Positions 1 to 33,648 of a stretch of 33,648 nt of DNA are shown here, one piece after another. A model generated the notes under the pieces. It saw only the letters and a program-made list of their open reading frames with translations. It made no database searches and was not told the origin of the DNA. The DNA is from a virus. Its lineage: Duplodnaviria > Caudoviricetes. The stretch is from positions 1-33,648 of IMG/VR virus record IMGVR_UViG_3300032216_000739; one strand, given 5' to 3'. Positions within the stretch are counted from its first letter, which is position 1; every line of letters begins with the position of its first letter. A program made the position numbers and the translations under genes.

Positions 1-231
1 CACTTGCGAAAGGCCGCAAGAGAAGGCGACGCCAAGGCGGCGCTAGCCATCTTGCAGAACAGACACGACTGGGTAGCCAAGCAGCAGGTGCAGGTAGATG
101 TGCGCCAGCAAATCAGCGTCTTGGCTGCGCTGGAGCAGGCGCAAGGGCGAGTGATTGAGGGGCAGTTGGAGCATCAGCCCAGCGCCAGCATCCCGCTGTC
201 TCTACAACCCGAACGCCAGGCCACCGCCTAA
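1..231 (+). CDS. terS: Terminase small subunit, C-terminal part (5'-truncated)
   Basis: Frame is open from base 1. Its TAA overlaps the terL ATG (TAATG). Position and the 'GDAKAALAILQNRHDW' segment fit TerS. Confidence 0.7.
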   Translation, partial: HLRKAAREGDAKAALAILQNRHDWVAKQQVQVDVRQQISVLAALEQAQGRVIEGQLEHQPSASIPLSLQPERQATA

Positions 232-1757
232 TGCAAAAGCCCATCTACAGTGCGGAAGACGAACAGCTACTAATGAGTCGGCTGTGGTCGGCAAACATCA
301 AGGACGATCCGGAAGCGTTCGTGCTGTTTGTGTTCCCGTGGGGGCAGCGCAATACGCCGCTGGAGCAGTTCAAAGGGCCGCGTGCATGGCAGCGCAAAGT
401 GCTGCGTCAGTTTGGCGACCACATTAAGGAGAACCGCACGGCAGAGGCGCTAAGCGTACTGCGCTTGGCAATAGCGTCGGGGCGCGGTATCGGCAAGTCG
501 GCGCTGGTGAGTTGGATCGTTATTTGGATGCTGACGACGCGCATTGGCTCAACGACCATAGTCAGCGCCAATTCCGAAGCGCAGCTACGGGCGGTGACAT
601 GGGCAGAAATTACAAAGTGGCTGGCAATGGCGCTACACAGCCATTGGTTTGAGATCAGCGCGACGCGCATCACCCCCGCGCAGTGGCTCACGGAACTGGT
701 GGAACGGGATTTGAAGAAGGGAACGCGCTACTGGGCCGCAGAAGGCAGGCTGTGGAGCGAGGAAAACCCCGACGCGTATGCCGGCGTGCATAACTACGAC
801 GGCGTGCTGGTCATATTTGATGAGGCCAGCGGTATCCCTGACCCTATTTGGGCGGTGACGGGCGGCTTTTTCACAGAAAACACGGCAAATCGCTTCTGGT
901 GCGCGTTTTCTAACCCGCGACGCAACCAAGGGTACTTCTACGAGTGCTTTAACGCCAAACGCGACTTCTGGCAGACGCAGAACATCGACGCACGCACAGT
1001 AGAGGACACCGATAAGCAAGTATATGAGCAGATCATCGCCGAATATGGCGAAGATAGCGCCCAGGCGCGGGTAGAAGTGTACGGCGAATTCCCGTCTAGC
1101 GGCGATGGGCAGTTTATTAGCCCCACAGCGGTCAATGACGCGGCAAATCGGCCCAAGTACAAGGACTCAACAGCCCCGATAGTGATGGGTATTGACCCGG
1201 CACGCGGCGGCGCGGATTCTACGGTCATTCTGGTGCGCCAAGGGCGCGATATCGTGGCGATTAAGCGGTATCACGGCGAGGACACCATGACCATTGTGGG
1301 CCGCGTAATTGAGGCGATAGAGGAGTTTAAGCCGGTGCTGACGGTGATTGATGAAGGCGGCTTGGGGTATGGCATCTTGGATCGGCTCAACGAGCAACGG
1401 TACAAAGTGCGCGGCGTGAATTTCGGCTGGAAGGCCAAAAACACTATCATGTGGGGTAACAAACGGGCAGAATTGTGGGGGGCTATGAAAGAGTGGTTGC
1501 GCTCTGCTAGTATCCCTGCTGACAAGCAGCTAAAGGCTGACTTGACCGGCCCGATGGTAAAGCCCAACTCGTCGGGAACGATCTTCCTTGAGGGGAAGAA
1601 GGAAATGAGGGCAAGGGGTCTGGCATCGCCAGATGCTGCCGATGCGCTGGCAGTTACATTTGCGTTCCCTGTCGCGCACAGGGAGTATACGGATAAACCC
1701 GCCAGGCGCATGATGTCGCAAGGCGGCTCGGTCACTAACTCTTGGATGGGGTCTTAA
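231..1757 (+). CDS. terL: Terminase large subunit
   Basis: Walker A ASGRGIGKS, Walker B VLVIFDEAS, coupling motif SNP, RNase H-like nuclease motifs MGIDPARGG and SPDAADAL. Confidence 0.95.
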   Translation: MQKPIYSAEDEQLLMSRLWSANIKDDPEAFVLFVFPWGQRNTPLEQFKGPRAWQRKVLRQFGDHIKENRTAEALSVLRLAIASGRGIGKSALVSWIVIWMLTTRIGSTTIVSANSEAQLRAVTWAEITKWLAMALHSHWFEISATRITPAQWLTELVERDLKKGTRYWAAEGRLWSEENPDAYAGVHNYDGVLVIFDEASGIPDPIWAVTGGFFTENTANRFWCAFSNPRRNQGYFYECFNAKRDFWQTQNIDARTVEDTDKQVYEQIIAEYGEDSAQARVEVYGEFPSSGDGQFISPTAVNDAANRPKYKDSTAPIVMGIDPARGGADSTVILVRQGRDIVAIKRYHGEDTMTIVGRVIEAIEEFKPVLTVIDEGGLGYGILDRLNEQRYKVRGVNFGWKAKNTIMWGNKRAELWGAMKEWLRSASIPADKQLKADLTGPMVKPNSSGTIFLEGKKEMRARGLASPDAADALAVTFAFPVAHREYTDKPARRMMSQGGSVTNSWMGS

Positions 1758-1759
1758 AC

Positions 1760-2173
1760 ATGGGCAATACGAAATCAATTGGCATTGCGTACAGCGATCA
1801 AGACCTGTACGACTGCGACCAGATTTACGTCAAGGGCGTACTCGGTTACAGCGTCGCAGGCCAAGGCACTGTTACGCAGTTGACCAGCAAATCGACCGCT
1901 GTGACGCTCAACAAGAGCGCCGGTCGTATCACCATGAACAACGCTTCGTTGGCTACGGCCACCAACGCGACGTTCACGCTGAACAACAGCTATATTAGCG
2001 CCAACGACACCGTTATTCTGACCATCTCGGGTGGTCAGGCCACGCCAGGCAGCTACAACGTGTTTGCCAACGCGCTTGCCACAGGCACGGTCAGCATCAC
2101 GCTGCGTAACATCAGCGGCGGCTCGCTGTCAGAAGCAGTGATAGTCAATTTCGCTATTATTCACTGCGAGTAA
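1760..2173 (+). CDS. Hypothetical beta-rich (Thr/Ser/Asn) protein, probably virion-associated
   Basis: ATG at 1760 just after the terL stop (preferred over 1742). Composition resembles structural beta-sandwich proteins. Confidence 0.7.
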   Translation: MGNTKSIGIAYSDQDLYDCDQIYVKGVLGYSVAGQGTVTQLTSKSTAVTLNKSAGRITMNNASLATATNATFTLNNSYISANDTVILTISGGQATPGSYNVFANALATGTVSITLRNISGGSLSEAVIVNFAIIHCE

Positions 2174-2178
2174 TTGTC

Positions 2179-2316
2179 ATGCCGCTGGTAAAGTCCAGTA
2201 GCAAGACAGCGTTTCGCGCCAACGTGAAGAAAGAAGTGGCGGCGGGAAAGCCTGCAAAGCAGGCCGTTGCCATTGCTTATTCAACTAAGCAAGCGGCAAT
2301 GAAGAAAGGCAAATGA
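2179..2316 (+). CDS. 45-aa basic protein MPLVKSSSKTAFRANVKKEVAAGKPAKQAVAIAYSTKQAAMKKGK (not in ORF track)
   Basis: Fills the gap between genes. Its TGA overlaps the portal ATG (ATGA 2313-2316). Resembles the small 'MPL..G.P.KQAVAIA' proteins of phage head operons. Confidence 0.8.
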   Translation: MPLVKSSSKTAFRANVKKEVAAGKPAKQAVAIAYSTKQAAMKKGK

Positions 2317-4415
2317 GTAAAGACGACTCGAACAAAGACTTGCTATCCACAGCACGCCATCGACTTCAGATGGCGTTGTCTGCGTTCGGAGACTCCCGCG
2401 AGGACGAGTTAGACGATTTGCGCTTTGCCGCAGGTTCGCCTGACAACCAGTGGCAATGGCCCGCCGATGTGCTTGCCACACGCGGGTCGGTGCAAGGGCA
2501 GACGATCAACGCACGCCCGTGTTTGACCATCAACAAGCTGCCTCAGCACATTAAGCAGGTCACTAACGACCAACGCCAGAACCGCCCTGCGGGCAAGATC
2601 ATTCCCGCCGACGACAAAGCCGACATCGAAGTGGCTGAAATCCTTGACGGCGTGGTGCGCCACATTGAGTACATTTCAGACGCGGATGTGGCCTATGACA
2701 CCGCGTGCGAAAACCAAGTTACTTACGGCGAAGGGTACGTCCGTATTTTGACTGAATACTGCGACGAAAATAGCTTCGACCAAGACATCCGTATTGGCCG
2801 CGTGCGTAACTCGTTTAGCGTGTACATGGATCCGCTGATGCAGGATCCGTGCGGGTCAGACGCTCAATGGGCGTTTGTGACGCAAAATATGCTCAAAGAA
2901 GAATTTGAGCGTTTGTACCCCAAAGCCAAACCTATTTCGTCGCTGCAAGCCGAAGGCGTAGGCGACAACAATTTGAGCGCGTGGATCAACGAGGACACGG
3001 TACGCATTGCCGAGTATTTCTACATAGAACACTCGCCCGCGACGCTAAACCTGTACCCAGGCGGGCAGTCAGTGTTTGCCGACGCACCGGAAGCCAAGCA
3101 GTTCAAAGCTGCGGGCATGGAACCAATTCGCACCCGCGAAGTTGACCGCAAGCAAGTCAAATGGTGCAAGATCAACGGTTATGAAGTGCTGGAATCGCAA
3201 GATTGGGCTGGCAAGTACATTCCAATTGTGCGTGTGGTCGGAAATGAGTTTGAGGTTGATGGGCGTATCCACATATCGGGGCTGGTACGCAACGCCAAAG
3301 ATGCCCAGCGTATGTACAACTATTGGGTCAGCCAAGAAGCCGAAATGCTGGCGCTGGCCCCCAAGGCTCCATTCATAGGCTACGGCGGTCAGTTTGAGGG
3401 CTACGAAGCCCAATGGAAAACCGCCAACGTCAACAACTGGCCGTACCTTGAGGTCAATCCTGACGCCACTGACGGCGCTGGCGGTATGTTGCCGCTGCCC
3501 TCTCGCGCGCAGCCTCCTATGGCCTCCAGCGGGCTTCTGCAAGCCAAAATGGGCGCGGCGGACGATATTAAGTCAACCACTGGTCAGTACGATTCAAGCC
3601 TTGGGCAGACATCTAACGAGCGTTCGGGCAAGGCTATTTTGGCCCGCGAAAAACAGACTGACACCGGCACTTATCACTATGTGGATAATCTGGCCCGTGC
3701 GGTGCGCTACGTCACCCGTCAGATTGTGGACTTGATCCCCAAGATTTACGACACCCAGCGCATTGCTCGCATCATCGGTGAAGATGGCGTGACCGACATG
3801 GCGCACATTGATCCGACTCAACAAGAGCCGGTCAAGAAAATTGTCGATCAGACCGGCAAAGTCATCCAAAAAATCTACAACCCTACCGTGGGTAAGTACG
3901 ATGTCTGCGTGACCACTGGCCCGTCTTACATGACCAAGCGGCAGGAAGCACTGGACGCTATGAGCCACTTGTTGCAAGGCAACCCCGAACTGTGGCAAGT
4001 TGCGGGCGACCTGTTTGTGAAGAACATGGATTGGCCTGGGGCGCAGGAAATGGCAAAGCGGTTTGCTAAGACCATCGACCCCAAGTTGCTTGCCGACGAC
4101 GACAAGCCGCCCGCGTTGCAAGCCGCCGAGCAGCAGATGCAGGCGATGGGGCAGGAAATGGAGCAGATGCATCAAATGCTCCAAAACGTCCACAAGTCGA
4201 TGGAAGCGCAGGAACTTCAGATCAAGAAGTACGACGCCGAAACCAAACGCATCAGCGCCACGCAGGCGGGCATGAGCGAGGAACAGATTCACGAAATCGT
4301 GATGGGGACGCTGCACGCGGCCATCACAACTGGCGACATCGTGGGGCAAATGCCCGAGCGCGCAAGCGAAGGGATGCCTACCGATATGCCACCTGACATG
4401 GGGATGATGCAATGA
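2313..4415 (+). CDS. Portal protein, P22 gp1-like
   Basis: 700 aa after terL. Motifs QW..., RPCLTINKL, KDAQRMYNYW, SGKAILAR, GKYDV.V.TGPSY.TKRQEA; Gln/Met-rich coiled-coil barrel at the C-terminus. Confidence 0.93.
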   Translation: MSKDDSNKDLLSTARHRLQMALSAFGDSREDELDDLRFAAGSPDNQWQWPADVLATRGSVQGQTINARPCLTINKLPQHIKQVTNDQRQNRPAGKIIPADDKADIEVAEILDGVVRHIEYISDADVAYDTACENQVTYGEGYVRILTEYCDENSFDQDIRIGRVRNSFSVYMDPLMQDPCGSDAQWAFVTQNMLKEEFERLYPKAKPISSLQAEGVGDNNLSAWINEDTVRIAEYFYIEHSPATLNLYPGGQSVFADAPEAKQFKAAGMEPIRTREVDRKQVKWCKINGYEVLESQDWAGKYIPIVRVVGNEFEVDGRIHISGLVRNAKDAQRMYNYWVSQEAEMLALAPKAPFIGYGGQFEGYEAQWKTANVNNWPYLEVNPDATDGAGGMLPLPSRAQPPMASSGLLQAKMGAADDIKSTTGQYDSSLGQTSNERSGKAILAREKQTDTGTYHYVDNLARAVRYVTRQIVDLIPKIYDTQRIARIIGEDGVTDMAHIDPTQQEPVKKIVDQTGKVIQKIYNPTVGKYDVCVTTGPSYMTKRQEALDAMSHLLQGNPELWQVAGDLFVKNMDWPGAQEMAKRFAKTIDPKLLADDDKPPALQAAEQQMQAMGQEMEQMHQMLQNVHKSMEAQELQIKKYDAETKRISATQAGMSEEQIHEIVMGTLHAAITTGDIVGQMPERASEGMPTDMPPDMGMMQ

Positions 4416-4774
4416 AGATGTCCGAGTTTATCGGCTGTTTGTTCCTAGCCCGCGATGTCACCCATTCGGTGCATTTGAACACCCGCAGCTACGCCAAACA
4501 CGTTGCGCTGCAAGCCTTTTACGAGGAAATCGTAGAACTGGCCGATTCGGTTGCGGAGGCGTACCAAGGTCGGCATGGACTCATTGGCCCAATTACGTTA
4601 CATTCGGCCAAGAAAACCGCTAACATCATCGAGTTCCTAGAGGATCAACTCAAGGAAATTGAGGAGTATCGGTACGATGTCGTGGATAAGTCGGATACGG
4701 CAATCCACAATTTGATCGACGAAGTGGTGGGGCTTTACCTGTCCACACTCTACAAATTGAGGTTTCTGGCATGA
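4412..4774 (+). CDS. Ferritin/Dps-like four-helix protein (DUF5856-like)
   Basis: H..HLNTRSYAKHVALQAFYEEIVELADSVAEAYQG pattern resembles the Dps metal site. ATGA-coupled to the portal. Confidence 0.7.
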   Translation: MKMSEFIGCLFLARDVTHSVHLNTRSYAKHVALQAFYEEIVELADSVAEAYQGRHGLIGPITLHSAKKTANIIEFLEDQLKEIEEYRYDVVDKSDTAIHNLIDEVVGLYLSTLYKLRFLA

Positions 4775-5067
4775 TTAAAGACGTCACATCAATGTTTGGC
4801 TACCAACAGATTGTTGGTTTGGCCACATCAACCGGCTTGACTGTCCCCCAGCGCGACACCAACGGCCTCGTGTCTAGCCCCACGGTCGCCATGATTATCC
4901 CCGAGACGCAAGCTGTGCGCTGGCGCGATGATGGCGTCGCCCCTACCGCAACGGTTGGTATGCCGCTGGCTGCTGGCGCAGTGCTGATGTATGACGGCGA
5001 TTTGAGCCGCATCCGCTTCTTCCAGCAGGCCGCAACCGCCACCCTCAACGTGAGTTACTACAAATGA
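4771..5067 (+). CDS. Hypothetical protein, probably virion-associated
   Basis: ATGA overlaps at both ends; RWRDDG.APT...GMPL motif. Confidence 0.75.
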   Translation: MIKDVTSMFGYQQIVGLATSTGLTVPQRDTNGLVSSPTVAMIIPETQAVRWRDDGVAPTATVGMPLAAGAVLMYDGDLSRIRFFQQAATATLNVSYYK

Positions 5068-5495
5068 ACCAGCTTCCAGTTGGCGCTTCCGTTACCGTTG
5101 CCAGCGGCACAATCACCACGGTTTCAAACGTCACCACGGCGGGTACGCCGCTGGCCCCTGCTACGCCTTACTTTGTCGTTTCGGCGGCAACAACCAACGG
5201 CGCGTTGATCCTTACCGGCACTTCGGGCCTGCAAGCGTTTTACGCCAACAACTTTGGCGCAACCGATGCCTTCGTCAAGCTGTACAACAAGGCCACCGCG
5301 CCCACTGTTGGTACGGACGTCCCCGAAATGACCATCAAGGTTCCGGCCACAGGTCAGGTGGAACTTACACCTGGGTTTAACGGCTACCGTTTCCCGCTGG
5401 GGCTAGGCATTGCCATTACCAACTTGGCGGCAGATGCAGACGTCACTGCGGTCGCAGCGGGTCAGGTTAAGGTCAAGTTGTCGCGCACTGTTTGA
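5064..5495 (+). CDS. Hypothetical beta-rich protein, probably virion-associated
   Basis: ATGA overlap; 'FVKLYNKATAPTVGTDVP...G.RFPLGLGIAIT' jelly-roll-like pattern. Confidence 0.75.
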   Translation: MNQLPVGASVTVASGTITTVSNVTTAGTPLAPATPYFVVSAATTNGALILTGTSGLQAFYANNFGATDAFVKLYNKATAPTVGTDVPEMTIKVPATGQVELTPGFNGYRFPLGLGIAITNLAADADVTAVAAGQVKVKLSRTV

Positions 5496-5520
5496 CGGTG
5501 CGCTGTTGATAGTGTATATC
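5492..5520 (+). promoter_or_regulatory. Possible sigma70-type promoter upstream of scaffold/capsid
   Basis: TTGACG (5492-5497), 17-nt spacer, TATATC (5515-5520). The -10 is imperfect. Confidence 0.35.
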
Positions 5521-5528
5521 TAATCGTA

Positions 5529-5563
5529 CTGGTGCGACCCACCAGGGACTCTACGGGGTCACC
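5529..5563 (+). promoter_or_regulatory. Tandem hairpins in the scaffold leader (candidate translational operator)
   Basis: CTGGTG-cgacc-CACCAG (5529-5545) and GACTC-TACG-GGGTC (5547-5560, C(UACG)G tetraloop) directly before ATG 5564. Confidence 0.55.
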
Positions 5564-6325
5564 ATGTCAGAGATTGAGCAGCAATTAGCGGATGCTCCCG
5601 CGTCGGAATCGGAAGTTACGGCAACTCCCGAAGTCGTGAATGAAACGCCGGAATCGCAGACGACCAAGACTTTCACTCAGGAAGAACTGGACGCAGCGAT
5701 CAGCAAGCGGCTTGCCCGTGAGCAGCGAAAGTGGGAAAGGATGCAGGCTCAAAAGACGGTAACCCCGTCAGCGCCCGCTGAAGTTCCGACTGCCGATCAG
5801 TTTTCGTCTACCGATGCCTATGCCGACGCATTGGCAACTCGCAAAGCCGAAGAACTGGTACAGCAGCGCGAAACCCAGCGCCAGCAAGCCGAAATCCTAG
5901 AGCAATATCACGACCGCGAAGAAAAAGCGCGGGAGAAGTACAACGACTTTGAGCAAGTCGCGTACAACCCCAGCCTTTCAATCACGACCGTGATGGCGCA
6001 GACGATTCAGGCGTCCGATGTTGGCCCCGATGTAGCGTACTACCTCGGTGCAAACCCCAAGGAAGCGGATCGTATTTCTCGTCTTGCGCCGTTCATGCAA
6101 GCCAAAGAGATTGGTAGGCTAGAGGCCAAATTGGCCGATGCCCCGCCAGTGAAACGAACAACCAGTGCGCCTGCGCCGATTGCACCTGTTACCCCTCGGG
6201 GTACGTCTGCTCCGGTTCACGACACGACTGACCCGCGCTCCATTAAGAGCATGAGTACGTCTGAGTGGATCGCCGCCGAACGTCAACGACAGATCAAGAA
6301 GCAGGAAGCGCAGCGCAACCGCTAA
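5564..6325 (+). CDS. Capsid scaffolding protein
   Basis: Directly upstream of the coat gene. Acidic N-terminus, KTFTQEELDAAISKRLARE motif, coiled coil, Pro-rich linker and short C-terminal helix. Confidence 0.85.
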   Translation: MSEIEQQLADAPASESEVTATPEVVNETPESQTTKTFTQEELDAAISKRLAREQRKWERMQAQKTVTPSAPAEVPTADQFSSTDAYADALATRKAEELVQQRETQRQQAEILEQYHDREEKAREKYNDFEQVAYNPSLSITTVMAQTIQASDVGPDVAYYLGANPKEADRISRLAPFMQAKEIGRLEAKLADAPPVKRTTSAPAPIAPVTPRGTSAPVHDTTDPRSIKSMSTSEWIAAERQRQIKKQEAQRNR

Positions 6326-6343
6326 CTTTTTTGGGAGACATTT

Positions 6344-7558
6344 GTGGCTAACTCAACTCTGACTATTGACATGATTACTCGGAAGGCTCTGGAGATTCTG
6401 GAGAACAACCTGGTAATCACCCGCAACGTGAACCGTCAGTACGACGATTCCTTTGCCAACGAAGGCGCAAAGATCGGTTCGACCCTGCGTATCCGTCTGC
6501 CGGATCGCGCTCTGGTCACTGACGGCGCTGCCCTTCAGGTGCAGGACGACAACGAGCAGTACACTTCGCTGACCGTTGGTTCGCAGAAGCACATTGGCGT
6601 GAACTTCACCACCGCCGAATTGACGATGCAGTTGGACGACTTTGCGGATCGCGTGCTGAAGCCGCGTATCAGCCAGTTGGCCTCCAGCATCGACGCTGAC
6701 GTTGCCAACGCCTACAAGAGTATCTTTGCGTCTGTGGGTACTCCTGGCACGACTCCGGCTTCTTCGTTGGTTCTGTTGCAGGGCCAGCAGAAGCTGAACG
6801 AAGCTGCCGCGCAGATGTCCCCGCGCTATGCGACCGTCAACCCTGCCGCCAACGCGGGTCTGGTCGAGAGCATGAAGGGCTTCTTCAACCCGTCCAACAC
6901 CATCAGCAGCCAGTTCCGCAATGGCTTGATGGGTGACAACGTGCTGGGTTACGACGAAATCAACATGAGCCAGTCGATTGTCCAGCACACCACTGGCACT
7001 CGCTCGGCTTCGGCTTCGTTGACCCTCAGCGCAACTGTCTCAACGCAGGGCGCTACCACGGTTGCCATCACTGGCGATACGGGTTCGGCCACGCTCAAGC
7101 AGGGCGACGTATTCACCATCGCTGGCGTGTACGCGGTCAACCCGCAGACTCGTCAGACCACCGGTTCGCTTCAGCAGTTTGTTGTGACTGCCGATGCGAC
7201 CGCATCGTCTGGCGCATGGGCTTCGGTAAGCGTGTTGCCCGCCATCTACACTTCGGCAAACGCGCTGGCGACTGTGGATTCGTTCCCGCAGTCTGGTGCG
7301 GTTGTTACGGTGCTGGGCGCGGCGTCTACCGCCTACCCGCAGAATCTGATCTACCACAAGGATGCCATCACCTTTGCGACCGCAGACCTTCTGATGCCGC
7401 AGGGCGTGGACATGGCTTCGCGTCAGGTTCACAACGGCATCTCCATGCGTATCGTGCGCCAGTACGACATCAACAACGACCGTATGCCGTGTCGTATTGA
7501 CGTTCTGTACGGCTACGGTGTGATTCGCGCACCGCAGGCTGTGCGTCTCTGGGGCTAA
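6344..7558 (+). CDS. Major capsid protein, P22 gp5-like
   Basis: GTG start with GGGAGA SD. Motifs NRQYDDSF..GAKIGSTLRIRLP, GDVFTIAGVYAVNP, RIDVLYG; strong codon bias. Confidence 0.93.
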   Translation: MANSTLTIDMITRKALEILENNLVITRNVNRQYDDSFANEGAKIGSTLRIRLPDRALVTDGAALQVQDDNEQYTSLTVGSQKHIGVNFTTAELTMQLDDFADRVLKPRISQLASSIDADVANAYKSIFASVGTPGTTPASSLVLLQGQQKLNEAAAQMSPRYATVNPAANAGLVESMKGFFNPSNTISSQFRNGLMGDNVLGYDEINMSQSIVQHTTGTRSASASLTLSATVSTQGATTVAITGDTGSATLKQGDVFTIAGVYAVNPQTRQTTGSLQQFVVTADATASSGAWASVSVLPAIYTSANALATVDSFPQSGAVVTVLGAASTAYPQNLIYHKDAITFATADLLMPQGVDMASRQVHNGISMRIVRQYDINNDRMPCRIDVLYGYGVIRAPQAVRLWG

Positions 7559-7564
7559 TCCAAT

Positions 7565-7588
7565 AGGGGGTGGCAACACCCCCTTTTT
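7565..7588 (+). terminator. Rho-independent terminator after the capsid gene
   Basis: AGGGGGTG-GCAA-CACCCCCT with GNRA loop, followed by a T-tract. Confidence 0.85.
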
Positions 7589-7612
7589 CACCATTTTTCG
7601 GGAGATATTTAC

Positions 7613-8017
7613 ATGGCACTTCCCTCAGTCGGCGGCGGCTACCAGATTGGCGACGGCAATCAGAACGAAGTTCAGATGTTTGCCGCCCCTGCGCCGGTCG
7701 CTAAGACCGTCACTACGACCCTTGTTGCGTCGGATCTTCTGACGCAGCTCATCACTTCTAACCCTGGCGCGTCTACCGCCGCAACCTATACGCTGCCCAC
7801 GGCAACGCAAATGGAAGCGGCAGTCGGCAACATGAAGCTGAACACCGGTTTCGATTTTTTCATCATCAACACCTCGGTGACTGCTGGTGAAACAACGACT
7901 TTGGCGGTCGGCACGGGCTGGACGCTGGTCGGTAGCGGTCTGATCGCTATCACCACCACTGGTCACTTCCGCGCCCGTCAGGTTGCTGTCGGTTCGTGGT
8001 CGGTGTACCGCATCTAA
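7613..8017 (+). CDS. Putative capsid decoration / minor head protein
   Basis: Follows the coat gene with a near-identical RBS leader; Thr/Ala/Gly-rich, 'YTLPTA' motif. Confidence 0.6.
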   Translation: MALPSVGGGYQIGDGNQNEVQMFAAPAPVAKTVTTTLVASDLLTQLITSNPGASTAATYTLPTATQMEAAVGNMKLNTGFDFFIINTSVTAGETTTLAVGTGWTLVGSGLIAITTTGHFRARQVAVGSWSVYRI

Positions 8018-8024
8018 AGGCTAG

Positions 8025-8044
8025 GGGGGGGCGTAAAGCCCCCC
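8025..8044 (+). terminator. GC hairpin (weak terminator or stabilising stem)
   Basis: GGGGGGC-GTAAA-GCCCCCC with no T-tract after it. Confidence 0.4.
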
Positions 8045-8052
8045 GATCCTCT

Positions 8053-8241
8053 ATGGTCATATACTTACAGCACCCGTTGCATGGCCGTAAGGTCGCAACA
8101 AGCGATTTGGAAGCCAAGGCCGACTACGCCAATGGCTGGGAACGGTTTGATCCGGTTGCCCCGCAGGACGTTGAGCCTTCCGAGCCGCCCGTACCAGTAA
8201 ACGCACTGGAACCCAAACGGCGGCGCAAGACGATTGAGTAA
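8053..8241 (+). CDS. Small hypothetical protein (MVIYLQHPLHGRKVA...)
   Basis: ATG 8053 after the hairpin is preferred over 7996; basic C-terminus KRRRK. Confidence 0.7.
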   Translation: MVIYLQHPLHGRKVATSDLEAKADYANGWERFDPVAPQDVEPSEPPVPVNALEPKRRRKTIE

Positions 8242-8253
8242 GGAGTTTGGGGT

Positions 8254-8964
8254 ATGGCAACGGCTAACGACCAGATCAATGCGGCCCTTCGACTGATCGG
8301 GGAGTTGGCAGAGGACGAAACCCCTTCCGCAGCGACATCGCAAGACGCCCTTGCAGCCATGAATCAGATGATTGATTCGTGGAATACTGAGCGTTTGGCA
8401 ACCTACTCGACGCAGGATCAAGTGTTCACTTGGCCTGCCAGCATTCGCAACCGCACCATTGGCCCGTCCGGCGATTTTGTCGGCAACCGTCCAATATTGC
8501 TTGACGATTCGACGTACTTCCGCGATCCGACAACCAACGTCAGCTACGGAATCAAAATTGTCAACCAGCAGCAGTACGATGGTATTGCGGTCAAGACGGT
8601 GACTTCGACGTATCCACAAATCATGTGGATCAACATGGACTATCCGAACATGGATATGTATGTCTATCCTGTGCCGATTCGGGCGCTGGAATGGCACTTC
8701 ATTTCCGTGGACGAACTGACGCAGCCCGCTACGCTTGCAACTTCTCTGGCGTTCCCGCCAGGCTACTTGCGAGCGTTTAAGTACAACTTGGCGTGTGAAA
8801 TTGCCGCTGAGTTTGGCGTTGAACCGTCGCCGCAAGTGCAACGCATTGCAATGGCATCCAAGCGCAACATCAAGCGGATCAACAACCCCGACGATGTGAT
8901 GGCGCTGCCGTATGCGATGGTGGGTACTCGCCAGCGGTTCAACATTTTTGCAGGCAATTTCTAA
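8254..8964 (+). CDS. Head-to-tail adaptor, P22 gp4-like
   Basis: AAGGAG SD. N-terminal TA.D.I..ALR.IG...E.P.....DAL..MN.MIDSW pattern and C-terminal YNLA.EIA.EFG; position before gp10. Confidence 0.8.
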   Translation: MATANDQINAALRLIGELAEDETPSAATSQDALAAMNQMIDSWNTERLATYSTQDQVFTWPASIRNRTIGPSGDFVGNRPILLDDSTYFRDPTTNVSYGIKIVNQQQYDGIAVKTVTSTYPQIMWINMDYPNMDMYVYPVPIRALEWHFISVDELTQPATLATSLAFPPGYLRAFKYNLACEIAAEFGVEPSPQVQRIAMASKRNIKRINNPDDVMALPYAMVGTRQRFNIFAGNF

Positions 8965-10395
8965 GTGAAAACGCCTGTGCTGGGCCAAGCATACGTCGCG
9001 CGTGCAGTCAATGCCGCCGACAACCGCGAGGTCAATTTGTTCCCCGAACTTGTCCCCGAAGGTGGCAAGGAACCGGCATTTCTGAACCGCGCACCTGGCC
9101 TTCGCCGCGTGGTCACGGTGGGCAACGGCCCTATTCGTGGGTTGTGGCAGTTTGGCGGCTTTGCCTACGCGGTGTCGGGGCTAGAGTTGTACAAGATCGA
9201 CTCGGCATGGGCGGCTACGTTGATTGGCACGGTTGCCGGTGACGGGCCGGTGTCAATGTCTGACAACGGCACGCAGTTGTTTGTGGCCTGCAACCCCGAA
9301 GGTTACATCTACAACGCCACGACTGCCGTGTTCGCGCAAATCACCGACCCTGACTTTCCTGGTGCTGTGACCGTGGGGTATGTCGATGGGTACTTTGTAT
9401 TCAATGAACCCGATTCTCAGCGCGTATGGGTCACAAGCCTTTTGGATGGTACTGCGGTGGATCCGCTGGATTTTGCGTCGGCTGAAGGTTCACCCGACCA
9501 ACTGGTGTCGCTAATTGTCGACCACCGCGAGATATGGCTGTTTGGAACCAACTCGGTTGAGGTCTGGTACGACGCGGGCAATGCTGATTTCCCCCTGACG
9601 CGCATCCAAGGCGCGTACAACGAGATCGGCTGCATAGCCGCGTATTCAATTGCCAAGCTGGACAACGGGCTGTTCTGGCTCGGCGGCGACGCTCGCGGTC
9701 AGGGCATTGTCTATCGGGCCAATGGCTACACCGGCCAGCGCGTCTCCACGCACGCCATTGAGTACGCCATTCAGTCCTACGGCGACATTACGGACGCCAT
9801 CGCCTACACCTACCAGCAGGAAGGCCATGCGTTCTACGTTTTGACCTTTCCCAGCGCCAACAAGACTTGGGTATACGATGTATCTACGCAGGGTTGGCAT
9901 GAGCGTGCGGCATGGAACAACGGCCAGTTCATTCGCCATCGCTCCAACTGCCAAATGGCGTTCAACAGCGAAGTGATCGTAGGTGACTACGAGGACGGGC
10001 GGCTGTATGCCTTTGACCTGTCGGTGTACGCCGACGACGACGCGGTGCAGAAGTGGCTGCGGTCGTGGCGTGCGCTGCCGCCAGGTCAGAACGATCTAAA
10101 GCGCACCGCCCAGCACAAGCTGCAACTGGACTGTGAAAGCGGTGTGGGCCTCAATACGGGCCAAGGCAGCGATCCGCAGGTCATGCTGCGCTGGTCGGAT
10201 GACGGCGGTCACACATGGTCTAACGAGCATTGGGCGACGATGGGGGCTATCGGCACATATGGCGCTCGCGTCATTTGGCGGCGGCTGGGCATGACCATCA
10301 AGCTGCGCGACCGTGTGTACGAGGTTTCCGGCACGGATCCGGTCAAAATTACGATCATGGGCGCTGAACTGCAAGCCAGCGGCACAAACGCCTAG
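8965..10395 (+). CDS. Tail hub / packaged DNA stabilisation protein, P22 gp10-like
   Basis: Motifs DGYFVF, FASAEGSPD, FGTNSVEVW, YQQEGHAFYVLTFP, TWVYD...WHER, LRWSDDGG.TW. Confidence 0.9.
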   Translation: MKTPVLGQAYVARAVNAADNREVNLFPELVPEGGKEPAFLNRAPGLRRVVTVGNGPIRGLWQFGGFAYAVSGLELYKIDSAWAATLIGTVAGDGPVSMSDNGTQLFVACNPEGYIYNATTAVFAQITDPDFPGAVTVGYVDGYFVFNEPDSQRVWVTSLLDGTAVDPLDFASAEGSPDQLVSLIVDHREIWLFGTNSVEVWYDAGNADFPLTRIQGAYNEIGCIAAYSIAKLDNGLFWLGGDARGQGIVYRANGYTGQRVSTHAIEYAIQSYGDITDAIAYTYQQEGHAFYVLTFPSANKTWVYDVSTQGWHERAAWNNGQFIRHRSNCQMAFNSEVIVGDYEDGRLYAFDLSVYADDDAVQKWLRSWRALPPGQNDLKRTAQHKLQLDCESGVGLNTGQGSDPQVMLRWSDDGGHTWSNEHWATMGAIGTYGARVIWRRLGMTIKLRDRVYEVSGTDPVKITIMGAELQASGTNA

Positions 10396-10397
10396 CC

Positions 10398-11324
10398 GTG
10401 GCGAACGTCACTCAAATCCCCGCCCCTCGGGTAGACCTTATTGACCCCCGCACGGGGCTGATGTCGCGGGAATGGTTTCGGTTCTTCAACAACCTGTACA
10501 CGTTGACAGGCGGCGGGACAACCGATACGTCTCTGGCCGACCTGCAATTGGCTCCGGTCTATCAGCTTACGCCGCCCGATGCAGCGACGGCTGATCTAGC
10601 CCCGCAAACCGTCACTGTGGCCGAACCGCAGTTTGACTTGTCCCCGCGCTATGAATTGGGGACGCTGGCCTCGCAGAACGCCGACAACGTAACTGTCGGC
10701 AACCTGACTGCCTCCGGTACAGTTACTTTGTCTGGCGGCACGGCTAACGGTGTCGGTTACCTCAACGGTTCCAAGGTCTTTATCTCTGGCGCAGCGCTGA
10801 CCTTTGACGGCACAAACTTTGCCACCACTGGCACTGCCAGCGCGACCAAGTTCATTCCGACCGGTGGCTCTGCTACCGGCAACGGAATGTACTTGCCCGC
10901 AGCAAACACGCTGGCGTGGAGCGTCAATGGTATTGAAGGGTATCGGCTTACAACAAGCGGAATGCTTGTGGGGACGACCGCTACTGGCGGTTCAATGTCC
11001 AACACCGCTACTGTGTTGGGCGGCAGTTTTTCCACGTTTACTGGTTCGACATCGCTACCCGCAGCAACCGCGACAACTATTGCGACAATTCCATCTGGAA
11101 CGCGCTCATCGTATCTGGTGACCATTAGCCTTAACGTGGTCGATGCAGTCAACTATGGTGCGGCGGCAATAATTGTTGTCGATAACTCCAGCGCGTCTTT
11201 GGCGACAATTAAAGCGGGTGCATTGATGACCCTCACAATGTCGGGGCTTAACATCCAGGCAACGTCAGGCGCAGGCACCACCAATACAGGGTATTGGTCG
11301 GTTACGCGGTTGAACAATCAATGA
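10398..11324 (+). CDS. Tail needle/fibre protein (gp26 position)
   Basis: Follows gp10. N-terminal 'PRV.LIDPRTG.MSREW.RFF' anchor, then Gly/Thr-rich fibre-like repeats. Confidence 0.65.
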   Translation: MANVTQIPAPRVDLIDPRTGLMSREWFRFFNNLYTLTGGGTTDTSLADLQLAPVYQLTPPDAATADLAPQTVTVAEPQFDLSPRYELGTLASQNADNVTVGNLTASGTVTLSGGTANGVGYLNGSKVFISGAALTFDGTNFATTGTASATKFIPTGGSATGNGMYLPAANTLAWSVNGIEGYRLTTSGMLVGTTATGGSMSNTATVLGGSFSTFTGSTSLPAATATTIATIPSGTRSSYLVTISLNVVDAVNYGAAAIIVVDNSSASLATIKAGALMTLTMSGLNIQATSGAGTTNTGYWSVTRLNNQ

Positions 11325-11416
11325 ATGTTTGTTTGGCTTTGGTAAAACTTTTTCGCGCATATGTTTCGCGCACGAAATTGGGCTATCATAGCCGGTAACT
11401 AACCGGAAGGTGCTTC

Positions 11417-13657
11417 ATGGCGGTCAATCTTTCACCTCTGGCGGGCGCGGGGGCGCAGTTCTTCACCGACGCGGGTACTCCGCTGACGGGTGGGCTGCTG
11501 TACACCTATCTGGCGGGTACGACTACTCCCGCCGCCACCTATTCCGACATCTCCGGCGCTACTGCCAACTCCAACCCCATTGTGCTAAACGCCGCTGGGC
11601 GCGTGGCTGGCGAAGTTTGGCTGCTGGCCGGAACCTCGTACAAGTTCGTCCTCAAGACCTCGACCGGCACAACCATCGGCACTTGGGACAACATCGACGG
11701 CGTAAACGATGTCATCGCTTCAACGGCTTTTTACGCTGACACGTTTACTTGCACAGCGGGGCAGACGACCTTTACCCTGTCGGCCAACCCAGGCTCGATC
11801 AACAATCTGACAATTTCGCTTGACGGCGCGGTGCTGGTAGCCGGTACGGATTTCACTTGGTCAAGCACAACTGTTGTGCTGACGCTGGCCGCGTACTTGA
11901 ACCAAGTGCTGCGCGTCGCCTATTCGACCGCCGCTGGCGTCAAAGCTATCTCCCCAGGCTCTGTAGTGGATGTTTCGGTTGCGGCGGGCAGCAAGCTGTA
12001 CAACCGTATTACTGATCTTGTAGACGTTCGAGACTACGGGGCCGATTCTTCGGGGCTAACCGATAGCACAGCGGCAATCAAAGCGGCGGCGACCGCATCC
12101 AAGCGCGTATATTTTCCCGCAGGCACATACTTGTGCAACAGCGCACTTTTTGACAACGTGCCTGTTTCTCAAGGTTTGTATTGGTACGGCGAAAAGCGCG
12201 GCGGCTTAGATCAGATTGATGGCACCGTCATCAAATATACCGGCAGCGGCATCTGCTTTAAGTTCCAGCAGGCCAATGGCACTAGTGACAACGGCGCAAT
12301 GGTGTTTGAAAACTTCACGTTTCAAGCTACCAATGCCACTGCGGGAATGTTCCAATTCAACGACCCTGCATTGACACCTACTCCAACCAATGATTCAACT
12401 ACGCCTGCGTTTATTCGTGAAATTGCTTTTAAAGGATGTGCTTTTTGGGGCGCTGGCTCTGTTACCCAAGGAGATGGCATTAAAGGTGTCAAACTTTTTG
12501 AGTTGACCATCGACCAAAATTGTTATTTTCGAGGTTGGCGTCGCGCGATTTGGTTGTACGGATGTGATAACAATACCGTTGACGGACGTTTTGCGTACAA
12601 CGGGCGACACATTCAACTGGAAAACGTTAACACTTTCGGCAACGACAATTTAATCACGGCCCGATGGTTTGGCGTTACTTACAACGCTGGCGAGGCGCAA
12701 TATCCCGTGTATGACGCGGGCGACCACACCACGATGGTCGGCAACGATTTGGAGCCGCTGGCTGGTGCGACGGCGGCCATGTATTTGAACGGGGTCTACT
12801 GCCAGTATTATTCACTGGACTGGCAATTTTCCAACACCGTGCCGCCGTTCTCGTTGGGTTCTGCCGCTAGATGCTTGACTTTCATCAACACCAATTCCAA
12901 GTCCAGCGTTGGTGTTCCGATCATTGCCTCTGCCACGACTATTGACGCGCCATCTATCCTTAACGATTACCCCGGCGTTACTTTTATCAACCCCGCCGCG
13001 TCGCTAATGACAGCTCTGCGCGGCGTGCCGCGTGTCATGGTGCAAGGCCGACAGGCCCGCACCACGGGACAGTTGGAAAACACTGGTCAAGAGGTTGCGA
13101 CCAGCAACGGCCTTGCGTCCAAGCGCTACGTCATCAACGCATCCAACTACAATGCACGCTCGGTCAGTGCTGGGTTTTCCGAGCCGTTGCTTGTGGTGGA
13201 TTCTGCCAGCTACATCGGTACTGCCGTTCAAATTAAGTCGGTCAACCTTAACGGGTTTTTGGTTGACTTTACTGTTGGCAATGCAATCAACAATGGCGAC
13301 ACAATAAAAGTCACGGTAATTGGAAAAGCAAGTGCCGCACCTGGCGCTGGCACATTCCGGTACAACATTGCTAAGAATTTGACCGGCGTCTCTAACGGCG
13401 CGCTGTCTACCGCAACCAGTTACACGGCAAACACGGCCACCTACACGCTTGCTGGATTTGCTTCTGGAGATTTGCTTTCTATTGGCGTTTACAATGCAGG
13501 CGTAACCGACGGGACAACCTATAGCATCTCAGCCATTATTCTCGAATTGGTCAACGTAGCAATTCCGGACACTTCTGGCGCGACTTTGGCAAACGTCGAA
13601 ATTGAAGTGAACAAAATCAAGGCCGTGATGCGTTTGTTTGGATTGATTGGAGGATAA
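11417..13657 (+). CDS. Tailspike 1: particle-binding N-domain plus pectate-lyase-like beta-helix (putative depolymerase)
   Basis: N-terminal QFF...G.PL.GG.LYTY.AGTTTP..TY...NPIVL...GR domain; beta-helix cap VDVRDYGADSSGLTDSTAAIKAA...VYFPAGTY. Confidence 0.85.
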   Translation: MAVNLSPLAGAGAQFFTDAGTPLTGGLLYTYLAGTTTPAATYSDISGATANSNPIVLNAAGRVAGEVWLLAGTSYKFVLKTSTGTTIGTWDNIDGVNDVIASTAFYADTFTCTAGQTTFTLSANPGSINNLTISLDGAVLVAGTDFTWSSTTVVLTLAAYLNQVLRVAYSTAAGVKAISPGSVVDVSVAAGSKLYNRITDLVDVRDYGADSSGLTDSTAAIKAAATASKRVYFPAGTYLCNSALFDNVPVSQGLYWYGEKRGGLDQIDGTVIKYTGSGICFKFQQANGTSDNGAMVFENFTFQATNATAGMFQFNDPALTPTPTNDSTTPAFIREIAFKGCAFWGAGSVTQGDGIKGVKLFELTIDQNCYFRGWRRAIWLYGCDNNTVDGRFAYNGRHIQLENVNTFGNDNLITARWFGVTYNAGEAQYPVYDAGDHTTMVGNDLEPLAGATAAMYLNGVYCQYYSLDWQFSNTVPPFSLGSAARCLTFINTNSKSSVGVPIIASATTIDAPSILNDYPGVTFINPAASLMTALRGVPRVMVQGRQARTTGQLENTGQEVATSNGLASKRYVINASNYNARSVSAGFSEPLLVVDSASYIGTAVQIKSVNLNGFLVDFTVGNAINNGDTIKVTVIGKASAAPGAGTFRYNIAKNLTGVSNGALSTATSYTANTATYTLAGFASGDLLSIGVYNAGVTDGTTYSISAIILELVNVAIPDTSGATLANVEIEVNKIKAVMRLFGLIGG

Positions 13658-13663
13658 GCAACC

Positions 13664-15148
13664 ATGACCAACTCTCGTAACCTTTCAAATCGCGGCACAG
13701 ATTTTGTCAGCGTCAAAGACTATGGCGCTGTTGGTGACGGAGTGACCGATGACACCGTGGCTATTCAAGCTGCGATCAACGCGGCGGCGCTAACGGGGAA
13801 TGCGTTTCTTGTGCTGTCTCCAACAGCCACCTACAAGTGCGCCAGCGGATTTACGCTTGACACCAACAAGGTTGGCATCATCGGCAACGGCGCGGCGTTG
13901 TCGTTTGCCACAATGACAACTGGCGACGCCATAACCATTACTCAATCAAATGCAGACGCAAATTATCGCAATTGGCTAAACCATGCTCATCCGATAGAAG
14001 GAGTGCAATTCATTGGCCCTGGCGTTACGGTAACTGCTGTTCGCGCCATGTATTTTAGCGACATCGTTTCCCCAAACACGGTATCGGGCGGCATCGTAAA
14101 AAGTTGCGCCTTTGTCAATTTTGCCAAAGACGTTACTTATGGGACTGGCGCATTTTGCATCACGTTTGACAAATGCAACTTTACGCTTACAAGTGGAACG
14201 CCTTCTACATATTCCATTGAGATTCTTACTGGTACAACAAACGCAGGTGAGCGAAACGTATTCCGCGATTGTATGTGGAACAATCGCAATTACGTTTTTA
14301 ACCAAACTGAAGCGTCGTCTGATACCTATTTTGACCATTGCTCGTTTGACGGTCATGTCCGTGCGGTCACTCAGACAGGTGGATTGGTCACGCTATCAAA
14401 TTGCCATATTGAGTCCACGCAAGACGGCGACTATTGGTTTTACGTCAGCGGCACAAACACTGTTTTCAACGTGTTTGGCGGCACTTCGCAGATTGCGGCC
14501 AACAAAACAAACGCTGTTTTTTACTCGGACTCAACTTGCGCTCGCGGCGGCGTAATCATCCGCGACCATACTTATTGGTTCTCAGGCACTACCCATGCCG
14601 CGAATATTGTTGCTGGTACTGGCCGCACTGACGTATCTGGCTTGCCACAATTTGCCAGCGCAGTGAAGCCAGCCATCAGCGTATATCAAAACGTGCTAGC
14701 TTATGGCGGCCTTGAGTCTGCCAATTACACCGCAGAATGGACGCTTGCCAACGGCGCAGTGCGCTCAACTACCGTGGCACGCACAGGCACTTATTCGCTG
14801 TCGTTACCGTCATCCTCTGGCGTTACTCCGTCAGCATATTTCACTGTCCCCTGCAAGCCTGGGCAAATGGTGCAGGGCGAATACTGGTATCAAGTGCCTG
14901 CAATCACTGGCACTAGCGGATCTTTCTATGTTCAAGCCGACTACTTGGACAAAGGCGGAAATGTGATTTCCAACGCATACGGCGTTGTGCTGGCCACAAC
15001 TAACGTATCTAGTTGGACGCAATATCGTTTAAGCGTTCCACCGTCACCGGCAGGAACTGTGTCTGTCAAATTCTTTTGGAACATCTTTGGTACTGCGTCG
15101 GGCGCGCCGATTGCTTACATTGATGATGTTTTGGCGACGGCGATATAA
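13664..15148 (+). CDS. Tailspike 2: pectate_lyase_3-like beta-helix with C-terminal carbohydrate-binding-like module
   Basis: VSVKDYGAVGDGVTDDTVAIQAAINAA motif. The C-terminus (N.L..GG.E....W...ARTGTYSL...YIDDV) resembles a CBM jelly roll. Confidence 0.85.
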   Translation: MTNSRNLSNRGTDFVSVKDYGAVGDGVTDDTVAIQAAINAAALTGNAFLVLSPTATYKCASGFTLDTNKVGIIGNGAALSFATMTTGDAITITQSNADANYRNWLNHAHPIEGVQFIGPGVTVTAVRAMYFSDIVSPNTVSGGIVKSCAFVNFAKDVTYGTGAFCITFDKCNFTLTSGTPSTYSIEILTGTTNAGERNVFRDCMWNNRNYVFNQTEASSDTYFDHCSFDGHVRAVTQTGGLVTLSNCHIESTQDGDYWFYVSGTNTVFNVFGGTSQIAANKTNAVFYSDSTCARGGVIIRDHTYWFSGTTHAANIVAGTGRTDVSGLPQFASAVKPAISVYQNVLAYGGLESANYTAEWTLANGAVRSTTVARTGTYSLSLPSSSGVTPSAYFTVPCKPGQMVQGEYWYQVPAITGTSGSFYVQADYLDKGGNVISNAYGVVLATTNVSSWTQYRLSVPPSPAGTVSVKFFWNIFGTASGAPIAYIDDVLATAI

Positions 15149-15157
15149 GGACACCTC

Positions 15158-15493
15158 ATGGCTATCACCGTCAAGAATCTGATCCCGTCACAGATTGCCG
15201 CCAACGTCCAGACGACGCTGTACACGGCTACCAACGTGACGACGATCATCGACAAGTTCACCGCCACCAACTACAGCGGCGCGGCTGCAACGCTGAGTGT
15301 CAACTTGGTAGCCTCCGGCGACACGGCTGGCAACCAGAATTTGGTCACCAAGACCAAGACGCTTCAGCCTGCTGAGGTCTACACCTTCCCCGAACTGGTC
15401 GGTCAAGTGCTGCCAGTTAGCGGCTTCATCTCCGTGCTGGCCGGTACTGCCGCGTCCATCACCGTGCGAGCCAGTGGGCGGGAAGTGACCTAA
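15158..15493 (+). CDS. Hypothetical virion-associated protein
   Basis: AAGGA SD, strong codon bias, beta-rich, TAATG-coupled to the next gene. Confidence 0.75.
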   Translation: MAITVKNLIPSQIAANVQTTLYTATNVTTIIDKFTATNYSGAAATLSVNLVASGDTAGNQNLVTKTKTLQPAEVYTFPELVGQVLPVSGFISVLAGTAASITVRASGREVT

Positions 15494-16002
15494 TGAGCGC
15501 AGTTGCTTTGGTTCAAACGCCAGAGCAATTGGCGTTTCGTCGCAAAATTCTGGCGGCGCAGGACATCATCGACCGGCTAATTGCCGAGGGCGCGGTAGAG
15601 TCCACGCTGGAAAATTGCACGCTAAAGCATTACTTTACGCCTAAAGATGCGACCTACGGTTGCAGCACTTACGCACGGGAAATGTTCATTCCTAAAGGAA
15701 CGCTAATTGTCGGTAAGATTCACCGCCATCAGCATTTGAACTTTATCTCGCAAGGCAAGGTCACTGTGTTTACGGAGTTTGGCCGCAAGCATTTGACCGC
15801 CCCTTGCACCTTTATTTCTGAAGTGGGCCTTAAACGAGCCGTCTTAGCTGAAGAAGATACGCTTTGGACAACTGTTCACCTCACCGCCTTTGATTCTGAG
15901 TCCGATTTGGATAAGATAGAAAGCGAAGTGATTGCGCCGACTTACGCGGATTTGGGGCTACTTGTTGAGCCGCCGCCCGCTTTGCAGGAGACACTGACAT
16001 GA
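15493..16002 (+). CDS. Cupin-fold protein
   Basis: YAREMFIPKGTLIVGKIHRHQHLNFISQGKVTV...APCTFIS..G.KR resembles cupin motifs 1 and 2. Confidence 0.7.
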   Translation: MSAVALVQTPEQLAFRRKILAAQDIIDRLIAEGAVESTLENCTLKHYFTPKDATYGCSTYAREMFIPKGTLIVGKIHRHQHLNFISQGKVTVFTEFGRKHLTAPCTFISEVGLKRAVLAEEDTLWTTVHLTAFDSESDLDKIESEVIAPTYADLGLLVEPPPALQETLT

Positions 16003-16958
16003 CTTGGGGCTTTACCGCTGTCGCCGCCGCCACAATCGGCTCAAGTTTAATTGGTTCCAGTGCGGCCAAAAGCGCCTCCAACGCGCAAGTTAACGCGGCA
16101 GACAAATCCGCGCAGTTGCAGTACGACCAGTTCCAACAGACTCGCGCTGACCAAGAGCCGTTTCGCCAAGCGGGCCTTACCACGCAGAACGAGTTGATGC
16201 GCCAGCTTGGGCTGGGCGGCGACGCCGGTTCCGCAGGCTACGGCAATCTGATGCGAGACTTTAGCGCAAGCGACTTTCAAGCCGATCCAGGCTACGGCTT
16301 TCGCATGAGCGAGGGCTTGAAGGCGCTTGACCGGCAGGCGGCGGCTCGCGGCGGGCTGATCTCGGGCGCGGCGCTCAAAGCGGCGCAAGGCTACGGCCAA
16401 AATCTGGCCTCTGAGGAATACCAGAACGCCTTTAACCGCTACCAAACCAACCGTGGCAGTCGCTACGGTATGCTTTCGGGGCAGCAGGGCGTGGGGCAGG
16501 CGGCGACCAACGCGCTAGGCGCAGCAGGGCAGAATTACGCAACTAACGCGGGTGAGGCGTACATGGGCGCGGGCAACGCCCGTGCCTCTGGCTACATCGG
16601 CGCAGCCAACGCTATTGGACAGGGCGTAGGCAGCTTGTCCAATATGTATATGCAGAACCAGATGATGAATCGGTTTGCGCCCTTGTCTGGCGCGGGGGCG
16701 TCGCCAACCTACGGTATGTATTCCAGCCCCAACACTACAATGACAGGCGACGGAACTTATTTGTCTGACCGTCGGTTTAAACGCAATATCGAACACATTG
16801 CAACGCGCTTGGACGGTCTGAAAGTGTACTTGTTTGAATACATTTTTAGCCCCACCAAGCACATCGGGCTTATGGCGCAAGAAGTGCGCGAATTGTACCC
16901 AGACGCGGTTGTTGAGCGCGATGACGGCGTGCTTCTTGTCAATTACGGTAAGGTGTAA
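15999..16958 (+). CDS. DNA ejection protein (P22 gp7-like) with C-terminal peptidase S74-like domain
   Basis: Hydrophobic Ala/Gly N-terminus, DPGY.FR..EG..AL...AAARGGL.SG..LKA motif; C-terminal SDRRFKRNI...GLMAQEV....PDAV......VNY. Confidence 0.8.
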   Translation: MTWGFTAVAAATIGSSLIGSSAAKSASNAQVNAADKSAQLQYDQFQQTRADQEPFRQAGLTTQNELMRQLGLGGDAGSAGYGNLMRDFSASDFQADPGYGFRMSEGLKALDRQAAARGGLISGAALKAAQGYGQNLASEEYQNAFNRYQTNRGSRYGMLSGQQGVGQAATNALGAAGQNYATNAGEAYMGAGNARASGYIGAANAIGQGVGSLSNMYMQNQMMNRFAPLSGAGASPTYGMYSSPNTTMTGDGTYLSDRRFKRNIEHIATRLDGLKVYLFEYIFSPTKHIGLMAQEVRELYPDAVVERDDGVLLVNYGKV

Positions 16959-16960
16959 CC

Positions 16961-18184
16961 ATGCCTATTGACCCACGCATCGCAATGGGCTACCAAGCCC
17001 CGCAGCTTGAATCGCCCGTCAACATGATGATGATGGCGCAGAAGCTGCAATCTGGTCAGCAGGAAAATGCACTGCGGCAGGCGCAGATGGAAAACTATCA
17101 AGCCGAAGCGGCGCGGCGCAACGCGTTATTGCCTGCTGAATTAGCCAAAGCCAAAAGCGACGCCGATGCAGCGGCATTGTTGCAACGCAAAACAGCGGGC
17201 GACATTGCGTCTCAAAAAACTGCAGCGTACAAAATGCTTTTGCCTAATTTTGCAAAAGACCCTAACTCGTTGGCGTCGTGGTACGCCATGCAACATGACG
17301 ATCCTGACATGGCGGGAACGCCGGTTCACGATCAACCGCTAGATGTGTTGTTGTCAAAAATTCCCCAAGATGCGCCCGGCTTTGCAAAGCACGTTGAGCA
17401 AACTGCGCTTGGCATGGACAAGTGGCTTGAAAACGAACGGTTGAAAGCAACCGGTGCGGAAACTGAACGGCACAATCGCCAGACAGAAAAAACCGCTACT
17501 GCCGCAGCGCAAGCCGACAAAGCGCCTACAGTCACCACTATCCGCGACCCCAACGACCCCAACCGCAACTTGCAGATCGACGCCCGCACCTATCGCGGCG
17601 GCTCTGTTGGCGACGCAGGCGTGTTGGGCGAATCGTCAAAACCCACGGAAACGGCCAAACTTGATGCGCGGGAGTTGGCAAAGCGCGAAGCCGCGTACCC
17701 GCAGGCCACTACGGCGGTGAAATCGGTTGAGGGCAACACCGATGCGCTGATTACCAAGCTGAAAACGCTGCGCGATCATCCTGGCTTGTCTGGCATGACT
17801 GGGCTGATTGCCGGTCGTACGCCAAACATCACTGGCCCTGCCCGCGAAGCGCAAGCGTTGTACAAGCAGATCATGGCTACGGGTCAGTTTGGCGTGTTGC
17901 AGGCGCTGCGCGAATCGTCAAAGACTGGTGGCGCGTTGGGCAACGTCTCGGACACCGAAGGCAAAGCCTTGCGGGATTCGTTTGGTGCATTGGATCAGAC
18001 GCAAGATACCCCGTCATTTCAGAAAGGCATTGACGCTGCCATCACTGATTTGGAGCGCACTAAACGCACGGTCAAGGAAGGCTACGACGCAACGTATGAA
18101 TACAAGTCGGGCGGCAATGGCCGCGCAGCCCCCGCCGCACCTGCCGCAGCGGCTAGTGGCTGGGGCGAAGCCAAGGTCAAGTAA
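16961..18184 (+). CDS. Putative DNA ejection protein (gp20 position)
   Basis: Ala/Gln-rich helical protein between the gp7-like and large gp16-like genes; GGALGNVSDTEG motif. Confidence 0.6.
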   Translation: MPIDPRIAMGYQAPQLESPVNMMMMAQKLQSGQQENALRQAQMENYQAEAARRNALLPAELAKAKSDADAAALLQRKTAGDIASQKTAAYKMLLPNFAKDPNSLASWYAMQHDDPDMAGTPVHDQPLDVLLSKIPQDAPGFAKHVEQTALGMDKWLENERLKATGAETERHNRQTEKTATAAAQADKAPTVTTIRDPNDPNRNLQIDARTYRGGSVGDAGVLGESSKPTETAKLDARELAKREAAYPQATTAVKSVEGNTDALITKLKTLRDHPGLSGMTGLIAGRTPNITGPAREAQALYKQIMATGQFGVLQALRESSKTGGALGNVSDTEGKALRDSFGALDQTQDTPSFQKGIDAAITDLERTKRTVKEGYDATYEYKSGGNGRAAPAAPAAAASGWGEAKVK

Positions 18185-18186
18185 CT

Positions 18187-20808
18187 GTGCCGACTTACTC
18201 CATCAAAGCGCCGGACGGTAAAACTTACGAGATAGACGGGCCGGAAGGCGCGACTACCGAACAAGTCAAAGCCGAGGTCATGCGTCAGCATCCGCACTTG
18301 TCGGACGCTGCACCGTCTGCCGCACCCGCCGAAAAGCAAGGCACGTTCTCGCGGGTCATGGGCAACATTGGCCCCGACATCACCGAGTATGTGGGCGGCG
18401 TCACCAACATGATCCGGCATCCGGTCGATACCGGCCAAGCCCTGTTTAATCTGGTTGCGCCATCGCCATTGATATTGAATCCCGAACGGCTGGCTGTTGC
18501 TAAATCGTTCTATGAAGCGGCGCAAAATCCTGGCGAAACCATGATTCAGCATCCGTTTCAGACGGCGCTGACGGTGTTGCCTGGATTGGGCGCAGCATCT
18601 AAAGCTGCGGGAATGGCTCGCACTGGTGCGGCGTTAACCCGCGCAGGGACGCTTATTGACCCCGTGCAGATGGCCGGTAAGACTGCGCTGATGGGTGGCA
18701 AATATGTTGCGGCCCCGTTGGTCGATGCGGCGGGGCGCGTCATCACCAACCTCAAAAACCCTGCCGGTTCGGCGGGCAACGCGCTGCTGGAAATGGTTGA
18801 CTCCAACCCCGCCGCAGCCATCAATGCGCTGGAACAAACGCGCAATATGCCGGTGACGCCTGGGTACAACCCGACGCTGACTGAGCGCCTGTACGCAGGC
18901 GGTGTGTCCAACCCAACCGTTGCGGCTACCGAGAATCGGTTGCTGGGCGCTAACCCCGAACTGACCCGCGAACTGTACGCCACCACGCAGCGCAACGTCG
19001 CCGCTTTGCAGGAGCAGTTGGCGCGAGTCAACGAGCGCATCACGCAGCAAGCCAACGCCCTTGCGCCTGCGGCCAAGGCCGATCTGGAGGCGTTGCGCGG
19101 TTCGCTGCAATCGACATTGGACGCCGAGACTGCAAAGCTGGGGCAAGCGCAACAGGGCATCACTAACCAGTTGAGCAACGCCACGCCGCAAACCACTGGC
19201 GCGACGCTGGCTGAACGCGGTCAAGAACTGCGAACGCAAGTTAAGAAAGAAGTCACCGGCCCTGCCTATGACGCGGCTTTTAAATTGGCAGGTGACGCTG
19301 GCAGCGATGTCTCGCCGCTTATGGTCGCAGCCCGCACCAAGTTCCCTGTCGGCATCGCGCCCAACATCACCCGCGAGTTGGACGCGATTGCCGCCCGCAC
19401 GGCTCGCGCCGGAACGCCGGATCCGGTCATGGGCGTTGTGCGCGGGCAAGTGCCGCCGACTGCAACGCTTAAAGAAATTGACGGGTTGCGGAAGGCGATC
19501 AACGATGACATCGCCGCCGCCCGCGCTTCTGCAACGCCGGACGCCGAAAAGACCGTTGCGCTACTTAACCGTTTTCACAACGAAATCGACAACGTGGTTG
19601 CCAACAGTTCCACGCTGTCGAGCGAAGCCAAAGCCGCGTACAACAACGCGCTGACAACCTATCGCACTGAGTACGCCCCGCGCTTTAAAACTGGCGTTGC
19701 TGCCGATCTGTTCCGCAACACGAACAAGAACCAGCCACGCCTGTTGGCCGATGACACGGTAAACAAGTTCCTCACCAACGAGACGTCTGCCGATCAATTT
19801 GTGGCGACCTTTCGCGGCGATCCGGCTGCGACAGCCGCCATGCGCGAAGGCGTCGAGCGCCTGTATCGCGAAAAGGTCACCAACCCCGCGCAGCATGAAA
19901 AGTTCATGCAGGACTACGGTGACCAGCTTAACAAGTTGGATCGTGCGGGGCTGGGACTGCGCGACAAGATGGACTCGTTGGGCAAGGAAGTTGCCAATCT
20001 GGATGCGGGCCGCAAGGCGCTGGAGGCTCGCGCCAAGAAGTTTGGCGTCGAGAACATGGGGCAGTTGGTAGACAAAGCGCTTGCCAGCCCGTCTACGCTG
20101 GACGAAGTGCTGACCGCCGCCAATGGCCCCGCCCGCACAGCGTTGGCGCAGGAACTGATGCAGCGCGCTACGCAGAACCTGGATGGCGCTACGCAGTATC
20201 TCAAGACGCACGCCGATGCCATCAAGAAGGCGCTGCGGGCTGACGATCCGGCGACCGCCAACCGTCTGTACAACGACGCCGTGGACACTGCCAAGTGGTA
20301 CGACGAGTTTAAAAACATCGACGCGCCCAAGGCCACGGATGTCAACGTCCGTGTGGACGCGGCTTCAATGGGTCGGTTTACCGACGCGCAGTTGCATGAC
20401 TTGTCCGTTGTGGCGCAGGACATCAAGCGCGGTCAAGAGATTGACCAACTGGCAAGTCGCGGGCGCGCAGCGGTTACGCCCAACGCTCGCAAGCTGGGAA
20501 CCGAAGCGGCGGCAGAGGAAATTGGCAACGCGCCGATGGGGTTCTTAAACGCCAAGATCACGGCGGCGCGCAATATCTTCAAGATCCTCACGGGCGGTGT
20601 GGACAAAAAAGTGGCTGCGGAACTGGCGCGTGTGATGTACGCCGACCCCGACGCAGCCATAGCCATGCTGCAAGACGCGGCCAAGCGCCAAGGCGCAAAA
20701 GCGACCCGCCGCGCTGCTTATGCCGCACCGGTCAAAATGCTTAACAAGTTGGGCAAGCCCAGCATTGCTGTCAACGCCCTTACACCCACCGCGCAGGACT
20801 CTCCGTAA
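18187..20808 (+). CDS. Putative large DNA ejection protein (gp16 position)
   Basis: 873 aa, Ala-rich and helical; N-terminal 'Y.I.APDGKTYEIDGPEGAT.EQV'; last gene before lysis. Confidence 0.65.
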   Translation: MPTYSIKAPDGKTYEIDGPEGATTEQVKAEVMRQHPHLSDAAPSAAPAEKQGTFSRVMGNIGPDITEYVGGVTNMIRHPVDTGQALFNLVAPSPLILNPERLAVAKSFYEAAQNPGETMIQHPFQTALTVLPGLGAASKAAGMARTGAALTRAGTLIDPVQMAGKTALMGGKYVAAPLVDAAGRVITNLKNPAGSAGNALLEMVDSNPAAAINALEQTRNMPVTPGYNPTLTERLYAGGVSNPTVAATENRLLGANPELTRELYATTQRNVAALQEQLARVNERITQQANALAPAAKADLEALRGSLQSTLDAETAKLGQAQQGITNQLSNATPQTTGATLAERGQELRTQVKKEVTGPAYDAAFKLAGDAGSDVSPLMVAARTKFPVGIAPNITRELDAIAARTARAGTPDPVMGVVRGQVPPTATLKEIDGLRKAINDDIAAARASATPDAEKTVALLNRFHNEIDNVVANSSTLSSEAKAAYNNALTTYRTEYAPRFKTGVAADLFRNTNKNQPRLLADDTVNKFLTNETSADQFVATFRGDPAATAAMREGVERLYREKVTNPAQHEKFMQDYGDQLNKLDRAGLGLRDKMDSLGKEVANLDAGRKALEARAKKFGVENMGQLVDKALASPSTLDEVLTAANGPARTALAQELMQRATQNLDGATQYLKTHADAIKKALRADDPATANRLYNDAVDTAKWYDEFKNIDAPKATDVNVRVDAASMGRFTDAQLHDLSVVAQDIKRGQEIDQLASRGRAAVTPNARKLGTEAAAEEIGNAPMGFLNAKITAARNIFKILTGGVDKKVAAELARVMYADPDAAIAMLQDAAKRQGAKATRRAAYAAPVKMLNKLGKPSIAVNALTPTAQDSP

Positions 20809-21029
20809 TGGACTACCAAACTCTGTTCAACATCGCCATCTTGGTTGCAGGTTTCTTTGGCGGCTGGGTGTTGAATAGTATCTACCAGTCTATTGAACGG
20901 CTCGACAAAGACGTTCGAACCATGCCGGAACGCTATCTTGCCAAGGACGACTACCGGCAAGACTTGCAGCGCGTGGAGACCATGCTGACGCGCATCTTGG
21001 ACAAGCTGGACGACAAAGCCGACAAATGA
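20808..21029 (+). CDS. Single-TM holin/antiholin-like membrane protein
   Basis: N-terminal TM segment LFNIAILVAGFFGGWVL followed by a charged coiled coil; precedes the endolysin. Confidence 0.6.
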   Translation: MDYQTLFNIAILVAGFFGGWVLNSIYQSIERLDKDVRTMPERYLAKDDYRQDLQRVETMLTRILDKLDDKADK

Positions 21030-21367
21030 GCGAGCCGCTTCTCCAAAAGCAGCAACGCTTCGCCCGCATGGTCGCAGAGTTGATCCGCAAGGCAACCGAC
21101 TTGGGCTTCGATGTGACCTTCGGCGACGCCTACCGCGACCCCCGCGTTCACGGCGCAATGGGCGTCAAAGTCGCCTACGGACGCGCCAATAGCTGCCACA
21201 AACTGCGCCTTGCCATCGACCTTAACCTGTTCCGGCACGGGGTGTTTCTCACCACGACCGCCGACCATCAGCCGCTGGGCGAGTGGTGGGAGTCCATCGG
21301 CGGCACATGGGGCGGGCGCTTTGACGACGCCAACCACTACTCGCTAGAGCATGAGGGCGTCAAATGA
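21026..21367 (+). CDS. Endolysin, M15-family peptidase
   Basis: GDAYR, SCH...LAIDL and WGGRF.DANHYS supply the Zn ligands H, D and H. Confidence 0.88.
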   Translation: MSEPLLQKQQRFARMVAELIRKATDLGFDVTFGDAYRDPRVHGAMGVKVAYGRANSCHKLRLAIDLNLFRHGVFLTTTADHQPLGEWWESIGGTWGGRFDDANHYSLEHEGVK

Positions 21368-21756
21368 ACCCGCTGGAACTGATTGTCGGCCCGCTGTTTA
21401 AGGTCATCGACAAGATCATCCCCGACCCCCAGGCCAAAGCGCAGATGCAGTTGGAGTTGATCCGGCTCCAGCAGTCGGGCGAACTGGCGCAGATGACCGG
21501 CCAGATGGAAATCAACAAGGCCGAGGCGGCAAGCCCCGACTTGTTTCGCGGCGGCTGGCGTCCGTTTATCGGCTGGATCTGCGGCGCGGGGCTGCTATAC
21601 CAGTTCCTGCTGCGCCCGCTGCTGGGTTGGCTGTCCAGCATCAACGGCTGGGCCGTGCCGCCGCCGCTTGAAATGGACACATTGCTGACGCTTCTCTTGG
21701 GTATGCTGGGGCTTGGTGCGTACCGCACTGCGGAGAAAGTCAAAGGCGTCGCGTGA
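21364..21756 (+). CDS. Holin (GTA 3TM holin-like)
   Basis: IDKIIPDP, INKAEA...F..GWRPFIGW.CG, LL.GMLGLGAYRT.EK.KGVA. Confidence 0.85.
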   Translation: MNPLELIVGPLFKVIDKIIPDPQAKAQMQLELIRLQQSGELAQMTGQMEINKAEAASPDLFRGGWRPFIGWICGAGLLYQFLLRPLLGWLSSINGWAVPPPLEMDTLLTLLLGMLGLGAYRTAEKVKGVA

Positions 21757-22052
21757 AATCCGTACCCCGCCGATTCCAGCTTCTCAACCACACCATCGTT
21801 GTCAAAATCGTCCCCGCCGCTGACGCGGGCGACGCTTACGGCTGGTGGGATCCAGACACGAATGAGATCGTGCTGGCAAGGCAACCCAAGTCCATGATGG
21901 AACATACGTTCTGGCATGAGGCAGTTCACGCCATCTTGCACATGATGAGCCATCCGCTGGTTGACGACGAAGTGTTTGTCGATCAATTCGGCGGTCTACT
22001 GGCCCAGCTATCACAGAGCGCAAAATATGCCGCAGAAAAGAACGCCTCGTAA
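21753..22052 (+). CDS. Minimal zincin metallopeptidase (HEXXH)
   Basis: YGWWD...EIVL...TFWHEAVHAIL...DEVFVD; GTGA overlap with the holin. Confidence 0.75.
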   Translation: MKSVPRRFQLLNHTIVVKIVPAADAGDAYGWWDPDTNEIVLARQPKSMMEHTFWHEAVHAILHMMSHPLVDDEVFVDQFGGLLAQLSQSAKYAAEKNAS

Positions 22053-23136
22053 CCTACTAGAAGCCGCCGTTGCGGCGGTGAACGACGCAGGCGGCAACAA
22101 ACTCCAAGCGTCCAAAGCACTCAATATGCCGCGCGGGACGCTGGAAAACCGTCTGCGGATGGCCGAAATGGAAGGGCTGGTTCCGCTACCCCCGCAGGCC
22201 GCGCACGGCACATCGACGCTCTACGGCTCCGATGGGCAGATCAAACTGCAATGGGTCAAGTCCTCGACCGCCCGCAGCCCTGACGAATGGGCCAAGCACA
22301 TCAAGGATGTGTTTGCCGACGCACTGCCGGTCGCCAAGATCGCAGCGCCTGCCGCAGTGTCTAAAGACCTGCTGACCGTCTACCCGATTGGCGATCATCA
22401 TGTGGGAATGTACGCCTGGGGCGCGGAGGTAGGCGACGACTACGACTTGAAGATTGCGGCAAAGCTGCTGGTCAAGGCCATGCAGCATTTGGTCAGCGTC
22501 GCCCCGCCTTCGCATACGGCAATCGTTGCCAATTTGGGCGACTTCTTCCATGTAGACAATTTGAAAAACCAGACATCCCGCAGCGGTCATGTGCTGGATG
22601 TGGACACCCGCTATGCGGCCATGATCCGCGCAGGCGTGATGATGCTGCGGGCGGTCATTGACGCCGCGCTGACCAAGCACAAGCAAGTGCGGGTCATTTG
22701 CGCCATCGGCAACCACGATGACATCGGGGCGCTGTGGCTGGCGCTAGCCCTTGAGCAGTTCTACGGGGCCAATCCGCGTGTGGAGATCGACACTTCACCG
22801 GCCAAGTTCTATTACTACCGCCACGGCAAAGTGCTGCTGGGGGTCACTCACGGCGACACCGGCAAGCCGGAAAAGTTGCAATCGGTGATGGCCGCAGATC
22901 GCGCTGCCGATTGGGGCGCGACGCTGCACCGCTATTGGTTCACCGGTCACGTTCACCACCGCAAGGTTGTGGAGTTTCCTGGCGTCATGTGGGAGACCTT
23001 CCGCACGCTACCGCCCAACGATGCGTGGGCGGCAGCAGCGGGGTATCGGTCAGGGCGGGACATGACCTGCATCACCTTTCACAGCGAACACGGCGAATTA
23101 AGCCGCTACCGCTGCGACATCACGATGCTTGCATAA
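22027..23136 (+). CDS. Calcineurin-like metallophosphoesterase with N-terminal Fis-like HTH
   Basis: GDHH, LGDFFH, GNHD, HGD and GHVHH motifs; N-terminal GGNKLQASKALNMPRGTLENRL. ATG 22027 preferred. Confidence 0.85.
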   Translation: MPQKRTPRNLLEAAVAAVNDAGGNKLQASKALNMPRGTLENRLRMAEMEGLVPLPPQAAHGTSTLYGSDGQIKLQWVKSSTARSPDEWAKHIKDVFADALPVAKIAAPAAVSKDLLTVYPIGDHHVGMYAWGAEVGDDYDLKIAAKLLVKAMQHLVSVAPPSHTAIVANLGDFFHVDNLKNQTSRSGHVLDVDTRYAAMIRAGVMMLRAVIDAALTKHKQVRVICAIGNHDDIGALWLALALEQFYGANPRVEIDTSPAKFYYYRHGKVLLGVTHGDTGKPEKLQSVMAADRAADWGATLHRYWFTGHVHHRKVVEFPGVMWETFRTLPPNDAWAAAAGYRSGRDMTCITFHSEHGELSRYRCDITMLA

Positions 23137-23368
23137 CCTCTGCCAGCTTCTGCTGGTAGTGGCGCAGCTTGCCCGTATCGTCAGAGCCTGCTTTAAGCCC
23201 TTTACGCATGGCGTACTTGATGATGCAGCCCTTGTAAAAGCCGATAAGTTCTTCGCGGGTTAGCACAGACGCCATCACAGCCCACGGCTGCACAGCCATA
23301 TCGGTGTAGTGACTGCCGCCCACTTGACGCTTATCCGCGCTGTCGTACAACGTGATGTCCTCGCTCAT
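23120..23368 (-). CDS. DUF3310 (SaV-like) protein
   Basis: QVGGSHY....QPW......GF.KG.IIKY..R.G.K...D..K..HY. Note Cys where Asn is usual in GN.IKY. Confidence 0.85.
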   Translation of the reverse strand: MSEDITLYDSADKRQVGGSHYTDMAVQPWAVMASVLTREELIGFYKGCIIKYAMRKGLKAGSDDTGKLRHYQQKLAEVMQAS

Positions 23369-23559
23369 GGCGACATCACCCCGTCCAGCAGCGCCGCGCG
23401 CTCGCGCTCAGCCCGCAGGGTGCAATATCGCTGGTGCAGCCGGATCAAGATAGACGCACGGCGCTTGTTGGCGCTCTCATGCTCCAGCGCCGCTTTGGCT
23501 TCTTCCTCAGTCAACAGCGAGCAAGCGTCGTTAAGGGTTCGCCAGTTGTATTCTTTCAA
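23365..23559 (-). CDS. Hypothetical protein (NWRTLN...RLHQRY..LR..RER)
   Basis: TTG at 23559 is preceded by GGAGA; ATGA-coupled to DUF3310. Confidence 0.7.
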   Translation of the reverse strand: MKEYNWRTLNDACSLLTEEEAKAALEHESANKRRASILIRLHQRYCTLRAERERAALLDGVMSP

Positions 23560-23698
23560 GTAAAGTCTCCAAGTAAACAATTTCAGTCAGGGTCTTTTGC
23601 AGGCTGCGCTGGGCGCTGTGATACGCCTTGCGCCGAACCCGCAAATCTTCTTTTGCAGCCCGCAGCTTACCGCGTAAAGTTTTCTCTTTCAAGGTCAT
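23531..23698 (-). CDS. Small basic coiled-coil hypothetical protein (55 aa)
   Basis: ATG 23698 overlaps the helicase TGA (ATGA). Confidence 0.6.
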   Translation of the reverse strand: MTLKEKTLRGKLRAAKEDLRVRRKAYHSAQRSLQKTLTEIVYLETLLERIQLANP

Positions 23699-25029
23699 TT
23701 CAAAGCCTCCAGCCCTTGGGCCGAGTAATCGCGCTTGGATTGCAGCGCCCCCCAAATCTTCTCGTCTACGGTTTTATCCGTCAGTAGCAGGTAGCACCAG
23801 ACATCACGGCGCTGGCCGCTGCGGTGCAACCGGCCTATGGTCTGCTCAAACTTCTCCCACGACCACGGCAAGGTAAGAAATACCAAATGACTGCCGCCGT
23901 GTTGCAGGTTTAGCCCATGCGCCGCCGAGTCGGGGTGCAGCGCCAGCAGCGGTACGCTGCCAGCGTTCCAGCGGTCGATGATGTTGGGATCGTCTAGCGT
24001 CGCAATTTTGGGGTAGCGGCGCTTGAGTTCAGCCAATTGCTCTTGGTATGCGTAGACCAGAATCGTGTTGGCGTGCTGGTTCTCGACCAGCAAATCGTCC
24101 AGTACGTCAAACTTATGCGGGGACACGCGCACGGGGCGTTGTTCCACATGGAACTTTCCTGGTGCGTCGGCTCTTGCGGTCTTGATTGTTTCATAAATGA
24201 AACCACTGGCAAGTTGAGTCAGTTTGCCCGACACCACCCCCGCGCTGGCTGCGGTAACAGTGGCCCCTTGTAATTGAAGCACAAAGTCGCGCTTCATTTT
24301 TTCGTAAAGCGTCATGTCCATATCGCAGGCCACAGGGACGATGTGCAGCGGCGGCAAGGTATCTTTGTAGTCGCCAGGCTCTAGCAGGAACGTGGCCGGT
24401 TTGATCCGCGCCATGACTGCTTCCAGCGAGCCGGTACGCGGTTCCCATTGGCCGTATTCGCGGTTAATCAGGGCAAAGTATTGCTGCATGAACGCACCCT
24501 TGGCGCGGCCCAACAGCGCCTCGTTGACGATCTTGCACTGCCCAAATACATCCTCCAGCCCGTTTGAGGTAAAGCTGCCGGTTAGCCCCCAACGGATCGG
24601 GAAGCGTTCGATGATCTTGTGCAGCGCCTTAAAACGTGCGCCAGACGGGTTTTTAAGGCGCGTCAGTTCGTCAAACACGATGGCGTCAAACTTCAGCGGC
24701 TGCGCGGCCAGCCACTGCAAGGTGTCGTAGTTAGCGACCACGATGTGAGCCTTGGAGCGCAGCGCAGCGGCGCGTTTGATCGGCACACCTACGCAGACAA
24801 CCAGTGACAGTTCGGGCGCCCACAGCGCCGCCTCCTTGGGCCACACGCTGGTTGCCACGCGCTTAGGGGCCAGCACCAGAAACCGCTTGGCGTGGCCGTC
24901 GCGGATCAAATCGCGCATGGCGGTCAGCGTGATGGCGGTCTTGCCCGCGCCTACGGGAGCCAAAATCAGCGCCTTGTCGCGGGCGTAGAGGAAATCGGCT
25001 GCGAGGTCTTGGTAGGGTCTAAGGTTCAC
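23695..25029 (-). CDS. SNF2-family (superfamily 2) helicase
   Basis: LRPYQ, Walker A GAGKT, Walker B VFDELT, GLTGS, HGLNLQ, Q..GRLHRSGQ. GTG 25029 overlaps the upstream TGA. Confidence 0.92.
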   Translation of the reverse strand: MNLRPYQDLAADFLYARDKALILAPVGAGKTAITLTAMRDLIRDGHAKRFLVLAPKRVATSVWPKEAALWAPELSLVVCVGVPIKRAAALRSKAHIVVANYDTLQWLAAQPLKFDAIVFDELTRLKNPSGARFKALHKIIERFPIRWGLTGSFTSNGLEDVFGQCKIVNEALLGRAKGAFMQQYFALINREYGQWEPRTGSLEAVMARIKPATFLLEPGDYKDTLPPLHIVPVACDMDMTLYEKMKRDFVLQLQGATVTAASAGVVSGKLTQLASGFIYETIKTARADAPGKFHVEQRPVRVSPHKFDVLDDLLVENQHANTILVYAYQEQLAELKRRYPKIATLDDPNIIDRWNAGSVPLLALHPDSAAHGLNLQHGGSHLVFLTLPWSWEKFEQTIGRLHRSGQRRDVWCYLLLTDKTVDEKIWGALQSKRDYSAQGLEALK

Positions 25030-25628
25030 AACAGTCGGCCCCATTGCTCGGCCATCGCCGCAGCAATCCCCGCATAAGTGGCACTGCGAATTTTCCATCG
25101 GTCGGCGCTTGGCCCTAATTTGTTCTGCCCGCTGCCGGTCTGGTTACCCCAACGCGGTTTGCCGTTGACGATGCGTGGCTCTACAACGCTTGTCGGTCGC
25201 AACAGCGGCAAATTCTTTAGCCATAGACAAGTCTGCTTACTAGCGTCGTGACCAAACATCCACGGTTGCACAATCTGATCGGGCTTGCGGATGCGCGAAC
25301 TGATGACGCTGACCGGATTTTCCAGCGCAATGCGGTCAATTGGCGCGTTCAACAGCAGGCGCACAAATGCCAGCGCATCCTCGGTTAACTGCGGATCGCG
25401 CAGCCCTCGCGTCGTCCAGTGCATACCGGACACCGACAGATAGGTGCAAGGTGGGTGAGCGATCATCAAATCCCACCCTTGCGCCAGCACCGCCGTAACG
25501 TCGCCTTGGATGTGCGGCCCTGGCGCATCGGTTGGCAGTAGGTCGCACGACCACGCGTCATGCCCCCCCCCAATGAACGCATCGCGTACAGCGCCGCTGT
25601 ATTCGCAAGCCACTAAGATTTTAGCCAC
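25026..25628 (-). CDS. Short DNA cytosine-C5 methyltransferase-like protein
   Basis: Motif IV AHPPCT, motif VI ENPV, atypical motif I (VACEYSG), C-terminal RS.T..GIA.AMAEQW. Confidence 0.75.
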   Translation of the reverse strand: MAKILVACEYSGAVRDAFIGGGHDAWSCDLLPTDAPGPHIQGDVTAVLAQGWDLMIAHPPCTYLSVSGMHWTTRGLRDPQLTEDALAFVRLLLNAPIDRIALENPVSVISSRIRKPDQIVQPWMFGHDASKQTCLWLKNLPLLRPTSVVEPRIVNGKPRWGNQTGSGQNKLGPSADRWKIRSATYAGIAAAMAEQWGRLL

Positions 25629-25882
25629 TGATCCACCTGTTCGGTTGTCCACAGACACGCATAGTTTTGCTTCAGCGTTACAAGGTCTGCGGCAAATAGC
25701 TTTTGCAACTCAGACAACCGCCCGCCTTTGGTTTTAAGTTCCACAAACCATGTGGAGCCATCCGGCAAGCAGGCAATGCGGTCGCACACGCCGCGATTGC
25801 TGGGGCTGGTGAACTTCCAGCTTTTGCCCCCTGCACGCTCAACGGCCCATTTGAAATGGCGTTCAATTTCGGCTTCCTTCAT
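25613..25882 (-). CDS. VRR-NUC domain nuclease
   Basis: E..IE.......GG..WKF.SP...GV.DRI...P.G..WFVELK..GGRLS.LQ; ATG 25882 is ATGA-coupled. Confidence 0.9.
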   Translation of the reverse strand: MKEAEIERHFKWAVERAGGKSWKFTSPSNRGVCDRIACLPDGSTWFVELKTKGGRLSELQKLFAADLVTLKQNYACLWTTEQVDQWLKS

Positions 25883-26163
25883 CGCACCCGCCGCCATTTT
25901 TGAAAGATAGCGTTCGGACTGCGGCCCATTTCCCGCGCCAGTTGTTTACCTGACTTGTGACCGTACTCGGCTTTGAGTTTGGCAACTTGCTCGTCAGTCC
26001 ACTCAAATTGCACAGTCAGCCCCAGCGCACGCGCTTTGCCTCGCACCGCCGTCTTGCTGCGCCCGATCTGCGCGCCAATCTCGGCTGCGCTCTGGCGCAA
26101 GTATTGCGTTTCGATCAAGCGCACTTCCTGGTGCGTCCAATGCTTGTACGCACGGAGGTTCAT
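25879..26163 (-). CDS. DNA-binding protein with two Myb/SANT-like HTH repeats
   Basis: WTHQEVRLIETQY...IGRSKTAVRGKA and WTDEQVAKLKAEY...MGRSPNAI. Confidence 0.7.
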   Translation of the reverse strand: MNLRAYKHWTHQEVRLIETQYLRQSAAEIGAQIGRSKTAVRGKARALGLTVQFEWTDEQVAKLKAEYGHKSGKQLAREMGRSPNAIFQKWRRVR

Positions 26164-26387
26164 ACCTGCCCCCTTGCACGGATGATGTCAACCAAGTGCT
26201 TAAGCAATGATTGATCGTCGTCAGACAGATCCTTACGCCCAGCGTATTCCCACAGGACGTTCAACACCGCCTCACGCTCGGTTTTGGCAACCAGTTCGGC
26301 AAAGTGATAGCGAATGTAAATTTCACCGGCAGCAATAGATTCGTGCTGCGCTTGGTGCCACAACGTATCAAGTTCATCGCGGGTCAT
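26160..26387 (-). CDS. Hypothetical protein (MTRDELD...FAELVA..ERE...IRARG)
   Basis: GGGAGG SD before ATG 26387; ATGA overlaps at both ends. Confidence 0.7.
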   Translation of the reverse strand: MTRDELDTLWHQAQHESIAAGEIYIRYHFAELVAKTEREAVLNVLWEYAGRKDLSDDDQSLLKHLVDIIRARGQV

Positions 26388-26467
26388 TTCTTCCTCCCTA
26401 AAATCGACACCAAGCACAGCGCAACGCATACGCCAACGATCAGCCACAACTGAATTTGTCCAGTCAT
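26384..26467 (-). CDS. 27-aa membrane peptide MTGQIQLWLIVGVCVALCLVSILGRKK (not in ORF track)
   Basis: ATGA overlaps at both ends (26464-26467 and 26384-26387); one hydrophobic helix and a basic tail. Confidence 0.7.
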   Translation of the reverse strand: MTGQIQLWLIVGVCVALCLVSILGRKK

Positions 26468-26769
26468 TTTTGTTTCCTTTTTCTGTTGATTCCACGAATC
26501 ACGTTTCTAACAGGCATCACGGCGCGGTTGAGCGCCAAAGCAATCTGGCCCGCAGTCATCGGGCCATAGTTGGTGGCGACAAAGGCACGCTCCTCGTCCG
26601 TCCAGTTGCCAACCTTATGCGGCACGCCGTTGCAAAAGTGCATCCGGCCATCTACATTCACCAGCCGCCATTGGCCCGCGTTGTCGCCCTTTTGCACAAG
26701 TTCACGCCACACAGTGCAGCCACACGCGCACTGCACCTCGCCGCCTACTTCGTCTTGAATCTGTATCAT
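26464..26769 (-). CDS. Putative regulator: Zn-ribbon-like N-terminus plus Myb-like HTH
   Basis: CACGC...H.C followed by WTDEERAFVATNY...IALALNR; first gene of the leftward operon. Confidence 0.65.
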   Translation of the reverse strand: MIQIQDEVGGEVQCACGCTVWRELVQKGDNAGQWRLVNVDGRMHFCNGVPHKVGNWTDEERAFVATNYGPMTAGQIALALNRAVMPVRNVIRGINRKRKQK

Positions 26770-26859
26770 GGTGCAACGCTATCACACCGAAAAAGTATTT
26801 GACAAGCTATTTTTTGACAGGCAGGATAGCCACTCGATCAACAACAGTAAGGAACGGTT
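26770..26859. promoter_or_regulatory. Divergent promoter region
   Basis: AT-rich gap. Plus strand has TTGACA at 26799 and 26814. Minus strand has TTGTCA-18 nt-TAGCGT with a TG extension. Confidence 0.7.
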
Positions 26860-27978
26860 ATGCAACATTCATCCGTGGTTGGCGGCTCTACCGCCAAGCG
26901 CGTCATCAACTGCCCCGCTTCGGTGGAGTTGTCCAACAAGATGCCCCCGCGTCCGTCAAGCAAGGACGCTGACAAAGGCACGCTCTTGCACAACGTCATC
27001 GCTTTGCACTTGGAAGGTCACGGCGAGTTCAAAGACTTTCTGGGTATGACCTATGAGGACATCACGCTCACGCAAGACATGATTGACGACAAGCTGCAAC
27101 CGGCGATTGATGCGCTGATGCAGATTGACCCCGAGAGCGTCATGGAGTATGCAGTCGAGCAGCGCGTGGAGTTCGGCTCACAGTTGCCTGGCGTATTCGG
27201 CTCGACCGATCTGATTGGCCGCGTCGGTGATCGCGTCATCTCACTGGACTGGAAGTTTGGCGACGGCGTGATCGTTGAGGCCGAGGAAAACCCGCAGGGA
27301 CTGTTTTACGTTGCCGCTGCGATGTACAACAAAAACCTCATGTGGGTGTTTGACGGCGCAACCGACATTGAGATTGTCATTGTCCAGCCGCCTTTTGTGC
27401 GCCGCTGGGTGACGACCTTTGACCGTGTGCGCTTGTTCGAGCGTGAGTTGGTGCTGGCTGTCAAGCAGGCGCAGGGGCCGAACCCGCCGCTGCGTGCGGG
27501 CGATCATTGCCGCTGGTGCGCGGCCAAGCCGATTTGCCCTGCGATGAACGGCGCACAGGATCGCGTGATGGCGCTGGCATTGAAGGAACTCGATGTCAAG
27601 CAGCTAGGCGCGGCGCTGGATCAAGTGGATCTGGTCGAGCAGCGCATTGCCGATTTGCGTGCGCTGGCGCAGCAGGTGCTGGAAAGCGGTGGTACAGTAC
27701 CTGGCTACAAGCTGGTTGCTAAACGCGCCACCCGCAAGTGGGCTGATGAAGCTGCTGCTAAGGCGGCGCTTCTGACGCAGCTTGAAGAATCTGAAGTGAT
27801 GGAAACCAGTCTTGTCTCTCCCGCGCAAGCGGAGAAGAAACTCAAGAAGGTCAAAGGCACACTGCCCGAGACCAGTTCCGTCAGTTCTGGTAACACGATG
27901 GTCGCAGACTCTGATCCGCGCCCGTCCGTGTTGTTGATCGGGCAGCAGATGACTGCGGCCCTTGCGAAGTTGAGCTAA
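26860..27978 (+). CDS. Cas4-like PD-(D/E)xK exonuclease (DUF2800 family)
   Basis: HS.VGGS...R...CP.S, GT.LH, FGSTD, DWKFG, and C-terminal CRWC.....CP giving a 4-Cys Fe-S pattern. Confidence 0.85.
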   Translation: MQHSSVVGGSTAKRVINCPASVELSNKMPPRPSSKDADKGTLLHNVIALHLEGHGEFKDFLGMTYEDITLTQDMIDDKLQPAIDALMQIDPESVMEYAVEQRVEFGSQLPGVFGSTDLIGRVGDRVISLDWKFGDGVIVEAEENPQGLFYVAAAMYNKNLMWVFDGATDIEIVIVQPPFVRRWVTTFDRVRLFERELVLAVKQAQGPNPPLRAGDHCRWCAAKPICPAMNGAQDRVMALALKELDVKQLGAALDQVDLVEQRIADLRALAQQVLESGGTVPGYKLVAKRATRKWADEAAAKAALLTQLEESEVMETSLVSPAQAEKKLKKVKGTLPETSSVSSGNTMVADSDPRPSVLLIGQQMTAALAKLS

Positions 27979-28001
27979 CCTAAACTCTGGAGTATCGAAA
28001 C

Positions 28002-28652
28002 GTGTCTACTAACGTAAGTGTGTTTTCGGGTGCGGGCTTGCCCGCTGTTGCGTCGCTAACCACTGCCCTGCGGTCGGTGGCTGCCGATGTGTCCAACCTT
28101 GGCTCGACCATCATCAAGATGGACAAGTTCGGGTCTTGGGTGTTTGGTGCGGATCAGACCGAGGTCGAGGACGATTCGACTTGGGCCGTCAACCCGTTCT
28201 CCTTTGTCCACGGCTACATTGCGTGGGGTGACGGCGAGGTGCTGGCTGAAAAGATGGTTCCCATCACGCAGCCGTTGCCGGAAGTCGATGCCCCGCCGCC
28301 TGGCGCGAAGAAGGGCTGGGAGACGCAGGTGGGTTTGTCGGTCAAGTGCTTGAACGGTGAGGACGCGGGCTTGGAAGCGCGTTACAGCGCAACCAGCTTG
28401 GGCGGCAAGCGTGCCATTCAGGCGCTGGCCGTGGCGATTGCCGGACAGGTTGAGGCTGATTCGACCAAGCCTGTGCCGGTCGTGGCGCTCAAGACGGATC
28501 ATTACATCCACAAGCAGTACGGCAAGGTGTTCACCCCCGTGCTTGAAGTGGTGAAGTGGATCGGCATGGACGGTGAGGCTCCCGCCGCACCGGCTGCTGC
28601 CGAACCGGAATCTGCACCGGCTCCTGCCGGTCGCCGTCGCCGGAACGTGTAA
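28002..28652 (+). CDS. Putative ssDNA-binding protein
   Basis: Sits between the Cas4-like nuclease and polA, the SSB slot of APSE-like modules; aromatic beta-rich core, Y.HK.YG...TP, flexible tail. Confidence 0.65.
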   Translation: MSTNVSVFSGAGLPAVASLTTALRSVAADVSNLGSTIIKMDKFGSWVFGADQTEVEDDSTWAVNPFSFVHGYIAWGDGEVLAEKMVPITQPLPEVDAPPPGAKKGWETQVGLSVKCLNGEDAGLEARYSATSLGGKRAIQALAVAIAGQVEADSTKPVPVVALKTDHYIHKQYGKVFTPVLEVVKWIGMDGEAPAAPAAAEPESAPAPAGRRRRNV

Positions 28653-28658
28653 AAGGAT

Positions 28659-28752
28659 TGGGAGGTTGTCAGGCAGACAATCAAGGATGTCGATGCGTGC
28701 GGTTTTTCTGCCTTCCCGCACGCCTTGTCAAAGACCAAATTGAGACCTCCCA
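28659..28752 (+). ncRNA. Candidate structured cis-regulatory RNA in the DNA polymerase leader
   Basis: TGGGAGGT/ACCTCCCA outer stem, GCGTGCGG/CCGCACGC inner stem, and AGGCAGA/TCTGCCT pseudoknot complement. Confidence 0.6.
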
Positions 28753-30707
28753 TGTCTATTCTATGGCTTGACTTTGAAACGCGCTCCCGCTGTGACCTCA
28801 AAGCAGCGGGGGTGTACAACTACGCGCAGGATGCCAGCACCGAAGTACTGTGTATGTCCTACGCCTTTGACGATGAACCTGTTAAAACATGGGTTCCCGA
28901 ATTAACATTTCCTGAGAACGTGTTAAATCACACGGGCCAAATACGCGCACATAACGCCGCGTTTGAACGGCTTATCTGCTGGTATGTCCTACACTTGAAC
29001 TTCCGGCTTGAGCAGTTCTACTGCACAGCCACCCAAGCCCGCGCCAACTGTGCGCCTGGTAGCCTTGAGGATGTCGGGCGCTTTGCTGGCGCTAGCATGA
29101 AAAAAGACCATCGCGGCAATCAGTTGATTCGGCTGCTGTCGATCCCGCGTGCTGATGGTACGTTTAACAACGATCCCGATCTGATGGCCGAATTTTTTGC
29201 CTACTGCGAGCAGGATGTGCGTGCCATGCGTGCGGTGTCCCAAGCACTGCGGGATCTATCAGCCGAGGAGTTGGCCGACTACCATGTGAACGAGCGTATC
29301 AACGACCGTGGCGTGCTGATTGACACCGAACTGTGCGACGCCGCGCAGACCTATGCGCTTGAGGAACTGGACTCCATCCAGCAGCAAGTAATCGAAATAA
29401 CCGAAGGCGCTGTGACTAGCGTGCGCTCGCCCAAGATGCGCGAGTGGGTGCTGGATCGCGTGGGCGAGGATGCCAAGGCGCTCATGCTGGTGCATAAGGA
29501 CGGCCAGAGCCGCTACAGCATCGACAAGTCCATCCGCGCAAACCTGCTGGCGCTGGCCGATGAACAGCCCGAGCAAGTGCCGCCTGATGTGGCGTTGGTC
29601 ATTCAAGGCGCTGATGATCTGTGGGCCAGCAGTACCGCCAAGTTCAAGCGGCTGGCGGCGCTGGCTGATGTCGAGGATAGGCGCGTGCGCGGTGCGTTCG
29701 TGTTTGCTGGCGGTGCGGCGACTGGCCGTGCTTCCAGCTACGGCGCACAGGTGCATAACTTCCCCCGTAAGTGCGCCAAGGATCCTGACAGCGTGCGCCG
29801 TGCGATGGTGCGCGGGCATGATCTAGTGCCGACACACGGCAAGCGCATCAACGATGTTTTGAAGGGGATGCTGCGTCCGGCCATGCTACCGGCCAAGGGC
29901 AACGTGTTTGTCGTGGCCGACTGGTCAGCGATTGAGGGCCGCGTGCATCCGTGGCTGTCCAACTGCCCCGCAGGCGAGGCTAAGCTGGATGTGTTTCGCT
30001 CTGGCCTTGATCCGTACAAGGTCAACGCTGCTGCGACGTTCGGCGTGGCGTATGACGCGGTGGATGACAGCCAGCGGCAAGTCGGCAAGGTGCAGGAACT
30101 GGCGCTGGGCTTTTTAGGCGGGCCTGGTGCGTTTACGACCTTCGGGCGCATCTACGGCGTGTCGATGTCCGACGCACAAGTAGCGCGTGCCGTCAAGGGC
30201 TGGCGCAAGGCAAACCCGTGGGCGATGCAGCACGGCGAGGCGCTAGAGCGTGCGTATACGTCTGCTCTGCGGCATAAGGGCCGCGAGTTTACCGCTGGCC
30301 GCGTGACGTATCTGTTTGATGGCACGCATCTCTGGTATGCGCTGCCGTCTGGCCGTATTCTATGCTATCCCTTCGCCCGTCTGGATGCCGATGGTGTCAG
30401 CTACGCCAAAGCCTCTTGGAAGCCCGCCGCTGACGCCAAAGAATGGCCCCGTGGCCGTCTCTGGCGAGGGCTGGCTTGCGAAAACGTCACCCAAGCTGCG
30501 GCCAACGACATCCTGCGCGGTAGCTTGCGGCAGTTGGATGGCGCTGTCCTCCACGTTCACGACGAAATCGTGGTTGAATGCCCGTCCGGAGAAGCTGACG
30601 CGACGGTGGCCCGCATGAATCAAGTGATGAATACCGCGCCCGCATGGGCTACCGGCCTGCCGCTGGGCAGCGCCATCAAGGTGATGGAACGCTACGGCAA
30701 GGGCTAA
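28752..30707 (+). CDS. polA: Family A DNA polymerase with 3'-5' exonuclease (APSE-like)
   Basis: Exo I DFETRS, Exo II AHNAAFE, Exo III YCEQDV; motif A DWSAIEGR, motif B RQVGKVQELALGF, motif C VHDEIV. Confidence 0.95.
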   Translation: MSILWLDFETRSRCDLKAAGVYNYAQDASTEVLCMSYAFDDEPVKTWVPELTFPENVLNHTGQIRAHNAAFERLICWYVLHLNFRLEQFYCTATQARANCAPGSLEDVGRFAGASMKKDHRGNQLIRLLSIPRADGTFNNDPDLMAEFFAYCEQDVRAMRAVSQALRDLSAEELADYHVNERINDRGVLIDTELCDAAQTYALEELDSIQQQVIEITEGAVTSVRSPKMREWVLDRVGEDAKALMLVHKDGQSRYSIDKSIRANLLALADEQPEQVPPDVALVIQGADDLWASSTAKFKRLAALADVEDRRVRGAFVFAGGAATGRASSYGAQVHNFPRKCAKDPDSVRRAMVRGHDLVPTHGKRINDVLKGMLRPAMLPAKGNVFVVADWSAIEGRVHPWLSNCPAGEAKLDVFRSGLDPYKVNAAATFGVAYDAVDDSQRQVGKVQELALGFLGGPGAFTTFGRIYGVSMSDAQVARAVKGWRKANPWAMQHGEALERAYTSALRHKGREFTAGRVTYLFDGTHLWYALPSGRILCYPFARLDADGVSYAKASWKPAADAKEWPRGRLWRGLACENVTQAAANDILRGSLRQLDGAVLHVHDEIVVECPSGEADATVARMNQVMNTAPAWATGLPLGSAIKVMERYGKG

Positions 30708-30713
30708 CAGACG

Positions 30714-30746
30714 AAAAAAAAGCCCCGCCGGTTGAGGGCGGGGCTT
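30714..30746 (-). terminator. Terminator-like hairpin with U-tract on the minus strand
   Basis: A8 run overlapping AAGCCCCGCC-GGTTGAG-GGCGGGGCTT. Confidence 0.65.
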
Positions 30747-30773
30747 GAAGCACACAACAGAGGAACGAACCCG

Positions 30774-33128
30774 ATGAACAAGACGAAGTTTACCCCCGAG
30801 CAAACACAGTTTGCAAGCTATCTATCCGGCATCGCCCCCGAAGGCGAGACGGTGCTGTTTGTGCGTCAGAAGCCGCGCAAAGACCGCGACGGCCAGTTGC
30901 AGTACCACAAGGACGGTGCGATCAAATGCACTTGGCCTGCCTTCCTGCCCGAGCGATACAAGGGCGACGGTGCGTGGTACGCCAACACCGGCTGTTTCAT
31001 CATCTCGCGCTTTGTCGAGGGGCAGGTATCGGCCAGCGCCGCCAACTGTGAGCGTGTGGCCTTTCTGGTGCTGGATGACATCGGCACGAAAAGCAAAGTG
31101 CCGCCGCTGGCCCCGACTTGGATTATTGAAACCAGCCGCGACAACTACCAATGGGGCTATACCTTTGGCCTTGATGACCAGCCGCGAACCGGCGAGTTCG
31201 CCGCGGCGATCAAGGCCATTGCCCAAGCCGGATACACCGATGGCGGCGCGATTAACGCGGTGCGTAACTTTCGCCTGCCTGGGTCAGTGAACCTCAAGCC
31301 TGGCAAGGGCGATTTTGCCGCCCGCTTGGTCGAGTTGCATCCTGACCGCGAGTTTACGCTGGCCGGTATCTGCGCCGCGCTGGGCGTTGAGCCTGGCGAG
31401 GCCGACACCGCCGTGCGCCAGCGGCTGGCCGTGGCCGATGACGGGCTGGACGATGTGCTGCGCTGGCTGGATTCGTCCGCGTTGGTGCTGGAGCCGCGCA
31501 ACCCTGAAGGCTGGTACGGGGTGCAGTGCCCCAACCACGCCGAGCATTCGGACGGCAACCCGATGGGCCGCTATATGCCCGTTACGCGTGCCTACACCTG
31601 TTTTCATGAGCATTGCGGCGACTGGGACTCGCGGCGCTTTCTGGAGTGGGTGGACGCCGAGGGCGGCCCCAAGCACGCGCCTGGTCTGCGCGATGATTTG
31701 CTGGCCGCGACCATGACCAGTGCGCTGGCAGTCATTGCGCCCACGGATGCATTCCCTGACCGTGCGCGGGAAGTGATCGCGCAGGTAGAGGCGCGGGAAA
31801 TTGGCCGCGTTGAAAAAGCACAATGGTGGCAGCGGTTCGCCTACGTCGAGTCGGATGACAGCTATTTTGATCTGGTTGACCGGCGCGAGTATCCACGCGG
31901 GACGTTTAACGCGTTGTTTAGGCACGTTTCCAGCGTGTCGATTCACGGGGGCCGCCGCGTTGAGGCTAGCGTGTGTTTTGACGAAAACCGGCAGGCAATG
32001 GGCGCTCGCACTCTTGCGGGTATTACCTACGCCGCTGGCGATGGGCAGCTAGTGACGCAAAACGGGCTTGTGTACGGCAACCGCTGGCGCGATGCCCGCG
32101 TGCCGCTGCCTGCGGACGCGGGGGATATCACCCCGTGGCTGGCGCACGCCGAACTGCTGATTCCTAATGACGCTGAAAGGAACCATGTGTTTGATGTCAT
32201 GGCCTGCAAGCTGCAAAACCCCCGCGCCAAGATCAACCATGCCGTGCTGCACGCTGGCACGCAAGGCTGCGGTAAGGATACGCTCTGGCACCCGCTAATC
32301 TGGGCCGTCTGCGGCTCGCCGCCAGTGAATAAGGGCCTGGTGGACGCGGATAACCTGTCGTCGCAATGGGGCTACGCGCTGGAGGCCGAGATTCTGGTCT
32401 TAAACGAACTGCGCGATCCGGACGGGGCTGCGCGGCGGGCGCTAGCCAACCGGCTCAAGCCGATCATTGCCGCGCCACCCGAGACGCTTTCAATCAACCG
32501 CAAGGGCTTGCACCCTTACGATATGGTCAATCGGCTTTTCGTGCTGGCGTTCTCTAATGACCGCGTGCCGATCATGCTGGAGTCGCAGGATCGCCGCTGG
32601 TTCGCGCTCTACTCTAACGCGCCGCGTATGACGCCCGTAGAGGCTGCGGCGCTCTGGCGCTGGTATGGGGCCGGTGGCGCTGGCCGCGTGGCGCGGTGGC
32701 TGGCCCAGCGCGATATAGCGCACTTTGACCCTGCGGCCACCCCGTTGACCACGGAATATAAGCTGTCGTTGATTGAGCAAGGCATGAGCAATGCCGAGGC
32801 GTGGCTTGTGGACGCGATCCGCCAGCGGGTGGGTGAGTTTAGCCTGGGCGTGGTCGGTTCGCCGTTCCATTCATTGATTGACCGCCTGCAAGGCATGGCC
32901 CCCAATGGCGTGAAGCTGGTTCAACCGGCGCTGATTCATGCGCTAGACGAATGCGGGTGGCGCGACATGGGCCGGATCGCCAGCGCCGATTACCCGACAA
33001 AAAAGCACATATTCGCCGCGCCCGATGTTGCCGCATACGGCTACAGCAAGTCGGAATTGCGGCGTATGGCCGAAGGGCCGGTTAGCCCGCCTACGCTCTC
33101 GCTGGTCACAAAAAAGCCCGCCGGTTAA
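30774..33128 (+). CDS. Primase-helicase: RepB-type primase, Zn finger and SF3/DUF5906-like ATPase
   Basis: LVLDDIG, ETSRDNYQWGY, RNFRLPGS.N.K; CPNHAEHS...CFHEHC; Walker A GTQGCGKDT, Walker B LVLNE, FSN. Confidence 0.88.
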   Translation: MNKTKFTPEQTQFASYLSGIAPEGETVLFVRQKPRKDRDGQLQYHKDGAIKCTWPAFLPERYKGDGAWYANTGCFIISRFVEGQVSASAANCERVAFLVLDDIGTKSKVPPLAPTWIIETSRDNYQWGYTFGLDDQPRTGEFAAAIKAIAQAGYTDGGAINAVRNFRLPGSVNLKPGKGDFAARLVELHPDREFTLAGICAALGVEPGEADTAVRQRLAVADDGLDDVLRWLDSSALVLEPRNPEGWYGVQCPNHAEHSDGNPMGRYMPVTRAYTCFHEHCGDWDSRRFLEWVDAEGGPKHAPGLRDDLLAATMTSALAVIAPTDAFPDRAREVIAQVEAREIGRVEKAQWWQRFAYVESDDSYFDLVDRREYPRGTFNALFRHVSSVSIHGGRRVEASVCFDENRQAMGARTLAGITYAAGDGQLVTQNGLVYGNRWRDARVPLPADAGDITPWLAHAELLIPNDAERNHVFDVMACKLQNPRAKINHAVLHAGTQGCGKDTLWHPLIWAVCGSPPVNKGLVDADNLSSQWGYALEAEILVLNELRDPDGAARRALANRLKPIIAAPPETLSINRKGLHPYDMVNRLFVLAFSNDRVPIMLESQDRRWFALYSNAPRMTPVEAAALWRWYGAGGAGRVARWLAQRDIAHFDPAATPLTTEYKLSLIEQGMSNAEAWLVDAIRQRVGEFSLGVVGSPFHSLIDRLQGMAPNGVKLVQPALIHALDECGWRDMGRIASADYPTKKHIFAAPDVAAYGYSKSELRRMAEGPVSPPTLSLVTKKPAG

Positions 33129-33140
33129 GGCGGGCTGTTT
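33110..33140. terminator. Likely bidirectional terminator between convergent operons
   Basis: A6 run, AGCCCGCC-GGTTAA-GGCGGGCT, then GTTT; the primase stop codon lies in the loop. Confidence 0.75.
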
Positions 33141-33141
33141 G

Positions 33142-33204
33142 TCAGTCGTCTAGGCCCAGAGCGACGGCCAGCAAGGCCGTCACCAGCAGGATGAGCCACC
33201 CCAT
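33142..33204 (-). CDS. 20-aa hydrophobic peptide MGWLILLVTALLAVALGLDD (not in ORF track)
   Basis: TGATG-coupled to the upstream ORF and ends just before the terminator. Confidence 0.5.
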   Translation of the reverse strand: MGWLILLVTALLAVALGLDD

Positions 33205-33380
33205 CAGACAGGCCCGAAAAAGGGCGCGGGCGGGTGCGGTGGCATGGGCGTTAGACGCTTTACAGCGTTATCGGGGTGCAGTACCCACTTGGCCCCCATC
33301 TCATGCAGGACAATAGCCCGGCGTTGCGTGATGTGGCGCGCTTCCGCTGTTAGCGGCTTGCCTATTTGCATTGGTTTCAT
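33204..33380 (-). CDS. 58-aa hypothetical protein (…EMGAKWVLHPDN…; not in ORF track)
   Basis: ATGA overlap at 33377-33380; frame is open to TGA at 33204. Confidence 0.7.
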   Translation of the reverse strand: MKPMQIGKPLTAEARHITQRRAIVLHEMGAKWVLHPDNAVKRLTPMPPHPPAPFFGPV

Positions 33381-33547
33381 AGTTTTAAATCCTCTAAGCC
33401 GTCATCCTCAAAAATCTCGACCAGATGGTCTAAGGCCATTTTTCGCAAGTATCGGTTGTCGGGGTGGCGTAGTAGCGCGCGAATGTGGCCAATGAGCCTG
33501 GCGCGCTCGCCGTTCCATTCCTCGACGGTTCGCGGCTGGCGGGTCAT
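33377..33547 (-). CDS. Hypothetical protein (MTRQPRTVEEW...)
   Basis: ATG 33547 with AAGGGGG SD and ATGA overlap, preferred over 33616. Confidence 0.65.
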   Translation of the reverse strand: MTRQPRTVEEWNGERARLIGHIRALLRHPDNRYLRKMALDHLVEIFEDDGLEDLKL

Positions 33548-33648
33548 TTCTCGCCCCCTTGCGTGGCAAGTCGGAACATAATCAATGCCAGCACGGCGCA
33601 TAGCACAACGCGCCATTCGCCTACGATAGCTTCAATTAGACCTAAGCC
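33544..33648 (-). CDS. C-terminal part of a small membrane protein (…GLGLIEAIVGEWRVVLCAVLALIMFRLATQGGEK)
   Basis: Frame is open from the window end; TGA overlaps the next ATG. Confidence 0.55.
   Translation of the reverse strand, partial: GLGLIEAIVGEWRVVLCAVLALIMFRLATQGGEK

Follow-up and report, generated by a model that had tools for sequence, protein, structure and literature searches.

What is the structured RNA that fills the gap between an SSB-like gene and a DNA polymerase gene in this virus, and does it control synthesis of the polymerase? The original prediction treated the gap as an undescribed switch for polymerase translation. We find that the element is a real, well-supported RNA and a new phage subfamily of a catalogued RNA family, and that it is not a general polymerase switch.

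The window analyzed here is an entire IMG/VR virus record (33,648 bases, ~90% complete). Its portal and coat genes are P22-like, and its replication module comprises a DUF2800 nuclease, an SSB-like gene, a family A polymerase (polA) and a DUF5906 (primase-helicase-type) gene (Table 1). The SSB-like gene probably encodes a single-stranded DNA-binding protein, judging from its structural model. Its product has no match in Pfam, and its PHROG label (‘nucleotidyltransferase’) is doubtful. The AlphaFold model (mean pLDDT 70.7) best matches a phiC31 integrase-RDF fusion chain (Z 7.4, rmsd 5.0, 138 aligned), followed by OB-fold ssDNA binders (Z 4.2-4.8). The protein sequence matched none of the solved structures, and ESM Atlas matches below 0.9 serve as leads only. 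Homologues of polA begin at the same Met as the annotated ATG. As had been noted, this ATG lacks a free Shine-Dalgarno (SD) sequence, while most other genes in the window have a purine-rich one. No promoter was predicted near the element in the window, and no intrinsic terminator at it.

Table 1. Genes and RNA features at the SSB-polA gap (positions within the window).
Feature	Position	Strand	Remarks
DUF2800 / PD-(D/E)XK nuclease gene, first of the replication module	26860..27978	+	Pfam PF10926, E 1.4e-48
SSB-like gene, predicted OB-type fold	28002..28652	+	putative SSB function
AAGGA tract after SSB stop	28653..28658	+	28655-58 predicted to pair with 28754-57 of polA, lengthening P1
P1 5' strand (outer stem)	28659..28667	+	95.7% paired; both-side changes in each of the 7 family pairs
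Bulge closed by G28668-C28678, holding the 5' pseudoknot strand 28671-77	28668..28680	+	closing pair G-C in 98/100, A-U in 2/100
P2 5' strand 28681-84, conserved GGAU loop side 28685-88, P3 5' strand 28689-91	28681..28691	+	
P4 hairpin 28695-702/28716-23	28695..28723	+	13-nt loop: U4, pseudoknot 3' strand 28707-13, UC
Junction	28724..28732	+	4-nt remnant (28724-27) at the site of a fifth hairpin in At1 and some phage copies
P3 3' strand 28733-35, CAAA loop side 28736-39, P2 3' strand 28740-43, P1 3' strand 28744-52	28733..28752	+	
Family A DNA polymerase gene (polA)	28752..30707	+	Pfam PF00476, E 1.2e-17; ATG without free SD

The nested pairings described originally are all present in the window copy: the outer stem 28659-66/28745-52, the TCAA/TTGA pairing and the inner stem. 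The outer stem is lengthened by an additional U.G pair (28667/28744), and its 3' strand ends with the A of the polA ATG, which pairs with U28659. The overall fold consists of P1 (7-9 bp), a 13-nt bulge, P2, an internal loop, P3, a junction and P4, with a 7-bp pseudoknot joining the bulge to the P4 loop. GUYA, GGAUG, UUUU and CAAA are invariant unpaired bases. A covarying 3-bp stem (28689-91/28733-35), the GGAU/CAAA internal loop and the G28668-C28678 pair are absent from the original prediction. The minimum free energy of the 111-nt stretch is -38.6 kcal/mol (z = -3.52), and 0/200 shuffles were as low. A 7-nt loop complement alone is expected by chance in ~3% of shuffles, but the pseudoknot was settled by homologues. 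P2 and P3, which have probabilities of only 0.03-0.05 in the energy model of the window copy, rest on covariation.

The same RNA follows some relatives of the SSB-like gene, and a first family pattern was built from these copies. In IMG/VR this pattern matched at least 120 stretches (~390 estimated), with 108 distinct among those listed. We kept 96 cores in which P2 was paired at 4/4 positions; after exclusion of one core without flanks and locus L224, an alignment of 94 rows (A3) was obtained. The 100% pairing of P2 in A3 is circular because cores were chosen by it, while the unfiltered P1 and P4 are 97% and 91% paired, respectively, with both-side changes in each pair. A second pattern barred the commonest pseudoknot sequence and left the 5' strand free. 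It matched at least 119 stretches (~220 estimated), and in 70 of the 93 distinct matches listed a perfect 7-nt complement lies directly upstream, with 9 sequence variants represented; no other set tests the pseudoknot as cleanly. Combined, the searches gave at least 160 distinct cores at 222 loci (some contigs counted twice) from viral and metagenome-assembled sequences. These include 6/8 pattern matches in GTDB genomes, all of them metagenome-assembled. Contigs aligned to the region of the window carry other copies of the motif. Other routes to homologues yielded little: with the window copy and a canonical copy as blastn queries, 50,697 phage records gave chance fragments only, a pattern of the outer stem plus ATG found 1 true homologue in 36 stretches, and a 16-nt core pattern 1 in 28.

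Covariation in homologues bears out the predicted structure. In an alignment of 100 distinct chosen loci (A5), 93.6% of cells are paired, and the covariation score is 0.69 compared to 0.225 for shuffles and at most 0.126 for slid controls. The strands 28671-77 and 28707-13, which had been singled out as exact complements, form a conserved 7-bp pseudoknot that is 99.4% paired in A5, with both sides changing in 5/7 pairs. A5 was model-fitted and is biased toward the nested helices, not toward the pseudoknot, which is missing from the model. Across the family the pseudoknot occurs in at least 10 sequence variants with pairing kept. With at least 160 distinct sequences and at least 10 compensated pseudoknot variants, the fold is fixed and its invariant bases are marked. 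The helices contain 107 G-U and 2 A-C pairs, showing that the element is an RNA made from the + strand. Two competing folds had also been proposed. The alternative hairpin (28666-80) can indeed be drawn, the bulge is shown as this hairpin in Rfam's drawing of At1, and nearly all sequences are compatible with it (U opposite a purine). However, its purines, at the two positions that it has in common with the pseudoknot, covary with the P4 loop, which argues for a single locked fold over competition. We therefore read the element from these alignments as one locked fold with the 7-bp pseudoknot as its conserved pairing, while allowing that it may switch between folds.

At the cut-off, Rfam gave 0 matches on the whole window, including the DUF2800 and DUF2815 RNA motifs that the original prediction had named for comparison, and at E <= 10 nothing was found at the element within 26000-31000. 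RF02496 came into view through a weak full-length Rfam match (E 0.84). When 201 nt around the window copy were searched, RF02496 was the best of 4227 families (22.2 bits, E 0.11; cut-off 60). The RF02496 model matches 7/14 phage loci at full length with 21-37 bits, the best phage copy scoring 37.4 bits. In the reverse direction, a model built without At1 sequences (R1) picks out At1 within 11 kb, at the position to which it was mapped (E 6.5e-5, a rough value). A further model without At1 sequences (R2) recovers 7/10 RF02496 members at E <= 9e-4, At1 itself at 5e-7 (both rough), but misses 3/10 and has one unrelated match at E 0.004. Full-length alignments in both directions cover P1, the bulge, P2, the internal loop, P3 and P4. 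RF02496 (Atu_At1) and the phage copies share the helix order, the GUYA start of the bulge, the GAUG/CYAA internal loop, the U4-N7-UC loop of P4 and a perfect 7-nt bulge-loop complement. At1 has its own such complement (7/7), and some phage pseudoknot variants are one pair away from At1's pseudoknot sequence, even though Rfam's drawing of RF02496 has a small hairpin and no pseudoknot. Unlike At1, the window copy lacks the AACGAA-loop hairpin P5, and its P2 is shorter. Because its 22 bits fall short of the cut-off of 60, the window copy belongs to a diverged sister subfamily and is not a member of RF02496. By sequence and fold comparison, then, the element is a diverged relative of At1 and of Ti2 (an RF02496 member, 80.5 bits), and the phage copies form a sub-threshold subfamily. 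The claim that it was undescribed thus holds in part only; no Rfam family reaches its cut-off.

The catalogue entries of At1 and Ti2 date back to 2012. In PMC3384568 they are discrete sRNAs of Agrobacterium fabrum C58, encoded on pAt and pTi and blotted at 113/115 nt (At1) and 113 nt (Ti2); their published ends lie a few bases outside P1. At1 is highest at high cell density, and Ti2 is VirA/VirG-dependent and outnumbers every other transcript of the Ti plasmid during vir induction, while deletion of Ti2 left tumour formation unchanged (data not shown; PMC3384568). At1 was also validated by blot and RACE in PMC3738593 (~140 nt on the blot vs. 118 by sequencing). Among the publications on At1 and Ti2 we found the two discovery papers only, with neither a function for the RNA nor a follow-up on Ti2. 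No description of the phage motif was found in the literature on phage RNAs, although it may be present, unnamed, among the 8,495 structured RNAs that PMC10690425 predicted from IMG/VR.

A blastn search with At1 matched 208 plasmid records, Ti2 among them. The alphaproteobacterial copies often lie at a transcript 5' end with a same-strand gene behind them, and their neighbours include ligD, ku, CsbD and otsB, which we take to fit a general stress regulon. At L285 and L288 no same-strand gene is annotated downstream. The sequence GGAAC-N16-NNTT ends 10-13 nt before 7/11 alphaproteobacterial copies and in 13/1722 background windows; the EcfG motif is GGAAC-N16-CGTT (PMC3892343). In contrast, an EcfG-type box precedes 0/157 phage copies, most of which lie inside operons. 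Two GTDB samples of 151 genomes each were scanned. RF02496 matched 0/151 in a single class, and model R2 matched 2/151 in a single order, namely the centre genome and another with a weak, non-matching hit. Only 23-25 candidates per genome were scored, and these results are therefore not read as absence.

In phages the position of the RNA varies. Copies follow SSB-like genes, GroES, HNH genes or terminase, lie between tRNAs, or are antisense to their neighbours, and most are far from any polA. Annotation of subsets of the neighbours (33 upstream and 35 downstream proteins) gave several unrelated SSB types, GroES, HNH, small and large terminase, methyltransferases and exonucleases, with no common pathway. 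One copy (L249) resides between tRNA-His and tRNA-Tyr, and two (L185 and L278) are antisense to both neighbours (an endolysin gene and a second gene), counting only cases confirmed by PHROG. By eye, -10-like hexamers precede P1 directly in L185, L278 and several others. Of 48 records searched whole, 37 match, each exactly once (36 had been picked as carriers); for six bacterial assemblies, 81 candidates were scored in each. The RNA follows 14/103 distinct SSB relatives. Among 12 relatives without it at the SSB gap, 11 lack it genome-wide and 1 has it elsewhere. A quick SSB tree, excluding loci with <300 nt after the stop (e.g., L441), implies 5-9 gains or losses, and the closest SSB relatives, L441 (92%) and L445 (90%), have a plain hairpin at the gap and no RNA. 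Most phage copies are inside same-strand operons, and 58/122 listed long loci lie <=15 nt from a stop. A special distance to the stop codon was rejected since ordinary hairpins show the same spacing in 48/77 loci.

The RNA occurs once per genome and at shifting positions, some of them among tRNAs, and has promoters of its own, all of which suits a small RNA gene more than a regulator acting in cis; invariant unpaired bases on a fixed shape are most simply a protein-binding surface. The explanation we favour, and to which we give an even chance, is therefore an At1/Ti2-type pseudoknotted RNA that is likely free and stable and binds a host protein, rather than a polymerase switch. P1 would pair both ends and the pseudoknot would lock a compact, nuclease-resistant core, on which the unpaired GUYA, GGAUG, UUUU and CAAA would form the binding surface. 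The proposed partner is a host protein that is conserved and active during stress or infection, toward which the RNA would act as a decoy or scaffold. Because most phage copies lie in same-strand operons and no promoter is predicted near the window copy, release requires processing, and the RNA would be trimmed out of the operon transcript. The same fold is found in three settings: with a stress-type promoter, under the control of VirG, and as a single copy in the genomes of many phages. This points to a common partner, which it would benefit phages to engage. Designed compensatory mutants make such a partner accessible in an easily handled laboratory bacterium, whereas a role as polymerase switch only would make the element a minor finding. 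A more speculative extension, which we consider rather unlikely as a whole, is that At1, Ti2 and the phage RNAs make up one unrecognized class of compact, kissing-loop-locked RNA with a conserved host protein or a signalling molecule as its ligand; it would be expressed in soil bacteria under general stress or vir programmes, phages would carry one copy to blunt host stress or defence responses, and in the clade of the window its closing stem would also gate polymerase synthesis to ribosomes finishing SSB.

The main rival, somewhat unlikely in our judgement, is a stability or processing element acting in cis: the locked fold would stop 3'-to-5' decay or mark a cut, the upstream gene (SSB, GroES or small terminase) would be expressed above the downstream gene, and free At1 and Ti2 would be leftovers. 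Consistent with this, the RNA stands in the place of terminator-like hairpins of the relatives and shares their spacing of 5-9 nt from the stop, and Ti2 far exceeds its downstream mRNA (PMC3384568). Ti2 was also read as part of a 207-nt 5' UTR (PMC3738593), in which case the discrete RNA might be what decay of a cis element leaves behind. A stabilizer accounts poorly, however, for one copy per genome at shifting places and for antisense or between-tRNA copies, and since a simple hairpin does the job in relatives, it leaves the invariant loop bases unexplained. Six or more U in the 8 nt after P1 occur in only 24/160 listed copies, which likewise speaks against it; for the same reason, and because no terminator was called at the site, an intrinsic terminator was rejected.

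We consider it improbable that the element is riboswitch-like and senses a ligand on behalf of the downstream gene. The compact pseudoknot with invariant unpaired bases and the 5' location of many alphaproteobacterial copies would suit such a role, but the downstream genes share no pathway, stand-alone copies exist (L285, L288, L185 and L278), and there is no conserved expression platform: across the listed loci the downstream start codon is -1 to >200 nt away, or absent.

Still less probable is an operator at which Pol or SSB controls polA translation, after the model of T4. T4 genes 43 and 32 have translational operators formed by structured RNA or a pseudoknot, and the window likewise has a structured, pseudoknotted RNA beside SSB and polymerase genes. 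Unlike the T4 operators, this RNA family is tied to neither gene: 89/103 SSB relatives lack it at the gap, and the plasmid relatives have no such polymerase gene alongside. The dedicated polymerase switch of the original prediction is not supported either. The start codon is inside P1 in 2/122 listed long loci; in the 22 polA-adjacent copies it is inside the outer stem in 4, all close relatives, and 7-24 nt outside P1 in the other 18, although 18 of the 21 polA-adjacent copies listed lack a free SD. Sequestration of the start does hold for the closest relatives (L007, L044, L442/L443 and L444), an observation that suits an operator. In this clade of four distinct sequences P1 borders on or includes the ATG, whose A retains its U-A pair even as the 5' flank varies, P1 of L444 has compensated changes, and the 4-bp extension of P1 into the first polA codons is kept in 3/4 distinct members despite differing 5' flanks.

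For these viruses we tentatively propose a local side effect, plausible but somewhat less probable than the host-protein reading: P1 would cover the polA start, and a ribosome terminating at the SSB stop 2-6 nt upstream would open it, so that polA stays translationally coupled to SSB across the inserted RNA. Long-range translational coupling has been described, e.g., for rplJL, atpHA and infC-rpmI (PMC6728339), where a stem also hides the downstream start and the upstream ribosome can open it. Unlike in those cases, the stem here belongs to an inserted RNA and begins after the stop, in one clade of four related sequences. The SSB stop overlaps the start of the next gene by 4 nt in 15/80 relatives. 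An SSB-Pol readthrough stimulator was rejected; the open frame exists in the window, yet in 2/64 copies, and not in L044 or L442.

The suggestion of a ribozyme-like fold fared no better, and we regard a self-cleaving or other ribozyme that processes polycistronic phage RNA as very improbable. Its intricate fold, conserved loops, varied phage neighbourhoods and presence in tRNA arrays would fit, but none of the ribozyme classes catalogued in Rfam matched, and At1 and Ti2 accumulate intact at full motif length (PMC3384568), which argues against internal self-cleavage.

P4 CI and P1/P7 C4 (RF01695) are phage-borne, stem-closed RNAs with a bulge and a large loop, and the stalk, bulge, and major and minor loops of the present RNA resemble the layout of CI. 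An antisense immunity RNA of this kind, whose bulge and loop would base-pair with phage targets, is nevertheless the least probable of the readings: no C4-family match was obtained in Rfam, no position-consistent complements were found within 1.5 kb at 68 loci, and in 10 whole or near-whole genomes each copy's own bulge and loop had targets no better or more often paired than those of other variants. Unlike CI and C4, the RNA thus has no cognate targets found in its own genome, and a pseudoknot that varies freely yet keeps pairing, together with this lack, argues against antisense action. These sequence comparisons largely refute the antisense reading as far as targets within the phage genome itself are concerned. 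As regards a tRNA-like 3' RCCA end for RNase P, 25/94 copies have RCC directly after the 7-bp stem, and within a 7-nt stretch it occurs in 43, compared to 19 upstream.

Two further likenesses were considered and dropped: a CsrA/RsmA site, whose key base covaries with P2, and integron attC, since the neighbouring hairpins have no extrahelical bases. In 6/94 phage copies an unrelated hairpin occupies the place of the fifth hairpin.

The gap between the SSB-like gene and polA, the family A DNA polymerase gene, looks like a hot spot for the insertion of small RNAs and genes. Within the window (28650-28754), a single open frame extends from the SSB stop across the 99-nt gap into polA, as it also does in L444, a retrieved locus; this arrangement is not conserved across the copies of the pseudoknotted motif. 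Other, differing structured or non-coding inserts follow the SSB stop in this gap in seven retrieved loci (L081, L069, L103, L068, L078, L108 and L123).

Several additional structured RNAs occur near the motif. A second stem-closed RNA motif, which begins with GGGRAAAGCGGAUGC and ends with GCAGCGAGUACCC, frequently adjoins the At1-type motif and has no match in Rfam. A third recurrent structured RNA, beginning with GUUGGUGAAUGCGUAGGCUGAU, is found in the same arrays (L198 and L167), and in L215 a Betaproteobacteria-1 RNA lies ~170 nt downstream of the motif. Fourteen loci (L161, L167, L168, L176, L178, L198, L215, L227, L228, L237, L253, L258, L260 and L262) have a long hairpin immediately 5' of the motif; the stem and 2x2 internal loop of this hairpin are conserved, its top is variable, and its 3' end overlaps the outer stem (P1) of the motif. 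Among the copies scanned, this hairpin has no Rfam match.

Structured RNA features in the window and retrieved loci
Feature	Location	Strand	Remarks
Second stem-closed RNA	L090: about 2130-2175		
Second stem-closed RNA	L109		after SSB stop
Second stem-closed RNA	L176; L237; L248		
Betaproteobacteria-1 RNA	L215: 1200-1317	-	Rfam, 91 bits
Strong terminator-like hairpin	window 30714-30746	called on minus strand	between polA and primase-helicase gene
Ti2 (vir-induced sRNA)	L281: 1996-2104		RF02496 member

Agrobacterium fabrum C58 carries two RF02496 copies, one on pAt and one on pTi. A published account (PMC3384568) describes Ti2 as a vir-induced sRNA whose deletion left tumour formation unchanged; redundancy of the pAt and pTi copies could explain the missing phenotype.

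The SSB-like protein (window 28002-28652) belongs to a large family (over 6,000 relatives) that PHROGs labels nucleotidyltransferase and that has no Pfam model. The protein's predicted structural model resembles OB-fold proteins and a phiC31 integrase-RDF fusion chain.
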